DNA from: Spirochaetota bacterium
GTDB lineage: Bacteria; Spirochaetota; UBA4802; UBA5550
Direction: 5' to 3'
DNA: 64,000 bases
Assembly (NCBI GenBank): GCA_040768125.1
Contig: JAXGNG010000002.1
Coordinates: forward strand, 42,759-106,758
Part shown: positions 1-64,000 of the stretch, in pieces
Position numbering within the stretch: position 1 is the stretch's first letter
Layout: each line of letters opens with the position of its first letter
The notes under the pieces: generated by a model
What the model saw: only the letters and a program-made list of their open reading frames with translations
What the model was told of the DNA's origin: nothing
Databases searched by the model: none
Translations under genes and position numbers: made by a program

Positions 1-1
1 G

Positions 2-613
2 ATCGACGAGTATTCGACGGGCCTCGATATCCTCGAGGACATGGAAAATGATATCGTGAAGATCAAGCAGGCCAACAAGGAGCGCAAGCACCTGAACGAG
101 CGTTTCTACTGGCAGGAGATCGATCGCCGCAACCAGGAACAGCGGCAGATATACTACAAGAAGCAGGAAGCCAAGATGAAGGCGGTGACCTACCTGACGA
201 AGTCGATCAATTACCTCGACCAGATCCAGAACTCGGAGGTAAAACAGGAGCCCCGTTTTCTGAATTTCCAGAGCAGGCTGTTCCAGGTTTACGTGTCGAC
301 CCAGTACGACCTTCACAACTTCATGCCCTGTATCCCGATCCTGGAGCGTTACGTCACCCTTTCCGACGCCAACGCCAAGGACGTGTGGGCCTACAAGTAC
401 ATGGCGAGCTGCTACGGGTACATGGAGCGGATACTCGGCAAGTACCGCCATGCCGGCGAGGACGAGATCAACCGCTACAAGAATAAGAAAAACAGGAGCA
501 TGCTTACCGCCGTGGAACTGACGTACGGCGTTGATTCACCCCATTACAAGCATATCCAGGAAATCGTCGAGCAGGACGAGAAACGGAGCGAGCGTATCAA
601 CGACTTCAAATAG
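2..613 (+). CDS. fcpA: Flagellar coiling (sheath) protein FcpA-like, 5'-truncated by the window edge
   Basis: The frame is open from base 2 (IDEYSTGLDILEDM...). Motifs NERFYWQEIDRRNQE, YDLHNFMPCIPILERY, YKYMASCY and ELTYGVDSPHYKHI match my recollection of the Leptospira FcpA C-terminal region (WYWQKVDR..., YDLQNLPQCIPILELY, ELKYGKDSPEYKHI). Confidence 0.8.
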   Translation: MDEYSTGLDILEDMENDIVKIKQANKERKHLNERFYWQEIDRRNQEQRQIYYKKQEAKMKAVTYLTKSINYLDQIQNSEVKQEPRFLNFQSRLFQVYVSTQYDLHNFMPCIPILERYVTLSDANAKDVWAYKYMASCYGYMERILGKYRHAGEDEINRYKNKKNRSMLTAVELTYGVDSPHYKHIQEIVEQDEKRSERINDFK

Positions 614-635
614 ACGCATGGAACAGCGAACAACC

Positions 636-665
636 AAACGCCCGGCGCCGTGGCCGGGCGTTTTT
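636..665. terminator. Bidirectional intrinsic terminator between fcpA and the convergent SDR
   Basis: Hairpin AAACGCCCGGC-gccgtg-GCCGGGCGTTTTT lies between the two convergent stop codons (613 and 669). Confidence 0.8.
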
Positions 666-668
666 CGT

Positions 669-1511
669 TTATCCCCGGGAGCGGATTTTTTTCTGCGCCT
701 TTTTAAGCTCTCCGTCCATGATCCGGTGTGTGAGGCGGGGGAAGTGCCGGGCTACGGACCAGAGGAGGCGCGATTGACCGGGGAGTATGTAAAATGATTC
801 CTTCATAACTCCCTTGATGAGGACTTTCGCGACATCATGGGCCGACATGAGTCCTCCTCCTTCTGACATGATCATCACCTCGGCGGGCTTTGTTTCGTTT
901 TCCTTCTCGAAGCCGGGGGTGTCGGTATCGGGGGGAAAGAGAATGGAAAAGCGGATGCCGAAGGGTTTCAGCTCGTTTCGAAGCGACTCCGTGAGGCCAA
1001 CGATTGCGTATTTCGTCGGGGAGTAGGTGGCGTAGCCGGTCATGCCCAGGAATCCCAGGACCGACGAGCAGGTGACGATGTGCCCCCTTCCTTCCTCCCT
1101 GTAGCGGGGTAGCATAACCAGGATCGGAGCGAGCTGTCCGTAGTAATTTATCTCCATGTTTTTCTTGAAGTCGTCATAGGTGAGTTTTTCGATGCTGTTC
1201 GGGTAGGCGTATCCGACGAAGTTCATCAGGTACTCCGGAGTCCCGTGTTCGGCCATGAATCCCTCCATGGCGGGACGAAGCCGGTCGATGTCAGTGGTAT
1301 CGCATGATATCGTCGACAGTATCTGGGAGTCGTCGATGCGGGTTTTTGAAAGTTCAGCTGCGGTGATCTCCAGATCACGGGCGTTACGCGCGATGATGCA
1401 GGCGTTCCCTCCGCGTGACACGAATTCCAGTGCGACAGCCTTGCCGATCCCCCGGGAGCCGCCGGCAATAAAAGCGGTTGTGCCCAGCAGGGGTGCTTTT
1501 TTCGTTACCAT
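669..1511 (-). CDS. SDR family oxidoreductase, 3-ketodihydrosphingosine reductase (KDSR/Tsc10)-like
   Basis: Rossmann motif GGSRGIG, catalytic Ser plus YSPTK, and the KDSR-type signature FPPDTDTPGFEKENETKP (human KDSR: YPPDTDTPGFAEENRTKP). Confidence 0.8.
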   Translation of the reverse strand: MVTKKAPLLGTTAFIAGGSRGIGKAVALEFVSRGGNACIIARNARDLEITAAELSKTRIDDSQILSTISCDTTDIDRLRPAMEGFMAEHGTPEYLMNFVGYAYPNSIEKLTYDDFKKNMEINYYGQLAPILVMLPRYREEGRGHIVTCSSVLGFLGMTGYATYSPTKYAIVGLTESLRNELKPFGIRFSILFPPDTDTPGFEKENETKPAEVMIMSEGGGLMSAHDVAKVLIKGVMKESFYILPGQSRLLWSVARHFPRLTHRIMDGELKKAQKKIRSRG

Positions 1512-1622
1512 GATGCCTCTCCACCGGTGCGTGTCCGGTTCACGTGATTGGTTGGCGGTGCGTCGTGTATGGCCTCGCAGATTTCAGTCCCGAGGGCGAC
1601 CTCGAACGCGCTTGGCGAAGAG

Positions 1623-1649
1623 TTGACACGTTGATGGGAAGCGTGTCAA
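1623..1649. promoter_or_regulatory. Dyad TTGACACG-N11-CGTGTCAA, a candidate activator or repressor site, or back-to-back -35 boxes
   Basis: Perfect 8-bp arms in the divergent SDR/FAAL intergenic region. Confidence 0.4.
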
Positions 1650-1770
1650 TGATTATTCCACCGACGCCATGACGCTTGGAACGGCCATATGGACGTTTTA
1701 TGTTGCGCATATGATACGCAAGTGTGGAATTTTCCCCAAAAATATCGTGTACGCATGGCATGCCGGAACG

Positions 1771-1809
1771 TTCAAGATAACTCCTGATCTGATCAGGAGT
1801 TATCTTGAA
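1771..1809. repeat. Perfect 39-bp palindrome (19-bp arms, 1-nt spacer)
   Basis: TTCAAGATAACTCCTGATC-T-GATCAGGAGTTATCTTGAA. The two arms are exact reverse complements. Confidence 0.95.
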
Positions 1810-1823
1810 TTAAAATTATGCTA

Positions 1824-1839
1824 TGGCATGGAAGTTGCT
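1824..1839 (+). promoter_or_regulatory. sigma54 (-24/-12) promoter upstream of the FAAL gene
   Basis: TGGCAT-GGAAG-TTGCT has exact GG-N10-GC spacing, close to the consensus TGGCAC-N5-TTGCW, in an AT-rich intergenic region. rpoN is encoded in this window. Confidence 0.75.
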
Positions 1840-2004
1840 TAATACTATATGGAGTGAGCGAAAATCGGCATCTAAGTTAAAATTAGTATATAAAAATAAA
1901 AACTTTCACGCCGACTGTCCCCCGTTTTTATATATGACGCGATCACCATCCATGTGGTGAAAGATGGGGATATGCATTGTGAAATTTTACAGGTGAGGAA
2001 AAAA

Positions 2005-3831
2005 ATGAAAAGCACGATGACGGAGAAAAATACTGCACACGCGGCGAATCGGGAGCACTATGATCTAAAGGCCGAAACGCTTCTCGATGTCCTGGACATG
2101 AGGGCGCGGGGGAAATCCGAGTTCCTGATATTCATGGACCTGAAGAACAGGGAATCCCGCCTCTCGGCCAGGGAGGTACACGAAAAGGGCGGTGAGGTCG
2201 CGCACTACCTTGCTGACCTTGGGATGAAGAAGGGCGACAAGGCGGTGATCATGCTACCCACGGGAGCGCATTTTGCCTTTGTCTACTTCGGGATCATCAT
2301 GGCGGGCGGTATCCCGGTGCCGGTGAGCCAGCCCGCGGGGACCGCTAATATCGGCAAGTATCTCGACAACCTGACCCACATCATTCATGACTGCGAAGCG
2401 CGTTTCTTCATTACCTATGACAAGATCAAGGCAATAGCGGGGAGTCTGATGCAGATCCCCGCCCTGGTAAACGGTTTCATACTCGACAGCGAGATATTCG
2501 CCCATCCGGTTCCCGCCGAGAAAAGGGGCGTGCTTCCCGTCGTGGGGCCGGATGACCTGGCGCTCATCCAGTATACCTCGGGCACAACGGGGAAACCCAA
2601 GGGCGTCATGCTTTCGCACAGGAACCTCCTGCACAATATCCACGGGATCGGCGTGGCGAGCGGCATGACGCCCGATGACGTGGGGATCAGCTGGCTTCCG
2701 ATGTACCACGATATGGGACTCATAGGAGGATTCCTGAGCACTCTTTACTGGGACCTGGTCTTGGTGCTGATGTCGCCGGAGGCCTTCATCTTTCGACCGA
2801 TCTGGTGGCTTGAGAACATATCGAAATACAGGGTCACCATGGGCGTTGCGCCCAACTTCGGCTATCACTACTGCGTCACCAGGATCGACGATCACGACGT
2901 GGACCGGCTTGATCTCTCCTCGTGGCGTCTGGCCCTTAACGGCGCTGAGCCGATAGATCGCGGCACCCTCACGAAGTTCGTTGAAAAGTTCAGACCCGCA
3001 GGCCTGAGGGACGATATATTTCTTCCCGTCTACGGGATGGCGGAAAACAGCCTGGCGGCGACCTTCCCCTCCCTGGACGCCACCACGGTGGCGAGGCGTT
3101 TCAAGCGGGACGTTCTCGAGTTCGAACAGCGCGCCGAGGACACCGGGAGCGAAAACATGAAAGAATACATTGACCTGGTTTCCGTCGGCTACCCCCTCCT
3201 GGGACAGGAGGTAAGGATCTCGGGGGAGGATGGTTCCACCCTGAATGAGCGGCAGGTGGGCGAGGTCCTCGTGAAGAGCCCGAGCCTGACCTCCGGTTAC
3301 TACAAGAATCCGGAGGCCACGGCGGCGACCATCAGGGACGGATGGCTCCACACGGGAGACATGGGATTCATCCTGGACGGCATGCTCTTCATATCCGGCA
3401 GGAAGAAGGAGATGATCATCAAGCGTGGGAAAAACATCTACCCATACGATGTCGAGCGGATCGCCTCCACGGTGAAGGGCGTCCGGCTGGGATGCATTGC
3501 AGCCTTTGACGTGCATAACGAAGCCCAGGGCACCGAGGATCTCGTCCTTGTATGCGAAACGACTGAAAAGGACGCTGGGGTGCACGACGAAATAAAGCGG
3601 AACGTTCGCGAGGAAATACTGGCCAAGCTGGGGATCGCCCCCGACGACATCATGCTCGTGCCCAAGGGGACCATACCGAAGACCACGAGCGGGAAGGTCC
3701 AGCGGATACTCTGCAAGAAAATCTACCTTGAAGACGATTTTGTACCGAAAAAGCACCTGAATTTCCTGGTCCTTGCCAGGACCTTCTTCGCGAGCCACTT
3801 CCATCTCTTTCGGAGGCGCCTGTCGAACTGA
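2005..3831 (+). CDS. Fatty acyl-AMP ligase (FAAL), acyl-ACP loading adenylation enzyme
   Basis: Motifs YTSGTTGKPKGV, SWLPMYHDMGLIG, APNFGY, GAEPID, YGMAE, LHTGDMG and IPKTTSGKVQR are of the FAAL type. I chose ATG 2005 because it follows a GGTGAGG RBS; the ORF track opens at 1954. Confidence 0.88.
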   Translation: MKSTMTEKNTAHAANREHYDLKAETLLDVLDMRARGKSEFLIFMDLKNRESRLSAREVHEKGGEVAHYLADLGMKKGDKAVIMLPTGAHFAFVYFGIIMAGGIPVPVSQPAGTANIGKYLDNLTHIIHDCEARFFITYDKIKAIAGSLMQIPALVNGFILDSEIFAHPVPAEKRGVLPVVGPDDLALIQYTSGTTGKPKGVMLSHRNLLHNIHGIGVASGMTPDDVGISWLPMYHDMGLIGGFLSTLYWDLVLVLMSPEAFIFRPIWWLENISKYRVTMGVAPNFGYHYCVTRIDDHDVDRLDLSSWRLALNGAEPIDRGTLTKFVEKFRPAGLRDDIFLPVYGMAENSLAATFPSLDATTVARRFKRDVLEFEQRAEDTGSENMKEYIDLVSVGYPLLGQEVRISGEDGSTLNERQVGEVLVKSPSLTSGYYKNPEATAATIRDGWLHTGDMGFILDGMLFISGRKKEMIIKRGKNIYPYDVERIASTVKGVRLGCIAAFDVHNEAQGTEDLVLVCETTEKDAGVHDEIKRNVREEILAKLGIAPDDIMLVPKGTIPKTTSGKVQRILCKKIYLEDDFVPKKHLNFLVLARTFFASHFHLFRRRLSN

Positions 3832-4015
3832 AGGGAAACGGCACCTCTCCGGATTTGAGTGTCCGGCGAGGCCGCCGGGACGGCCCTGCCTGGAGAGGAG
3901 GAAACCGCGCCTCATTGACGGGAACACATTAAATACTGGTTGCTAAATCGAAGGGCCGTTGTAGCATTCGCCCGCGGCGTATGCCGCGGGTTTATCGCAC
4001 CAAGGAGAAAATGAA

Positions 4016-4264
4016 ATGGGAATAGATCCGATCACGATACGCAGGGACTTTCTCGGGATCGTCGCGAAGCTCGCCGGCAGGAAGGCCGAGGAGCTGAAGG
4101 ACGGCGATCGCTTCAGGGAGGATCTCGGGTTCGATAGTCTCAAGAGCATGGAGGCGATTTCCCGGATAACCGAGTTGTATGATTTCGATCCCGACCTCGA
4201 CGAGGTGATGGAGCTCCAGACGGTCATCGAGGTGATCCGGTACCTGGAAAAAAAACTGGCCTAG
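4016..4264 (+). CDS. Dedicated acyl carrier protein
   Basis: 82 aa, acidic, with the phosphopantetheine motif DLGFDSL and an AAGGAG RBS. It is distinct from the housekeeping acpP at 62685. Confidence 0.9.
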   Translation: MGIDPITIRRDFLGIVAKLAGRKAEELKDGDRFREDLGFDSLKSMEAISRITELYDFDPDLDEVMELQTVIEVIRYLEKKLA

Positions 4265-4276
4265 GGGAATTGCACC

Positions 4277-5473
4277 ATGAGCAGGCTTATCAGCGAAAAC
4301 ATGAAAAAGCAGGCGGCGCTTCTTTCCATGCTAAGGAAGGAAAACATCTACACGTACAGTCTCGAAGTCACCTCCTCCTGCGAAAACCGCATCGTGGTGA
4401 GCGGCAAGGAGCGCATCAACTTCATATCGAACAACTATCTGGGTTTTTCAACGCATCCAAAGGTGCTCGAGGCCTGCGCCGGGGCAATGGAGAAGTACGG
4501 CCTCGGTATCGGCGGGTCTCCCCTTGCCTGCGGCACCACGGATATACACTACCGGCTCCAGGAAAAGATCGCCGGGATATACGAGCAGGAGGCCTGCGTG
4601 CTCCTTCCCAGCGGCTACCAGGCGCTGCTTGCCTCGATACAGGCGGCCGTGGGACGCGGGGACGTCGCGCTCCTCGACGGCCTTGTACACCGGAGCATCA
4701 TCGACGGCGTCGCCCTTTCGGGAAGCGACAAGCGAATGTGGCTTCACAACGACACGGAGGATCTCGAGACGCTTCTAAAACGCGTGTCGCAGAAATACGC
4801 CCGGATGCTCATCGTCGTTGATTCCGTCTACAGCATGGACGGTGACTGGGCGGACCTGCCGGAGCTCAGTCGACTGAAAGGGACCTACGACGCAATGCTC
4901 CTGATCGATGAGGCCCACAGCCTCGGAGTTCTCGGTCCGCGGGGATATGGCCTTCCGGACCATTTCGACATGCCGAAGGCCCCCGACATCGTCGCGGGCA
5001 CCTTCTCCAAATTCGCCGGAGCGGTGGGGGGCTTCGTGGCGGGCCCCGCGGATTTTATAGACCATCTTCGCCACAACGCGTCGGCATACATATTCTCCGC
5101 CTCGCTGCCCCCCATGACCGCGGCGGGGGTCTATCGCTCCTTCGAGCTTCTCGACGAGGAACCCCGCTGGCGCGACATGCTGTGGGATAACATCCGGTAC
5201 TTCCAGGCCGGATTGAAGAACCTCGGTTTCGATATCGGCCACTCGCGCACGGCCGTGGTGCCCATCATCATACGCGACGTCGAGAAAACGATGACCTTCA
5301 ACAAGATGATCTTCGAGGAGGGCGTCTACGCGTCGCCCATCGTGCATCCCGCCGTTCCCCCTTCGGAATCGCGCATCAGGCTCGGCCTGATGGCGACGCA
5401 CACGAGGGAGGACCTGGACAGGAGCTTCGATGTGTTCGGCAGGGTGGGGCGCAAGCTCGGCATCATCCCGTAA
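4277..5473 (+). CDS. PLP-dependent alpha-oxoamine synthase, serine palmitoyltransferase-like
   Basis: Motifs SNNYLG, HRSIIDG, DSVYSMDGD, DEAHS and the PLP-lysine motif GTFSKFAGAVGG (the SPT-type GTFSK form). It starts 12 bp downstream of the ACP. Confidence 0.8.
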   Translation: MSRLISENMKKQAALLSMLRKENIYTYSLEVTSSCENRIVVSGKERINFISNNYLGFSTHPKVLEACAGAMEKYGLGIGGSPLACGTTDIHYRLQEKIAGIYEQEACVLLPSGYQALLASIQAAVGRGDVALLDGLVHRSIIDGVALSGSDKRMWLHNDTEDLETLLKRVSQKYARMLIVVDSVYSMDGDWADLPELSRLKGTYDAMLLIDEAHSLGVLGPRGYGLPDHFDMPKAPDIVAGTFSKFAGAVGGFVAGPADFIDHLRHNASAYIFSASLPPMTAAGVYRSFELLDEEPRWRDMLWDNIRYFQAGLKNLGFDIGHSRTAVVPIIIRDVEKTMTFNKMIFEEGVYASPIVHPAVPPSESRIRLGLMATHTREDLDRSFDVFGRVGRKLGIIP

Positions 5474-5491
5474 CGGAACGTACCCGCGTTG

Positions 5492-5914
5492 CTAATCGAG
5501 GTCGATGGATGTCCCCGACATGGCCTTCACGGGGCATGCGGTTTTGCACATGCCGCAGGCCACGCACTTTTCCTGGTTGAAGTGCACTTCCATGGTGGCG
5601 CGGTCGATCGACAGGGCGTCCACGCGGCATACCGAGGTGCAGGCGCCGCAGTGAATGCACCGCTCGTCGTCCCGTGAGATCCGGTCGACGATGGGCTCGA
5701 TGGTCACGCCTTCCCGCGCGAGATACTCCAGGCACGCGGCGATCGATTCCTCGCTGTTCCCCCGGAGCTCCAGTATGATTCTCCCCTCAAGTTTCGGCAG
5801 GATCTTCGCCTCCAGGACGTTGAAGGTCGCGTCGAAGTCCCGGGCGAGCCGGTAGATGATCGGCTTGTACATGATCGTCTTGTTGAAAATCAGCAGCACG
5901 TTCTTGGTTATCAT
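5492..5914 (-). CDS. NIL-domain 2x[4Fe-4S] ferredoxin (MA1822-type partner of the homocysteine synthesis enzyme)
   Basis: An N-terminal NIL-like domain (KPIIYRLARDFDATFNVLEAKI) followed by CIHCGACTSVC and CVACGMCKTACP. The start ATG 5914 overlaps the upstream stop (ATGA). Confidence 0.85.
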   Translation of the reverse strand: MITKNVLLIFNKTIMYKPIIYRLARDFDATFNVLEAKILPKLEGRIILELRGNSEESIAACLEYLAREGVTIEPIVDRISRDDERCIHCGACTSVCRVDALSIDRATMEVHFNQEKCVACGMCKTACPVKAMSGTSIDLD

Positions 5915-6648
5915 GACGAGGCTCCCCTGGAAATATCGGCCAGCTCTACCTGGCCGAGGGCAAGGAGGCGGTCGCGGAGGACGATGAGCACTCCCCGGGC
6001 GCCGCGGCCCATGGCGAAGGACGCGGCGTCCTCCATGTCCTCCTCCCGGGTCACGCGGTTGCACACCTCCGTGGCGAGCGCGTCGGCCAGGGCCGCCGTG
6101 GGGGCGATGACCGTGGCCGCGTCGGCCCTTCCGAAGCTGAAGGAGGGGCCGATCCGCGCCGAGGAGGTGCATACGCCGCAGGGAGTCATGGAGGGGTCGA
6201 TAACAAGGGCCAGGCCCCTGAAGGCATCGATTCCCGGATAGACGGATACCAGGGCGGGCCTCGAGAGCTTCATCCAGACATCGCCGCCGTTTTCAACGAT
6301 AATTTCGACTGATTCGCCCAGGAGCGCGCGGCCCGTCATTTCAGCGACGGAGCCCGCCACCGCGGCCATGGGACCGACGCCGGCCTTCTCCGACGCGTCG
6401 TACATCATGGTCGCGATTTCAGGGCATCCTTCGCGCCGCTCCACCGGGGTGTATGAGGTATGGAAGGATCCCTGCAGGGCGATCTGGGCCCGCAGCTCGT
6501 CACGGAGCTGACGGACGACCGCCTCGGCTTCGGCGGAGAGATCCCGAGAGGCCCTGACGTAAAGGTCCGAGGTCTCGACCTTCACGCGGAAGCTCGTCCA
6601 GCGCTCCGTATCGGGACTGGCCCGGTAGAACCTTTCAGCGCGCTTCAT
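5911..6648 (-). CDS. UPF0280/ApbE-like sulfur-assimilation protein (COG2122, MA1715-like)
   Basis: Motifs GPMAAVAG, IVENGGD, GVCTSS and GPSFSFGRADA, with supporting operon context. Confidence 0.85.
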   Translation of the reverse strand: MKRAERFYRASPDTERWTSFRVKVETSDLYVRASRDLSAEAEAVVRQLRDELRAQIALQGSFHTSYTPVERREGCPEIATMMYDASEKAGVGPMAAVAGSVAEMTGRALLGESVEIIVENGGDVWMKLSRPALVSVYPGIDAFRGLALVIDPSMTPCGVCTSSARIGPSFSFGRADAATVIAPTAALADALATEVCNRVTREEDMEDAASFAMGRGARGVLIVLRDRLLALGQVELADISRGASS

Positions 6649-7828
6649 CGTTTTTCCCGTGGGGCACCGTGGGAATGGGGGACTGGGGCGCCCCGAGCGT
6701 GAAGCCGTTCATCACCCAATCGCGAAGCTCATTGGCGATTGTTCTCGCCATGGAGTAGCTCGAAAGGGGCGAGGAGTCGATTGTTCGTCCCATGAAGTTG
6801 ATGCTGCCGCTTTTCAGTTCCGCGTAACTCACCTCTCCCAGGCTTCGCGCGATCCCGGATGGGAAATCGTTTCCGTAGTCCACGACGGGGCAGAAAATGT
6901 CGCGATCGGAGCGTCCGGTGAAACCGGCGAGTTCGGGGTTGAGCATCGGTATCGGGATGCCGATGCCGATCATGATCGAACAGCCGTAACCGGTGAAGGA
7001 GGCGCCGCGGACAAAGCGAGGGTCCATAGCCTTCATGTCGCCCACCACGGCCAGGGTCCCGCCGCCTTCCCGGGGGATTCCGTCGGGTCCCCGGCGGCAT
7101 CCCGGGTTGTGCTGGGTACCGTGCCATGCCACGGAACCCGGGGCGCCGCAGAGAAAGATCCTTGTGCCGGGCCCTATGGTCCAGTAATAGGGGTCGTTCA
7201 GGAGGGGGCTGAGCTGTCCGGCGCTGGAATAGGTCACGTTCGCCATGTCGGGTTTGAGGATGCCCATGTAGGTGTAGATGGTCTTCTGGGAAGCGTTTAT
7301 CGCGCAGTTGTAGTTCTGGTACGCGTTGCGGGGGTTGAACATGATGGCTTCCCGGCAGTCGTGGATGGTGATTTCCGCCTCGTGCTCCCGGAGGGGATAA
7401 CAGCCGGTGCCGTACCCCGATGCCCTGAAGTTGATCCGCTTCCCCGCGATCAGGTCCTCGATGACGTGACCCCCGCCGTAGGCGAAGGCCCCCGGCGGCA
7501 CCATGTTGAGGGGATCGTTGTCCCTGACCTGGGCGGCGCCGATGTAACAATCCACCGCGGCGATCCCGCCGTAGGCCTCCACGCCGTTGAACCAGGCCCG
7601 CGAGGCCTTGAGCCTGGGGCGGGTGTGCCCGAAGTTGATGAAGGCCCCGGAGGAACACATTGCCCCGAAGGTCCCCGTGGTAACCACGTCGACCTTTCGG
7701 AAGGCGCCCTCGACCCCTTCGTCGTCCACGATGGAGGGCATTTCCTCCGCGGTGACCACCACGGCCGTCCCCCTGCGTATCTTCTCGTTTATCTCTTCGT
7801 AGCTTTTCTTGATTTCGATTCCGTCCAT
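6635..7828 (-). CDS. L-aspartate semialdehyde sulfurtransferase, homocysteine biosynthesis protein (COG1900/MA1821-like, no CBS domains)
   Basis: Motifs EINEKIRRGTAVVVTAEE, VDVVTTGTFGAMCSSGA, YGGGHVIEDL, NPRNAYQNY, GQLSPLLNDP and GTQHNP. Confidence 0.9.
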   Translation of the reverse strand: MDGIEIKKSYEEINEKIRRGTAVVVTAEEMPSIVDDEGVEGAFRKVDVVTTGTFGAMCSSGAFINFGHTRPRLKASRAWFNGVEAYGGIAAVDCYIGAAQVRDNDPLNMVPPGAFAYGGGHVIEDLIAGKRINFRASGYGTGCYPLREHEAEITIHDCREAIMFNPRNAYQNYNCAINASQKTIYTYMGILKPDMANVTYSSAGQLSPLLNDPYYWTIGPGTRIFLCGAPGSVAWHGTQHNPGCRRGPDGIPREGGGTLAVVGDMKAMDPRFVRGASFTGYGCSIMIGIGIPIPMLNPELAGFTGRSDRDIFCPVVDYGNDFPSGIARSLGEVSYAELKSGSINFMGRTIDSSPLSSYSMARTIANELRDWVMNGFTLGAPQSPIPTVPHGKNDEAR

Positions 7829-8039
7829 GTCATGCTCCGGGAACGGCCTGCACGTCCCGCCTGTCTGAAGCCCCTCATCAGGGGAGATCGATACGTTACC
7901 TACATCCAGGGAGGTATTTCATCAACTGTTTTTTATTCCGGCTTCAACCCTTCCCGGCGGAAAGGAGCTTTTTTTCTTGCCTCGCCGCTGCGGGTCTGTT
8001 ATCCTATGCAGGAACCGATCGCCACTACCGGAGTATGCC

Positions 8040-9695
8040 ATGTATAAACCATTTTCCCTTATCCTTGCCCTTGCCCTTTTCACCGGGGGCGCCGCGGCGG
8101 AGCGTGCCGATGAGATCGATTCACTGACTCCCTCATCGGCGATACTTTTTATTAAAACATCAAGGATCAATGATTTCGTCACTTCGGTCACGTATGTCGT
8201 TGAGAACCTGTTATCGCCGGGTAGAACGGATGCCTTCATGAAGGAGAAAAATTCCTTCAGGGACAGGACCGGCATCGATTTCCTGGATCTTGATTCATTG
8301 AAGAAAGCCGGCGTTGACGTGGAACGGCGCGCGGGGCTGGCGATTTTCCCAGCGGGGACCCGGGGGGAGGAGCGGATAGCGCTCTTTTTGCCGGTGCTGG
8401 ACGTAAAGACATTTCCCCTGGCGTTCGTCGACATGATCAAAAGGGCCTCCCCGGGAAAAGACCCGGATGTCTACCCGGCGATCACGGAATACAGGGGATA
8501 CACGACCTACCAGATCGGCAGGGATATCTTCACCGTCGCCTTTGACGGGGTCTTCGTCATGGCGTCGACTGGGGAGCTCCTGAGAAAGATACTGGATATT
8601 CGCGCCGACAGCGCGGGATACCTGGCCCTTGATCCCAGGTACAGGGAATGGAGCGCAAGGGGAGCCGGGAATTATGACCTGAGGGTTTTCGCCACGAGGG
8701 ATTTCCTGAAAGATGCCATGACGAAAAGGAAGAAAAAGGAATCAGGGGGCGAGGGGGTTGAGAAGAATGGCGGGGATGACGGTGCCTGGACCCGGGGGCG
8801 CGCCCTGATCATGGCCTCCGCTGAGCGCGAGGGCTTCACCTCGGGGGCCTCGCTTTTCAATGCCGTTGACTACGCCTTCCTGGGGGCCTCGGCGCGGTCA
8901 GGGTCCCTCAGGATCGATTTCGGCTTCAAGTTCAACGACACGAGTCCCACCGTCACTACCTTCCTTGACGTGCTGAAGACCGGCATGACCTCCCGATCCC
9001 TCCGCGTGCGGGAGGCAGCCACGTATTCATTCCTTTCGCTGGATTTCGCGAAAATCGAGGACCTCTGCCGGCGGGGTTCGCCGGGATGCCGCCAGTACGC
9101 CCGCATCAAGGAGGGGATGCGGGAGGACCTGGGGATCGACTTCCAGGCGGACCTCCTTCCCTATTATAACGGCGTGGTGAATCTCATCGCGGGCCCTCCC
9201 AGGGGCTCCGGGGGAGGATTCATCATCTATGTTCCCATGGAGGACGCGTCGAAGGCGAAGGCGATCTGGGAGAAATCATCCGCCTATCTCAGGAAAAAAT
9301 ACGAGGGCACGGATCGATTCGGAACGGGGAGAATTGGCGACAGGAATTCCTTCTGGTATATCGATTCAAAGAACAACAGGAACCACGCCGTATGCGACAA
9401 CCGCGGCCTCTACATGGGGAACGATGTTGAATTGATCAGCCTGGCCCTCGCCTCACCTGAAGCGGGCGCGGGTGAGGCCGCCATGGGGGGAGACATGAAA
9501 CTGGGCGCCGACGTTTTTTTCTTCACGCGCCTGAAGAAAGAGAGCTTTTTCGGCGCGCTGCTTTCGCTCTATTCGTACCGGAACGAGGACCTGCGTCTTC
9601 TCGTTGATAAGATGACGGACCTCGTGGTCGTCGGAGAAAAGATGGATCGGTACCTGTCGATCGCCATAGACATGAAGCTGGCAAAGCGCCGCTAG
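8040..9695 (+). CDS. Exported hypothetical protein (possibly DUF3352-like)
   Basis: Long ORF with host-like codon usage and a signal peptide MYKPFSLILALALFTGGAAA starting at ATG 8040. Confidence 0.7.
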   Translation: MYKPFSLILALALFTGGAAAERADEIDSLTPSSAILFIKTSRINDFVTSVTYVVENLLSPGRTDAFMKEKNSFRDRTGIDFLDLDSLKKAGVDVERRAGLAIFPAGTRGEERIALFLPVLDVKTFPLAFVDMIKRASPGKDPDVYPAITEYRGYTTYQIGRDIFTVAFDGVFVMASTGELLRKILDIRADSAGYLALDPRYREWSARGAGNYDLRVFATRDFLKDAMTKRKKKESGGEGVEKNGGDDGAWTRGRALIMASAEREGFTSGASLFNAVDYAFLGASARSGSLRIDFGFKFNDTSPTVTTFLDVLKTGMTSRSLRVREAATYSFLSLDFAKIEDLCRRGSPGCRQYARIKEGMREDLGIDFQADLLPYYNGVVNLIAGPPRGSGGGFIIYVPMEDASKAKAIWEKSSAYLRKKYEGTDRFGTGRIGDRNSFWYIDSKNNRNHAVCDNRGLYMGNDVELISLALASPEAGAGEAAMGGDMKLGADVFFFTRLKKESFFGALLSLYSYRNEDLRLLVDKMTDLVVVGEKMDRYLSIAIDMKLAKRR

Positions 9696-9707
9696 GGTCG
9701 AATCGTC

Positions 9708-10640
9708 ATGCGCTACCTTTTTGGCCCCGTTAATTCACGCCGCCTGGGGATTTCCCTGGGCGTCGATCTGGTCCCCCACAAGACCTGCTCGCTCAACTGC
9801 GTTTACTGCGAGTGCGGCGACACGACGGCCCTCGTGACCGATGTCGCGGAATGGGTGCCCACGCGAGACGTGATCGCCGAGCTCGACGCATATCTTGATG
9901 GCTCCCCCAGGCTGGACGTCATCACCTTCTCCGGTTCCGGGGAGCCCACCCTCCATTCCGGCATCGGGGAGGTCATACGCCATGTCAGGAAGCGTTACCC
10001 GCAGTACCGGATCGCCGTTCTGACGAACGGAACGATGCTTGTTGATCCTGGGGTGCGCCGATCGATCAACGACGCCGATATCGTTATCCCATCCCTTGAC
10101 GCCGTGGACCCGGAAATGTTCAAAAGAATCGCGCGACCCGCTCCCGGCGTCAGGATAGACGAGGTGGTCGAGGGGCTCGTCGCCTTCAGGAATGAATTCA
10201 GCGGGACCCTGCTGCTCGAGGTTTTCATTGTGCCGGGAGTGAACGACGGCGATGGGGCTCTCGCTGGTTTGAAGGATGCCTGCCTGAGGATCAGGCCCGA
10301 CAGGATACAGCTCAACACCCTTGACCGGCCCGGTGCGGTCCAGTGGATCCGTCCCGCGACGGTGGAGGAGCTGCATGCGATCGCGGCGCGCCTTGCGCCG
10401 CTGGAGGTTGAGATAATCGGGGGCCCCGCGGAAGGGGAAGCGGTTCCGTCGAGGCAGACCCCCGATCTGGAAAAAACCATTCTGCTCACCCTGAGAAGAA
10501 GGCCATCGACGATCGATGATCTGCGCGCCGCCCTGGGAGTCGATCCCGGCCTTCTCGAAGCAGCCCTCGCGAAACTGCGGGAATCGGGAATGGTGAATGT
10601 GGAACGGCTCGAGAGGGGGGAATTCTACCGGGTCGTCTAG
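9708..10640 (+). CDS. Radical SAM protein (COG0731/TYW1-like) with a C-terminal winged helix
   Basis: Motifs FGPVNSRRLGISLG, CSLNCVYC, FSGSGEPTLH and QLNTLDRP. Confidence 0.9.
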   Translation: MRYLFGPVNSRRLGISLGVDLVPHKTCSLNCVYCECGDTTALVTDVAEWVPTRDVIAELDAYLDGSPRLDVITFSGSGEPTLHSGIGEVIRHVRKRYPQYRIAVLTNGTMLVDPGVRRSINDADIVIPSLDAVDPEMFKRIARPAPGVRIDEVVEGLVAFRNEFSGTLLLEVFIVPGVNDGDGALAGLKDACLRIRPDRIQLNTLDRPGAVQWIRPATVEELHAIAARLAPLEVEIIGGPAEGEAVPSRQTPDLEKTILLTLRRRPSTIDDLRAALGVDPGLLEAALAKLRESGMVNVERLERGEFYRVV

Positions 10641-10644
10641 GGAC

Positions 10645-11322
10645 TCAGGCCAGGGGCACCAGGATCGTCGCGTAGGTCTTCGAGGTCCCGTCCGTCGTCA
10701 CGATGAAGTTCTTGTGCGAGATGTTGATGTTTTTCAGGAGGATCACCACCATCGACAGTCCAAGGCCCATTCCCTCCGCCTCGGGATCCGGGTTTTCCAT
10801 GTAGAACTCGGCGATGTTGTCGTACTTTGACGAAACCTCGATACGCTCGCTTATCTTGTTCATCTCCTTCTCCGAGAGGGGCACGTTGTTGATCACCTCG
10901 ATGATGAGATTGTTGTTGTGGATCTTCAGGTACGTGCGCGTGGAGAGCTTGTTCTTCTTTGCCTTGATGCCGTATTCAAGAAGTGCCTCCTCGTTCAGGA
11001 TCCTTCGGATCTGGGCCACGATGGTGGCCGGGTCGTCCGTTCCCTTTATCTTCCCCTCGTTGACCAGGATCGTTTTCGCGTTCGCCTTCGTGGCGTTGGC
11101 GATCAGCTCCTTGACGCAGGAGAGTATGGGTGTGAAGAGCTCTTCCTTCTTGAAGCGTTCCAGTATTTTGGCAAGGGCGAATTTGATCTTTTCCTCGGTG
11201 TCCTCAAGGGTCGCATAGGTGATAAAGACCAGGTCGCTCCTGTTTTTAAGCGCAGTCAATATCTCGGTCTGGTACTGTGCGTCGGTCTTCTTTTTCAGCA
11301 TGCCCCTGTCCCCGATATCCAT
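10645..11322 (-). CDS. Stand-alone GHKL/HATPase-like protein
   Basis: N-box-like ELIANATKAN and G-box EGMGLGL. No HisKA or sensor domain is evident. Confidence 0.6.
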   Translation of the reverse strand: MDIGDRGMLKKKTDAQYQTEILTALKNRSDLVFITYATLEDTEEKIKFALAKILERFKKEELFTPILSCVKELIANATKANAKTILVNEGKIKGTDDPATIVAQIRRILNEEALLEYGIKAKKNKLSTRTYLKIHNNNLIIEVINNVPLSEKEMNKISERIEVSSKYDNIAEFYMENPDPEAEGMGLGLSMVVILLKNINISHKNFIVTTDGTSKTYATILVPLA

Positions 11323-11402
11323 CCAGCTTCAAATAAATCATTGATTTTTTTCAAGCATTAATTACCCTTATCCGCGATAATGGGACATCCGGAGCAGATA
11401 CC

Positions 11403-12338
11403 ATGATCGATATGTTTTTCCCCTCACTTCCATCCCTCCTGACCCTCATCGGTCTCGCGTTTCTTTTCGGCCTTCTTCTTTCGGTCGCGCGGCTCAAACT
11501 CCTGGTCAAGAAGGATCCGAGGATACTCGAAATCCTTGATGCCCTTCCCGGTGCGAACTGCGGCGCCTGCGGCCTTCCCGGCTGTTCGGCCTACGCCACC
11601 AGGATCGTCGAGGAGAAGTACCAGATCGACCTCTGCCCCGTGGGGGGCGCCGAGTCGGCCGATGCCATCGCCCGGATCATGGGCGTCGAGCCTTCGGGCG
11701 GGATGAAGGCCGTCACGGCACGGGTGCGCTGCCACGGGGGAAGGGCCGAGGCGGGTAACCGCTTCATATACGAGGGGCCGAGGGATTGCGATGCGGCCCA
11801 CGGTACCATGGGAGGCCCGAAGACATGCGAGTACGGATGCCTCGGGTTCGGAAACTGCGCCAGGGTATGCCCCTTCGACGCGCTGCACATGAACGACAAC
11901 GGAATCCCGGTCGTCGACTTTGACAAATGCACGGGGTGCGGGAAGTGCGTCGCGGCCTGTCCCCGCGGCATCATCAGCCTCGAGCCCAAGGGCAACGATA
12001 TCTTCGTGATGTGCATGAACGAGGAGAAGGCGCCGGTGATGAAGAAGGGGTGCAGCGTGGGATGCATCGCCTGCAAGCTCTGCGAAAAGGCCTGCCGGCA
12101 GGCCCTGGGGGAGCGCAGCCCGGAGAAGGACCCCGCGACGATCGAGCTTGCCATTGTAGTGGACAATTTTCTCGCGCGCATAAACTACGATCTCTGCATA
12201 CAGTGCTACCGGTGCGTGGAAGTATGCCCCGTCCCGGTGATCCATCCCCTTGAGCGGTCGAAGAAGTACCAGAAAAAGGCCACCGGCGGGGCGGAGAAGG
12301 CCGCGGTGAAGGAAGACGAGGTCGTCGCGACGACATGA
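11403..12338 (+). CDS. rnfB: RnfB-like membrane-anchored polyferredoxin
   Basis: N-terminal TM helix, LPGANCGACGLPGC...CPVGG, CEYGCLGFGNCARVCPF, CTGCGKCVAACP and further CxxCxxCxxxC motifs. Confidence 0.85.
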   Translation: MIDMFFPSLPSLLTLIGLAFLFGLLLSVARLKLLVKKDPRILEILDALPGANCGACGLPGCSAYATRIVEEKYQIDLCPVGGAESADAIARIMGVEPSGGMKAVTARVRCHGGRAEAGNRFIYEGPRDCDAAHGTMGGPKTCEYGCLGFGNCARVCPFDALHMNDNGIPVVDFDKCTGCGKCVAACPRGIISLEPKGNDIFVMCMNEEKAPVMKKGCSVGCIACKLCEKACRQALGERSPEKDPATIELAIVVDNFLARINYDLCIQCYRCVEVCPVPVIHPLERSKKYQKKATGGAEKAAVKEDEVVATT

Positions 12339-13345
12339 AAGACATATTCGAGATGAGCGGGGTCGAAAGGGCGGCGGCGCTTCTGGTCGCCATGGGCCCC
12401 CAGACGGCCGCGGAGATAATGCGGCACCTCGACGAGGAGAGCATAGAGAAACTTTCCCTGGAGATCGCGAAGATAGACCGGCTTTCCCCCGAGGAGCGGG
12501 AAGACCTGATCGGCGAGTTCCTCATCGACCTCCGCAGGGAGAAGAGACGCCTGAAGGGGGGAGAGGGCACGGCGCGTGAAATGCTCACCAGGACCTTCGG
12601 TCCCGACCGGGCCGACAGCATTCTCGGCAAGCTCACCAGCGTTGATATCGACCGCGAGTTCGCCGACATGAACGAGATGGAGGACGAAGCCCTCGTCTCA
12701 TTCCTTAAAGACGAGCATCCCCAGACAATCGCCGTGGTGCTTTCATTCCTGGCCCCGGCCAAATCGGCGGCGGTTCTTCGATCCATGGGCGCCCCGGTCA
12801 CGAAGGAGGTGGCCGTCAGGATGGCCAGGATGGACCGCGTGGTCCCGGAGGCCGTCGCCGGGGTCGTCAAGACGATCAAGAAGAAATACCGGGAGTACCG
12901 CTCGAAAAACGAGGGGGTGCCGACGGGGGGGCTTGACGCCCTTGTGGACATTTTGAAGCACATGCCGGGGGACGACGAGCGCAAGATAATCGAGGAAATC
13001 GATTCCGTCCTCCCGAACGTGTCCCGCCGGATACGCGAAAGGATTTTCGCCTTCGAAAACGTGGTGAACCTCACCAACGCAGAGGTCCGCATACTCATCG
13101 ACGAGATCAAGGACGACGCCCTGATCGCCCGGGCCCTCAAGGGGGCTGGCGACGAGGTGCGCTTCAAGTTCATGCGCAACATGAGCCAGAACAGGGCCAC
13201 GGATATACTCGCGGATATGGATGCCATGGGCTCGATACGCCTCACGGAGGTGCAGGACAGCCGCGACAGGATCGTCGCCATCATGCGCGCCCTGGACGAC
13301 AACGGCTCCATACGCCTGCGGGGCGGTGACACGTACGTCGAGTAG
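12335..13345 (+). CDS. fliG: Flagellar motor switch protein FliG (paralog)
   Basis: Motifs SGVERAAALL, EHPQTIA, GG linkers, IFAFEN (MFxF motif) and NMSQ. The ATG overlaps the rnfB stop (ATGA). Confidence 0.9.
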   Translation: MKDIFEMSGVERAAALLVAMGPQTAAEIMRHLDEESIEKLSLEIAKIDRLSPEEREDLIGEFLIDLRREKRRLKGGEGTAREMLTRTFGPDRADSILGKLTSVDIDREFADMNEMEDEALVSFLKDEHPQTIAVVLSFLAPAKSAAVLRSMGAPVTKEVAVRMARMDRVVPEAVAGVVKTIKKKYREYRSKNEGVPTGGLDALVDILKHMPGDDERKIIEEIDSVLPNVSRRIRERIFAFENVVNLTNAEVRILIDEIKDDALIARALKGAGDEVRFKFMRNMSQNRATDILADMDAMGSIRLTEVQDSRDRIVAIMRALDDNGSIRLRGGDTYVE

Positions 13346-13978
13346 TCACCTGCTGTAGATGAGTATCGTCCCGTCCTTTTCGATCCTCTTGTAGAGCCTC
13401 TTCACGGCCATGGCTGAATAGGAATCCCTCCTGCCGGTATAGAGAAACATCACCGCGTTCACGTAATCGATGGTCGCCCGTATCGGCGGCAGGGACATGT
13501 TCTTCTTCACCCTCCCGATTCCGGCGTGGTAGGCGCCGAGGGCAAGGGGGACGTCGTTCTTGAAATAATCCAAAAGGAACCGGAGATGGCGGATCCCGGT
13601 GTCCAGGTTCTTGCCGGGATCGAAGGGATCATCCAGGGAGTAATGGTCCGCGGTTTCCTGCATGATCTGCATCAACCCCATGGCGCCGGCCGGGGATACC
13701 GCGTCGGGATTGAAGTCCGATTCCACCCGCACCACGCACTTCACCAGGTGGGGATCCACGCCGTGTTTCGCCGCGGTCTCCTCGATGAGGCCGTCGAAGC
13801 GGCTGGTCACCACCCGCCGGGACGGGGAGGGAAGGCGCGGAGGGGGGTCGGGCCTGTTGTAGTACTCCACCGTGCCGTCGGCGTGGACCCGGCGGTGTAT
13901 CTTCGATTCCCCCGTGGACGGCAGGGACAGGACTATCGCCGCGAGGAGTATGCTGAGAAGATAATGTGTTCTGTTCAT
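13346..13978 (-). CDS. Lytic transglycosylase (SLT domain) with signal peptide and DUF4124-like N-terminus
   Basis: Motifs VESDFNPDAVSPAGAMGLMQ and AYHAG. Confidence 0.9.
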   Translation of the reverse strand: MNRTHYLLSILLAAIVLSLPSTGESKIHRRVHADGTVEYYNRPDPPPRLPSPSRRVVTSRFDGLIEETAAKHGVDPHLVKCVVRVESDFNPDAVSPAGAMGLMQIMQETADHYSLDDPFDPGKNLDTGIRHLRFLLDYFKNDVPLALGAYHAGIGRVKKNMSLPPIRATIDYVNAVMFLYTGRRDSYSAMAVKRLYKRIEKDGTILIYSR

Positions 13979-14194
13979 GGCCGCTGTCCCAACAACGAAT
14001 GATAGGGACGCTGAAGAGTCTCGCGGTTACGGGATAAACATTCAAACACAAATTGAATTGACGGAAAAAAATAAGTTTTTCACATGAAGGCAACAGAGGG
14101 TGGTGATGCGCTGTTGCCCCGAGACGAGGAAGCCTCACCCTGCCATGAAACGCCGGCAAAGGGCAGACCGTATCATGCCCCCTGGGAGGGGAGA

Positions 14195-14854
14195 TTACGG
14201 GCAGGAGGCACAGTAGGTGTCAACTGATACATTATGGGCCTGGGCCACTATTACGTCCCCTGCGTCAATTATTACATTCCCGTAAATGGGATTATCGTTC
14301 TCGAGGATGATTTCGTTATTAAAGGTGATCGTCGCCTGGACGAGCTGGCTACCTTTAGCTTCGTAACGTTTCTGGCATAATGGTTCGCCCGGGATATAAT
14401 CAGGATCCGTATTAGTCTGACAACACAGGGGGAATGAATATTCGCAGCTTCTACAAAAGGACAGGGTAAAATCATTTCTGGAAATAATCTTCTCATATTT
14501 AACTCCCCGGGTGCCGCCTTTTTCGATAACGAGGACCAGTTTCCATCCCACCAGGTCCTGGGTCACCTTCATGCTGTAGGTGGGGGTCGCGCTGTTCTTG
14601 TCGCTGACGGCGAAGCCCGAGACCAGGAATGTTCCGGCGAGCCAGGTGGTGTAGACCGCGAGGCACTCTTCCCCTGAGCAGCTCTTGTTAAACGATGCGT
14701 TGCCGAAGCTGATGCTCTTGGTGTCCAGGACACCCCGTGGGCGAAACTGACCGGGGCTGAGATAACCCGGAATGATCTTTTCCTCGTCCTCCTTCGCGCA
14801 TCCCGGGATAAGGGCGGCGAGAAGGAGGGCGCAGGCTACGAGACGTCTTTTCAT
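14195..14854 (-). CDS. Cys-rich lipoprotein of unknown function
   Basis: Lipoprotein signal MKRRLVACALLLAALIPG-C, followed by 9 further Cys in the mature part. Confidence 0.7.
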   Translation of the reverse strand: MKRRLVACALLLAALIPGCAKEDEEKIIPGYLSPGQFRPRGVLDTKSISFGNASFNKSCSGEECLAVYTTWLAGTFLVSGFAVSDKNSATPTYSMKVTQDLVGWKLVLVIEKGGTRGVKYEKIISRNDFTLSFCRSCEYSFPLCCQTNTDPDYIPGEPLCQKRYEAKGSQLVQATITFNNEIILENDNPIYGNVIIDAGDVIVAQAHNVSVDTYCASCP

Positions 14855-14990
14855 GGCAACGGTCCTGGGGCTGGTTATCCAGCTATAACTATTATGAATA
14901 TCTGGACAATAGATTTATCATCCATGATTTGTCAACCATCAATAATGCCCTGCTCGCCTTTCCATTCCGCCTCGCCGGCGCGTCAACCGG

Positions 14991-16019
14991 TCATCGCCGC
15001 TCGATGATCGTGGTCATCCGGTCGATTATACCGGCGCAAATACCAGTAATGTCACCTGAAATGCCCGATTCTATCCAGAGGAGCTCCCCCGTGCGGACAT
15101 CGATTGAGCGGACCCAGGCACTCCTCCTTGAGCCGTTGAAGGCGACGATGAGCAGCGTGTCAATGCCGTGGTAATCCGTCAGTTTTTTCAGGGCATCGTC
15201 GCGGAGGACCCGGTAGTCCCAGTCATAATGCCTGCGGGCCTCGATGATGCGGGTGACGGTCTCCTGGTACGTAGGGCCGCTCCATGTGCCGTGGAGAAAT
15301 CGCGGGGGGCGCGGATCGGAGACGATGTCATAATAGCTCTCCAATCCCGATACGTACTTGAACCTGTCGATTCCGCCGGGAGGAAGTCCCCCCCTCAGGA
15401 AGTTCCCCTGGATCGAGGCGACGCGGTAACCTCCGGTGAGAAACGAGTGATAGAGGGCATTGAGGTCCGCGCCGTCCAGATTGGTGATGATCCCGATCCG
15501 GGATCCCCGGGGTATCGTCCCGGCGATGTAGAGGTTGTTCCTGCCCAGGAATGAGACCATGATGGCGGTGATGCGGTCCACGAGACGGAAAATCTCCGTT
15601 TCCATGGTGCCGGTGTTGGTGAAGGAGAATATCCTGTTCGTGCCCCGCCGGTAGAGGCGGATGGTGATCCGGATGCGGTTCCCCTGGAGAAGGGTGAAAC
15701 TGCCGTCAACGAAATAGTCGGCGGAAATTCTCTTCGTGAGGTCGTAGAGCTCGTGGGGAGGGTACTGCCTCTCCAGGGAGAGTCCGTGGCGCTCCAGGAG
15801 CCTGTCCACCCGGACGGGGGTGATCACGTTTACCTGAAACAGGTTGAGGATCGACGACGCGAAGGAATTCGGGAAGATGGTTTCCAGGTAATCGTAGTTG
15901 GGATTCTCCGACCTGTTCGCCAGGTATCCGAAGGCCATGGTGGGCGCCGCCCCGGCCGGCACGGCGATAATGATGATGAAAAGGACCCACCCGGCGATTC
16001 GAAGCTTCTGCGCCATCAC
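14991..16019 (-). CDS. Exported protein, probably two TolB-N/CsgG/FlgO-like alpha/beta domains
   Basis: Signal peptide (...AVPAGA) and a ...YLANRSENPNYDYL...ADYFVDGSF pattern. The C-terminal domain is paralogous to the neighbouring lipoprotein. Confidence 0.6.
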   Translation of the reverse strand: MMAQKLRIAGWVLFIIIIAVPAGAAPTMAFGYLANRSENPNYDYLETIFPNSFASSILNLFQVNVITPVRVDRLLERHGLSLERQYPPHELYDLTKRISADYFVDGSFTLLQGNRIRITIRLYRRGTNRIFSFTNTGTMETEIFRLVDRITAIMVSFLGRNNLYIAGTIPRGSRIGIITNLDGADLNALYHSFLTGGYRVASIQGNFLRGGLPPGGIDRFKYVSGLESYYDIVSDPRPPRFLHGTWSGPTYQETVTRIIEARRHYDWDYRVLRDDALKKLTDYHGIDTLLIVAFNGSRRSAWVRSIDVRTGELLWIESGISGDITGICAGIIDRMTTIIERR

Positions 16020-16564
16020 TTCCCGGTCATGCTGTCAATGAATCCGTCGGTGATCGATCCCGCGTCGCCGATGCCGCCGTTTTCAATCCAGATGACGTCG
16101 TTGGTCCTCAGGTCTATGGCGCGGCCCCAGGAGCCGCCGATCCCCGAAACGCTGAGCAGTACCAGGTACTGGACATTCCATTTGTTCCGCATCTCGGCGA
16201 GGATCTCGGCCTTGTTCACCTCGTAGTTGTAGAAGTTCAGCTTGAAGAGATTGTTGTAGGTCTTTTCAAGGGAGAGAAAGCCGTCGTCCTGCCCGATGTA
16301 CGAGACTTTTTTGAAGTCCCTGATGTCGAACACGTCGTTGACGGAAAAAAAGTCGGAGGCGTTGATGGCCTTGACCGAGAATCCCCGGGCGAGAAAGCGC
16401 GACATGACGACGTTCTTCACCCGGTTGGGGGCGTCGATGATGACGGCGATTCCCGAGTTGGCCGGGACGGGCCGCGCGAGATATTTTACCGACTTTCCCG
16501 CGCCGCAGGAGACGCCGATAAGGGACGCGCCAATCAGAAGGCTGAGTATCACTTTTCTTCTCAT
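16016..16564 (-). CDS. Lipoprotein of unknown function
   Basis: Lipobox MRRKVILSLLIGASLIGVS-C from ATG 16564. Its stop overlaps the next gene's start. Confidence 0.7.
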   Translation of the reverse strand: MRRKVILSLLIGASLIGVSCGAGKSVKYLARPVPANSGIAVIIDAPNRVKNVVMSRFLARGFSVKAINASDFFSVNDVFDIRDFKKVSYIGQDDGFLSLEKTYNNLFKLNFYNYEVNKAEILAEMRNKWNVQYLVLLSVSGIGGSWGRAIDLRTNDVIWIENGGIGDAGSITDGFIDSMTGK

Positions 16565-16598
16565 CCGGACGCTCCTTCGTGAGATGAACGCGGAGGTG

Positions 16599-17276
16599 TC
16601 AGTCGGCCTTTTTGCCGTCCCCGCTTTCATCGGATTTATCTTCTTTCTTGGTTTTCTTTTTCTCGAGGTCCGTCAGGTACTTCCGGAAACCCTCGCGGTT
16701 CACCTTGCTCTCGGCAAGAAGGTCCATGATGAACTGGTTCGATTTCAATTCGAGTTTTTCCATGAAGACCTGCTGCTTCATCCAGTTCACCGCCTCATCG
16801 TTCATGGGGACTCCCTTCAATCTGTCGATGTTCCTTTTGTAGAACTCGTCGACGTCCGCGTCAGAGACCTGGATGTCGTCCTTGAGCTTGACGCTGAGGT
16901 AGTAGGATGACACGAACTGGAGATCGGAAAGCTCCGATATCGTTTTCAGGTCATCGCGGTTCATGGAGTCGTCATCGAAGGCCTTGTTGTAGAGCAGTTT
17001 CCTGCTGACGAGGAAATCCATGAACTTGTTCCTGTTCAGGAGGCTCAGGCTGGGGTGGTTCTCTATCTCCGGATTGCTCGCCATTTTATCCACGTCCTCT
17101 TTGTCCATGTTGAGCATCATCTTGGCGAACATGTAGTAGTAACGGTTGAATTCGTTGACGGTAATCTTTTTTTTGTCGATGACTACGGCAACTTCGTCGC
17201 CTTCTTTTTTACATGCAGAAAACAGGCCGGCAGCGACGATGAGTGCGGTCACGAGTGCGGGGATCCTTCTTTTCAT
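16599..17276 (-). CDS. LipL31-like lipoprotein (SurA-N/PrsA-like chaperone fold)
   Basis: Lipobox LFSA-C and motifs IDKKKITVNEF and KDDIQVSDADVDEFY. It lies directly downstream of mfd, as I recall for Leptospira lipL31. Confidence 0.65.
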   Translation of the reverse strand: MKRRIPALVTALIVAAGLFSACKKEGDEVAVVIDKKKITVNEFNRYYYMFAKMMLNMDKEDVDKMASNPEIENHPSLSLLNRNKFMDFLVSRKLLYNKAFDDDSMNRDDLKTISELSDLQFVSSYYLSVKLKDDIQVSDADVDEFYKRNIDRLKGVPMNDEAVNWMKQQVFMEKLELKSNQFIMDLLAESKVNREGFRKYLTDLEKKKTKKEDKSDESGDGKKAD

Positions 17277-17333
17277 TACTTTATTCCTCGGGGATGTTTT
17301 TTATCTGTCAAATGACTGATATGGGATGTCCCA

Positions 17334-20300
17334 TCATGCCAATTGTTGCAACAATTTTTTCAGCGCCTCCACCTTTTTTTCGGTTTTCATCGACTCCGGA
17401 GTAAACACGAGCGTTTCACGGTCGACGGGATCGATGGCCAGGCGGCGGTCGGTCTTCATGAGTTCGACCAGGCGTTGTACGTCGACCTTCGACGACCCGG
17501 ATATTGTTATCCGTATCGACCTGGAGTCCTCCAGTATCTCGTCGATGGCCAGGAGTGAGGCGATGGCCCGAATGGCTTCTATCTCCACGAGTATCCGCAC
17601 CTGGTCGGGACAGGGGCCGAAGCGGTCCACCATCTCGCGCTCCACCGCTGCCACTTCCTCCTCGGAATCGCACGATTCGAACCGCTTGTAAAACTCGATC
17701 TTCTGCTTTTCATCGTCAATGTAGCCGTCGGGTATATAAAAATCGGTCTTTAGGAAAACCGGTGTCCGGAAAAGCGTGGCCACGGGCTCTCCCTTCAGGT
17801 TGCGCACCGCCTCGTCGAGCATCTGCAGGTAGAGCTCGAACCCGACCTCGAAGATGTTGCCCGATTGCTCCATTCCCAGGATGTTGCCCGCGCCGCGTAT
17901 CTCCAGGTCCTTCATGGCCACTTTGAACCCGCTCCCGAGCTCCGAGTACTCGGCGATGACCCGCAGGCGCTTCATCGCCTCCTCGGTGAGGGGGCGATGG
18001 ACCGGGTAAAACAGGTAGGCGTAGGCCTTCCTCATGGAACGGCCCACGCGCCCCTTGAGCTGGTAGAGCTGCGAGAGCCCGAAGGCGTCGGCCCGGTTGA
18101 TGATGATGGTGTTCACGTTAGGCATGTCGAGCCCCGATTCGATGATCGAGGTGCTGACGAGCACGTCGTATTTCCTGTCGAGGAAGGCCAGCATTACGTC
18201 CTCGAGATCGTGCTCGTTCATCTGCCCGTGGGCCACGGCGCAGGTCGCCTCCGGCACGAGCTCCCTGAGATACGAGAGGTGGGCCTCGATGGTCTGGACG
18301 CGGTTGTGCACGTAGAAGACCTGTCCGCCCCGCTCGATCTCGTTGAGGACCGCCATGCGGAGGATCTCGGGGTTTTCCTCGAGCACGTAGGTTTCGATGG
18401 ACTGGCGGTTTTCCGGCGGGGTGAGGATCAGGGTCAGGTCGCGGATTCCCGCCATGGACATGTGGAGGGTCCTGGGTATCGGCGTGGCCGAAAGGGTCAG
18501 TACGTCCACGAGGGCCCGAAACTGCTTCAGGCGCTCCTTGTGGCGCACGCCGAAGCGCTGTTCCTCGTCGATGACGAGGAGGCCCAGGTTCCTGATCGTG
18601 ATGTCCCTGGCGAGAAGCGCGTGGGTCCCGATTATGATATCGATTTTTCCCTCGCGCAGTTTCTCCTTGATGGCGTGTATCTCCCCGGGCGAGCGGAACC
18701 TGGACAGCATGTCGATCTCTATAGGGTACTCCTCGAAGCGTTTTTTGAAGGTGCCGAAGTGCTGCATCGCCAGGACGGTGGTGGGCACCAGGACGGCCAC
18801 CTGGCGGCCGGCCATGACGGCCTTGAAGGACGCCCGTATGGCGACCTCGGTCTTGCCGAAGCCCACGTCTCCGCATACGAGGCGGTCCATGGGCCTGGCG
18901 CTCTCCATGTCGTCCTTCACGTCCTCGATCGCCGTGATCTGGTCAGGCGTTTCCTCGAATTCGAAAAGGGCTTCGAATTCCTCCTGCCAGAGCGTGTCAG
19001 GCGGGAACTGGAACCCCTTCAGGGCCCGCCGCGCCGAGTAGATCTTGACCAGTTCCGAGGCGATCTCCTCCACGGATTTCCTCACCCGTTCCCTGATCCT
19101 GTTCCACGCGGATTTCTTCCCGAGGTGATCGATGCGCGGCGTGCGTCCCTCGACGCCGATGTATTTCTGCACCATCGTGATCTGGTCAAGGGAAACGTAG
19201 AGCCTGTCCCCTCCCGCGTACTCGATGAGGAGAAAATCCCGTTCCACGCCCCCGGCGGTCATCCGCTCGATTTTTTTGAATATGCCGATGCCGTGGTTGA
19301 TATGCACCACGGCGTCGCCGGCCCTCAGGTCGAGGAAGGAGTCGATGGGCCGCGACTTCCTGCCCTTGAAATCCCTCTTCTTGCGGTAGCTTTTTCCGAA
19401 TATCTCATGGTCCGAGAGAACCAGGGTTTTCGTCGGGGCGATCTCCATCCCGCTCGTGAGGGGGGAGAGGAGTATGTTCATCGCGGTGTCGGTATGGCGG
19501 CTGAAATCGGGATCGGGATTGAATTCCCCGAGAAGGTCGCGGAGCCGGCGCGCCTGTCCATCGAAGCCCGTGGTCACCACGACGCGCCATCCCGCCGAAA
19601 GGCGGGAGGCGATTTCCTCCCGCACGTGGGATATCCTGCCGTGAAAATTGGGTATACCCTTGATGTGCCACCTGAGGGATTCCCGGGAGGCGGTGAAGGT
19701 CTGGAGCCGGATGGCGCCTGGGCCCGCGGCGTCTAGCGCCTCGCCGTCGAAGAGCTCATCGGGGGGAAGGCAGAGGGCGCGGGAGCTCCGTTTCCGGTAG
19801 AGATCGTCGAAGGTTTTTGCCAGGTGGTCCCTCCTGGCCGTGAGTTCCGACGGCTCGAAGAAAACGATCCTGGCGTCCTTCCCCAGGTAGGAAAGGAGAG
19901 TCGAGGACCCCATGGCGGCGGGGAACAGGTCTTCGATGCCCCCCGCCTCCTCCGGGTCCTGGTCATCCAGGGCCGCCATCACGCGGTCGGGGATCTCCAG
20001 GCCGCGGTCGCGCGCATCGCGCACTATCTTCTTGATCCTCTCTTTTTCATCCTGGAGAAGTATGATCTCCCGCCTCGGGTAGATGACCGCCCCTTCGATC
20101 GCCTCCCGTGACACCTGGCTGGCGAGATCGAACTCCCTGATCGATTCGAGGGTATCGCCGAAAAAGTCAAAACGAAGGGGATTCTCGTGGGAAGGAGGGA
20201 ACACGTCGATGATGCCGCCCTTGACCGCGAACTGGCCGAAACTGTCCACGCGTTTTTCGCGGGAATAACCGTAGGAGGCAAGGAGCCCGACGATCTCGTC

Positions 20301-20756
20301 GAAGGGATACTCTCCGCCCGTGGCAAGGGAGACACCTTTTTTTTCAAGGAAACCGCGTGGTGGTATCTTTCTCACGAGTGACTCCACCGTGGTCACCACG
20401 AGTGAGGGGTCCCCCCGCATCAGGCGGTAGAGGACCGTTATCCTTTCCCGCTCGGTCTTTTCCGGGGGGGACACGAATTCATAGGGAAGCGTTTCCCAGG
20501 GGGGAAAGGTGAAAAGAACGCTTTCGTCCACCATGGCGGAGAGGTCCAGGAATGCCTCGTTCATCTTCTGATACTGTTCCGTGACCACGATCATCTGGAC
20601 GGGCTCTTCGCAGAAGAGCGACGCGGCGATGAGGGGGAAGGAAGCAGGCGTGACGCCCTCGATGAGCGCTCCCCTGCGCGGGGACGCGAGGAGTTCCGTC
20701 AGGGAACGAAATTCCCCGGATTGACGGAACGAATCTATGACCGGTTTCAGTATCAT
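17334..20756 (-). CDS. mfd: Transcription-repair coupling factor
   Basis: UvrB-like N-terminus, CarD-like RID (VVHINHGIG), GDVGFGKTEVA, DEEQRFG, SATPIPRT, QLKGRVGR and a TRCF C-domain. Confidence 0.98.
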   Translation of the reverse strand: MILKPVIDSFRQSGEFRSLTELLASPRRGALIEGVTPASFPLIAASLFCEEPVQMIVVTEQYQKMNEAFLDLSAMVDESVLFTFPPWETLPYEFVSPPEKTERERITVLYRLMRGDPSLVVTTVESLVRKIPPRGFLEKKGVSLATGGEYPFDEIVGLLASYGYSREKRVDSFGQFAVKGGIIDVFPPSHENPLRFDFFGDTLESIREFDLASQVSREAIEGAVIYPRREIILLQDEKERIKKIVRDARDRGLEIPDRVMAALDDQDPEEAGGIEDLFPAAMGSSTLLSYLGKDARIVFFEPSELTARRDHLAKTFDDLYRKRSSRALCLPPDELFDGEALDAAGPGAIRLQTFTASRESLRWHIKGIPNFHGRISHVREEIASRLSAGWRVVVTTGFDGQARRLRDLLGEFNPDPDFSRHTDTAMNILLSPLTSGMEIAPTKTLVLSDHEIFGKSYRKKRDFKGRKSRPIDSFLDLRAGDAVVHINHGIGIFKKIERMTAGGVERDFLLIEYAGGDRLYVSLDQITMVQKYIGVEGRTPRIDHLGKKSAWNRIRERVRKSVEEIASELVKIYSARRALKGFQFPPDTLWQEEFEALFEFEETPDQITAIEDVKDDMESARPMDRLVCGDVGFGKTEVAIRASFKAVMAGRQVAVLVPTTVLAMQHFGTFKKRFEEYPIEIDMLSRFRSPGEIHAIKEKLREGKIDIIIGTHALLARDITIRNLGLLVIDEEQRFGVRHKERLKQFRALVDVLTLSATPIPRTLHMSMAGIRDLTLILTPPENRQSIETYVLEENPEILRMAVLNEIERGGQVFYVHNRVQTIEAHLSYLRELVPEATCAVAHGQMNEHDLEDVMLAFLDRKYDVLVSTSIIESGLDMPNVNTIIINRADAFGLSQLYQLKGRVGRSMRKAYAYLFYPVHRPLTEEAMKRLRVIAEYSELGSGFKVAMKDLEIRGAGNILGMEQSGNIFEVGFELYLQMLDEAVRNLKGEPVATLFRTPVFLKTDFYIPDGYIDDEKQKIEFYKRFESCDSEEEVAAVEREMVDRFGPCPDQVRILVEIEAIRAIASLLAIDEILEDSRSIRITISGSSKVDVQRLVELMKTDRRLAIDPVDRETLVFTPESMKTEKKVEALKKLLQQLA

Positions 20757-20913
20757 CGATGACCCGATTCAAAGATTGGCCAGGGCCGGATTTGCGCAAG
20801 AATATTTTTTTATGCCGGGTGTGCGACGGGGAAAATCAGTTGCGAAGGAGCATGGAGGGGCGGACCGTACGTGGAGGTGTCACCGGCGCAGTCCCCGGAG
20901 AGGGGCGCCGCGA

Positions 20914-21771
20914 TCAGTTGTAATGCTCCAGGGTGTAGGTGTACTCTTCCAGAATACGGAGATCGTCCTGCAGTCTCTCGATCTCGCTGATGGTGGTTTC
21001 GATCGATACCATGCCGTCGCGGAACGATTGCCGTTCGTGGTTCGTCACCCATTTCATTTCATCGGGATTTCGCTCTTCGAGAAATGACTTGAGGCCCCTG
21101 ACGGATTTCCCGATCGTCACGTACAGCGCCCTGATGTTCTCGAGCATTTCGGCGAGGTAGATGAAGCGCATCACCTTTCTGTCGCTTCCGGCCAGGGTTT
21201 CGATGATGGAGCGGCCGCGTTCGTCCATCTTTGCCTGGTAATAGGTGAGGGAGCGGGGATAGTTTATCAGCTCCTTCTGGTAGTTCGTCAGGTTGTCCGC
21301 CGCCTGGATGCCGTCGATCTCGAGGTTCCTGAAGATATCATCGAGCTGATTGCTCTCAGTCTTGTGCTCTTTCAGGACGATGTTGGAATTCCTGATGTTC
21401 ATGATTATGCCCTTGAGGCGCTCCCTGTGCGTGCGGACAAGTTCCATGGTGGTCTCTATGAATGTCTCGGGGATGAAGTCTTCTTCCTCCCTCGCCGCCT
21501 CTCCCCCGCTCTCGTCAGCGGCGTAGGAGTCATCGCGTGAAGCCTCTCCGGCCGTGCGTTTTTTTATGGAGATCCTCTGCCGCAAACCCGCCGCGGTTTT
21601 TTCCGGGGTCCTGACGATTTTGATCACCTCGATTTTTCGAAGGGACTTGTTGTACTTGAGTCCGTACATGTTCCCGAGGGAGTCGACGTACCGGTTGTTG
21701 AGATCGTACACCGATATTCTCGACGTGTCGATGTCGGATACGTCGTTGATTCTTATGATGAGGTATTTCAT
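20914..21771 (-). CDS. Hypothetical cytoplasmic helical protein
   Basis: 285-aa ORF with host codon usage, starting 6 bp after the PilZ gene stop. Confidence 0.7.
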   Translation of the reverse strand: MKYLIIRINDVSDIDTSRISVYDLNNRYVDSLGNMYGLKYNKSLRKIEVIKIVRTPEKTAAGLRQRISIKKRTAGEASRDDSYAADESGGEAAREEEDFIPETFIETTMELVRTHRERLKGIIMNIRNSNIVLKEHKTESNQLDDIFRNLEIDGIQAADNLTNYQKELINYPRSLTYYQAKMDERGRSIIETLAGSDRKVMRFIYLAEMLENIRALYVTIGKSVRGLKSFLEERNPDEMKWVTNHERQSFRDGMVSIETTISEIERLQDDLRILEEYTYTLEHYN

Positions 21772-21777
21772 GTTCGA

Positions 21778-22152
21778 TCAGAGGTCGTCGCGTGATAGTT
21801 CGATCGGCTCGTCGAACTGGACCGCCACGTAGGCGTCGCCGTGAACGGCGAATCCCGCCATTCTCCTGGCCACCTCGGTGGGGTTGTTGACCAGGAGCCC
21901 GGTCCTCACGATGGTGCCCCGGGGGGCCTGCTTCGTTTTCCCCGTCTTGAACTGCATCTGGGCGGGGACGCCCACGGAGACCCTTTCCCCCGTGATGATA
22001 AGGGCGCCGCCGCAGCTGATGTCGGCAATGATTCCCTTTGCCTTCATCGGGAAGCCGGAACTCTTTTCGATTTCATCCGGGTTTCCCCTGTAGTAGCCGA
22101 ATTTCGTTTTGATCGAACAGGGATACCGGGGATACTTTCTTTTTTCCACCAT
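21778..22152 (-). CDS. PilZ-domain c-di-GMP receptor
   Basis: EKRKYPR (RxxxR) and DISCGG (DxSxxG) motifs. Confidence 0.85.
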   Translation of the reverse strand: MVEKRKYPRYPCSIKTKFGYYRGNPDEIEKSSGFPMKAKGIIADISCGGALIITGERVSVGVPAQMQFKTGKTKQAPRGTIVRTGLLVNNPTEVARRMAGFAVHGDAYVAVQFDEPIELSRDDL

Positions 22153-22204
22153 GGCTTCCTCTCAATGGTATGCTGCCTTGACCGGAAAGTGCCGAATCCA
22201 TGAT

Positions 22205-22232
22205 ACTATATCCCGTGAAACCGGGATGTCAA
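22205..22232 (-). promoter_or_regulatory. sigma70-type promoter of the PilZ operon
   Basis: The minus strand reads TTGACA-N16-TATAGT. Confidence 0.65.
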
Positions 22233-22321
22233 GCCATGTTTTGGCATTTTGCGGATTAAATTTTTCTCGATGGGGAGGGTTTCCAAGGGACGATACGGGT
22301 CGGCGCCGCCTAAATTAACAC

Positions 22322-22339
22322 CGCCGTAATATTACGGCG
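22322..22339. repeat. Perfect 18-bp palindrome upstream of pyrG
   Basis: CGCCGTAATATTACGGCG, flanked by imperfect AT-rich arms (TAAATTAACA / TGTTATTTA). Confidence 0.85.
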
Positions 22340-22452
22340 ATAATGTTATTTACATCGACTTATGTCCCTCGCTATCCTGCCCGTGGAGATCATGGGGGCA
22401 GAGAGCGATCGGGGCGATCCGGCATCGCGGAGTCTCCCCCGGGGGTGGAACG

Positions 22453-24093
22453 ATGAACATCAATACGCGCTTCATCTTTGTCACGGGGGGTGTGTGTTCC
22501 TCGCTTGGCAAGGGCATTTCGATCGCGTCGCTGGGGCTTCTCCTGGAGGGGCACGGCTGCCGCGTTTCGATAATCAAGATGGATCCCTACCTGAATATCG
22601 ACCCGGGCACCATGAGCCCCTTCCAGCACGGGGAGGTCTACGTGACGGAAGACGGGGCCGAAACCGATCTTGACCTCGGCTATTACGAGCGATTCACGCG
22701 GGCCGAGTACACCAGGAAAAACTCCGTTACCACGGGGCAGATCTACCATACCGTGATACAGCGCGAGAGAAGGGGGGACTACCTTGGGCGCACGGTCCAG
22801 GTGATACCCCACGTCACCGATGAAATAAAGAGCCGCATCTACCACGTCGCGGCGAGCTACGACCTCGATTTCGTCATGGTGGAGATCGGCGGCACCGTGG
22901 GGGACATCGAATCGATACCCTTCCTTGAGGCGATACGCCAGGTGCGCCAGGAGCTGGGGGCCAACCGGGTCCTCAACATCCATGTCACCCTGGTCCCCAC
23001 ACTCTCCGTCGCGGGGGAGCAGAAGACAAAGCCGACCCAGCACTCGGTGAAGGAGCTGATGGAACTCGGCATTATCCCGGACATCCTTCTCTGCCGCACC
23101 GCCAGGCCCCTGACGCCGGAATTGAAGAGCAAGATCGCGCTTTTTTGCAACGTCTCGGAGCGCAATGTCATCTCGGCGGTGGACACCGCCGGTTCGATCT
23201 ACGAGATCCCCTTCATGTTCCGTGATAACGAGTTTGATTCCATCGTCCTGGAGCATTTCAGGATGGACGTGAAGCCCCTGAGTATGCCGGCCTGGGACCG
23301 TTTCATGGCGTCCCTTCGGAACCCGGAGCGGCAGGTGCGGATAGCCGTGGTGGGGAAATACATATCACTCCAGGACTCCTACCGTTCAATCTACGAGGCG
23401 ATCCTCCACGGGGCCGTGGCGAACGGCGCGCGCCTCGAGGTCGTGCGTATAGATTCAGAGGACCTGGAGCGCTCCTGCGACGATATCGGAAATGCGTTCG
23501 ATGGCGTCGACGGCATCCTGGTCCCCGGCGGCTTCGGGGACCGGGGCATAGAGGGAAAAATTGCCGCCGTTTCCCACGCCCGGCGGAACGGGATCCCCTT
23601 CTTCGGGATATGCCTGGGGCTTCAGTGCGCGGTGATCGAATTCGCGAGGAACGTCTGTGGTCTTTCTAACGCAAATTCGAAGGAGTTCGATCCCTCCACG
23701 CCGGATCCGGTCATCTCCCTCCTCGAGGACCAGGAGATCGTGCTTGACAAGGGGGGGACCATGAGGCTCGGGGCCTACCTCTGCTCCCTCGCTCCCGGGA
23801 GCAGGGTGAGGGATCTCTACGGGAAGGACTCGGTGATGGAGCGCCATCGACATCGCTATGAATTCACTAACCGTTATCGGGGCCTCTTCGAGCGAAACGG
23901 AATGGTGTTCGGGGGAATTCATCCCCCGGCGGATCTCGTGGAGACCATCGAGATCTCCGACCATCCCTGGTTCGTTGCCACGCAGTTCCATCCCGAGTTC
24001 AAATCACGGCCCGTTGACCCGCACCCCCTTTTCAGGGATTTCATGCGTGCCGCCCTCGAAAGAGGCGCGGGGAGAAAACCGGGAAACAGATGA
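22453..24093 (+). CDS. pyrG: CTP synthase
   Basis: Motifs GGVCSSLGKG, DPGTMSPFQHGEV, KTKPTQHSV, GICLG and QFHPEF. Confidence 0.99.
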   Translation: MNINTRFIFVTGGVCSSLGKGISIASLGLLLEGHGCRVSIIKMDPYLNIDPGTMSPFQHGEVYVTEDGAETDLDLGYYERFTRAEYTRKNSVTTGQIYHTVIQRERRGDYLGRTVQVIPHVTDEIKSRIYHVAASYDLDFVMVEIGGTVGDIESIPFLEAIRQVRQELGANRVLNIHVTLVPTLSVAGEQKTKPTQHSVKELMELGIIPDILLCRTARPLTPELKSKIALFCNVSERNVISAVDTAGSIYEIPFMFRDNEFDSIVLEHFRMDVKPLSMPAWDRFMASLRNPERQVRIAVVGKYISLQDSYRSIYEAILHGAVANGARLEVVRIDSEDLERSCDDIGNAFDGVDGILVPGGFGDRGIEGKIAAVSHARRNGIPFFGICLGLQCAVIEFARNVCGLSNANSKEFDPSTPDPVISLLEDQEIVLDKGGTMRLGAYLCSLAPGSRVRDLYGKDSVMERHRHRYEFTNRYRGLFERNGMVFGGIHPPADLVETIEISDHPWFVATQFHPEFKSRPVDPHPLFRDFMRAALERGAGRKPGNR

Positions 24094-24384
24094 TTTTCCC
24101 ATGTTTTCCCGGCCCCCTCTGCGGTGCCGGCCGGTGCGTTGTTGACACGCACCACACATCGGTGCTTCCACTACGCTTTTCACCACCGAACGGATACTTT
24201 TTTCACTCCACACATGTTTTCCCGGTTTATTCAGTTTATATGCGTGTAATTGTGTCCTGGTGATGAAAGCGGAAAAACAGTGCGATAATCGGGTAAAAAA
24301 TATTCCATGGTCAGAGCAAAAAAGTTGACTCGAGGCGCATACGGGAATAATAATCATTAGAATGCCATCACAGGAGTATAGAAC

Positions 24385-24816
24385 ATGAGAAGATATATCA
24401 ACAAAGTCCTCGCGCCGGTCGACGGCTCTGACGCATCAAAAAAGGCGCTGGAATTGGCCATCGTCATCGCCAAGGAATCCCATGCCAAGCTGACCGTGCT
24501 CGAAGTGGTCGAGGAGTTCGGTCCGCTGCCCGGTTTCTACGGGGCCGCCCCGGAAGGCGTCGACAGGGTCGCCTGGCTTTCGGAACAGCGATTCGAAAAA
24601 GTGCATCCGATGCTGCACGACGAGAACGTGGACTGGGACCGCATGGTGGTCGAGGGTTACCCGGCAGACAAGATCTGCGAGATCGCCGAGAGCGGCAACT
24701 ACGACATGATCGTGCTGGGCAGCAAGGGCCGCTCCGCAATCGGGAGATTTCTTCTCGGTTCAATATCCGACAGGGTGGTCCATCACGCTCCCTGCAGCGT
24801 GTGCGTCGTGAAATAG
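24385..24816 (+). CDS. Universal stress protein (UspA family)
   Basis: Motifs [15 protein letters not shown] and IVLGSKG...[17 protein letters not shown], with an AGGAG RBS. Confidence 0.95.
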
Positions 24817-24967
24817 TGATAATATCAGCCTTGACACGATGGGCACTTCATCCAGCAGCGCGGTGCCCGGCCCTGGACAACTTTTTTATGGCCCGTGTTG
24901 ATTTTATCCCGGGCCGTGTATATAATTAATAGACAGGGAGTGTGAGCCGGCAACCGGATTATTCCAT

Positions 24968-26413
24968 ATGGAGATCTCTCTCAAGACAGGCATACAGCAA
25001 TCCCAGAAGCTGGCGCTTACCAGGTCTCTCAAACAGGCCATAGAACTACTGCAGTTGACGAATGTCGAATTGTATGACAGGATATCGAGCGAGCTTGTCG
25101 AAAATCCCGTAATCGAAGAGGATTCCTCCCTGGCATCAGCGCCGGTACCCGTGGAATCGGAAATGATCACGGGCGTGGCCCGTAATCTCACGGGTGATGA
25201 CGAGGGCCTTTACCGTGGCGAGGAGCGAAGGGCGGGTTATGAGGACTCGAGTGACACGGGATATGACGGGGAGGGCGACGAGGAGAGGAAAAGAAGCTAC
25301 GTTGAGAACGCCGTGGCCCACGAGGAATCCCTCGTGGAGCACCTGCTCTGGCAGGCGCGGCTCACAGCCCGCGATTCCCTGGAGCTGGAGGCTTTCCAGT
25401 CCATCATAACGGGGCTTGACGAGAACGGCTTCATATCCGAGGATCCGGCACGGATCCTGGAAGGCCTTGTGCCCCCCGCCGATGTCGGGCGCATCCTGTC
25501 GGCAATTCAGGGGTTCGACCCGGTAGGCTGCGCGGTGAATGGCGTCAGGGAAAGCCTTATCGTGCAGTCCAGGTATTTTTATCCCTCTGACGATGTCATG
25601 ATCCGGATCCTCGAGGAGTGCTTTCCCAGCTTTGAGAAGCTCGATTATCAGGCCATGGCGAAGAGCCTGGACGTGCCCCAGGAAGAGATAATCGAAAAGA
25701 GCAAAATCATTCAGGGACTGGACCCCTATCCCGGGAGGCAGTATTCGAACAGGGCCATCAGGTACATCGTTCCCGATCTTGACGTCAAGCTGGTGGACGG
25801 TCAGATAATTGTAACCATCAATGACGAATGGGTCCCGAGAATACGCATTAATTCCCGCTATATTTCCATGCTCAGGAAAAAAAACATTGAAAAAAACCTG
25901 CGGGATTATATTCAGGACAGGGTGAATTCCGCGCGGCATCTACTGAGAAACATTACGAACCGCCGGAATACCATATTGAGGGTTGTCGGTTCGATCATGG
26001 AGCGCCAGCGGGAGTTTCTGGCGCGGGGGCCCGGCCATCTGAAGCCGCTCACCCACAGTGAGGTCGCCGAGGATGTGAATCTCCACGAGTCGACGGTGAG
26101 CCGCGTGACGAGCGGGAAGTACGTGCAGACCGTATGGGGCGTTCATGACCTGAAATACTTCTTTGTTTCGCGCCTTAAATCAACCGGATCCGACGAGGCG
26201 TCCTCGGACGAGGTGATGCGGCTTATACGGGACATTGTGCAGAGCGAGGATGCCGAATCCCCCCGAAGCGATGAGGATATCGCGCGAATAATCGGCAAAG
26301 CAGGGATAACGGTGGCGAGGAGGACCGTGGCCAAGTACCGGGGGCTGCTGGGCATCCCGCCGTCCAGTAAAAGAAAAAAGATTCATAAAATACGACCAGA
26401 GGAACATCAATGA
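24968..26413 (+). CDS. rpoN: RNA polymerase sigma-54 factor
   Basis: Gln/Leu-rich region I, HESTVSRV and the RpoN box ARRTVAKYR. Confidence 0.98.
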   Translation: MEISLKTGIQQSQKLALTRSLKQAIELLQLTNVELYDRISSELVENPVIEEDSSLASAPVPVESEMITGVARNLTGDDEGLYRGEERRAGYEDSSDTGYDGEGDEERKRSYVENAVAHEESLVEHLLWQARLTARDSLELEAFQSIITGLDENGFISEDPARILEGLVPPADVGRILSAIQGFDPVGCAVNGVRESLIVQSRYFYPSDDVMIRILEECFPSFEKLDYQAMAKSLDVPQEEIIEKSKIIQGLDPYPGRQYSNRAIRYIVPDLDVKLVDGQIIVTINDEWVPRIRINSRYISMLRKKNIEKNLRDYIQDRVNSARHLLRNITNRRNTILRVVGSIMERQREFLARGPGHLKPLTHSEVAEDVNLHESTVSRVTSGKYVQTVWGVHDLKYFFVSRLKSTGSDEASSDEVMRLIRDIVQSEDAESPRSDEDIARIIGKAGITVARRTVAKYRGLLGIPPSSKRKKIHKIRPEEHQ

Positions 26414-27210
26414 ACATTTCAGTGACGGGAAGACGCATGAACGTGTCGGACAGCACGCGGGCCTACGCGGAGAAGAAGATCAAGAAGCTCGACCGCTATT
26501 TCAACCAGTTGATCGACGCACATATCGTTTTTTCCGTTGTGAAACTCGATCATTTCTGCGAGGTGCTCATCAACGGCGACGGAGTCCAGTTTCACGCCAA
26601 GGAAAAAGCGGCCGATCTCTTTTCCGCGATAGACCTTCTCCATGAGAAAATGGAGAAGCAGATCCGCCGATACAAGGAAAAGCACCAGATGCACAAGGGA
26701 CCCGAGAAGGGGGAGATGGCGTCCTTTGATTATCCGGACACGGCGGGGACAAGGGTCCTCCTCCGTCAGGTCAGCAACAAGCCCGTCGACAGCATCGAGG
26801 CCTATCTGCAGATGCAGGTGGATAACGGTGATTTCATCCTGTTTAAAAAGGGCGTGAGTAAAATCGAGTCCGAGAAGGATTACGCGAATAAAAACTACGC
26901 GGTGATTTTCAGGGAGAACGGCTCTCTCAGGATGGTGGAACTGCACTTCGACAAAAAGGGGAAAGGGCACAAGGCGGGCAAGTTCATCTCCTATGAGCTT
27001 GACGTGTTCGATGATTCCCGGACCAGCCCGAAAATCAAATTCAAGAAACTCAGTGGCAGCGATTTCACCACGTGTACCCTGAACGAGGCGATCCTGGAGA
27101 TGGATAAGTCGTCCCGTTCCTTCATGCCGTTTTTCAATACCGATTCCGACTACTTCAACATTATTTTCAGGAACGGCGATCGGTACGAAGTCATGGTGCC
27201 GGCCTTTTAG
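26410..27210 (+). CDS. hpf: Ribosome hibernation promoting factor with two tandem long-HPF C-terminal domains
   Basis: N-terminal RaiA/HPF domain (MNISVTGR...AIDLLHEKMEKQIRRYKEK), then two S30AE_C-like segments: KPVDSIEAYLQM...FILF...YAVIFRE and TLNEAILEM...FMPFFN...FNIIFRNGD. Confidence 0.85.
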   Translation: MNISVTGRRMNVSDSTRAYAEKKIKKLDRYFNQLIDAHIVFSVVKLDHFCEVLINGDGVQFHAKEKAADLFSAIDLLHEKMEKQIRRYKEKHQMHKGPEKGEMASFDYPDTAGTRVLLRQVSNKPVDSIEAYLQMQVDNGDFILFKKGVSKIESEKDYANKNYAVIFRENGSLRMVELHFDKKGKGHKAGKFISYELDVFDDSRTSPKIKFKKLSGSDFTTCTLNEAILEMDKSSRSFMPFFNTDSDYFNIIFRNGDRYEVMVPAF

Positions 27211-27479
27211 CCGGACCGCGGACCGTCGTTTCTCCCCGGGAGTGACAACGGCGATACCGAATATGGCCCGGGGTATCTGTTTGCCACGGGAAGGGCATAT
27301 ATCCACGCCCGGGAAATGCCCCGGGAAGACGGCGGGAAGCCGCGCGGATACCGGCGGTCCGGCGGCATTTCCCCGGGGGCATGGCTGCTCGCGAAGGGGT
27401 GCCGCGGCGAAGCGGCCCCGTGGACAGGAGATGATACTACAAGGTCACCGCGGCCGGTGCGGGCCTTACGGCGGTTCCC

Positions 27480-28442
27480 ATGAATACGAGAGTTCGGGTG
27501 AAAGATTTTCTTGAGGAAACCGGCTCGATCGATCTACACATGCGCCTGGTCGCCGGCGCCTCGGGCCTTGAGAAGGAGATACGGGACGGGGATTTCAACA
27601 GGCCGGGTCTGACCCTGGCGGGATTTTACGACTTCTTCGCCTACGATCGCATCCAGATATTCGGACTCGGAGAATGCGCGTATCTTTCACAGCTCGGCGA
27701 GACGGATAAAAAACGGGTCCTGGAAACATTTTTTTCCTACGATGTACTCTGCTGCATCTTCACCCACGACAACGAGCCCGATTCCATCTTTGTCGAATTC
27801 GCGGAAAAGAAGGGGGTCCCGGTCTTCGTCACGAGCAGGGATACCACCAAGTTCATAACCTCCGTGGTCTACCTCCTGAACGAGGCCTTCGCGCCCACGA
27901 AGACGATTCACGGCACCTTCGTTGACGTGTACGGCATCGGGGTCCTCCTGATCGGCCGCAGCGGCGTCGGTAAAAGCGAATGCGCCCTCGAGCTCATAGA
28001 GCGCGGGCACCGCTTCATAGCCGATGACCTGGTGGAAATCAAGCGCGTTGACGAGGCCATACTGATGGGTTCGGGGGCGCCTGTTCTGAAACACCATATG
28101 GAGATCCGCGGACTCGGCATTATAAACGTGAAGGACGTTTTCGGCATCCGGTCGGTCCGTGACCGGAAGCGGGTCGAGCTCGTCGTCATTATGGAGGAGT
28201 GGGACCAGAACAAGGAATACGACCGACTGGGACTCGAGGAAATGACGTATTCAATCCTCGATCTCGACGTGTCCAGCATCATGGTGCCGGTCCGCCCCGG
28301 ACGGAATATACCTATTATTGTAGAAACCGCCGCCCTGAACCAGAGGCTGAAGAAGCAGGGTATATTTACCGCCCGGGAGCTTGACAGGAGCATCCAGGAG
28401 TCGTTGAAGAAGGGAGTGGTGCGGGAGCATGACCGAACGTGA
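27480..28442 (+). CDS. hprK: HPr kinase/phosphorylase
   Basis: Motifs NRPGL, GRSGVGKSECALELI, ADD, EIRGLGII and VRPGRN. Confidence 0.98.
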   Translation: MNTRVRVKDFLEETGSIDLHMRLVAGASGLEKEIRDGDFNRPGLTLAGFYDFFAYDRIQIFGLGECAYLSQLGETDKKRVLETFFSYDVLCCIFTHDNEPDSIFVEFAEKKGVPVFVTSRDTTKFITSVVYLLNEAFAPTKTIHGTFVDVYGIGVLLIGRSGVGKSECALELIERGHRFIADDLVEIKRVDEAILMGSGAPVLKHHMEIRGLGIINVKDVFGIRSVRDRKRVELVVIMEEWDQNKEYDRLGLEEMTYSILDLDVSSIMVPVRPGRNIPIIVETAALNQRLKKQGIFTARELDRSIQESLKKGVVREHDRT

Positions 28443-28716
28443 AGTGATCGTGAACGGCGATGCCGGCGTGCACGCCAGGCCCGCCATGATGATCGTGAAG
28501 ACGGCGATGAAGTACCCGTGCGACGTCACCCTTGTCAGGGGAACGATGGAGGCGGATTGCAAATCGATCATGTCCGTGCTGGGCCTGGCGATCGCCTCGG
28601 GCTCACGGTTGATCGTTCGCGCCCATGGCGAGGGCGAGAAAGATGCGGTCGATTCGATCGTGTCAATGATAGAAAACAACTTCAGGCTCGATGAAGAACC
28701 TTCTCCGAAAAATTAA
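28429..28716 (+). CDS. ptsH: Phosphocarrier protein HPr
   Basis: GVHARPA (His15) and KSIMSV (Ser46) motifs. Confidence 0.95.
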   Translation: MTEREVIVNGDAGVHARPAMMIVKTAMKYPCDVTLVRGTMEADCKSIMSVLGLAIASGSRLIVRAHGEGEKDAVDSIVSMIENNFRLDEEPSPKN

Positions 28717-30478
28717 GCTCTTTCCCGAGGATGCCAGGGTCCAGGACGTGCTGTTCCTGGTGGGGATCTTCGTGTTCATTTCGATACTCATCATAGGCCT
28801 GTTCCCCGGCACAAGCGTGATGGTCGTGCAGGGGCACGAACTCTTCATCTATGCCGTAATGACGGTGCCCCTTGTCGCCGCTCTCTATTTCATCGTCATG
28901 TCGCTCCGCCAGAACCTGTACACCGGGGCGGACCAGATAGGATCGAGCATTCGAAACAAGATGGCCATCGCCTTCGTGTTCGTCGCCGTGCTTCCCTCGC
29001 TCCCCGTCGTGTTCACGTCGAACTATCTCCTGAACCAGACCCTTTCGGGGCTCATCATAGACAAGACCTCGGGCGCCCTGAAAGAGGCGATCACCATGAC
29101 CAACGAGCCCGTGATCCAGATGAGGAATATCATCCAGGGTGAGCTCGACGCCCTCGGGTACCAGGTGGAGAGAGGCGCCCTGTCGCCCGCCAGCGGTGAA
29201 GGAAGGGAATACCTTCGCCGCATTTACTCCATGAAGGGCTTCACGGTTCTCATCTTCCACGACGGTCCCGCCGGACTCTACACCCTGGGCCATTCCGCCG
29301 CGAAGATAGAAGGGCCCATGGCTGATTTTTACCGTGTTTCGGACAGGGGTGCGGGGACGCGGATCGACAAGGTAAACATAGACGGCAGTGATTACCTGGC
29401 GGGATCAATGCGCCATGGAGACTATCTCCTTGTGCTGTGCAGCAAGGTCCCCGATGACGTGGCGGTCCGCCACGAACTGTTCTCCATGTCCATGGCCGAC
29501 CATAAGCGACTCGCGAGCATTATCAACGATTTAAAAAGCAATGCGGGCCTTTACCTTTTCGGGCTCACGCTTTTCATCATACTCGTCTCGGTGCTGGTGA
29601 GCCTCTACCTTTCCAAGAACATCACCAGGCCCGTTATCCAGCTTTCGGACGCCACGAAGGAGCTCGCCCGGGGGAATTTTGACGTCACCCTGTCCCGGGA
29701 ATCCGACGATGAACTCGGCACCCTCTTCCAGTCATTCAACCGCATGGTCTACGAGCTGAACCGCAACCGGAAGCTCCTGTACCAGAAGCAGAGGCTGGAG
29801 GCCTGGCGTGAAATGGCGCGCCGGGTCGTGCACGAGATAAAGAACCCCCTGACGCCCATACGTCTTTCCGCGGAAAGGATACGGAAGCGGTATATCGAGG
29901 ACCACCCCGACATCCGGAACATAGTTCTCTCCGGCACGGAAACCATTATCGAGGAAGTGGGCGTCCTGATGAACATATTGAGCGAGTTCACGGAGTTCGC
30001 CCGTCTGCCCGAAATGAAGCCGAAAAACGATGATATCAACGACCTGATAGAGAACTGCGTGAACCTCTTCTCCGGCCATGAAAACATCTCCTTCCACGTG
30101 GAGCTCGACGGGCGTATACCTGAAATCTCTATTGACAGAATGCTGATGAAGCAGACATTGAATAACCTTCTGCAAAATGCCGTTGACGCCGTGGGTGAAT
30201 CAGGAAATATTTACATAAAATCCGAAATGGTCTTCGCCGAGGGCATGCAGGTCGTGAGGATATCCATACGCGACGACGGCGAGGGAATCAAGGATTTCAA
30301 CCGGGACAAGATATTCCAGCCGGGTTTTTCCACCAAGTCATCGGGAACCGGACTTGGCCTGGCAATCGTGCATAAAATAATCGTGGAGCACCGGGGGGAT
30401 ATCACGTGCAGATCGGAACCGGGAAGGGGCACCGAGTTCATAATCGATCTTCCGGCGGATCAAAAGGATGGGACCTGA
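28691..30478 (+). CDS. NtrY-like membrane sensor histidine kinase
   Basis: Three N-terminal TMs, a periplasmic domain, TM-HAMP, AWREMARRVVHEIKNPLTPI and HATPase N/G1/F/G2 boxes. Confidence 0.9.
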   Translation: MKNLLRKIKLFPEDARVQDVLFLVGIFVFISILIIGLFPGTSVMVVQGHELFIYAVMTVPLVAALYFIVMSLRQNLYTGADQIGSSIRNKMAIAFVFVAVLPSLPVVFTSNYLLNQTLSGLIIDKTSGALKEAITMTNEPVIQMRNIIQGELDALGYQVERGALSPASGEGREYLRRIYSMKGFTVLIFHDGPAGLYTLGHSAAKIEGPMADFYRVSDRGAGTRIDKVNIDGSDYLAGSMRHGDYLLVLCSKVPDDVAVRHELFSMSMADHKRLASIINDLKSNAGLYLFGLTLFIILVSVLVSLYLSKNITRPVIQLSDATKELARGNFDVTLSRESDDELGTLFQSFNRMVYELNRNRKLLYQKQRLEAWREMARRVVHEIKNPLTPIRLSAERIRKRYIEDHPDIRNIVLSGTETIIEEVGVLMNILSEFTEFARLPEMKPKNDDINDLIENCVNLFSGHENISFHVELDGRIPEISIDRMLMKQTLNNLLQNAVDAVGESGNIYIKSEMVFAEGMQVVRISIRDDGEGIKDFNRDKIFQPGFSTKSSGTGLGLAIVHKIIVEHRGDITCRSEPGRGTEFIIDLPADQKDGT

Positions 30479-30479
30479 C

Positions 30480-31835
30480 ATGGCAAAGATTCTTGTAATT
30501 GACGACGAGATCAACATCATCAAGACCCTCAGCTCGATTCTCCAGGACGAGGAGCATATCGTGTACTCGGGCAGGACCGGCGATGAAGCGATGGAACTGC
30601 TTAAAACGAACGATGTTGACCTGGCGATACTCGACGTGTGGCTGCCCGACGTTGACGGGATAGACCTTCTTGAACGGATTAAGAACCTGAACAGGGAGAT
30701 AGCGGTGATCATGATTTCCGGTCACGGATCAATTGACATCGCGGTGAAGTCCACCAGGCTCGGGGCCTATGACTTCATCCAGAAGCCCCTGGCCATGGAA
30801 CGCGTGATCACCTCCGTCAACAACGCCCTGGAGCACATGCGTCTCAAGCGGGAGAACATCAAGCTTCGGAAGGAGTTCCATGTTGACGACGAGATGATCG
30901 GGAACTCCCCGAGGATCCAGGAGATACGCGATATAATCGAAACCGCGGGAAAGACCAACGCCCGGGTATTCATCACCGGTGACAGCGGGACAGGCAAAGA
31001 GCTGGTTGCCCGCGCGATCTACTACCGTTCCCGGAGAATGGACAAGCCCTTCGTCAAGGTGAACTGCGCCGCGATACCCCACGAGTTGATAGAGAGCGAG
31101 CTTTTCGGCCATGAGAAGGGGGCCTTTACCGGGGCCATAAGCCGTCGAATGGGGAAGTTCGAGCTCGCCGATAACGGCACCATGTTTCTCGACGAGATAT
31201 GCGACATGAGCCTGGCGGCCCAGGCCAAGGTCCTCAGGGTGCTCCAGGAAAACCAGTTCGAGCGCGTGGGAGGAAACGAGACCCTCACCGTCGACGTGCG
31301 GGTAATCGCCGCGACGAACGTTGACGTGAAAAAGGCCGTGGATGAGGGCACCTTCAGGGAGGACCTCTACTACCGCCTGAACGTGATCCCCATACACATG
31401 CCGAACCTGGTAGAAAGGATGGAGGATTTCCCGATGCTCGTGGATTACTTCCTCGAGCGCTTTTCCCAGGAGCACGGGATCGGGCTGAAGCAGATCGACA
31501 AGGCGGGGATGAAGGAGCTCTCCCGGCACGGCTGGCCGGGCAACGTCAGGGAGCTGAAAAACATGATCGAACGGCTGAGCATAATGGTCCAGGGAGAGGT
31601 TATCGGCCGGGACGATATCCGCAAGCACATGGAGTCCTATGACTACGATGATTTCATGACGCGTGATATCTCCTCCCTTAAGAAGGCGCGCGAGGATTTT
31701 GAAAAGGATTTCATCATACGGGCACTTAAAAACAGCGAGGGGAACGTGACTGCCGCGTCGAAAGAGCTCGGTATCGAGAGAACAAACCTGCACAGGAAAA
31801 TGAAGCAGTACGGCATCAATGCCGACCGCATCTAG
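30480..31835 (+). CDS. NtrX-like sigma54-dependent response regulator (REC-AAA+-HTH)
   Basis: Motifs LDVWLP, ISGHG, GDSGTGKE, an intact GAFTGA, WPGNVREL and a Fis-type HTH. Confidence 0.93.
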   Translation: MAKILVIDDEINIIKTLSSILQDEEHIVYSGRTGDEAMELLKTNDVDLAILDVWLPDVDGIDLLERIKNLNREIAVIMISGHGSIDIAVKSTRLGAYDFIQKPLAMERVITSVNNALEHMRLKRENIKLRKEFHVDDEMIGNSPRIQEIRDIIETAGKTNARVFITGDSGTGKELVARAIYYRSRRMDKPFVKVNCAAIPHELIESELFGHEKGAFTGAISRRMGKFELADNGTMFLDEICDMSLAAQAKVLRVLQENQFERVGGNETLTVDVRVIAATNVDVKKAVDEGTFREDLYYRLNVIPIHMPNLVERMEDFPMLVDYFLERFSQEHGIGLKQIDKAGMKELSRHGWPGNVRELKNMIERLSIMVQGEVIGRDDIRKHMESYDYDDFMTRDISSLKKAREDFEKDFIIRALKNSEGNVTAASKELGIERTNLHRKMKQYGINADRI

Positions 31836-31857
31836 GGGTCCCCGTCTTTGGAAGCGA

Positions 31858-32525
31858 TGAACGGCGACATGGCGAGCGGTTCAGTCGAACAGGATCTCGC
31901 GGTTCTGCTGACGCACCCTTCGTTTCAGGGGAGAATACTTCTCTACCGGGGGGAGGAGGAACGCGCGCGGCTGCTGGAATGGCTCGAAAGGAAAGCGCCG
32001 CCGACGGGACGGAGGGATGACGGTGACCTGCGCGGGCTTATCGAGGAGTGCAACAGGTGTCCCGGGGCGTCGGAAAAAAAGATGGGAATCGGCACCGGCG
32101 AGAACCGCGTGATGGTGATTCTCAACTCTCCTCCCTTGGTCAACCTGGTCGAGAAAAAAATGCTCCGCGCCGAATCGGTGGAGCTCATGAAAAAAATGCT
32201 CGGGGCGGCGGGCATCGATTTCTCGGCAAGCTACATCACGAACCTGGTCAAGTGCGAGGTGCGGGACCCGGTGCTCAAACCGAGCCAGGTGGTGAGCAAC
32301 TGCGAGCGCATCATCATGCGGGAAATAGAGGTCCTCGCCCCCCGTGTCGCCCTGGTCTTCGGCGACATCATGCCCCTCCAGCGTATCATCAAAATGAGCG
32401 CCGATGTATTCTGGTACAACATCGAGCACCCGATCACCATCATCAAGAACCCCGAACTCAAGCGCCCGGCATGGAACACCCTGAAACTCGTCATGGCGAA
32501 ACTCAGGGAGCTGAATCTTCCCTGA
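31858..32525 (+). CDS. Uracil-DNA glycosylase family 4-like protein with degenerate active site
   Basis: Retains CNRC, YITNLVKC, C...REI and HP motifs. The GEAPG motif is replaced by LNSPP. Confidence 0.7.
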
Positions 32526-32549
32526 GGCCCCGTATCGGTTTCCGTTCGC

Positions 32550-33575
32550 TTAAACGCCTCCCGGGAATTTGAAGGAGTACCCGGCCCCGAGGCCCACGGT
32601 GAGCTGCTGGCTTTTCTGCTTCTGGTCGATCCTGGCGTACCATCCCGGGATGCCGCCAGCTTCCGGGACGGGGAGGTAGTAGGACTGGTTCTGCGTGCCC
32701 TTCGCCGATATCCAGATGTAATCGAGGGTGGCGGTGATGAATATGCGGTTCGAAAAGAGGTAGCGAAGCTTCAGGAGGGGCATGAAGGCGGTCCCCCTGC
32801 ATTCACCCTTCGATCGCTTGGCCCTCAGGATATGGTTATCATCATCAAAGCCCTTGAGGTAGGGGGAAAAACGGATGGCCGCCGCGATATCGAGCGATCC
32901 CCCCCCGAAGCGGGCGGTGAACACGGGGGTCACCTGGAGGGTGAAGATGTAGTAATGTATGGTGTAGGTGAGGACCCGTCCGGGAATTCGAATGACCTCC
33001 GGCGGGCCGATGTAGGGGCTCACGGTCGAGTACACGCTCACCTGCTCGACGTTGCTGCACCGGTAGTCCAGGTACTGGTGGGTGAACCCTGCCCCCATCC
33101 TGAGGGTGAAAAAGGACACGGTAAAAAGCCGCGCGATGAGGTCCGCGTCAGTAAACAGGGCGTTGACACGGGTGTCGCTTTCGGAGTATATGGTCTTGAT
33201 CCCCGCATAGGGCACCCAGTCGGAATCCTCCATCTTGCCGACCCGTTCGTTGAGGTTTTTCCGCACGGAGTAGTGCAGCGTGACGCGGTCAAAGAAGGTG
33301 AAGCCGAGGTCCGCGTAGATCATGAACACGTCGACGGGGAACTTGAGCTCGCTGATAGGGAAGTGGGACCGGTAGGCGCCGCCGCGGTACAGTGTCGTCC
33401 CCCCTATCTGGTACAGCGTGTGAAAGAAACGGCGCTCAAATCCGTTCTCGAGGTCGAGGACGAACACAGGGGGTCGCTCCCGTTCGACCTGATCCATGCC
33501 GGGCCCGGATATGGCCTTCGTGCCGCACAGCACCGCGCAGGCGGCAAGGGCAAACACCAGGGCCCTATGCGCCAA
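32550..33575 (-). CDS. Omptin-family outer-membrane protease
   Basis: Signal peptide, ISELKF, GKMEDSDW (Asp-x-Asp pair), DDDNHILR (Asp-x-His pair) and a C-terminal beta strand GLGAGYSF. Confidence 0.8.
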   Translation of the reverse strand: MAHRALVFALAACAVLCGTKAISGPGMDQVERERPPVFVLDLENGFERRFFHTLYQIGGTTLYRGGAYRSHFPISELKFPVDVFMIYADLGFTFFDRVTLHYSVRKNLNERVGKMEDSDWVPYAGIKTIYSESDTRVNALFTDADLIARLFTVSFFTLRMGAGFTHQYLDYRCSNVEQVSVYSTVSPYIGPPEVIRIPGRVLTYTIHYYIFTLQVTPVFTARFGGGSLDIAAAIRFSPYLKGFDDDNHILRAKRSKGECRGTAFMPLLKLRYLFSNRIFITATLDYIWISAKGTQNQSYYLPVPEAGGIPGWYARIDQKQKSQQLTVGLGAGYSFKFPGGV

Positions 33576-34011
33576 TTTTCTCTCCCAGGACCGATTTGAC
33601 CAGGGCGCCGTCCGCCCGTCCCTTCAGTTCCTTCATGATCTCTCCCATGACGCGGCCGAAATCCTTCTGGGTGATCTCTCCCATTCCGGCGAGCTTTTCC
33701 GTTATGTGCGCCTCGATCTCCTCCCTGGTGAGCTGTTGCGGCAGGTATTCCTCGACGACGGTAAGTTCGGCCGCCTCCTTCTCGGCGAGGTCCTCCCTGT
33801 TGCCCTTCTGGAATTCCTTGATCGATTCCTTCCTTCGCTTGGCCGCCCGGGTCAGGATCTCAACAACCTGCTCTTCTTCCAGGTCCTTGCCTGTTTTTCC
33901 CTTTTCGTAGGATATGTCCGATTTCAGCATTTTAAGGGTGCCGGCCCTGAGGCTGTCGCCTGATTTTATCGCGTTTTTCAGATCCGCGTCTATTCGTTCG
34001 AGGAGGCTCAT
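33565..34011 (-). CDS. yqeY: GatB/YqeY domain protein
   Basis: Motifs LKNAIKSGD, KRRKESI, YLPQQL and GRVMG...GRADG. Confidence 0.93.
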   Translation of the reverse strand: MSLLERIDADLKNAIKSGDSLRAGTLKMLKSDISYEKGKTGKDLEEEQVVEILTRAAKRRKESIKEFQKGNREDLAEKEAAELTVVEEYLPQQLTREEIEAHITEKLAGMGEITQKDFGRVMGEIMKELKGRADGALVKSVLGEKIGA

Positions 34012-34270
34012 GGCAGTATCCTGATAATTAAAAGTAGTGACTCGTTCTTTTGTGACGATTTATTCGATAGTGTCAATAATTTTTTCTTACCAATAAAATT
34101 ATAATGCTGAGCGGATGGTTATTCGTAGAGCAGCGCCATGGAGATGCCGGCGCGCAGTATTCGTCGGAAAATGGCCAAGACCGTTTGTTATGTCTCCTTT
34201 TACATTGACTTTTTCCCACCCCGGCTGATAATGCCGGATGCCATACCATTCGGAAGGAGAGAATCATTTC

Positions 34271-36256
34271 GTGGAGGTTCAGAGGGACGGAACATACGCG
34301 GACCTGCATATCCCCTATCCCATCGAGAAGCTGTTCACCTACCGTGTTCCCGACGGGATGGAGATGGAACCCTGCACCAGGGTGAGAGTTGATTTCGCGG
34401 GAAGGGAACTCACCGCCTATGTCGAGCGTGTTCACCGGGAGCCCCCCGAGGGTTTCGAGGTCAAGGATATCCTGGCCAGGGTTGATCCCGGGCCGATTTT
34501 CGATTCCCGCCTCGTTGATCTGGCGAAGTATACGGCGGAGAACTATCTCTCTTCAGTCGGCGAGGCCCTGGCCATGGCCCTTCCATCGGGAATGCGGGTG
34601 ACGAGAAGGGGAGGCGATCCATCCGTCACCGGAGGCGCCTCCTCACGGGCGGTCACGCTCAATGACGAGCAGCGCGCCGTCTACGAGCGGATCATGGATT
34701 CCCGGGGAAGCGATGCCCGGACCCATCTCATCTTCGGCATAACGGGGAGCGGAAAGACCGAGATATATATCGAGGCGGCGAAGCGGATGCGCGGGGAGGG
34801 CCTTTCCGTTATCTACCTGGTTCCCGAGATATCCCTTTCCTCGATGTTTTTCGATCGTCTCCGGGCCGTCTTCGGCGATGACCTGATACTCTACCACAGC
34901 CATCTCACGCCGAACCAGCGGCTCGGAAACTGGATCAAGTTCTACCGCGGAGAGGTGGGTGTCGCCGTGGGGACGCGGTCCGCCGTTTTTCTCCAGTGCC
35001 CCAGGCTGGGAATGATCGTTATCGACGAGGAACATGACGGCTCCTACAAGGAGCATCGCACCCCCCGCTACAACGCGAGGCGGCTTGCCATGCACCGCTC
35101 CGAGAAGGAAGGGGCGCTCCTGGTCATGGGGTCCGCCACGCCCGCCGTGGAGACCCTCTACGCCTGCGAGCGCGGCCGGATCGCCCTTCATACCCTGGTC
35201 AGGCGGTACGGCGACGCGGCGCTCCCCGATGTGGAAATCGTGAGGATCGCGTCCACCAGGCCGAGGGACATCATCTCGACGCCCCTGAAGCTCCGCACGC
35301 GTCGCGCCGTGGACGCGAAGGGGCAGGTTATCTATCTCCTCAACCGCCGCGGATTCGCCCCGATAGTAATCTGCAACCGCTGCGGCTGGACCGTGGAATG
35401 CCCGGAATGCAGCATCGCCATGAATTTTCACCGGGACAGGAACATGCTCTGCCACTATTGCGGGCGACAGGACCCCGTGCCGGCGACGTGCAAAAAGTGC
35501 GGCTCCGAGGACGTGGAAAAGGTCGGGGCCGGGACCCAGCGCCTCGAGGAGATCATCGCGAAGGAGTTCCGCGACTGCTCGATTTTTCGTCTCGACCAGG
35601 ACAGTTCGAGGAAAAAAGACACGGTTCCGGATCTCATCGCCAGGATGAAGAGCGGTGAGATCGACATTCTCGTGGGTACCCAGCTCGTGGCCAAGGGCTT
35701 CGATTTCCCGACAGTGACACTCGTGGGGGTGCTCCTCGCGGATATCGGGATGAACATTCCCGATTTCAGGTCGTCGGAGCGGATATTCTCCCTCCTGGTC
35801 CAGGTTGCGGGCCGATCGGGGCGTGGCGAATCCCCCGGGAGGGTCATCATCCAGACCCTGGACCCGGAGAATCCCCTCTTTAAATTTCTACGACGCCAGG
35901 ATTATTACGGGTTTTACCGGAGCGAACTGGAGGCGCGGAGGGCCCTTCGCTATCCCCCCTTCGCCAGGATCGCGCGGCTTCTCGCCAGGGGGAGCAACCG
36001 GGATCGCGTGATCGCCGCCATCGGAAGCGTCAGGGACGCCCTGGAGGAAGGCATCGCGAAGGCAGGCGCCGGGATCACCATGCTCGGTCCCTCCGCGGCG
36101 CCCCTGGAAAAAATCGCCGGCAACTACCGGCACCATATCATCCTGAAATCGGCGGACCTGGGCGCGCTCCGCGCCGTGATCGCCGGGGCCCGGGACGCCA
36201 TTGCCCAGGCCGACGTCTATCTCGAAATAGACATCGATCCCTACGACATGATGTGA
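34271..36256 (+). CDS. priA: Primosomal protein N' (replication restart helicase)
   Basis: Motifs GITGSGKTE, LVPEI, DEEHD, GSATP, four CxxC Zn motifs and QVAGRSGR. I chose GTG 34271 after an AAGGAG RBS; the ORF track opens at 34238. Confidence 0.97.
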   Translation: MEVQRDGTYADLHIPYPIEKLFTYRVPDGMEMEPCTRVRVDFAGRELTAYVERVHREPPEGFEVKDILARVDPGPIFDSRLVDLAKYTAENYLSSVGEALAMALPSGMRVTRRGGDPSVTGGASSRAVTLNDEQRAVYERIMDSRGSDARTHLIFGITGSGKTEIYIEAAKRMRGEGLSVIYLVPEISLSSMFFDRLRAVFGDDLILYHSHLTPNQRLGNWIKFYRGEVGVAVGTRSAVFLQCPRLGMIVIDEEHDGSYKEHRTPRYNARRLAMHRSEKEGALLVMGSATPAVETLYACERGRIALHTLVRRYGDAALPDVEIVRIASTRPRDIISTPLKLRTRRAVDAKGQVIYLLNRRGFAPIVICNRCGWTVECPECSIAMNFHRDRNMLCHYCGRQDPVPATCKKCGSEDVEKVGAGTQRLEEIIAKEFRDCSIFRLDQDSSRKKDTVPDLIARMKSGEIDILVGTQLVAKGFDFPTVTLVGVLLADIGMNIPDFRSSERIFSLLVQVAGRSGRGESPGRVIIQTLDPENPLFKFLRRQDYYGFYRSELEARRALRYPPFARIARLLARGSNRDRVIAAIGSVRDALEEGIAKAGAGITMLGPSAAPLEKIAGNYRHHIILKSADLGALRAVIAGARDAIAQADVYLEIDIDPYDMM

Positions 36257-36259
36257 CCC

Positions 36260-37495
36260 CTACCGCCCCGCGAGCTCCCGCGCGATCATCCGGTCCAGGA
36301 TCTCCAGGGGCGGCACGCCCTCCATCTTCCTGCCCCCGATGAAAAGCGTCGGCGTCGCGCTGACGCCGAGTTCCTTCGCCAGGGCGATGTCCCTCTCGAG
36401 GCGCCGAGTCGTTTCCTCGGAATTCATCATGGCGGTGAATTCCTTTTCGCCGATTCCCTCCCGCTTCGCGCCGCTGTTCCTGAAGGCTTCGAGGGCCGAT
36501 TCGGTGCCGTAGCCGGTGTGGATGCGCCCGTAATCCGCGAAGTGGGATACGATATATCGATCGAGGATTCCCGCCTCCGACGCGGCGATAATGGCCCTTG
36601 AGGCCAGGCAAGCGTTCGCGTACAGGGTTCTCCTCACGTCGGGGTTGCACTCCCCGTCCAGTGGATAGTTGAAGTAGACGATGCGTATCCGTCCGTGGTA
36701 CTTCGAGAGGAGGAATTTCTCCATGCGATAGAATTCATGGCATGCGCTGCAGAGAAAATCGGTAAAGGCCGTGATGGTAACCGGGGCCCCGGCATCCCCG
36801 AGGATGATGCCGCTCTCGGGGAAGGCGATCTCCTGGCCCGGGGTGCGGTAAAACTCCTGGAGAATTGATTCTATCTTCTCCGGGGGCATCCTTTTCCGCT
36901 CCGTCTTGAGACGCATGATATGGGATGTTGAAAAGAGGGCGAATGCGAGAAGAAACATGAAAAGGATGAAGGACGCGTAAAAGGCCTTCCGGTCGGGAGA
37001 GGCCTCGCGGTCGGAGAGGATCTCACGGAATGTGGCGGCAAGACCGGTTCCACCGGTCTCTCGGTCCAGCCTGGACCAGAGGAGCAGGAGGGCGAGGACT
37101 GCCAGGTTCACCCCGTAGGTGGCGATGCAGAGGGCGCAGAAGAGACCAGTCTTCACGAGCAGTGCGCCGAGGAGAATGTCCGCTGTCACGGCCGCGCAGG
37201 CCAGGGGCAGGAGGGCGGCAAGGGAATAGGCGTAATACCGTCCCCTGGCGTAGTCGGCAATGAGGAGCATGAAGACGGCGGTCAGGTGCCAGAAGAGCCC
37301 GAATGCGGCCATGGGCATCCCGAGGAGGGTGGAATAGGGCGACTGCGCCAGGGTGAGGCATGAATTGACCAGTCCACCGCCGCAGAAGAGCGATCCGGGA
37401 CCGGAGTCGGGATAGTAGTGCTGGAGGAGGAGCATGCCCGAGAGTGCCGCGCCGGCTATTGAAAGGAAAAGGATCGCGTAGACGTATTTCTTCAT
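36260..37495 (-). CDS. VKOR-DsbA (thioredoxin-fold) fusion protein
   Basis: VKOR part has a loop Cys pair, SPYS and CALC. The DsbA part has FTDFLCSAC and the cis-Pro loop GVSATPT. Confidence 0.88.
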   Translation of the reverse strand: MKKYVYAILFLSIAGAALSGMLLLQHYYPDSGPGSLFCGGGLVNSCLTLAQSPYSTLLGMPMAAFGLFWHLTAVFMLLIADYARGRYYAYSLAALLPLACAAVTADILLGALLVKTGLFCALCIATYGVNLAVLALLLLWSRLDRETGGTGLAATFREILSDREASPDRKAFYASFILFMFLLAFALFSTSHIMRLKTERKRMPPEKIESILQEFYRTPGQEIAFPESGIILGDAGAPVTITAFTDFLCSACHEFYRMEKFLLSKYHGRIRIVYFNYPLDGECNPDVRRTLYANACLASRAIIAASEAGILDRYIVSHFADYGRIHTGYGTESALEAFRNSGAKREGIGEKEFTAMMNSEETTRRLERDIALAKELGVSATPTLFIGGRKMEGVPPLEILDRMIARELAGR

Positions 37496-37498
37496 CGT

Positions 37499-37996
37499 TC
37501 AGCACCTTGTGACCGGTATTTTTTTTCCGCAGAGGGTGATATAGTACGCGCCATTCTCTTCGTCGAGGCGCTCCATGACATGGTAGAAGGGCGAATGCCT
37601 GAATTTGGCGGCGAGCCTGCCGTCCCTGACGCGGCAGTAGAGGGTGTCGTTCCGGTATTCCAGTGTTTCCGGGTCCAGGGCCTCGGAAGCCCCCGTCGTG
37701 AGGTTGATCGTCACGGTTTCCCATTCACCGAAGCCCCGGAAGGAAACGCCGGTGACGAATACCGGTGCGTCCTCCACGACGATCGGGTAGGTGTACGGCC
37801 CGTAGTGGATGACGTGGATCCCCTCCCGCGTGACGTCGATGGACCGGTTGAAGAAATCGATGATCTTCCTGTTGGTGAAGGGCTCGCCGTTGTGGAACCA
37901 GTTCCCGTTTTTATCCAGGCGTATCTCGTCGATGGCTTCACCGCGGTCAAGAATTTCCCGTATCTCCTCCGGCAGCTCGGGGTAGGCGTCGGTCAT
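37499..37996 (-). CDS. DUF1285-like hypothetical protein
   Basis: Motifs IRLDKNGNWFHNG, PIVVEDAP and YCRVRDGRLAAKF. Confidence 0.65.
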   Translation of the reverse strand: MTDAYPELPEEIREILDRGEAIDEIRLDKNGNWFHNGEPFTNRKIIDFFNRSIDVTREGIHVIHYGPYTYPIVVEDAPVFVTGVSFRGFGEWETVTINLTTGASEALDPETLEYRNDTLYCRVRDGRLAAKFRHSPFYHVMERLDEENGAYYITLCGKKIPVTRC

Positions 37997-38050
37997 GTTT
38001 TCTCCTCTTGTTCAGGCGGAATCGACGTCTCGCTGCGTTTCCTTGCGAGG

Positions 38051-39208
38051 TCAGACCCGGATCATAGGGTCCGTCAGCTTGCCGTGTTCCTCCAGGGCGA
38101 ACCGATCGGTCATCCCCGCGATGTAATCGGTCGCCGTGAGCACCACTCCGTCCTTCTGGCAGCGCTTCTGGTACTCATCGGGAAGGGTGTCTGGATGCTC
38201 CGTGTATATATGGAAGAGATCGCGTATCACCTTCTCCGCCTTTATGGTCATTCTCGCCACGCGGTAATGCAAATAGAGGCGTTCCATCAGCATCGACTTC
38301 AGCTCGCCGTTGGCTTCGGCGATCTCCGGCGAAAAGGTCACGATCTTTTCCGGCGCCCGGGCGACGTCCCCGGCATAGGTTATCGAAAAGAGCTTCAGCC
38401 TCGCCACGGTGTGCTCGATCAGGTCCGTCACCAGGATGTCGATGATGGCGCGGATGATGCCGTGCCGGGCCATTCCCCGGTCGTCCCCCCCGGCGCGTCC
38501 ACGGTGTGCCTCCCCCATTTCCCAGAGCTTCAGCTTCTTCACCTCCCCCGGCAGGAGTATTCCCGAGGAGAGGCCGTCGTCCAGGTCATGGTTGTTGTAG
38601 GCGATCTCGTCGGCAAGGTCGATGATCTGGGCCTCCAGGGATGGCATGGTGCCGGGTGAAAAGTCCCGGTACTCGGGATGGTCATGGGCGGAGGAGTGCT
38701 TGATGATTCCCTCGCGGGTCTCCCATGTGAGGTTGAGGCCGTCGAAATCGGGATAGCGCTTCTCGAGCCTGTCAACAACGCGGAGGCTCTGGCGGTTGTG
38801 CTCGAATCCGCCGTTGTCTTTAAGAAGGCGGTTCAGCTCCCGCTCTCCGGCGTGTCCGAAGGGGGTATGGCCGAGATCGTGGGCGAGGGCGATACCCTCT
38901 GCGAGGTCCTCGTTCAGGCGCATGGCCCGGGCGATGCTGCGGGCGATCTGCGCCACCTCGATGGTGTGGGTCAGGCGTGTGCGGTAATGATCGCCCTCGT
39001 GGTTGATGAAGACCTGGGTCTTGTATTCGAGGCGCCTGAAGGCGCGGGAGTGGATGATGCGCTCCCGGTCCCGCTGGAATTCAGTGCGGTAGGGGTGGGG
39101 ATCCTCGGGGAAGCGTCGTCCCCTCGTGGCGGAGGAAAGGGACGCGAAGGGCGCCAGGCGCCTCTTCTCGTCCTCCTGGAGGAATGCACGGTCGACCCTC
39201 ATCGTCAT
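38051..39208 (-). CDS. dgt: Deoxyguanosinetriphosphate triphosphohydrolase-like HD protein
   Basis: Motifs FQRDRERI, FRRLEYKTQVF, RTRLTHT, HDLGHTPFGHAGE and DYIAGMTD. Confidence 0.96.
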   Translation of the reverse strand: MTMRVDRAFLQEDEKRRLAPFASLSSATRGRRFPEDPHPYRTEFQRDRERIIHSRAFRRLEYKTQVFINHEGDHYRTRLTHTIEVAQIARSIARAMRLNEDLAEGIALAHDLGHTPFGHAGERELNRLLKDNGGFEHNRQSLRVVDRLEKRYPDFDGLNLTWETREGIIKHSSAHDHPEYRDFSPGTMPSLEAQIIDLADEIAYNNHDLDDGLSSGILLPGEVKKLKLWEMGEAHRGRAGGDDRGMARHGIIRAIIDILVTDLIEHTVARLKLFSITYAGDVARAPEKIVTFSPEIAEANGELKSMLMERLYLHYRVARMTIKAEKVIRDLFHIYTEHPDTLPDEYQKRCQKDGVVLTATDYIAGMTDRFALEEHGKLTDPMIRV

Positions 39209-41253
39209 TCCCTGCTCAGTTCGGCCTCGTAGGCCTGGGTGGCGGCCCTGCGGTTTAACCTGATTTCCTCGTTCCCAGGGTCTTCCTCCACGCCCCGCGT
39301 GAAGGCCTGAAGGGCCTTGCGGTACATCCGCTTTTTATAGTAGGACTTGCCGATATGGTTATAGGCGTCCGCGACGAGCTTGTTATCCGGCGTGCCCTTG
39401 ACCACCTGGAAGAAGGTGTCAATGGCGCTGTCGTACATATCCCGCTTCATCTGGATGATACCCAGGGCGAAGAGGGCCTCGGGGTCGCCGGGTTTCATGA
39501 GGAGGGCCTTCTGTATCTCGTTCATTGACCGGGCGAGCGCTTCCTCCCCCGATCCGGTTTTCGATGTCAGTATCGCCTTGTTGATGAGGGCCCTCCGGGC
39601 CAGGTCTGAGTTCGGATCAAGCTCGATAACCCTTTCGTAGGCGCTCATGGCGTAGTCATAGTTGCCGCGCTTGTAGTACATGGTGGCCATCTTGAAGTGC
39701 GGTTCCTGGATCCGCGGCCACTTCCCGATGATCCGCCGGTACTCCTCCTCGGCAAGATCGTTGAAGCCCCGCTCGTAGTAGTAGTCGGCGATGGCCAGGG
39801 GGGCCGCGTGCTTCTCCGGGTTCAGTTCGGCGGCCTTCTTCCACGAGGTGATGGCGAGCTCCGGCTTCCCCGCGTTCTTGTAGGCGATGCCCAGGTCGTA
39901 GTACGCCGCGTCGTCCTTCGGGCTGATGGCCAGGGCCTTCCGATAGGCATTGATCGCCTCGTCGAATCGCTGGGCGTCGTCCAGGATGATCCCCATGTTC
40001 AGGTAGGCCACGCGCGCGTTCTCAGTGGCGGGCTCGATCTCCGTGATCCGGCGGTAGGCGTCGTAGGCGCTGTCAAGCTCGCCCTTCTCGTAATGGATGC
40101 GGGCGATCTGCGACAGTATCCTGACATTGCGCTCGTTTCCCTTTCGTATGCGCTCGAAGATATTGAGGCTCCTGTCGTACTCCTTCATGGCGAGGTACTC
40201 CTCGCCGATTCTTTCCAGAAGGGCGTTGTCCCCGCGCCCCATTTCCTCGGCCCTGGCGAATTCCTCCGCGGCCTCCGTGGTTTTTTTCTGGCGCAGGTAG
40301 GCGATGCCCAGGTTGTAGTGGTTCACGGCGTCGCCGGGGCGTATCGTCACCGCCTCTTTCAGGTATTGTTCCGCTTCTCCCAGGTTGCCCCGTTCAAGCT
40401 GCATCACGCCGAGACGGGAATATGATCGGTGTGCGACCTCGCCGATGCGGTCCTCCGTCGCGGCCTTCTTGAAGTGCTCCGCCGCGGCGAATTCGTCTCC
40501 CTTCTTTAAAAGGGCCCAGCCGAGGTTGTAGTGGGCCCTGGGGTTGTCCGGCGCCTGTTCGAGGACGTCGCGGTAGGCGCCGATCGCCTCGTCGTACCGG
40601 CCCGATTCCGAGTAGATGTTGCCGAGAAGGAGCCGCGAGTCGGGATCCTTCGCGCCCAGGGTCACCGAGCGCCGGGCGGCCTCGAGGGCGCCCTCCATGT
40701 CCTTTTTATGCCGCAGGGCGAGGGAGAGGTTCTTGTGTATGTCGGGGTTCGTGTCGTCGTACCTGAGGGCGCGGTTGAAGAATTCCACGGCCTTGTCGTA
40801 CTCGCCCCGGTCGTCGCTGATCATGCCGAGGTAGGCGAGGGCGATCGCCTTGTCGCGGTCCGCCGCGTCCGATTCCACCACGCCGTTGAATTCCGTCGTG
40901 GCGTCGGCAAGATACCCGCGGGCGTAGCTCTCCTTGCCCCGCTGTATGCCGGGATGATCGGAGGTCAGGGCGCCCTCCCGTGATATTCCCTCGAAGGTCG
41001 AGCCCGATGTTTCTCCCGAGGAGAGAAATCCGGACGGTTTCTTGAATACGAACTGCGTGAGGACCAGTATCAGGATGATGAGAAACGCGGCGATCGACGA
41101 GAGAATGATGATCGGCTTTTTATCGAGGGCCGGGCGCGCCTTCGGCCCCTCATTCTCAATGGAAATGCCGCTGATCCTGTTTTTTTCCAGATTGAGCTCG
41201 TCCCGATCGAAGCCGTTTCCCGGAGTACCGGGCTTCTGGGTATCCTGCATCAC
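39205..41253 (-). CDS. Membrane-anchored multi-TPR protein
   Basis: A single TM (IILSSIAAFLIILILVL) followed by many TPR motifs (AHYNLG, AYLNMG, AYYDLG). It overlaps both nusB and dgt. Confidence 0.9.
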   Translation of the reverse strand: MMQDTQKPGTPGNGFDRDELNLEKNRISGISIENEGPKARPALDKKPIIILSSIAAFLIILILVLTQFVFKKPSGFLSSGETSGSTFEGISREGALTSDHPGIQRGKESYARGYLADATTEFNGVVESDAADRDKAIALAYLGMISDDRGEYDKAVEFFNRALRYDDTNPDIHKNLSLALRHKKDMEGALEAARRSVTLGAKDPDSRLLLGNIYSESGRYDEAIGAYRDVLEQAPDNPRAHYNLGWALLKKGDEFAAAEHFKKAATEDRIGEVAHRSYSRLGVMQLERGNLGEAEQYLKEAVTIRPGDAVNHYNLGIAYLRQKKTTEAAEEFARAEEMGRGDNALLERIGEEYLAMKEYDRSLNIFERIRKGNERNVRILSQIARIHYEKGELDSAYDAYRRITEIEPATENARVAYLNMGIILDDAQRFDEAINAYRKALAISPKDDAAYYDLGIAYKNAGKPELAITSWKKAAELNPEKHAAPLAIADYYYERGFNDLAEEEYRRIIGKWPRIQEPHFKMATMYYKRGNYDYAMSAYERVIELDPNSDLARRALINKAILTSKTGSGEEALARSMNEIQKALLMKPGDPEALFALGIIQMKRDMYDSAIDTFFQVVKGTPDNKLVADAYNHIGKSYYKKRMYRKALQAFTRGVEEDPGNEEIRLNRRAATQAYEAELSRE

Positions 41254-41678
41254 GAAGTCTCCTGTTGCTCCACTTTGATTTCGTTTTTCCGTACCGCGTC
41301 GAGGATGCCGTTTATGAACTGGCCGGAGCCTTCGCCGCCGTAGATCTTGCCCAGCTCGATCGCCTCGTTGATCGTGACGATGACGGGAATATCGTTCAGG
41401 TACAGCATGGCGTAAATGGATAATCGAAGGATGGACTTGTCAACGGTGCTGAGCCGCTCGAATTTCCAGTTCCTGGAGTGCCGTACTATCCGCTCGTCGA
41501 TTTCATCCATGTGCGCGATGGAGCCCCGTATGAGGGTGACGGCGAATTCCCGGATGGGATCGGGGATCGGGGTGTCAACCCATGCGAGGCCGACGAGCTC
41601 TTCAACGGGCGTCGATGCCACCGCATGCATGTAGAGTCCCTGGAGGGCGTACTCCCTGGCTTTTCTTCTGTGACCCAT
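41250..41678 (-). CDS. nusB: Transcription antitermination factor NusB
   Basis: Motifs RRKAREYALQGLY, VDKSILRL, INEAIELGK and FINGILD. Confidence 0.97.
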   Translation of the reverse strand: MGHRRKAREYALQGLYMHAVASTPVEELVGLAWVDTPIPDPIREFAVTLIRGSIAHMDEIDERIVRHSRNWKFERLSTVDKSILRLSIYAMLYLNDIPVIVTINEAIELGKIYGGEGSGQFINGILDAVRKNEIKVEQQETS

Positions 41679-42142
41679 TATTCGAGCTGTTTATAGAGGC
41701 TCGCCATCTCGATCGCGCTCATCGCGGCGTCGAAACCCTTGTTACCGGACTTCGTTCCGGCGCGTTCGATCGCCTGTTCGATGGTGTCGGTGGTGAGTAC
41801 GCCGTAAATGACCGGCACCTTCGTGGCCATGCCGATCGCGGCGACTCCCTTCGACACCTCGGCGGCGACGTAATCGAAGTGGGGCGTCGATCCCCGGATC
41901 ACGGCCCCGAGGCAGATGACCGCGTCGTATTTTTTCGATTCGGCCAGGAGCCGCGCAACGGGGGGAATCTCGAACGATCCCGGCACCCAGATCACGGAGA
42001 TATCGTTATCTCCCGCGTTGTGCCGTTTCAGACAATCGACGGCTCCTCCAAGAAGCTTGTTGGTGATGAACTCGTTGAACCTGGATACGACGATGGCGAA
42101 GGTGGTGCCCGTCGCGTCGATCTTACCCTCGAGATATTTCAT
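41678..42142 (-). CDS. ribH: 6,7-dimethyl-8-ribityllumazine synthase
   Basis: Motifs [26 protein letters not shown] and GNKG. Confidence 0.98.
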
Positions 42143-42246
42143 GGCCCTGGACCCCTGCGAATGGTTTCCTCAGATGAGGATTGTTTTCAGCGAAAGTCAA
42201 GCCTTTTTTACGCGCCTGAGACGCCGCTTCCCCGTTGCGTGGCCCC

Positions 42247-43014
42247 TTACGAGGGGTGCTGCATCTTCGCGCCGAGTTCGAGGAGGGCGCGCGTCTGGGG
42301 ATGGAACATGATATTGAACAGGGGTTCCCATTCCTCGTCCCTTAGGCGCTGGCGCATCCTGTTTTCGTACGGTTTGCGAAGCGATCCCTTGAGCAGCCTG
42401 AAGGCCCGCCCGGGGTTGTCGATCCACTGGGACACCACCTGCTTGGCCCTGGGGATCATGTCCGCCTCCTCGGCGATTTCGTCGACGATCCCGATCTCCT
42501 TCGCCTTCTGGATGTCGTAGAGCTCGCCGAAATACATCACGTCCCGGTAGGTGCGGTCGCTGTCGAGGCCGAAGCGCACGACCTCGGTCTGGACGATGGA
42601 AAGCCCGAGGCCGATCTTGATCTCGTTCATGCCGAGCTTTATCTTGGGATGGTTCTTGACGATCCGGTAATCAGCCGCCATGGCGGTGATGAATCCCCCC
42701 GCGACGGCGGCGCCGTTGAGGGCCGCCACGACGGGCTTGGTGCAGGTGAAGAGGTTGATCAGTATCTCCTCTTCCTTCCTGAAGAACGCCACGACTTCCT
42801 CGAGGTCCTTGAAGCCCAGGAACATCGGCAGATCGAAGCCGGAGGAAAAGGTCTTTCCTGCCCCGGTGAGTACCAATCCCTTGAGTTCGTCGTTTTCATT
42901 CAGATTGCGCACGATCTCATCCAGTGTTTCGAGGGCCTTTTCCGTGATGGAGTTGGTCTTGCCGTATTCGATGGTGGCGATGATGACGCCGTCTTCCACG
43001 CGCTGCTGTATCAT
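42247..43014 (-). CDS. Enoyl-CoA hydratase/isomerase (crotonase) family protein
   Basis: Motifs FSSGFDL, AALNGAAVAGG and MNEIKIG. The single conserved Glu suggests an isomerase. Confidence 0.9.
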   Translation of the reverse strand: MIQQRVEDGVIIATIEYGKTNSITEKALETLDEIVRNLNENDELKGLVLTGAGKTFSSGFDLPMFLGFKDLEEVVAFFRKEEEILINLFTCTKPVVAALNGAAVAGGFITAMAADYRIVKNHPKIKLGMNEIKIGLGLSIVQTEVVRFGLDSDRTYRDVMYFGELYDIQKAKEIGIVDEIAEEADMIPRAKQVVSQWIDNPGRAFRLLKGSLRKPYENRMRQRLRDEEWEPLFNIMFHPQTRALLELGAKMQHPS

Positions 43015-43225
43015 GGCGGTTCTCCTTGGACCCGGGGTTTGCCGGCCCGATGCGCGGATCCACCGGGGGGTGTGGAGTCGCGATCCGACGTCGTGCCGTT
43101 CTTCATGTCATCCCGCAGGGCCTCGATTTAGACAAGGAAAAAATGGAAAATGAGGTATTTTTCTCATTGCGGTCCGCCGGGAGCGCCGATACTATTAATA
43201 GCGATTCCATACCAAGGGTGGCGCC

Positions 43226-43822
43226 GTGAAAATTCGCATCCTCATCGTAACGCTCGGCTTCCTCGTGTCGGTTCTCTGCGCCCTCGCTGCCCAGGAGGGC
43301 GGACGGCCCGCCGGTGACGACGACTCCGTGCGGGATCCCCGGATCCCGGGGCTCCATGCCCGGCTTGTCGCCGCAGTGAAAAAGCTGAACCTGCGCGCCG
43401 CGGGAGGAAACGAGATCCTCGTCACGCTGGAGTCCGGCGCCCGCTTCGATCCGATCGACCTTGTGTGGCTCGTCGTGAGAAGGACGGCTAAATTCGTCAT
43501 GGCGCAGGACAGGATCGCCTCGATCGAATTCGGCTACTACCAGTTCAACATGAGCAACACCGTGCGCGAGGAGAAGAGCATATCCACCGCGACTCCCGGC
43601 AGCGAGGACCTCCGCCCCGTGAAGATAACCTACTCGGCCAGTACGGGGGAGAAGTACGCGTACGTACTGGGGGACCTCCAGAAAGTCGATTCCCGGAGGT
43701 CCGTGGCGGCCCAGTACCATGACCACTACCTTGCCCTGGTACTCCTCCTGGAGCAGTACAACAGCGGAAATATCAGGAAGGAGTCCCTCCGGATAGAACA
43801 GACGATCCAGCTCGGCGATTAG
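43226..43822 (+). CDS. Exported hypothetical protein
   Basis: Signal peptide MKIRILIVTLGFLVSVLCALA and host codon usage. Confidence 0.65.
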   Translation: MKIRILIVTLGFLVSVLCALAAQEGGRPAGDDDSVRDPRIPGLHARLVAAVKKLNLRAAGGNEILVTLESGARFDPIDLVWLVVRRTAKFVMAQDRIASIEFGYYQFNMSNTVREEKSISTATPGSEDLRPVKITYSASTGEKYAYVLGDLQKVDSRRSVAAQYHDHYLALVLLLEQYNSGNIRKESLRIEQTIQLGD

Positions 43823-43948
43823 TCCTGTCGACGCCCCCTTCGTGGCCAAAAAATTGTTGACAATGACCCCCCGCTAAAAATAGTAACCGTTGTCGGTCTC
43901 GCGATCCGTATCCGCGTCATGGGACGGGCCGAAGAAGAGGCCGCAATC

Positions 43949-44022
43949 GGGCGATTAGCTCAGCTGGTTAGAGCGCCTGCTCGACACGCAGGAGGTCACT
44001 GGTTCAACTCCAGTATCGCCCA
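43949..44022 (+). tRNA. tRNA-Val (anticodon GAC); CCA not encoded
   Basis: Acceptor stem GGGCGAT/ATCGCCC-A, D arm GCTC...GAGC, anticodon arm CCTGC-TCGACAC-GCAGG and T arm ACTGG-TTCAACT-CCAGT. Confidence 0.97.
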
Positions 44023-44278
44023 CAGGAGCGCGGGACAGTTACGTTTTTCTCCCCCCGGTCGTAAGCGGTGAAGAAGTCCGGAAGACGCCGCGGGGGTTGC
44101 GAGATCACAGCGATGAAGGGCCGCGGTCCCCGCAAAAAGGGGTCCCCGGCGCCCTCGATATCCCACCCGGATAGGAACACACCGCCGTCCCACGAACCTC
44201 CTGCCGTCCCAAGAGTCCCTGGCATCGCATCGCAGCATGTACGCGCCGGGGCAGGGGAGAGCCCCGGAGAAACGGGGA

Positions 44279-46222
44279 ATGAAATTCACAGGGAGCATTG
44301 GCGTGAGCGACACCGTCACATTGACCCTTCCCGACTCTTCCGCCGTCTCGGCTAGGAAGGGCGAGACGCTGTATGAGGTTGTCGGAAAAATCGGCGCGTC
44401 CCTCCAGAAGGCGGCCCTCGCGGCGCGCCTTGACGGTGAACCCGTGGACCTTTCCCTGAAGGCGGAGCGGGATGCCGCCTTCGAGGTGATCACCTTCGAT
44501 TCCCCGGGCGGAAGGGATCTCTTCTGGCATTCGGCCTCACATCTCATGGCCCAGGCGGTGAAGCGCCGTTATCCCGACGCGAAGTTCGCCATCGGTCCCG
44601 CCATCGAGGGGGGATTCTACTACGATATTGACATGAAGGCCGCGCTGTCCCCGGAGGACCTCCAGGGCATCGAGGCGGAGATGGAGAAGATCGTCGGCGA
44701 GGACCTCGAGGTGCGCCGCGAGGAGATGGGCCGCGAGGAGGCGATCGCCCTCTTCGACGGCGCCGGCGAAATATACAAGGTTGAGATGCTCGAGGAGATG
44801 CCCGGGGACAGTGTTTCGATCTACCGCCAGGGGGAGTTTTTCGACCTCTGCCGCGGGCCCCACGTCATGCGGACCTCCATGCTCGGGGCCTTCAAGCTCC
44901 TGTCGATCGCCGGGGCGTACTGGCGCGGTGACGAGAAGCGCAAAATGCTCCAGCGGATCTACGGCATCGCCTTTCCCGACAGGAAACGCCTGGAGGCGCA
45001 CCTGGCCATCATCGAGGAGGCGCGAAAGCGCGATCACCGTAAGCTGGGACGTGAGCTCGACCTGTTTTCATTCAGCAACGAGGTCGGTGCGGGTCTTCCC
45101 CTCTGGCACCCCCACGGGGCGGTGCTGCGCTATATCATTGAACGCTTTTCCACGGAGGAGCACCTGAAGCGGGGCTACCGTCTTTTCAGCGTACCCCATA
45201 TCGCCAAGGCCGACCTCTACCGCACGTCGGGGCATCTTGATTTTTACAGCGACAACATGTATTCGCCGATACGCATCGATGAGCAGGATTATTACCTGAA
45301 ACCGATGAACTGTCCCTCGCAGATCCAGATTTTCACCTCCTCTATCCGGAGTTACCGCGACCTTCCCTACCGCGGCTTCGAGATGGGGACCGTCTACCGT
45401 TACGAGCGGTCGGGCGTGCTCCATGGACTCACGAGGGTGCGCGGGTTCACCCAGGATGACGCCCATATTTTCTGCAGCGAGGACCAGATCGAGGACGAGA
45501 TCAGGAATGTCCTTGATTTCACCCTCTACATGCTCGATGTATTCGGATTCAGCGAGAGGAACATCTACCTTTCCACCCGGCCCGAGAAATCGGTCGGTTC
45601 AGACGCGGGGTGGGACCTCGCGACGTCGGCCCTGAAGAACACCCTGGACTCCGGCGGGATCGGGTACACCGTGGACCCCGGTGAGGGCGTGTTCTACGGC
45701 CCGAAGATAGACATCAAGATCAAGGACGCCCTGGGGCGGGAATGGCAGTGCAGCACCATCCAGGTTGATTTCAACCTTCCCGAGCGATTCGACATAAACT
45801 TTATCGGCCGGGACGGGGCAAAGCATCGCCCCATCATGATACACCGGGCCCTTCTCGGTTCGCTGGAAAGGTTCATCGGAATCCTGATAGAGCATTACGG
45901 GGGGAAATTCCCCGTGTGGCTTGCCCCCGTGCAGGTGATGCTGATAAACGTTTCCGAGCAGGAGGCCGCCGCCGCCGGAGGGGTGAGACAGCGGCTCCTG
46001 GATGCCGGGTTACGCACGGAGATCGACGGCCGTGACGAGTCGATGGGATACCGGGTGCGCGACGCGATCGGACGCAGGGTTCCCTATATCGCGGTCATCG
46101 GGAAAAAGGAAATCGAGGAAGGAACGGTCTCTCTCAGGAAGAGGGGAGAGAACAGTTCTAAGCCCGTCAGCGTTGACGACCTGATTGGAATGATACTGGC
46201 CGATCAGGAGGCAAAGCGATAA
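44279..46222 (+). CDS. thrS: Threonine--tRNA ligase
   Basis: TGS domain and motifs HSASHLMA, DLCRGPH, RDHRKLG, KPMNCP, RVRGFTQDDAH and MIHRA. The exact start is uncertain (44279 or 44302 region). Confidence 0.97.
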   Translation: MKFTGSIGVSDTVTLTLPDSSAVSARKGETLYEVVGKIGASLQKAALAARLDGEPVDLSLKAERDAAFEVITFDSPGGRDLFWHSASHLMAQAVKRRYPDAKFAIGPAIEGGFYYDIDMKAALSPEDLQGIEAEMEKIVGEDLEVRREEMGREEAIALFDGAGEIYKVEMLEEMPGDSVSIYRQGEFFDLCRGPHVMRTSMLGAFKLLSIAGAYWRGDEKRKMLQRIYGIAFPDRKRLEAHLAIIEEARKRDHRKLGRELDLFSFSNEVGAGLPLWHPHGAVLRYIIERFSTEEHLKRGYRLFSVPHIAKADLYRTSGHLDFYSDNMYSPIRIDEQDYYLKPMNCPSQIQIFTSSIRSYRDLPYRGFEMGTVYRYERSGVLHGLTRVRGFTQDDAHIFCSEDQIEDEIRNVLDFTLYMLDVFGFSERNIYLSTRPEKSVGSDAGWDLATSALKNTLDSGGIGYTVDPGEGVFYGPKIDIKIKDALGREWQCSTIQVDFNLPERFDINFIGRDGAKHRPIMIHRALLGSLERFIGILIEHYGGKFPVWLAPVQVMLINVSEQEAAAAGGVRQRLLDAGLRTEIDGRDESMGYRVRDAIGRRVPYIAVIGKKEIEEGTVSLRKRGENSSKPVSVDDLIGMILADQEAKR

Positions 46223-46420
46223 AAAACCGGTATGCCCCGCAGAAAACTAGTTGATTTTCATGGACAGTGCGGTGATTTTGTAAAATGTTCCATTCAGGGT
46301 GTCGATGTGCCGATCCCTGCGACCTTCGGGGTGGCGGGTTTCCCAGGTTGACAGCCTGCATGGCGCTCACGCGGCTACGGGGAATTAATACCGGGCCGAC
46401 ACTAACACAACGCAGGGGGT

Positions 46421-46987
46421 TTGCAACGCTTGGTTGACAAAGGAAGGCGATCCGGACCAGATAAATTCGACAAATACAACGTGAACGAGGAAATCAGGGC
46501 GCAGTCCGTGAGGCTCATACGCGATGGCACGGATCCGATCGTCATCGCAACCGACGAGGCGCTCAAAATGGCGAGGGCCGCGGAGATGGATCTCGTCGAG
46601 ATTTCGCCGAACCAGGATCCTCCCGTTGCGAAGATCATCGATTACAGCAAGTTCAAATTCGAGCAGCTGAAGAAGGCGAAAGAGGCGAAGAAGAAGCAGA
46701 AGGTCATTCACGTCAAGGAAGTCAAGATGCGGCCGAATATCGACTCCCATGATTTCGAGCACAAGGTCAAACGCGCGAAGGAATTCCTTGAAAAGGGCGA
46801 CAAGGTGAAATTCACCCTCATGTTCCGCGGAAGGGAGATGGTGCATCCCGAGCTCGGTTTTGACGTGATGAAAAGGGTCAAGGAGCAGCTCGAGGAAATG
46901 GTCGTCATTGAAAAGGACATGTCACAGGAAGGAAGGAATATAACGATGTTCGTCTCGGGGAAACCGGGATTCGTCAAGGGTAAATAA
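46421..46987 (+). CDS. infC: Translation initiation factor IF-3 (non-AUG start, TTG)
   Basis: Motifs VNEEIRA, DLVEISP, KIIDYSKFKFE and GDKVK...FRGRE. Confidence 0.96.
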   Translation: MQRLVDKGRRSGPDKFDKYNVNEEIRAQSVRLIRDGTDPIVIATDEALKMARAAEMDLVEISPNQDPPVAKIIDYSKFKFEQLKKAKEAKKKQKVIHVKEVKMRPNIDSHDFEHKVKRAKEFLEKGDKVKFTLMFRGREMVHPELGFDVMKRVKEQLEEMVVIEKDMSQEGRNITMFVSGKPGFVKGK

Positions 46988-47006
46988 CGGGAGAGGAGTC
47001 GGGACA

Positions 47007-47204
47007 ATGCCGAAGATAAAATCCAACAGCGGGGCAAAGAAGAGGTTCCGCATTACCAGGAAAGGGAAGGCGATAAGCGCGAAATCGCACAAGAGCCATC
47101 TGCTCGAGGCGAAGTCGCCCAAGAGGAAGCGCAGGCTGAGGGGTACCTCCGTCAACAGCGCATCCGAGACGGGAAGGATCAAGCGGATGCTTCCCTACGC
47201 CTGA
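47007..47204 (+). CDS. rpmI: 50S ribosomal protein L35
   Basis: MPKIKSNSGAKKRF, located between infC and rplT. Confidence 0.97.
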   Translation: MPKIKSNSGAKKRFRITRKGKAISAKSHKSHLLEAKSPKRKRRLRGTSVNSASETGRIKRMLPYA

Positions 47205-47299
47205 CGCGTGACGTGACCGGTGAGTCCGTGTCCATGCAGGCACGGGGCCCCCGTTCGCGGCGCGCAGCTATATAACATGATTTGCGGGAGAGAATGACC

Positions 47300-47656
47300 A
47301 TGCCGAGAGCAACAACGGGAAAAGTGCATCGCAGACGAAGCAGGAAAATATTAAAAGACGCCAAGGGATATATCGGGGCAAGGAGCACCATATACCGGAC
47401 GGCCAAGGACGCCAGAAGGAGGGCCCTTCAGAATTCCTATATCGACCGTAGAAGGAAAAAGCGGGAGTTTCGCGCCCTCTGGATCGTGAGGATCGCCGCC
47501 GCCGCCAGGATGTGCGGTATTTCATACAGCGCCCTGATGGCGGGTATGAAATCCTCGCAGATAGAGATAAACCGGAAGATGCTCGCCGATCTGGCGGCGA
47601 GGGACATGGCAGTGTTCAGGAAGCTTGTCGAGAAGGTAAGGGAAAAGGCAGCCTGA
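47300..47656 (+). CDS. rplT: 50S ribosomal protein L20
   Basis: Motifs AKGY, DRRRKKREFRALWIVRI and INRKMLADLA. Confidence 0.97.
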   Translation: MPRATTGKVHRRRSRKILKDAKGYIGARSTIYRTAKDARRRALQNSYIDRRRKKREFRALWIVRIAAAARMCGISYSALMAGMKSSQIEINRKMLADLAARDMAVFRKLVEKVREKAA

Positions 47657-47675
47657 CATCGCGTTCAGATCGAAC

Positions 47676-48596
47676 ATGACACGCCGTACCGTGAACATCA
47701 GCGCTATCGTGATAGCGCTGATGTTGTTTTTGCCCCGGTGGAACGACGCGCGTGCGCTGCCCCTCACCGAGACGATCTACATGATCCCGGAGTACAGCGT
47801 CGAGATTTTTTTCAGGGACGAGATTTTCCAGACCGACCGGTACGCGAGGAAGGATTCGGCGGGTCTCGGTTTCGGGGTGACTGATGATTTCTCGCTCTGG
47901 ATGAGCATTGACTACCTGAGCCAGGGTCCATTCAAGGTTACCAGGTCTGAAATCGGGGATCTTTTCTTCAAGGGCAAGTTCTTCATCGGCGATTACGCGG
48001 GAAACGATGTTCACCTCGGTTTCTTCATCGAGCTGCGCTTCCCCCTCGGGAAGGACGCCTACGGCAGCACGTACTGGCGCAACCTTGCCCTGGGGCGGTA
48101 CGAATTGACCTTCGGTCCCTTCGCGAGGTTTGATATCGTCGATATCCTCTTTCTTCATTGCAACCTGTTCTATACATTTCGCGAGGGCCGGGCCGAGGAT
48201 TTTTTCGGGGGTTTCTATTTCGATATAACCGAGAAGGAGACATGGAAAAAGGTCTTCGGACTCAACCCGAAGGAAAAGGACACCTTCCTCGGCGTCAACC
48301 GCCTGAAGAACGATTATTTCACGGCGGCACTGGCCATTAATACCGGCCGGTTGTATCCCTTTGTGCCCTATATCGAATTACGCGGCGCCGTTCGCGTGAG
48401 CAGGGCGCACATCGATACCGGAGGCGTGCCCATCGAGGCGGCCAGATACAATTCCTTCCTGATGTCGGCCGGGCTGCGATATTTTTTCAGGGAGGCGATA
48501 TACCTGGGTGTCTATACGGTTCAGAATCCCATCCGGGCCTCCCAGAAGGGGTTTATCCAGGCGATCTACGGCCTTGAGTTGAGCTTCCAGCTGTAA
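47676..48596 (+). CDS. Probable outer-membrane beta-barrel protein
   Basis: Signal peptide, alternating aromatic beta strands and a C-terminal YGLELSFQL. Confidence 0.6.
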   Translation: MTRRTVNISAIVIALMLFLPRWNDARALPLTETIYMIPEYSVEIFFRDEIFQTDRYARKDSAGLGFGVTDDFSLWMSIDYLSQGPFKVTRSEIGDLFFKGKFFIGDYAGNDVHLGFFIELRFPLGKDAYGSTYWRNLALGRYELTFGPFARFDIVDILFLHCNLFYTFREGRAEDFFGGFYFDITEKETWKKVFGLNPKEKDTFLGVNRLKNDYFTAALAINTGRLYPFVPYIELRGAVRVSRAHIDTGGVPIEAARYNSFLMSAGLRYFFREAIYLGVYTVQNPIRASQKGFIQAIYGLELSFQL

Positions 48597-48853
48597 ACGC
48601 CGCTGGCGGGATGGCGCATGGCGCGCGCCCCTGAAGTGATTGAAACGCACAACGGTTGTCCGCCCGGAAAGGCCGGAAATATGGCTTGACGTAATTACTT
48701 TTATCTGTTACCCATGAAGCGACATGCCGCTCCGGGGGCGTGGGTCAATATTGTGTAATGCCCCGGGGGCTTCGAGCCGAAAATATAGCATACCGAAACG
48801 GGTTCGCGCGATCCTTCATTGCCGCCCGGCCCGGTGAATGGGAGGTAGATGCG

Positions 48854-49576
48854 ATGATTTCCATGCAGCAACTAGAAGAGCTTGAAAACCGGGTGGTGAA
48901 GGCGCTTCAGCTGATAGGCGATTTGAGGAGCGAGAACTCCAAACTTGAAAATGAAAACGAGGACCTCAAGGGCGAACTGGAGGAGACCAAGCTGAGCCTC
49001 GAGGAGAAGGAGCAGGAAATCGAGAAAATCCGGCGCGAGCTCGATGAGGCCACAAGGGAACTCGAGGAACTTAACGCGAAGGAAGAGATGCTCGAGAAGA
49101 AAGTCGTCGCCCTCCTCGGCAAGCTGGATGAACTTTCTCCCGGGGGCGGGATACCCGCCGGCGACAGGGCTGCGCGCAAGAGTTTTTCATCAGCCGTGCC
49201 CCCCTCTGCCAGCTCCGGCAGGGTACAGGCGCGGACATCATCAAAGGAAGACACCATCGTCATAGACGATATCGATGAAGATATCAGGATCGAAACGGTC
49301 GACAAGAAGAAAAAACCCGACATGGACGATGATGACGACATCATCATCATCGATGATGAAGGAGATCTTTCCTCGAAAGACAGCGCTGGCGTGGCACTTG
49401 AAACGGTATCCGAGGGCGAGGATGACATTATACTTCTCGATGAGGGAGACGAGGAAATCGTGATCGACGACATAGAGAAGGATTCGATTATCATAGACGA
49501 GGATGAGATTGTTCCCAAAAAGAAGGAAACCCGCCATGAAAAAGACGACGAGTTTCTTATCATCGAGGATGACTGA
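48854..49576 (+). CDS. ZapB-like coiled-coil protein with acidic repeat tail
   Basis: N-terminal LEELENRVVKALQLI coiled coil, directly upstream of zapA. GGAGG RBS before ATG 48854. Confidence 0.7.
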   Translation: MISMQQLEELENRVVKALQLIGDLRSENSKLENENEDLKGELEETKLSLEEKEQEIEKIRRELDEATRELEELNAKEEMLEKKVVALLGKLDELSPGGGIPAGDRAARKSFSSAVPPSASSGRVQARTSSKEDTIVIDDIDEDIRIETVDKKKKPDMDDDDDIIIIDDEGDLSSKDSAGVALETVSEGEDDIILLDEGDEEIVIDDIEKDSIIIDEDEIVPKKKETRHEKDDEFLIIEDD

Positions 49577-49605
49577 ACGGCGGGGGACCGATACGAGGGT
49601 GCACC

Positions 49606-49929
49606 ATGCAAGCAAGCAGCGTTAAAGTGACACTTTTCGGCCAGACCTACACCATCCATGGCGACGCTCCCAGGGATTACATCCTTCAGCTCGCCGAATA
49701 CCTCAACGCCAAGATGGAGGAGGTCAGGGCCGGGGGCGCCGTAAGCAATCCGGCGCAGGTGGCGATACTCGCCGCGCTGAACGTGGCGGACGAGTATTTC
49801 CAGCTTAAAAAACTGAAGGTCGGCTCGGACAGCGAGGTTGAGAAAAGGACCCTGGCGCTCATATCCATGCTTGACAGGGGACTCATAGGCGACGTGTTTA
49901 CGCATAGCTCGCCCACGTCAAAGGCGTGA
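49606..49929 (+). CDS. zapA: Cell division protein ZapA
   Basis: Motifs VKVTLFGQTY and AILAALNVADE. Confidence 0.92.
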   Translation: MQASSVKVTLFGQTYTIHGDAPRDYILQLAEYLNAKMEEVRAGGAVSNPAQVAILAALNVADEYFQLKKLKVGSDSEVEKRTLALISMLDRGLIGDVFTHSSPTSKA

Positions 49930-50235
49930 CAGGGCCTCCTGTCCCGGGCGTGGGCGTGCCGCGGAAACCGGGCCAGAGCGCCTGCCCGGCTCTAGCGCGG
50001 CGGGTTTTTCATCCAGGTTCACTTTTTATTCTCCCCGAAAAAAATGCTTGAAATGTACGCCTTTTGTTTTAGATTACAGAGGTGCCGTTTGGCCTCCGGG
50101 ACACGTTTTCCCGGCCGGCGTTTCGAGTGGCGGCGTACCGGCAGTTGCGATGCCGGAACCATGAAGGATGCTTTTCATTCCGGATGACCGCCGGGAGAGG
50201 GGCGCTCCCCCGGCCCGGTTGGCAGGTGGCGGGTT

Positions 50236-50751
50236 ATGAATTTGAACGAGCTGATCAAGAACCAGAACGGCCTTGAGGATGCGGTGGACGTCAACGGAGA
50301 AGGGGAGGCCGCCGTCGAGGGCGCCATTATACAGCTGGTCAGTTTCGTCCTCGAGGACGTGGAGTACGGTATCGATATCCTCGCCGTCCATGAGATTCTC
50401 CGGTACCCGGAAGTCACCAGGGTTCCGAATACCCCGGACTTCATCATTGGCGTCATTAACCTTCGCGGCAATGTCATCCCCGTCGTTGACGTGCGGATGC
50501 GTTTCGGTTTTCCCCGTGCCGTGGTGACGGACCTCACGCGAATTATCGTAATCGAAACGCTTGACAAGCTGGTCGGTCTGATGGTGGATAATGTGCACCA
50601 GGTGGTGAGGATATCCCACGCAAACGTCGATCCGCCTTCGGAGTTGATCGAGGGTGTATCTGAGCTCTACATATGGGGCATCGGAAGGCTCAGGGACAGG
50701 CTTATCGTCATTCTGAACCTCTCGAACATACTTTTCCTCGAAGAGGACTAG
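50236..50751 (+). CDS. cheW: Chemotaxis coupling protein CheW
   Basis: Motifs YGIDI, TRVPNTPDFIIGVINLRGNVIPVVD and GLMVD. Confidence 0.96.
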   Translation: MNLNELIKNQNGLEDAVDVNGEGEAAVEGAIIQLVSFVLEDVEYGIDILAVHEILRYPEVTRVPNTPDFIIGVINLRGNVIPVVDVRMRFGFPRAVVTDLTRIIVIETLDKLVGLMVDNVHQVVRISHANVDPPSELIEGVSELYIWGIGRLRDRLIVILNLSNILFLEED

Positions 50752-50817
50752 GGTGGCGCCGACCGTGGCGAAGGCCGGTCATTTTTTTTCAGTGTAACGA
50801 ACTAGCGGGGTTGCAAT

Positions 50818-53800
50818 ATGGCATTTTCTCTCGGTGAGTATCAGGACATCTTCCTGGAGGAGGCGGACGAACAGCTCCAGGAACTTAACCAGAATCTACT
50901 AGAACTGGAGCGCAATCCCGAGAACATCGAAATAATCAACAACATTTTTCGCGCGGCCCATTCCCTGAAAAGCTCCGCTGCATTCGTCGGCCTGAACGAA
51001 CTCAGCGACCTCGCCCACATGATGGAAAACCTTCTCCAGGGGATCCGTGACGGCAGCATGGCCGTCACCCCTGAAATCGTTGACGTCATATTCAAATGCT
51101 TCGATGAAATACACAACGTGATCGACACGATTTCGTCTGGCGAGAAGCCGGAGCAGGACCTCCAGTGGCTTATCAACGATATCCAGGCCATATGCGACAA
51201 GACGAACAGGGCCGCCGGCGGCCGGAGCAGAAAAGCGGCAAAGGCGGTCGCCGGGCGGGGGGGCGATTCCTCCCTGGGCTCAATGCTCGACGCAGATGCG
51301 AGACGGATGGTGCGGCGGGGCCTGGAATCGGGCAGTTCCTGCTGCGAGGTGACGGTATTCATCGACCCGAAGGCGCAGATGAAATGGGTGAAGGCCCAGC
51401 TGGTGCTGAACAACCTGGAGAAGATCGGCGATATCGTGGCAACGCAGCCGTCCATCGAGGACCTCAGCGATGACGAGATGAACAACGTGGTGAGGATCGT
51501 CATGCTCACCGACTCGACCAACGAGGAGATCCGCCGCGCCGCTGACGTGGATCTCGTGCAGAGAATCGACCTGAGGGCACTCCAGGTTTCTCAAAAGGAC
51601 GACAAGGTGGTCCTGAAGTTCGGGGAGACCGAAAGCTATTCCAGCGACGAGGTTCCCGCCCGCGTTCCCGCCACGAACGGCGAACGGTTTTCCAGTGACG
51701 ATCTCATTCCCGCCGATTCCGCGGCGGGAGGGGGCGATGATGAGGAAGAGGAGTATCAGGAGGTCCTGGGCGAGGACGTCGTCGCGGTCCGGACGGGGGA
51801 CCGCACGGAGCAGGAAAGGAAGAAGATATCGGTTCTCAAGACGGTGAAGGTCTCCATTGACAAGCTCGACCTGCTGCTGAACAACGTGGGCGAGCTCGTC
51901 ATCGCGAATTCCGGATTTTACAAGCTCTACGAGGAGATGCGGAAGATCAGCGAGGAAAAATCGATCATCAACGAGTTCAAGAGCCGGATGGAGCAGATGT
52001 CCCGGATCGCCAAGGACCTGCAGAGCGGCATCATGAAGACCAGAATGGTCCCCGTGGGGCAGGTGCTGAACCGTTTCAGGCGCCTGGTGCGCGACCTCGC
52101 GAAGGAATTCAACAAGAGCGCGAACCTTCTCATAAAGGGCGAGGAGACGGAGCTCGACAAGAAGGTGATCGACTCGATTGGCGAGCCGCTCCTTCATCTT
52201 CTCAGGAACGCCGTTGACCATGGGATCGAATCCTCCCAGGAGCGCGAGAAGCTGGGCAAGCCGCCCGTTGCCCAGATCACCCTCAACGCCTACCAGAGCG
52301 GGAACCAGATTTTTATCGAGGTGAGCGACGACGGGCGCGGCCTGAATATCGATCACATCAAGCGGAAGGCGGTGCAGCTGGGGCTCGCGACGCCGGAGAT
52401 GATCGCGGCCCTCGATGACGCCGCGATCTACGATTTCATTTTCACGCCCGGCTTCTCCACCGCCGAAAGGGTGACGGACATATCCGGACGCGGCGTTGGC
52501 ATGAACGTGGTCAAGGAGATCGTGAACGAGCTGAACGGCTCGGTCGCCATCGAGACCGAATGGGGGATGGGCACACGCTTCGTGCTTTCCTTTCCCATCA
52601 CCCTGGCGATCATACCCGCGATCATGGTCAAGGTCAGGAAGGAGATGTACGCCATCCCCCTCTCGGACGTTATCGAAACCATCAAGATATCCCAGGCCGA
52701 CATCACCACCATCGAGGGCCACGAGGTGATAAATCTGCGCGGTGAAATACTGTCCCTTCTCCGGCTGTCGCGCTTCATCAGGCTTGAGAGCGGCCTGGGC
52801 CCTGATGACAAGATGCCCGTGGTGGTGGTGGGGTTCGGCAACAGGAAGATCGGGCTCATCGTCGACCAGCTTGAAGGCAAGCAGGAGATCGTCATCAAGT
52901 CCCTGGAGCAGAACTACAAGACCGTGGAGGGACTCGCGGGGGCCTCCATACTCGGGGACGGGAGCATATGCCTGATCCTGGATATCTCGTCGATGATTAA
53001 CAAGGTGATCGCGGAGCAGGACCGTGTCTCGCGGACGGAGAAGCGCCGCGTCGTCGAGTCGACGGAGGCCGCCGTCGAGGAGATTCCCCAGGAGGATGAA
53101 CCGGCTCCCCTGCCGCGTGCCGCCGCGGCTCCGCCACCCGCGCCGGAGAAAATGCGCGGTGTAGACGCGGCACCGAAGAAAAAAGAGCAAGACAGGGTCG
53201 AAGCAACGGTCACGCCCATCGCCGGTGCCGAAACGAGGCGCATTGAGAAGGGAAGGGGAACGGGAAATGATGAACAGATAGAGAAGAGGGTTCACGACGC
53301 CCTGGAGGACTTCAGGCATGAGCTCAGGGACAGCATCAAGTCAGCGGCGGAAAGCGGGCTCCCCTCGGACCATATCATAAGCTCCCTGGAACTTACCCGG
53401 GAGGACCTGAACGAGTTCCAGCTCATTGCCAATGTCGGGGCCGCCAACGCGGCGGAATCCCTGTCGAAGATAATGAACAAGCGGATTGATCTATCGATCC
53501 CCGAGGTCACGCTGATGCCGATTGAGCAGATCCCGAAGCATATCGGCGATATTGACAGCGTCTACATGGGGGTCATGATGCCGGTCCTGGGGGATTCCCG
53601 CGGGACGGTGCTCTTCATATTCAAGGAGGATATCGGTTTTGACGTGATCGATCTCCTCTACGGCACCACTACCAGCACCACGCGACAGCTTACGGAGGAC
53701 GGTGAATCCGCGCTCCAGGAACTGACGAATATCGTGGGTTCCTCGGTGATTAACGTGTTTTCGGAAAAAACGGGCCTGGTGATACGCGCGGGTCTCCCCA

Positions 53801-53991
53801 CCATCGTCCACGATTTCCTCCAGTCGGTCATCGATTCGATCCTGGTACTGCACAACATGATGAATGATTACGCCATCGTCATGGACACGGCCTTCTATTT
53901 CGAGAACGATAAAATCATCGGGAACCTGCTGTTCCTTCCGGAGGCCGACTCTCTGAAAATCATCGTCGAGCGCATGAGGTCGAATGTCTGA
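50818..53991 (+). CDS. cheA: Chemotaxis histidine kinase CheA with C-terminal CheC-like domain
   Basis: HPt IFRAAHSLKS, P2, dimerisation domain, RNAVDHGIE, DDGRG, SGRGVG and P5. A C-terminal CheC-like segment follows (IANVGAANAAESLS...ALQELTNIV). Confidence 0.95.
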   Translation: MAFSLGEYQDIFLEEADEQLQELNQNLLELERNPENIEIINNIFRAAHSLKSSAAFVGLNELSDLAHMMENLLQGIRDGSMAVTPEIVDVIFKCFDEIHNVIDTISSGEKPEQDLQWLINDIQAICDKTNRAAGGRSRKAAKAVAGRGGDSSLGSMLDADARRMVRRGLESGSSCCEVTVFIDPKAQMKWVKAQLVLNNLEKIGDIVATQPSIEDLSDDEMNNVVRIVMLTDSTNEEIRRAADVDLVQRIDLRALQVSQKDDKVVLKFGETESYSSDEVPARVPATNGERFSSDDLIPADSAAGGGDDEEEEYQEVLGEDVVAVRTGDRTEQERKKISVLKTVKVSIDKLDLLLNNVGELVIANSGFYKLYEEMRKISEEKSIINEFKSRMEQMSRIAKDLQSGIMKTRMVPVGQVLNRFRRLVRDLAKEFNKSANLLIKGEETELDKKVIDSIGEPLLHLLRNAVDHGIESSQEREKLGKPPVAQITLNAYQSGNQIFIEVSDDGRGLNIDHIKRKAVQLGLATPEMIAALDDAAIYDFIFTPGFSTAERVTDISGRGVGMNVVKEIVNELNGSVAIETEWGMGTRFVLSFPITLAIIPAIMVKVRKEMYAIPLSDVIETIKISQADITTIEGHEVINLRGEILSLLRLSRFIRLESGLGPDDKMPVVVVGFGNRKIGLIVDQLEGKQEIVIKSLEQNYKTVEGLAGASILGDGSICLILDISSMINKVIAEQDRVSRTEKRRVVESTEAAVEEIPQEDEPAPLPRAAAAPPPAPEKMRGVDAAPKKKEQDRVEATVTPIAGAETRRIEKGRGTGNDEQIEKRVHDALEDFRHELRDSIKSAAESGLPSDHIISSLELTREDLNEFQLIANVGAANAAESLSKIMNKRIDLSIPEVTLMPIEQIPKHIGDIDSVYMGVMMPVLGDSRGTVLFIFKEDIGFDVIDLLYGTTTSTTRQLTEDGESALQELTNIVGSSVINVFSEKTGLVIRAGLPTIVHDFLQSVIDSILVLHNMMNDYAIVMDTAFYFENDKIIGNLLFLPEADSLKIIVERMRSNV

Positions 53992-55039
53992 CGAAATCAG
54001 AGTGCTGGTGGTTGATGATTCGTCCCTTGTCAGAAAAATCATAACCGATGAACTGGAGAAGGATCCCGGGATCAGGGTCGTGGGAGCGGCCGATAACGGC
54101 GAGATGGCCGTTCGGATGAACGAGGAGCTTGACCCTGACGTCATCACCATGGACATAGAGATGCCGGTCCTCGACGGCCTCTCCGCCCTGCGACGGATCA
54201 TCGCCGCCCACCCCAAGCCCGTCATCATGATGAGCGTCTTCACCCAGCATGGGGCCGAGGAGACCTTCAGGGCGCTGGAATACGGCGCCGTCGATTTCAT
54301 ACCGAAGCCATCGTCGATGCTTTCCATGTCGGTGAAAGAAATCGGCGAGCAGCTGAGGACCAAGGTCCGCTCGGTTTTCCGTCCCCGCGAGAAGGCGCCG
54401 TCGAAGGGGGCGGGCACGCGTCCCGTTGCCGCCGATCGGGCAAGGGAGCGCCACTTCGAACCGGGGAGCCGGAGCTCCCGTCTCGTGGGCATTGGCACTT
54501 CCACGGGGGGGCCCGCGGCGCTCATACAGATATTCAGCAGGCTTCCCATGCATTTCCCGGCGTCGGTCCTGGTGGTACAGCACATGCCGGAGGGCTTTAC
54601 GAGGGCCTTCGCGGAGCGCCTTAACATGATTTCCAACCTCGCAGTGAAGGAGGCCGAGGACGGTGATTCGCTCCGGCCCGGTTGCGGATATGTCGCCCCG
54701 GGGGACCGACATATCTCCGTCGAACCAGGGGAGGGCGGGCGCACGCTGCGCGTGTTCAGCGGGGACAAGGTATCGGGGCACAGGCCCTCGATCGACGTGC
54801 TTTTCGAATCGATGGCGAAGCACGCGGGCCGGGATTCCGTGGCGGTGATAATGACGGGCATGGGCAAGGACGGCGCCGCGGGAATCGCGCGCGTCAAGGA
54901 ATCGGGGGGCCGGACCATCGCGCAGAACGAGGAAACATCGGTGGTGTACGGCATGAACAGGGTGGCCGTGGAAAAGGGGAAAGTCGATGATATCGTGCCT
55001 TTATCGGAAATTCCAAAAAAAATTGTTGAATATATTTAA
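53984..55039 (+). CDS. cheB: Chemotaxis response regulator protein-glutamate methylesterase
   Basis: REC domain plus GTSTGGP, QHMP and TGMGKDG. Confidence 0.97.
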   Translation: MSDEIRVLVVDDSSLVRKIITDELEKDPGIRVVGAADNGEMAVRMNEELDPDVITMDIEMPVLDGLSALRRIIAAHPKPVIMMSVFTQHGAEETFRALEYGAVDFIPKPSSMLSMSVKEIGEQLRTKVRSVFRPREKAPSKGAGTRPVAADRARERHFEPGSRSSRLVGIGTSTGGPAALIQIFSRLPMHFPASVLVVQHMPEGFTRAFAERLNMISNLAVKEAEDGDSLRPGCGYVAPGDRHISVEPGEGGRTLRVFSGDKVSGHRPSIDVLFESMAKHAGRDSVAVIMTGMGKDGAAGIARVKESGGRTIAQNEETSVVYGMNRVAVEKGKVDDIVPLSEIPKKIVEYI

Positions 55040-55205
55040 CACAATGCTTTAATATGACCACAATTGGTCCGTGTGTATTAAGCGGAAAATGATACTTCGC
55101 TGGTAATCCCGCCGCGACGGAGCGCGGTGATAATTGAGGAGACAGTATCATTGTAAGCCTTGCGCGTTCAGGCCGTAACGATGAATCGGTAAATGGAGTA
55201 GGTTC

Positions 55206-55565
55206 ATGGCGACCATTCTTATTGTTGATGATGCGAAATTCATGAGGACGCTCGTCAAGGACGCGCTGGTTCCCGCTGGTCACGAAATAATCGGCGAGGC
55301 TGAAAACGGGAACGAGGCAATCCTGCTCTATAAAAAACTGAAGCCCGACCTCGTCACGATGGACATCACGATGAGGGAGAAGGACGGTATCGAGGCCGCG
55401 GAAGAAATACTGAAGACCGATACCAACGCGCGAATTATAATGGTCACGGCCCTGGGCCAGGAGAATCTCCTGACCAAGGCAATCAAGCTCGGCGTGAAGG
55501 ATTTCGTCGTGAAACCGTTCCCGCCGGAACGCCTGCAGAAAGCGGCGGAGAAGGCCCTGGCCTGA
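55206..55565 (+). CDS. cheY: Chemotaxis response regulator CheY
   Basis: Single REC domain (VDDAKFMR, MDITM, TALGQ, KPF) within the che cluster. Confidence 0.92.
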   Translation: MATILIVDDAKFMRTLVKDALVPAGHEIIGEAENGNEAILLYKKLKPDLVTMDITMREKDGIEAAEEILKTDTNARIIMVTALGQENLLTKAIKLGVKDFVVKPFPPERLQKAAEKALA

Positions 55566-55601
55566 GCACCCGCCTGTCAGTTGCCCCGCCGGTCGTGGAA
55601 G

Positions 55602-55630
55602 GAACCCCTGCTTCTCGAGGGGTTTTTTTT
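55602..55630 (+). terminator. Intrinsic terminator after cheY
   Basis: GAACCCCT-gcttctcg-AGGGGTT followed by a T-tract. Confidence 0.7.
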
Positions 55631-55698
55631 AATCCCGGGAACGCGGCGTTGATGGCATGGCGGGTTTCCACATGATGGGGGGCCGGGGGATGGGACCC

Positions 55699-56466
55699 AT
55701 GAGCGAAGGCGAAGTAACAAACGAACACGCTTCCCCGTCGGAGGGAGAGGCCAGCCCGATCATCCACATCGAGAATTTCGACGGTCCCCTCGACCTCCTC
55801 TGGGACCTCATTAAGAAATCGAAAATTGACGTCACGGAGATCACCATCTCGCATATCACGGAACAGTACCTGGGTTACCTGAAACTGATGGAAAAGCTGA
55901 ACGTGAGGATCGCGACGGATTTCATCAGGATGGCCTCCGAACTGCTCTTTTACAAGAGCTGCGCGCTTCTCCCTTCGGCCTCGATCGAGGACGAATATTT
56001 CGTTCCTCCGCTTCCCCCCGAACTTGTGCAGAAGCTTCTGGAATTCAAGAAATTCCAGATCGCGGCCCGGGGGCTCCTCAGGGAATACGAGGCAAGCGGT
56101 GATATCCTCTGTCGCGAGAATCCCGTTGAGGATATCATCGAGATCGATGATTTTGGCGAGGTTTCCCTCTTTGATCTCCTCCGGGCCTTTGCGGGAGTGT
56201 TGGAGGCCCAGAGGGCGGAGGAGGAACGAGAAATAATATTTGACGAGATTCTCGTCAGTGACAGGATTGATTATATCAAGGCATTGATTTCCAGTAAAGA
56301 GGTGGTTCATTTCCCCGATATCTTCACCGCCAGGCCGTCAAGGATGGAGATCGTGGTGACCTTCATGGCGATTCTCGAGATGGCCAGGACGAGGATCATC
56401 AGGCTGCTCCAGCACCGGACCTTCGGCGTTATACGGATCGTTCGGCACAACGCCGCTGCCTCCTGA
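55699..56466 (+). CDS. scpA: Segregation and condensation protein A
   Basis: Motifs FDGPLDLL, ITEQYL and FMAILEM. Confidence 0.93.
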   Translation: MSEGEVTNEHASPSEGEASPIIHIENFDGPLDLLWDLIKKSKIDVTEITISHITEQYLGYLKLMEKLNVRIATDFIRMASELLFYKSCALLPSASIEDEYFVPPLPPELVQKLLEFKKFQIAARGLLREYEASGDILCRENPVEDIIEIDDFGEVSLFDLLRAFAGVLEAQRAEEEREIIFDEILVSDRIDYIKALISSKEVVHFPDIFTARPSRMEIVVTFMAILEMARTRIIRLLQHRTFGVIRIVRHNAAAS

Positions 56467-56559
56467 AAGGGGGGCGCGGGGGGGGGGGGAAGAACAGCCG
56501 CCACCGGTAATGATAGACCCGCCACCCACCGGGGAGGGCGAATCAAACCCAGAGGTGAC

Positions 56560-57168
56560 ATGGCAGCGCTACAGGATGATGTCGTGGACGTCGACGGCCA
56601 GGAAACTATCGCGGAGGAGGCCCACGAGGGCGACGATGTCTCGATAAAGGGGCTTCTCGAGGCCGTGCTTTTTTTAAGCAACGAGCCCGTCCCCCTTTCC
56701 TTTTTCGTGAAGCAGTTTTCAATCGACGCGACCCATGCGAAGATCATTCTCGATTCGATCGTCGACGAGTTCGAGGAACGCGACGGCGGGATCAAGCTTC
56801 AGGAGATCGCCAGGGGATACCAGTTCGTCACCAATCCCCGCTACGGCGAGCAGATCCGCGGCGTCATGGGAATCCGGAAGCGCGAGGGGCTCTCGAAGAG
56901 CATGCTCGAAACGCTCGCGATAATCGCCTACAAGCAGCCCATCGTCCTCGCGGAAATCGACGAGCTTCGGGGCGTCTCCTCCCGCCCGATGGTGGTGAAG
57001 CTCATGGAGCGCAATCTCGTGAAGCCCACGGGACGCAAGGAGATCCCGGGCCGCCCCCTTTCCTACGGGACCACCAACGAATTCCTCCGGTGCTTCGGCC
57101 TGAACCGCCTGTCGGACCTTCCGAAGATATCGGAGATCAAGGAGTTCTCGGTCAACTGGGATGAGTAA
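56560..57168 (+). CDS. scpB: Segregation and condensation protein B
   Basis: Motifs LEAVLF, ETLAIIAYKQPI, GRPLSYGTT and FGL...DLP. Confidence 0.95.
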   Translation: MAALQDDVVDVDGQETIAEEAHEGDDVSIKGLLEAVLFLSNEPVPLSFFVKQFSIDATHAKIILDSIVDEFEERDGGIKLQEIARGYQFVTNPRYGEQIRGVMGIRKREGLSKSMLETLAIIAYKQPIVLAEIDELRGVSSRPMVVKLMERNLVKPTGRKEIPGRPLSYGTTNEFLRCFGLNRLSDLPKISEIKEFSVNWDE

Positions 57169-58210
57169 AAAGGAAGAACTTGAAAAGCTCGACAGGGAAA
57201 TCCTCAGGCTTATTTCTCGGAGGGCCGGGCTCTATGTCGAGGCGTTGAGAAACCTGCCTCCGGAGGAGGCCTTTGATGCCGGCCACCGCGGACGCACCTT
57301 CGCGCTTATCGACGAAACGGACGCGTCGCCTCTTACCCCTGAAATAATGAAGAGGCTGTACCTCGAGATTTTTTCCGGCTGCCTCGCCGCCGTGTCGCCG
57401 GTCACCGTTGCCTTCCTCGGCCCCGAGGGGACCTTCACCGGCATTGCCGTTCACGAGTTTCTCGGCGAATCGATAGTGGCATTGCCCCAGCGCACCATCC
57501 AGGACGTGTTCAGGCAGGTGGAGTCGGGGGCCGCGCGTTTCGGAGTGGTACCCGTGGAGAACAGCACCGAGGGCTCCGTGACCTACACCCTCGACGAGCT
57601 TGTCGAGACGGACCTGCAGATACTTTCCGAGCGTTATGTCAGGATCACCTACAGCCTTCTCTCGCGCGAACAGGAGAGCGCGTCGATTAGGAAGGTGTAC
57701 AGTCATCCCCAGTCCCTGGGCCAGTGCAAGGGGTGGCTCCGAGCCAACCTGCCGGGTGCGGCGATGGAAGCGGTCGACTCGACGTCCACGGCGGCTGAAA
57801 TGGCCTCCCGGGAGGATGGTTCCGCCGCCATCGCGTCATCGAACGCCGGGGCGCTCTATGGCCTCACTACCCTGGCCACGATGCTCGAGGATTCGCGGCA
57901 GAACTATACGCGGTTTTTCCTCATGGGGAAAGGCTCCCCGGCCCCCACGGGGAGCGACAAGACTTCCATCGTGTGCGCAGTGCAGGACCGTCCCGGCGCC
58001 CTCCTCGCGCTCCTTGCCCCTTTCAGCGACGCCGGCATAAACATGATGAGGATTGAATCGCGGCCCGACAAGAAGAAGATGTGGGAGTATATTTTCTTCA
58101 TTGATTTCGGGGGCCATCGCGATGATTCCCTGGTCAGGGACGCCCTTGGAAAAATGCGGCGCGAGACGGTCTTTCTGAAGATTCTCGGTTCCTACCCCGC
58201 GGGGGGGTGA
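57161..58210 (+). CDS. pheA: Chorismate mutase/prephenate dehydratase (P-protein)
   Basis: Short CM-like N-terminus, FLGPEGT, PVENSTEG, YSHPQ, NYTRF and an ACT domain (ESRP, LGSYP). Confidence 0.95.
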   Translation: MSKKEELEKLDREILRLISRRAGLYVEALRNLPPEEAFDAGHRGRTFALIDETDASPLTPEIMKRLYLEIFSGCLAAVSPVTVAFLGPEGTFTGIAVHEFLGESIVALPQRTIQDVFRQVESGAARFGVVPVENSTEGSVTYTLDELVETDLQILSERYVRITYSLLSREQESASIRKVYSHPQSLGQCKGWLRANLPGAAMEAVDSTSTAAEMASREDGSAAIASSNAGALYGLTTLATMLEDSRQNYTRFFLMGKGSPAPTGSDKTSIVCAVQDRPGALLALLAPFSDAGINMMRIESRPDKKKMWEYIFFIDFGGHRDDSLVRDALGKMRRETVFLKILGSYPAGG

Positions 58211-58253
58211 GGCGGATGCGAAGAAACCGGGGCTGCGGTGCGGGGTGAGGATC

Positions 58254-59126
58254 ATGTTTGAGCATATAGCGGTATTCGGTCTGGGCCTCCTCGGGGGATC
58301 GGTATGCAGGGGGGTGAGGCGGAGATACCCCGGTGTGCGTCTCTCGGCCTTCGGGAGGAGCGGGGCGCGACTTGAAGCGGCGCTGCGCGAGGGCACCATA
58401 GACGCGGCGGGGGAAATCGAATCGGCCTCACTCATGGGCGTGGACCTCGCCATCGTGTCGACCCCCGTGGAGGCATCCATGGAAATCATCTCCCGCATCC
58501 TTTCGGACCCTGAGCTAGGCCCGACCGCCCTGGTCATTGACGTGGGAAGCGTGAAGGACGCGGTGGTGCGGTCGGCGCGGTCCCACGAGCGCTCATCACA
58601 GTTCATCGGCTGCCACCCCATGGCGGGATCGGAAAAAATGGGATACATGAACAGCAGCGAGGACCTTTTCGAAGGGGCTTCCGTCATCATCACGCCCCAC
58701 CGGGATAACCGGGAGGGTGATGTCGGTGCGGTGCGGGAATTCTGGGAATCCCTGGGGGCCCTGACGGCCGTCGTGCCCGCCGATACGCATGACCTGATCG
58801 TTTCATGCACGAGCCATCTTCCCCACATGGTCGCCGCCGCACTGGTGCGGGTCATCGACGAGAGCCTCCGGCAAGGCGGGATGCCGGAGCGCGTTGACCT
58901 GTTCATAGGCGGGGGGTTCCGGGACACCACCCGCGTCGCCTCGGGATCGCCGGAGATGTGGCGGGATATTTCGGCGCTGAACCGGGAGAACATCATGTCC
59001 GCAGTTGACAGGATGATCGACGAGCTGGCGCTTCTTAAAAAGCTGATGGAAGAGGACCCCTCCCGTTCGGATGCGGTCGGAGGGTATCTCGAGGCGGCAA
59101 AAGCCGCAAGGGACGGGCTTCTGTGA
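58254..59126 (+). CDS. tyrA: Prephenate/arogenate dehydrogenase
   Basis: Motifs GLGLLGGS, DVGSVK, HPMAGSE, SHLPH and GFRDTTRVA. Confidence 0.94.
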   Translation: MFEHIAVFGLGLLGGSVCRGVRRRYPGVRLSAFGRSGARLEAALREGTIDAAGEIESASLMGVDLAIVSTPVEASMEIISRILSDPELGPTALVIDVGSVKDAVVRSARSHERSSQFIGCHPMAGSEKMGYMNSSEDLFEGASVIITPHRDNREGDVGAVREFWESLGALTAVVPADTHDLIVSCTSHLPHMVAAALVRVIDESLRQGGMPERVDLFIGGGFRDTTRVASGSPEMWRDISALNRENIMSAVDRMIDELALLKKLMEEDPSRSDAVGGYLEAAKAARDGLL

Positions 59127-59827
59127 CGCGCATGATCGTCGCCGTGGACGGACCGGCGGGATCCGGCAAGAGCAGCGTCTCGCGCCATGTCGCCGCGAAG
59201 ATGGGGCTCCGGTACATCGATTCCGGGGCAATCTACCGCGCCATTACCCTGTTCGTCCTTACCCGTGACGGCTCAGTTGAGCGCGATTTCAAGTTCACCC
59301 CTGACATCGCCGAAGCGGACATCAAGCAGGAATTTCTACCCGACCGTGCATGCCGCACCTGGCTCAACGGAGCTGACGTGTCGACGCGCATACGCGACGA
59401 AAAAATAACCGGCAGCATCGGCATCATCTCCGATTGCCGACCCGTGCGGGAGCACGTGAATGGGCTCCTGCGCGGCTGGGCGAGGGAGTCGTCGGTCATC
59501 ATGGACGGCCGCGATATCGGCACCGTGGTGTTTCCCTTCGCCGACCTCAAGATATACCTGGACGCGTCGCCCGAGGTGAGGGCCCTGCGGCGCGTTAATG
59601 AATATCGGGAACTGGGAAAAAATGTTGACGAAAAACTCATCAAAAAACAGATTATACTGCGGGACGAGCAGGATACCCGGCGTCCCTTCGGCGCCCTGGT
59701 CCGCGCCCCTGACGCGCTCGCCATTGACACGTCCCGCATGACGATGGACCAGGTGATTGAGAGAATCAGCCAGGAGATTATTATCAGGATGGAGCGCCAT
59801 GGAGCCGCACACCCAGGAAATGAATGA
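59123..59827 (+). CDS. cmk: Cytidylate kinase
   Basis: Motifs DGPAGSGKS, DSGAIYRA and DGRDIGTVVFP. Confidence 0.97.
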   Translation: MTRMIVAVDGPAGSGKSSVSRHVAAKMGLRYIDSGAIYRAITLFVLTRDGSVERDFKFTPDIAEADIKQEFLPDRACRTWLNGADVSTRIRDEKITGSIGIISDCRPVREHVNGLLRGWARESSVIMDGRDIGTVVFPFADLKIYLDASPEVRALRRVNEYRELGKNVDEKLIKKQIILRDEQDTRRPFGALVRAPDALAIDTSRMTMDQVIERISQEIIIRMERHGAAHPGNE

Positions 59828-61469
59828 GCAGATCGACATGGAACATGTCGCGGATTCCGCCGGCGAGGACATACGCCCGGGCATGATCGTTCAGGGTGAA
59901 ATCGTGACCATGGACCAGGAGTATGCCTACGTGAACGTGGGGACCAAGACCGACGGCCGCATACCAATCCATGAATTCGATGAGCCCCCCGCCCTGGGAA
60001 GCGTGGTGCCCGTGATGCTCATGAAGAACGGGACCGTTGACGGAATGCACCAGTATTCCGTGAAGTCGGCCGCCCTTGAGACGAACTGGAAGCGTTTCCT
60101 TGAAAAACACCAGGAGGGGGAAAAGATCGTTGAGGGAAGGATCACGAGTTCCGTAGATAAAGGAAAGATCGTCGATTGCGGCGGTGTCCAGGCATTTCTT
60201 CCTTTTTCCCTGAGCGCGGACCTCAAGGGCCGTTCCTCCTCGAACGAGGATTACCAGTTCGTTATACACAGTATCGACAAGAAGAAAAAGAACGTGGTGC
60301 TTTCCCGCAAGGATTATCTTGAAGGGGAGCTCGAGGCCCGGTGGGACGCCTTTACCTCCCGCTACAAGCCCGGGGACCGCGTCAACGGCGTGGGCGTGAA
60401 GTACGTTGAATTCGGAATATTCGTACGCGTCGAGGGCCTTGACGCACTCCTCCACCGCAACGACATGTCATGGAAAAAGGTGTTCAAGCAGAGGAAGGTG
60501 CTGAAGCTCGGCGTGGACCAGGAGTTCCTCATCCTTGATATCAATCGCGGGGAGAGGAAGATTTCCCTGGGCCTCAAACAGCTGGTCGATGACCCCTGGC
60601 TTACCATCAGCGAGCGCTACCATCCGGGTGACCGCGTTGCCGGAAAGGTCGTTACCCTGACCGGCCACGGGGCATTCGTGGAGATCGATGACGGCATCGA
60701 GGGCTTCGTGGGAAACCAGGATCTTTCCTGGAGCAAGAGCGGCGTCAACGTCAAGGACGTGCTTCACAAGGGGGAGACCGCGGAATTCATGGTCCTCGAC
60801 ATCAACCAGGAAGGCCGGAGGCTCTCACTGGGATACAAGCAGCTCATGCCGAACCCCTGGGACACCGCCGAGGAGCGTTTTCCCGTCGGTTCGGTACACA
60901 GGAAAAAAATAAAGAAGATCGTAAAGTTCGGCATGTTCGTTGAGCTTGATGACGAGATCGACGGTCTCGTGCACCTTTCCGACATCACCTGGGAGGGGAA
61001 CCTCAAAAGCGTGCCCGACGGCTATGCCGCGGGCGACGAGGTGGAGATCAAGATTCTCGAGGTCAACCGCCAGGATATGAAGATCGGCTGCGGGATCAAG
61101 CAGCTGGGCAGGTCCCCCTGGGAGATGATCAGGGAAAAGTACCCGCCGCGCTCCCGCGTCGAGGGCGTCGTTTCCGGGATTACCTCCTTCGGGGTGTTCG
61201 TGAAGCTCGAGGATAACATCGAAGGGCTTGTGCACATATCAGAGGTGGCGCGGAAGAGAGTCGAGAACATCGAGGAGCATTTCAAGATCGGGGATCCCGT
61301 GGGGGTCGTGGTCCTCGATGTCGATGTCGCGAAACAGCGCCTTTCACTCAGCATAAAATCGTACGACGCGGTGACCGAAAAAGAGGAGCTGGACAGGGTG
61401 ATGAAGGGGACCCGCCCCCGCACCGTGACCCTGGGAGACATGGTGAATATTAACCTGGAGAATAAATAG
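59799..61469 (+). CDS. rpsA: 30S ribosomal protein S1
   Basis: Six S1 domains (FGIFV...LLH, GAFVE, FGMFVE...GLVH, ISLGLKQ), downstream of cmk. Confidence 0.93.
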   Translation: MEPHTQEMNEQIDMEHVADSAGEDIRPGMIVQGEIVTMDQEYAYVNVGTKTDGRIPIHEFDEPPALGSVVPVMLMKNGTVDGMHQYSVKSAALETNWKRFLEKHQEGEKIVEGRITSSVDKGKIVDCGGVQAFLPFSLSADLKGRSSSNEDYQFVIHSIDKKKKNVVLSRKDYLEGELEARWDAFTSRYKPGDRVNGVGVKYVEFGIFVRVEGLDALLHRNDMSWKKVFKQRKVLKLGVDQEFLILDINRGERKISLGLKQLVDDPWLTISERYHPGDRVAGKVVTLTGHGAFVEIDDGIEGFVGNQDLSWSKSGVNVKDVLHKGETAEFMVLDINQEGRRLSLGYKQLMPNPWDTAEERFPVGSVHRKKIKKIVKFGMFVELDDEIDGLVHLSDITWEGNLKSVPDGYAAGDEVEIKILEVNRQDMKIGCGIKQLGRSPWEMIREKYPPRSRVEGVVSGITSFGVFVKLEDNIEGLVHISEVARKRVENIEEHFKIGDPVGVVVLDVDVAKQRLSLSIKSYDAVTEKEELDRVMKGTRPRTVTLGDMVNINLENK

Positions 61470-61472
61470 GAC

Positions 61473-62183
61473 ATGGCGCGTAAACCCAGGTACAGGAACG
61501 AGCAGCGCTCAGGCGATATCCAGATCCAGAGGAACATCATCGAGCGCTTTCTCATGCAGGTGAAGGATTTCGTTAAAAAGAACCGAAGGGCCGTCCTGAT
61601 CGGCGCGCTCTGCTTTCTCGCGGTTATCGTGATCGTCGTGATCGGATTGATCGTCGTGGACGGGATCAGGTCCCGGAACGAGGCCCGCTTCGAGAAGATT
61701 GTGGACGAGTACAACCGGATCGCGCCCTCGGGGGACAGCGTCAAGGTCACGGCCGTCATCGAAGACCTGAAGGGGTTCATTGAGTCTTCACGGATCGGGC
61801 CGGGCCGAAGCCTTGGATATTACACCCTGGGGGACATACTCCACACGAGGAAGGAATTCAAGGACGCGGCGCGGTACTTCATCCTCTACGCGGAGGGCAA
61901 CGGCGCCACCGTCCTGGCCCCTCTCGCCCTGGTCAAGGCCGCCATATGCCTGGAGGAGGCGGATGACCTCAAGGGCGCCCTGGTGGTGTACCGCAGGCTG
62001 GAGGATGAATATTCCGACAGCGTCGTGGCCGACCAGATATATTATCATTTCGCCAGGGCGTGTGCCCTCACGGGAGACCTCGCGAACGCGAAAGCACACT
62101 ACAACAAGGTCATCAATACCTACCCCGAGTCAACCTTCGCCCAGCGCGCGAGGAAACGGCTCTTCATGCTGGGGGCTCGGTAA
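61473..62183 (+). CDS. Membrane-anchored TPR protein (YfgM/CpoB-like)
   Basis: A single TM followed by TPR helices, ending YPESTFAQRA. Confidence 0.75.
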   Translation: MARKPRYRNEQRSGDIQIQRNIIERFLMQVKDFVKKNRRAVLIGALCFLAVIVIVVIGLIVVDGIRSRNEARFEKIVDEYNRIAPSGDSVKVTAVIEDLKGFIESSRIGPGRSLGYYTLGDILHTRKEFKDAARYFILYAEGNGATVLAPLALVKAAICLEEADDLKGALVVYRRLEDEYSDSVVADQIYYHFARACALTGDLANAKAHYNKVINTYPESTFAQRARKRLFMLGAR

Positions 62184-62346
62184 AGGCCGGAGAACCCGCC
62201 GGAAGGGCCGGATTCCGGAAAATTTATCTTGACAGAATCCGTCCCGGATCAAGACAATCCCCGAATGACATGGTGGATCCGGATTCGGATACCAACCGCG
62301 GGGCCCCGGCCGGCGGAGTAAATAGATCATTGACGGAGTTGCGATC

Positions 62347-62538
62347 GTGGCGTTACCAAAGAGAAGGAAATCAAAATCAAAATCAAGGATGAGGCGTTCC
62401 CATCATGCCCTCGGGGTCCCCAATCTTCGCCCGTGCCCTCGCTGCGGGGCCTATGGGCTACCCCACAGGGTGTGCGCTGAGTGCGGGTCGTACAAGGGCG
62501 AAGTGATCGTCGAGAAGAAGGTGAAGATAAAAGAATAA
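62347..62538 (+). CDS. rpmF: 50S ribosomal protein L32 (Zn-ribbon form)
   Basis: [11 protein letters not shown]...RRSH, CPRC...PHRVC..CG. Confidence 0.97.
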
Positions 62539-62561
62539 CCTCGACCCGATATCGTTACATG

Positions 62562-62589
62562 AACAGGGGTGCCCAGGGCACCCCTGTTT
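62562..62589 (+). terminator. Hairpin terminator after rpmF
   Basis: AACAGGGGTGCC-cag-GGCACCCCTGTTT. Confidence 0.75.
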
Positions 62590-62600
62590 CGTATTATATC

Positions 62601-62629
62601 TTGACAATTTTCACTCAACGCAACAGAAT
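62601..62629 (+). promoter_or_regulatory. sigma70-type promoter of acpP-rnc
   Basis: TTGACA-N17-CAGAAT. Confidence 0.55.
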
Positions 62630-62684
62630 GAGCGCCGCGCGATCCCTTATCGCGACGCCTCTTCGCCGATCATGGAGGAACGCC

Positions 62685-62921
62685 ATGCCCGCACTGTTTG
62701 ATCGGGTGCAGAAGATCATTATGAAACAGCTTAACGTCGACGAGAGCCAGGTTACCGGTGACGCGTCCTTCACCGATGATCTCGGAGCGGATTCCATAGA
62801 TTCCGTGGAACTCGTCATGGCCTTCGAGGCCGAGTTCAATATCGATATCACTGAGCAGGACGCGGAGGGATTCATCAAGGTTGATGACGTGGTGAAGTAT
62901 CTCAAGGCGCGCCTCGGTTGA
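62685..62921 (+). CDS. acpP: Acyl carrier protein (housekeeping)
   Basis: DDLGADSIDSVELVMAFE, with a GGAGG RBS. Confidence 0.96.
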   Translation: MPALFDRVQKIIMKQLNVDESQVTGDASFTDDLGADSIDSVELVMAFEAEFNIDITEQDAEGFIKVDDVVKYLKARLG

Positions 62922-62957
62922 CGGCGCGCGATTCTCGGGACGGGGCCGCGACGCGAC

Positions 62958-63716
62958 ATGGGACGTGAACCGGGCGGGTCAGCCGCAGATCGACGCAGGC
63001 GGAACAGGGAACGGCAGAAGAGCCTCGATCATTTCCAGGCGGTCACCAGGACCACGTTCAAGAACCCCTCACTTCTCCGGCGTGCCCTCACTCATCGCTC
63101 CTACGTAAACGAACATGGAAACGGAATCGGGGACAATGAGCGCCTCGAGTATCTGGGCGACTCGGTGCTCGCCCTGGTGGTGAACGAATATCTCTACCGC
63201 CATTACGAGGATTACCGCGAGGGAAAGCTCGCCAAGATAAAATCGTCCGTGGTGTCCGAGACCACCCTGGCGAAGATCGCGAAGAAGATACACCTGGGCG
63301 ACCATCTCCTCATGGGGAGGGGTGAGGAGAACAGCGGTGGGAGGGAGCGTCCCTCGATCCTCGCCGACGGGCTCGAAGCGGTGATCGGGGCCCTCTATCT
63401 GGATGCGGGGCTGAAAGCGAGCCGCCAGTTCATCATGAGGCTCCTCAGGGACGAGATCCAGAAATCAGAGGAACTCGGCCAGAGCAGGGACCCGAAGACC
63501 GCCCTGCAGGAATACGTCCAGAGAAAGTACCGGGAGCGTCCGGTGTACGAAGTGGTGGAAGAGCGCGGACCGGACCACGACAAGGAATTCACGGTGAAGT
63601 TGCTGATCCGGGGCAGGGAGATCGTTACCGCCGACGGGCCCAGCAAGCGCAAGGCGGAAATGAACGCGGCCCGGGCCTCCCTCAGGATCATCGAGGAAGA
63701 GGAAGGTGACCTGTAG
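62958..63716 (+). CDS. rnc: Ribonuclease III
   Basis: Motifs ALTHRS and NERLEYLGDSVL, plus a dsRBD (DPKTALQE, GPDH, SKRKAE). Confidence 0.98.
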   Translation: MGREPGGSAADRRRRNRERQKSLDHFQAVTRTTFKNPSLLRRALTHRSYVNEHGNGIGDNERLEYLGDSVLALVVNEYLYRHYEDYREGKLAKIKSSVVSETTLAKIAKKIHLGDHLLMGRGEENSGGRERPSILADGLEAVIGALYLDAGLKASRQFIMRLLRDEIQKSEELGQSRDPKTALQEYVQRKYRERPVYEVVEERGPDHDKEFTVKLLIRGREIVTADGPSKRKAEMNAARASLRIIEEEEGDL

Positions 63717-64000
63717 ACCATTCAGACGCGGTATAAGCATCCGGGTTTCCGGCGTGCTGATTCGTGACGACACGATATGTTTCGTCGCACATCGCAAGCG
63801 CGGGAGGACCTACTGGCTCCTCCCGGGGGGCGGGGTCCGGTACGGCGAGTCCCTGGTTGATGCCCTCCGCCGCGAATTCAGGGAGGAGCTTGGCATCGAG
63901 GTGGAGACGGGAAGGTTCCTCTTCGCCTGCGATTCTATCGATCCCTTCGGCAGGCGTCATATCATGAACGTTTCATTCATGTGCCGCCACCGGGACGGGG
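63706..64000 (+). CDS. NUDIX hydrolase, 3'-truncated by the window edge (not in the supplied ORF track)
   Basis: From GTG 63706 the frame reads ...IRVSGVLIRDD...YWLLPGGGVRYGESLVDALRREFREELG, a Nudix box. The frame is open to the end of the window. Confidence 0.88.
   Translation, partial: MTCRPFRRGISIRVSGVLIRDDTICFVAHRKRGRTYWLLPGGGVRYGESLVDALRREFREELGIEVETGRFLFACDSIDPFGRRHIMNVSFMCRHRDG

Follow-up and report, generated by a model that had tools for sequence, protein, structure and literature searches.

What is made by a fatty acyl-AMP ligase (FAAL), an acyl carrier protein (ACP), and an alpha-oxoamine synthase (AOS) that are encoded in a row in an uncultured spirochaete, divergently from a short-chain dehydrogenase (SDR)? 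An earlier note on this DNA read the four genes as a self-contained route from scavenged fatty acid to a long-chain base, which might stay free or be acylated elsewhere. All four open reading frames are real, and Pfam agrees with the assignment of each; they lie in a stretch of 64,000 nucleotides, the whole of which is referred to here as the window. A single lipid pathway, in which a free fatty acid is turned by way of acyl-ACP into a 2-amino-3-keto base and the base is then reduced, is also in our view the most plausible reading of the cluster. We propose, with a probability of about 0.6, that it encodes the early steps of a pathway to membrane lipids of the ceramide type (sphingolipid-like) and is a hybrid of known parts.

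The four genes and their surroundings

The SDR gene (669-1511, minus strand) encodes a KDSR/Tsc10-like protein of 280 aa and is convergent with an FcpA-like gene that ends at 613. Between that end and the SDR stop at 669 lies a G+C-rich hairpin with a T run (636-663, no strand assigned; a stem of 11 pairs, 8 of them G-C), which, as a match to consensus only, is likely a terminator common to the two genes. On the other side of the SDR gene, the divergent intergenic region (1512-2004, no strand assigned) presumably carries putative promoters for both SDR and FAAL, judging from the gene layout. Within it there is no Rfam match at E up to 0.1 and a single weak sigma-70-like match, a count not above that of shuffled sequences.

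The FAAL gene (1954-3831, plus strand) probably starts at the ATG at 2005, because conservation in relatives begins near residue 18 of the open reading frame. It is followed on the same strand by the ACP gene (4016-4264; 82 aa, with a predicted DSL phosphopantetheine site) and, after a gap of 13 bp, by the AOS gene (4277-5473; 398 aa, with Lys245 in a GTFSK motif), whose stop is only 18 bp from the next, convergent gene. The layout is not due to chance: an FcpA-like gene, an SDR gene, and, divergent from the latter, FAAL-ACP-AOS are found again in MAG loci of related spirochaetes. As the entire neighborhood is syntenic in close relatives, gene adjacency there adds little evidence.

The FAAL (Pfam AMP-binding, 226 bits) is AasR-like. 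Its best NCBIfam models are those for FAAL/acyl-ACP ligases (NF006624, 443 bits, below the cut-off of 600; MbtM, 266 bits), and with the FAAL in the AasR position of E. coli BL21 it shares 33% identity over 554 aa (E 5e-77). We propose that it loads a fatty acid onto the neighboring ACP. That ACP (Pfam PP-binding, 46 bits) is distinct from the housekeeping AcpP: it reaches 32 bits on the AcpP model TIGR00517 (cut-off 70), on which the genome's true AcpP, at C2:105449-105667, scores 94 bits.

The alpha-oxoamine synthase

The AOS (Pfam Aminotran_1_2, 175 bits) is the sole AOS-family gene of a genome estimated to be 95% complete. The earlier note took it for an SPT-type enzyme, an assignment that its sequence does not support. 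The protein passes no curated SPT cut-off (NF047600, 382 bits against 640; NF047599, 313 against 500; NF047603, 235 against 670), and the controls do pass (E. coli Spt, 599 against 500; Parabacteroides SPT, 684 against 640). Among solved structures the best relative is the Sphingobacterium SPT (319 bits), with a BioF/Kbl enzyme next (257 bits) and a solved CFAT at 227 bits. In a quick tree with an unresolved backbone, the AOS falls into a clade of its own (support 100), outside both the SPT clade (support 99 / 95), to which the SPTs of E. coli and Bacteroidales belong, and the BioF/Kbl clade (support 100 / 99). AU tests resting on the same quick tree reject neither a grouping with SPT (p 0.657) nor one with BioF/Kbl (p 0.661). 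By sequence, this AOS cannot be called an SPT, and the trees do not tell whether it is nearer to SPT or to BioF/Kbl.

A housekeeping role as BioF or Kbl for the AOS, with its place beside FAAL and ACP genes due to chance, nevertheless strikes us as barely credible. Its being the only family member in the genome would suit such a role, as would its 351 bits on the BioF model and 349 on the Kbl model, both close to the 382 bits on the best SPT model, and the AU test leaves that grouping standing. However, neither bioB (best genome match 33 bits, cut-off 225) nor bioA (223 bits, cut-off 405) passes its threshold in this genome, and judged by these two genes the biotin pathway is absent. With a single gene of the AOS family, and with bioB and bioA both below cut-off, biotin synthesis is ruled out for it; a BioF role was rejected on the same scores, and the concern raised in the earlier note that the synthase might act as a BioF falls away. 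Its surroundings are also unlike those of the reference genes: both reference Kbl genes adjoin tdh and the reference BioF genes adjoin bioA and bioD, whereas the AOS gene adjoins those for ACP and FAAL and is tightly coupled to the ACP gene as well as, among relatives, to one of the bCerS type. Its position outside the well-supported BioF/Kbl clade speaks against this role as well.

We know of no rule by which sequence predicts the amino acid that an AOS will use. From its context, we propose that this one is a long-chain-base synthase, joining acyl-ACP to serine or a different small amino acid. For the Sphingobacterium SPT the residues of the active site have been named, including those around serine (PMC10196870), and in an alignment with them the AOS keeps Asn52, Tyr54, Gly80, Ser81, His138, and Ser186 as well as Asp211, Ala213, His214, Thr242, Ser244, and Lys245. 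Since most of these occur throughout the AOS family, they do not discriminate SPT. Position 117 is Leu in the AOS, and in the Sphingobacterium SPT it is Asn117, which contacts the PLP-Ser adduct (PMC13692747). Before the PLP lysine the AOS has Ser, like SPT and unlike CFAT, which has Ala, and Ala275 aligns with the sulfonate-binding Lys280 of CFAT, so cysteate is unlikely as a substrate (PMC13692747).

These residues bear on the possibility that the architecture is as proposed but the AOS does not use serine, taking alanine, glycine, or another amino acid to give a 1-deoxy- or a headless/odd-headed ceramide analogue rather than a true sphingolipid. We regard this as unlikely. It would fit the separate clade outside the characterized SPTs, the scores below every SPT cut-off, and the Leu at 117. 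The closest non-spirochaete relatives, named Desulfobacterales (60–63% identity), also point this way, as a Black Sea study ties 1-deoxyceramides to Desulfobacterota and/or Bacteroidota (PMC11334938). On the other side, the residues surrounding serine (Asn52, Tyr54, Gly80, Ser81, His138, Ser244, and Lys245) are all kept, and cysteate is disfavored among the non-serine substrates by Ala275.

The candidate reductase, the N-acyltransferase, and the likely product

The SDR (Pfam adh_short, 119 bits) is a classical one, in which Gly17-x-x-x-Gly21-x-Gly23, Asn122, Ser150, Tyr163, and Lys167, together with the stretch PPDT.T.G...E....P, are invariant in 22 family members; residues 193-209 read PPDTDTPGFEKENETKP. 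Past the catalytic Tyr/Lys, PGF..EN.TKP aligns between the SDR and Tsc10. The KDSR/Tsc10-like assignment made in the earlier note is upheld by comparison with solved structures, on which our judgment of closeness rests: fungal TSC10 (entry 8jat) comes first for the single sequence (94 bits, E 1e-25) and first among single-domain SDRs for the family profile (137 bits, against 107 for the next). Relatives are annotated as 3-dehydrosphinganine reductase in JGI and the Atlas, and the family includes members named Lokiarchaeota/Promethearchaeia and Chloroflexi (49–55% identity). The SDR does not reach the cut-off of the Bacteroides KdsR model NF049977 (80 bits against 400), on which it ranks 13th of the 20 SDR matches listed in this genome, with 12 others higher. 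As many unrelated SDRs can reduce 3-keto bases, going by what PMC11211663 says of them, sequence does not fix the substrate; we propose the SDR as the NADPH-dependent reductase of the 3-keto group.

It is true of the window, as the earlier note had it, that no bCerS-like gene lies in the four-gene cluster, but this holds neither for sister genomes nor for the rest of this genome. In the sister loci L001, L006, and L126, a 376-aa gene starts 3 to ~40 bp after the AOS gene and is 31–33% identical over its full length to E. coli YghO (E 1e-61 to 1e-65). In this genome (G000), the only YghO-like gene lies on contig C4 (C4:24462-25586; 29.6% identity over 379 aa, E 9e-48), and because of these two placements the cluster is not self-contained. 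Two features of the C4 gene count against the ceramide reading: it is unlinked to the cluster, lying between a TRAP transporter and EF-G, and it is of a second YghO-like type that shares only 35% identity with the in-cluster one. No NCBIfam model exists for the bCerS (YghO / CC_1154) family. The genome search proposed in the earlier note thus yielded a bCerS candidate but no convincing CerR. This NDUFA9-like epimerase-family enzyme was found neither in the window nor in the sister loci, and with E. coli CerR as the single query the best genome match shows 25% identity (E 1.7e-13), as a generic epimerase would.

How these genes travel together was surveyed in 64 genomes from 25 genera of one family (f1), of which 26 are AOS-positive and 38 AOS-negative. 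The YghO-like gene occurs in 23 of the AOS-positive and 3 of the AOS-negative genomes, and its C4 type (at least 70% identity) in 21 genomes, all AOS-positive. The co-occurrence expected in the earlier note is borne out for the SDR, which is tied strictly to the AOS: an orthologue is present in 20 of the 26 AOS-positive genomes and in none of the 38 AOS-negative ones. The other six AOS-positive genomes, one of them only 79% complete, do without it, and the SDR is therefore dispensable to the module. Where SDR and AOS genes are both present, they lie within ~4 kb of each other in 17 of 20 genomes and on separate small contigs in the other 3. Two genomes of one genus (g7) have neither SDR nor YghO-like gene and keep FAAL-ACP-AOS alone. 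All of these counts describe one family and few independent lineages, with the AOS in 7 of 25 genera and the SDR in 4 of those 7. Beyond it, two other spirochaete families (genomes G230 and G253) encode, directly upstream of an AOS, an SDR that belongs to the same motif group and is 38–39% identical; the CFB-SPT model gives that AOS ~500 bits and the next model 386. In 14 of 80 metagenome loci the AOS gene is directly followed by a YghO-like gene, and 8 of these 14 also have a CerR-like gene.

Whether the SDR belongs to the pathway at all can be questioned. It might be a conserved neighbor with another substrate, the keto group being reduced by a different enzyme or not at all (a CerR-independent/keto-lipid route). 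Besides the six genomes that lack it and the weakness of adjacency in syntenic relatives, a 54%-identical orthologue in G268 adjoins a FadD11-like ligase with no AOS beside it, and this genome encodes elsewhere another SDR from that motif group (34% identity). We nonetheless consider this improbable, given the orthologue's restriction to AOS-positive f1 genomes, the independent SDR-AOS tandems of the two other families, TSC10 as best solved relative, and the want of a convincing CerR. Still harder to sustain is a role for FAAL-ACP-AOS in making a small diffusible amino-ketone or amino-alcohol, such as an alpha-hydroxyketone-type signal (CqsA/LqsA) or a long-chain base with antimicrobial action. 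The AOS clade is uncharacterized, the window's cluster has no acyltransferase, and genus g7 retains these three genes only, all of which would suit such a product. Against it stand the bCerS-type gene adjoining the AOS gene in sister genomes, the co-occurrence of YghO-like genes with the AOS, a score of 179 bits on the autoinducer-synthase model (cut-off 428), and the CAI-1 synthase as second-weakest of the AOS's 49 solved matches (94 bits). Because of the YghO-like genes next to the AOS in sister genomes and on contig C4 here, the free long-chain base considered in the earlier note is unlikely. With YghO after the AOS in sister genomes, the co-occurrence of YghO-like gene and SDR with the AOS, and no convincing CerR, the product is likely a (dihydro)ceramide-type lipid.

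Proposed pathway and comparison with known systems

In the ceramide-type pathway that we propose, the FAAL would adenylate a free long-chain fatty acid and charge the dedicated ACP with it, in the way that AasR charges AcpR in proteobacteria. The PLP-dependent AOS would then condense the acyl-ACP with a small amino acid, for which serine is the default guess, giving a 3-keto long-chain base whose keto group the divergent Tsc10/KDSR-like SDR would reduce with NADPH. In Caulobacter and E. coli the same reduction is carried out by CerR. Finally, an N-acyltransferase of the YghO/bCerS type would add a second acyl chain to form a dihydroceramide-type lipid. We infer the substrates, the identity of the amino acid, and the order of reduction and N-acylation alike. 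More tentatively, and with some doubt, the SDR family may be a genuine prokaryotic counterpart of KDSR. The pathway would then be a true hybrid, in which a eukaryote/Asgard-type KDSR replaces CerR among bacterial AasR, AcpR, and bCerS, reduction precedes acylation, and a third, uncharacterized clade of long-chain-base synthases, maybe not using serine, supplies the base. If this is correct, the spirochaete clusters would be the SDR family's first genomic tie to long-chain-base synthesis.

The bypass of acyl-CoA inferred in the earlier note is not new, because FAAL-ACP-AOS repeats a layout, AasR-AcpR-Spt, that is known from sphingolipid synthesis in proteobacteria. As PMC9386255 describes that tripartite system, aasR, acpR, and spt form a 3-oxo-sphinganine module, and dihydroceramide synthesis requires epi and aca (yghO, CC_1154); our locus likewise groups genes for FAAL, specialized ACP, and AOS. 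The proteobacterial ceramide cluster of Caulobacter crescentus and E. coli BL21(DE3) is given as aasR-cerR(epi)-acpR-spt plus bcerS (aca/yghO) in the accounts of PMC9386255 and PMC11087976, and in the E. coli BL21 locus yghO is divergent from FAAL-cerR-ACP-spt. Shared with this cluster are a FAAL-type acyl-ACP synthetase, a specialized ACP encoded directly upstream of the AOS, a gene divergent from that for FAAL, and a YghO-family N-acyltransferase, which is in the cluster in sister genomes and elsewhere in this one; FAAL and AOS are 33% and 34% identical to the E. coli proteins. Unlike it, the spirochaete locus has as candidate reductase a classical Tsc10/KDSR-type SDR in place of a convincing CerR, the divergent partner of FAAL is that SDR rather than yghO, and the AOS fails NF047599 and NF047603.

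The Bacteroides pathway (SPT of the BT_0870 type, NF047600; 3-ketosphinganine reductase BT_0972, NF049977) resembles the proposed one in that an SDR would act on the free 3-keto base, in the eukaryotic order, and a CFB-type SPT is both the best curated model and the best solved relative of the AOS. Such a reduction is likewise not new, since BT_0972, as reported in PMC9278070, is a bacterial precedent for an SDR reducing the free keto base. The SDR of our locus nevertheless falls far below NF049977. The same report has the Bacteroides SPT and KDSR genes unlinked, and at two Bacteroidales loci examined there is no FAAL or ACP within 6 kb of the SPT, whereas here all are clustered.

Sulfonolipid synthesis by cysteate fatty acyltransferase (CFAT / CapB / SulA) and 3-ketocapnine reductase, as outlined in PMC13692747 and PMC11211663, also has an AOS joining a long acyl thioester to an amino acid and an SDR then reducing the 3-keto product. 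The present AOS differs from CFAT in matching the solved CFAT less well than the SPT, in having Ala275 for Lys280, and in having Ser rather than Ala before the PLP lysine; the known ketocapnine reductases, by the same two accounts, are unlinked to cfat.

With eukaryotic Tsc10 / KDSR-FVT1 the likeness is modest, although 8jat is the best solved relative, and the bacterial SDR has 280 aa. Eukaryotic KDSR has membrane anchors. The locus of this uncultured spirochaete combines known bacterial parts with a candidate reductase that resembles the eukaryotic one.

The four-gene cluster and its surroundings

The cluster consists of a gene for an SDR-family reductase (669-1511, minus strand; 280 aa, Pfam adh_short) and, divergent from it on the plus strand, genes for a fatty acyl-AMP ligase (FAAL; ORF 1954-3831, Pfam AMP-binding), a carrier protein (ACP; 4016-4264, 82 aa, Pfam PP-binding), and an alpha-oxoamine synthase (AOS; 4277-5473, 398 aa, Pfam Aminotran_1_2). 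All four genes that an earlier note had combined into a KDSR- and SPT-like sphingoid-base cluster are present, with their families confirmed by Pfam, and the motifs it quoted, GTFSK in the AOS (Lys245) and PPDTDTPGFEKENETKP in the SDR (residues 193-209), are both there. The top NCBIfam models for the FAAL ORF are fatty acyl-AMP ligase and acyl-ACP ligase (NF006624, 443 bits; cut-off 600). Since conservation among ligase relatives sets in near residue 18, its translation probably begins at the ATG at 2005. The AOS gene begins 13 bp behind that of the ACP. On TIGR00517, the model for housekeeping AcpP (cut-off 70), this ACP reaches 32 bits, in contrast to 94 bits for the genome's real AcpP, which carries a DSID motif and is encoded in the same window at about 62685-62918 (plus strand). 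We refer to the former as the private ACP.

Upstream of the SDR gene, positions 2-613 (plus strand) encode the C-terminal end of a flagellar coiling protein resembling FcpA (NF047448, 172 bits, cut-off 400); the gene occupies this position in most related loci, which fits a Leptospirales-like lineage. A hairpin, strong and rich in G+C, separates the two (636-663); T runs accompany it on both strands, and it is probably a bidirectional terminator. Three genes convergent with the AOS (5492-7828, minus strand) are kept beside the cluster in relatives; they encode an HcyBio/COG1900 protein (PF01837, 479 bits), a PRK04334-like protein, and a NIL-domain 4Fe-4S ferredoxin, a trio resembling the methanogen-type set for sulfide-dependent homocysteine synthesis. 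A promoter scan gave no more matches than in shuffles, and an Rfam search of positions 1-12000 at E up to 0.1 returned no match. In two anaerobic-digester metatranscriptomes, short contigs (depth 2-4) match parts of the FAAL gene and the 3' end of the AOS with full identity, and none covers the SDR. This is a weak hint of expression: these are contigs, DNA carry-over is possible, and their presence and their gaps alike say little.

Affinities of the synthase

The AOS is the sole member of its family encoded in the source genome (4.29 Mb, 11 contigs, estimated 95% complete). Its best match among solved structures is the SPT of Sphingobacterium multivorum (319 bits), ahead of a BioF/Kbl enzyme (257 bits), with further relatives comprising Kbl (231-252 bits), cysteate acyltransferase (227 bits), and alpha-proteobacterial SPT (about 206 bits). 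With E. coli Spt it shares 34% identity. Against NCBIfam it scores 382 bits on the CFB-type SPT model (cut-off 640), 351 on BioF (426), 349 on Kbl (460), and 313 on beta-type SPT (500), thus exceeding the cut-off of no curated model, while control SPTs of E. coli BL21 and Parabacteroides pass theirs. The PLP- and serine-site residues described for the Sphingobacterium enzyme are kept (PMC10196870), and as most are common to the whole AOS family they do not discriminate its amino-acid specificity.

Trees were built from homologues, annotated references from plasmid records, and E. coli BL21 Spt, using FastTree (274 rows; of 276 matched sequences, four with fewer than 300 aligned positions were left out) and, for the second of each pair of supports given here, a quick IQ-TREE tree (75 rows). 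A separate clade unites the AOS with its relatives (100/100), beside one holding the Bacteroidales and E. coli SPTs (99/95) and one holding BioF and Kbl (100/99). Because the backbone is a polytomy and AU tests on the quick tree reject neither a grouping with SPT (p 0.657) nor one with BioF/Kbl (p 0.661), the phylogeny yields no assignment. The tree proposed as a check in the earlier note therefore decides for neither side: the AOS lies outside the clade of BioF and Kbl and outside that of the characterised SPTs. Named relatives within the AOS clade are labelled Desulfobacterales (60-63% identity), Myxococcota, Acidobacteriota, and Clostridia.

Orthologues at 63% identity or more occur in 22 of 401 sampled Spirochaetota genomes, all within f1, the family of the source genome, and a search of genome contigs returned spirochaetes only. 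More loosely, 72 of the 401 match the CFB-type SPT model at E 1e-120 or better, none above its cut-off. A metagenome scan with alignment A1, which used very general patterns, yielded 80 loci, and only one of these (L045, 1.6 kb) falls in the AOS clade. Many AOS representatives carry N-terminal extensions of 130-200 aa or are embedded in megasynthases. A Streptomyces plasmid (NZ_CP108162.1; L044:3151-7188, plus strand) carries a gene whose product (1345 aa) is annotated as bifunctional, an SDR/AOS fusion; it is adjoined by a PKS-like gene and a thioesterase.

Reductase and N-acyltransferase

Both the classical glycine motif and the Asn-Ser-Tyr-Lys tetrad are present in the SDR, and its PPDT.TPG...EN.TKP signature is invariant or nearly so across 22 diverse family members. 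Its best solved match is TSC10 (8jat, E 1e-25), with PGF..EN.TKP aligned in both, and a profile of the family scores TSC10 at 137 bits versus 107 for the next single-domain SDR among solved structures. JGI and the ESM Atlas name relatives 3-dehydrosphinganine reductase; as automatic names, these labels are leads only. The protein is not of the Bacteroides KdsR type: on that model it reaches 80 bits (cut-off 400) and is outscored by twelve other SDRs of the genome. Another SDR of this motif group is encoded elsewhere in the genome (G000:C1:956737-957540, minus strand, equivalent to L020:1501-2304; CPPETDTP...EESKTIP), with 34% identity to that of the window; neighbouring spirochaete families commonly have similar SDRs (36-41% identity).

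In G230 (L131:7413-9557, minus strand) and G253 (G253:C23:12480-14542, minus strand), genomes of two other spirochaete families, the AOS gene is directly preceded by one for an SDR of this motif group that shares 38-39% identity with the SDR of the window. The AOS there reaches about 500 bits on the CFB-type SPT model (cut-off 640) versus 386 on the next model. These tandems are independent support for the partnership of the two enzymes, and SPT-like potential in Spirochaetota therefore seems to extend beyond f1. Evidence speaks against a fixed partnership, however: in genome G268 the gene for an SDR orthologue (54% identical) is divergent from one for a FadD11-like ligase, and no AOS gene adjoins it. 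That locus (L133:8014-10991) also holds a second SDR and a methyltransferase next to the orthologue and the FadD11-like acyl-CoA ligase, and contains no ACP or AOS.

As the earlier note observed, the cluster contains no bCerS-like gene; only 18 bp separate the AOS gene from the next, convergent one. Of the outcomes it raised, a free base is unlikely and acylation by an enzyme encoded elsewhere the probable one, since a gene resembling yghO, the bCerS-type N-acyltransferase gene of E. coli BL21, is found unlinked in the genome. This gene (G000:C4:24462-25586, minus strand; L130:9459-10586) is the only one of its kind in the source genome; its product and YghO share 29.6% identity over 379 aa (E 9e-48). 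In three sister spirochaete loci (L001, L006, L126), a 376-aa gene follows the AOS at a distance of 3 to about 40 bp and encodes a full-length match to YghO (31-33% identity, E 1e-61 to 1e-65), to which the unlinked protein is 35% identical. Among the 80 metagenome loci, 14 have a YghO-like gene directly after the AOS, and eight of those 14 have a gene for a protein like CerR (the NDUFA9-like epimerase-family reductase) as well; the order AOS then YghO-like gene is a common arrangement outside f1. No convincing CerR was found in the source genome, where the best match to the E. coli protein is 25% identical (E 1.7e-13). As NCBIfam holds no models for YghO/bCerS and CerR, no curated cut-off is applicable to either. 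The unlinked acyltransferase gene is flanked by a TRAP transporter (DctP, DctQM) and EF-G, and the SDR-AOS pair of G230 likewise lies behind a TRAP transporter (TAtT-DctP-DctQM; L131). These neighbours might point to a connection of the pathway with uptake of lipids or fatty acids.

Co-occurrence was scored in 64 genomes of f1, of which 26 are AOS-positive (7 of 25 genera) and 38 AOS-negative. An SDR orthologue is present in 20/26 and 0/38, respectively, any YghO-like gene in 23/26 and 3/38, and a YghO-like gene of the unlinked type (70% identity or more) in 21/26 and 0/38. Of the three AOS-negative exceptions, two are genomes of only 63-65% completeness, and one is a weak match (22% identity). 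Of the 20 genomes with both AOS and SDR, 17 have them no more than about 4 kb apart. The genomes are kin from few genera, and these counts form a nested pattern rather than independent events. The co-occurrence on which the earlier note made its reading depend is borne out insofar as the SDR is confined to AOS-positive members of f1, but six of those 26 lack an SDR orthologue. The genus g7 (L129 of genome G188; L012/L013) retains FAAL-ACP-AOS at 59-63% identity, and neither an SDR orthologue nor a YghO-like gene was found in its genomes (96% complete); this set may be a stripped-down version forming a keto base only, or may use unrelated enzymes.

Predicted pathway and known systems

Gene context, more than the sequence of the AOS, decides the predicted function of the cluster. 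We propose, with a probability of roughly 60%, a route to a dihydroceramide-type lipid in which the FAAL would charge the private ACP with a fatty acid, the AOS would form a 3-keto long-chain base, the Tsc10-like SDR would reduce the 3-keto group in place of CerR, before or after N-acylation, and the unlinked YghO/bCerS-type enzyme would perform the N-acylation. In the main rival reading, which we consider clearly less likely, the same architecture would use alanine, glycine, or another amino acid. Cysteate is an unlikely substrate judging from the alignment, because the sulfonate-binding lysine of CFAT (PMC13692747) corresponds to Ala275 of the AOS. Fetched reference Kbl genes adjoin tdh and reference BioF genes adjoin bioA and bioD; the AOS gene instead lies behind a private ACP. 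A part in biotin synthesis appears very unlikely, since this is the only AOS-family gene and neither bioB (best 33 bits, cut-off 225) nor bioA (best 223 bits, cut-off 405) rises above its cut-off in the genome.

If the dihydroceramide-type route is correct, Spirochaetota join the candidate sphingolipid producers. The view of the earlier note that they are not recognised as such agrees with the literature searched, in which no paper was found tying spirochaetes to sphingolipid synthesis. They are absent from the main text of a Black Sea survey that reports Spt-like proteins in 38 phyla (PMC11334938); since those phyla are listed in its supplement, the host phylum, new here, is perhaps already tabulated there. 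The cluster also supplies functional context for a widespread SDR family, with members named Lokiarchaeota/Promethearchaeia and Chloroflexi; this is relevant to the Asgard affinity that has been reported for eukaryotic sphingolipid enzymes (PMC12872458).

Two forms of ceramide synthesis in bacteria are currently on record: the Caulobacter type employs Spt, bCerS, and CerR, with N-acylation proposed ahead of reduction, and the Bacteroides type an unlinked SDR acting on the free base. Which of the two steps comes first is a matter of open debate (PMC11087976; PMC9278070). The genes aasR, acpR, and spt form a 3-oxo-sphinganine module, and epi and aca (yghO, CC_1154) are needed for dihydroceramide synthesis (PMC9386255). 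In the fetched ceramide cluster of E. coli BL21, yghO is divergent from genes for an FAAL, a CerR-type epimerase, an ACP, and spt, and the FAAL of the window is 33% identical to its counterpart there (E 5e-77). The loading set and the acyltransferase are already known from the AasR/AcpR system (PMC9386255), and the role of the SDR from the Bacteroides KDSR, which is, however, unlinked and of another subfamily (PMC9278070). By uniting proteobacterial loading (FAAL and private ACP), a bCerS-type acyltransferase, and a synthase-linked Tsc10-like SDR, the cluster therefore offers a compact gene set for directly testing step order. Relative to these systems, its AOS clade, which is uncharacterised, is new, as is the physical linkage of a Tsc10-like SDR to an AasR/AcpR-type module with no convincing CerR.
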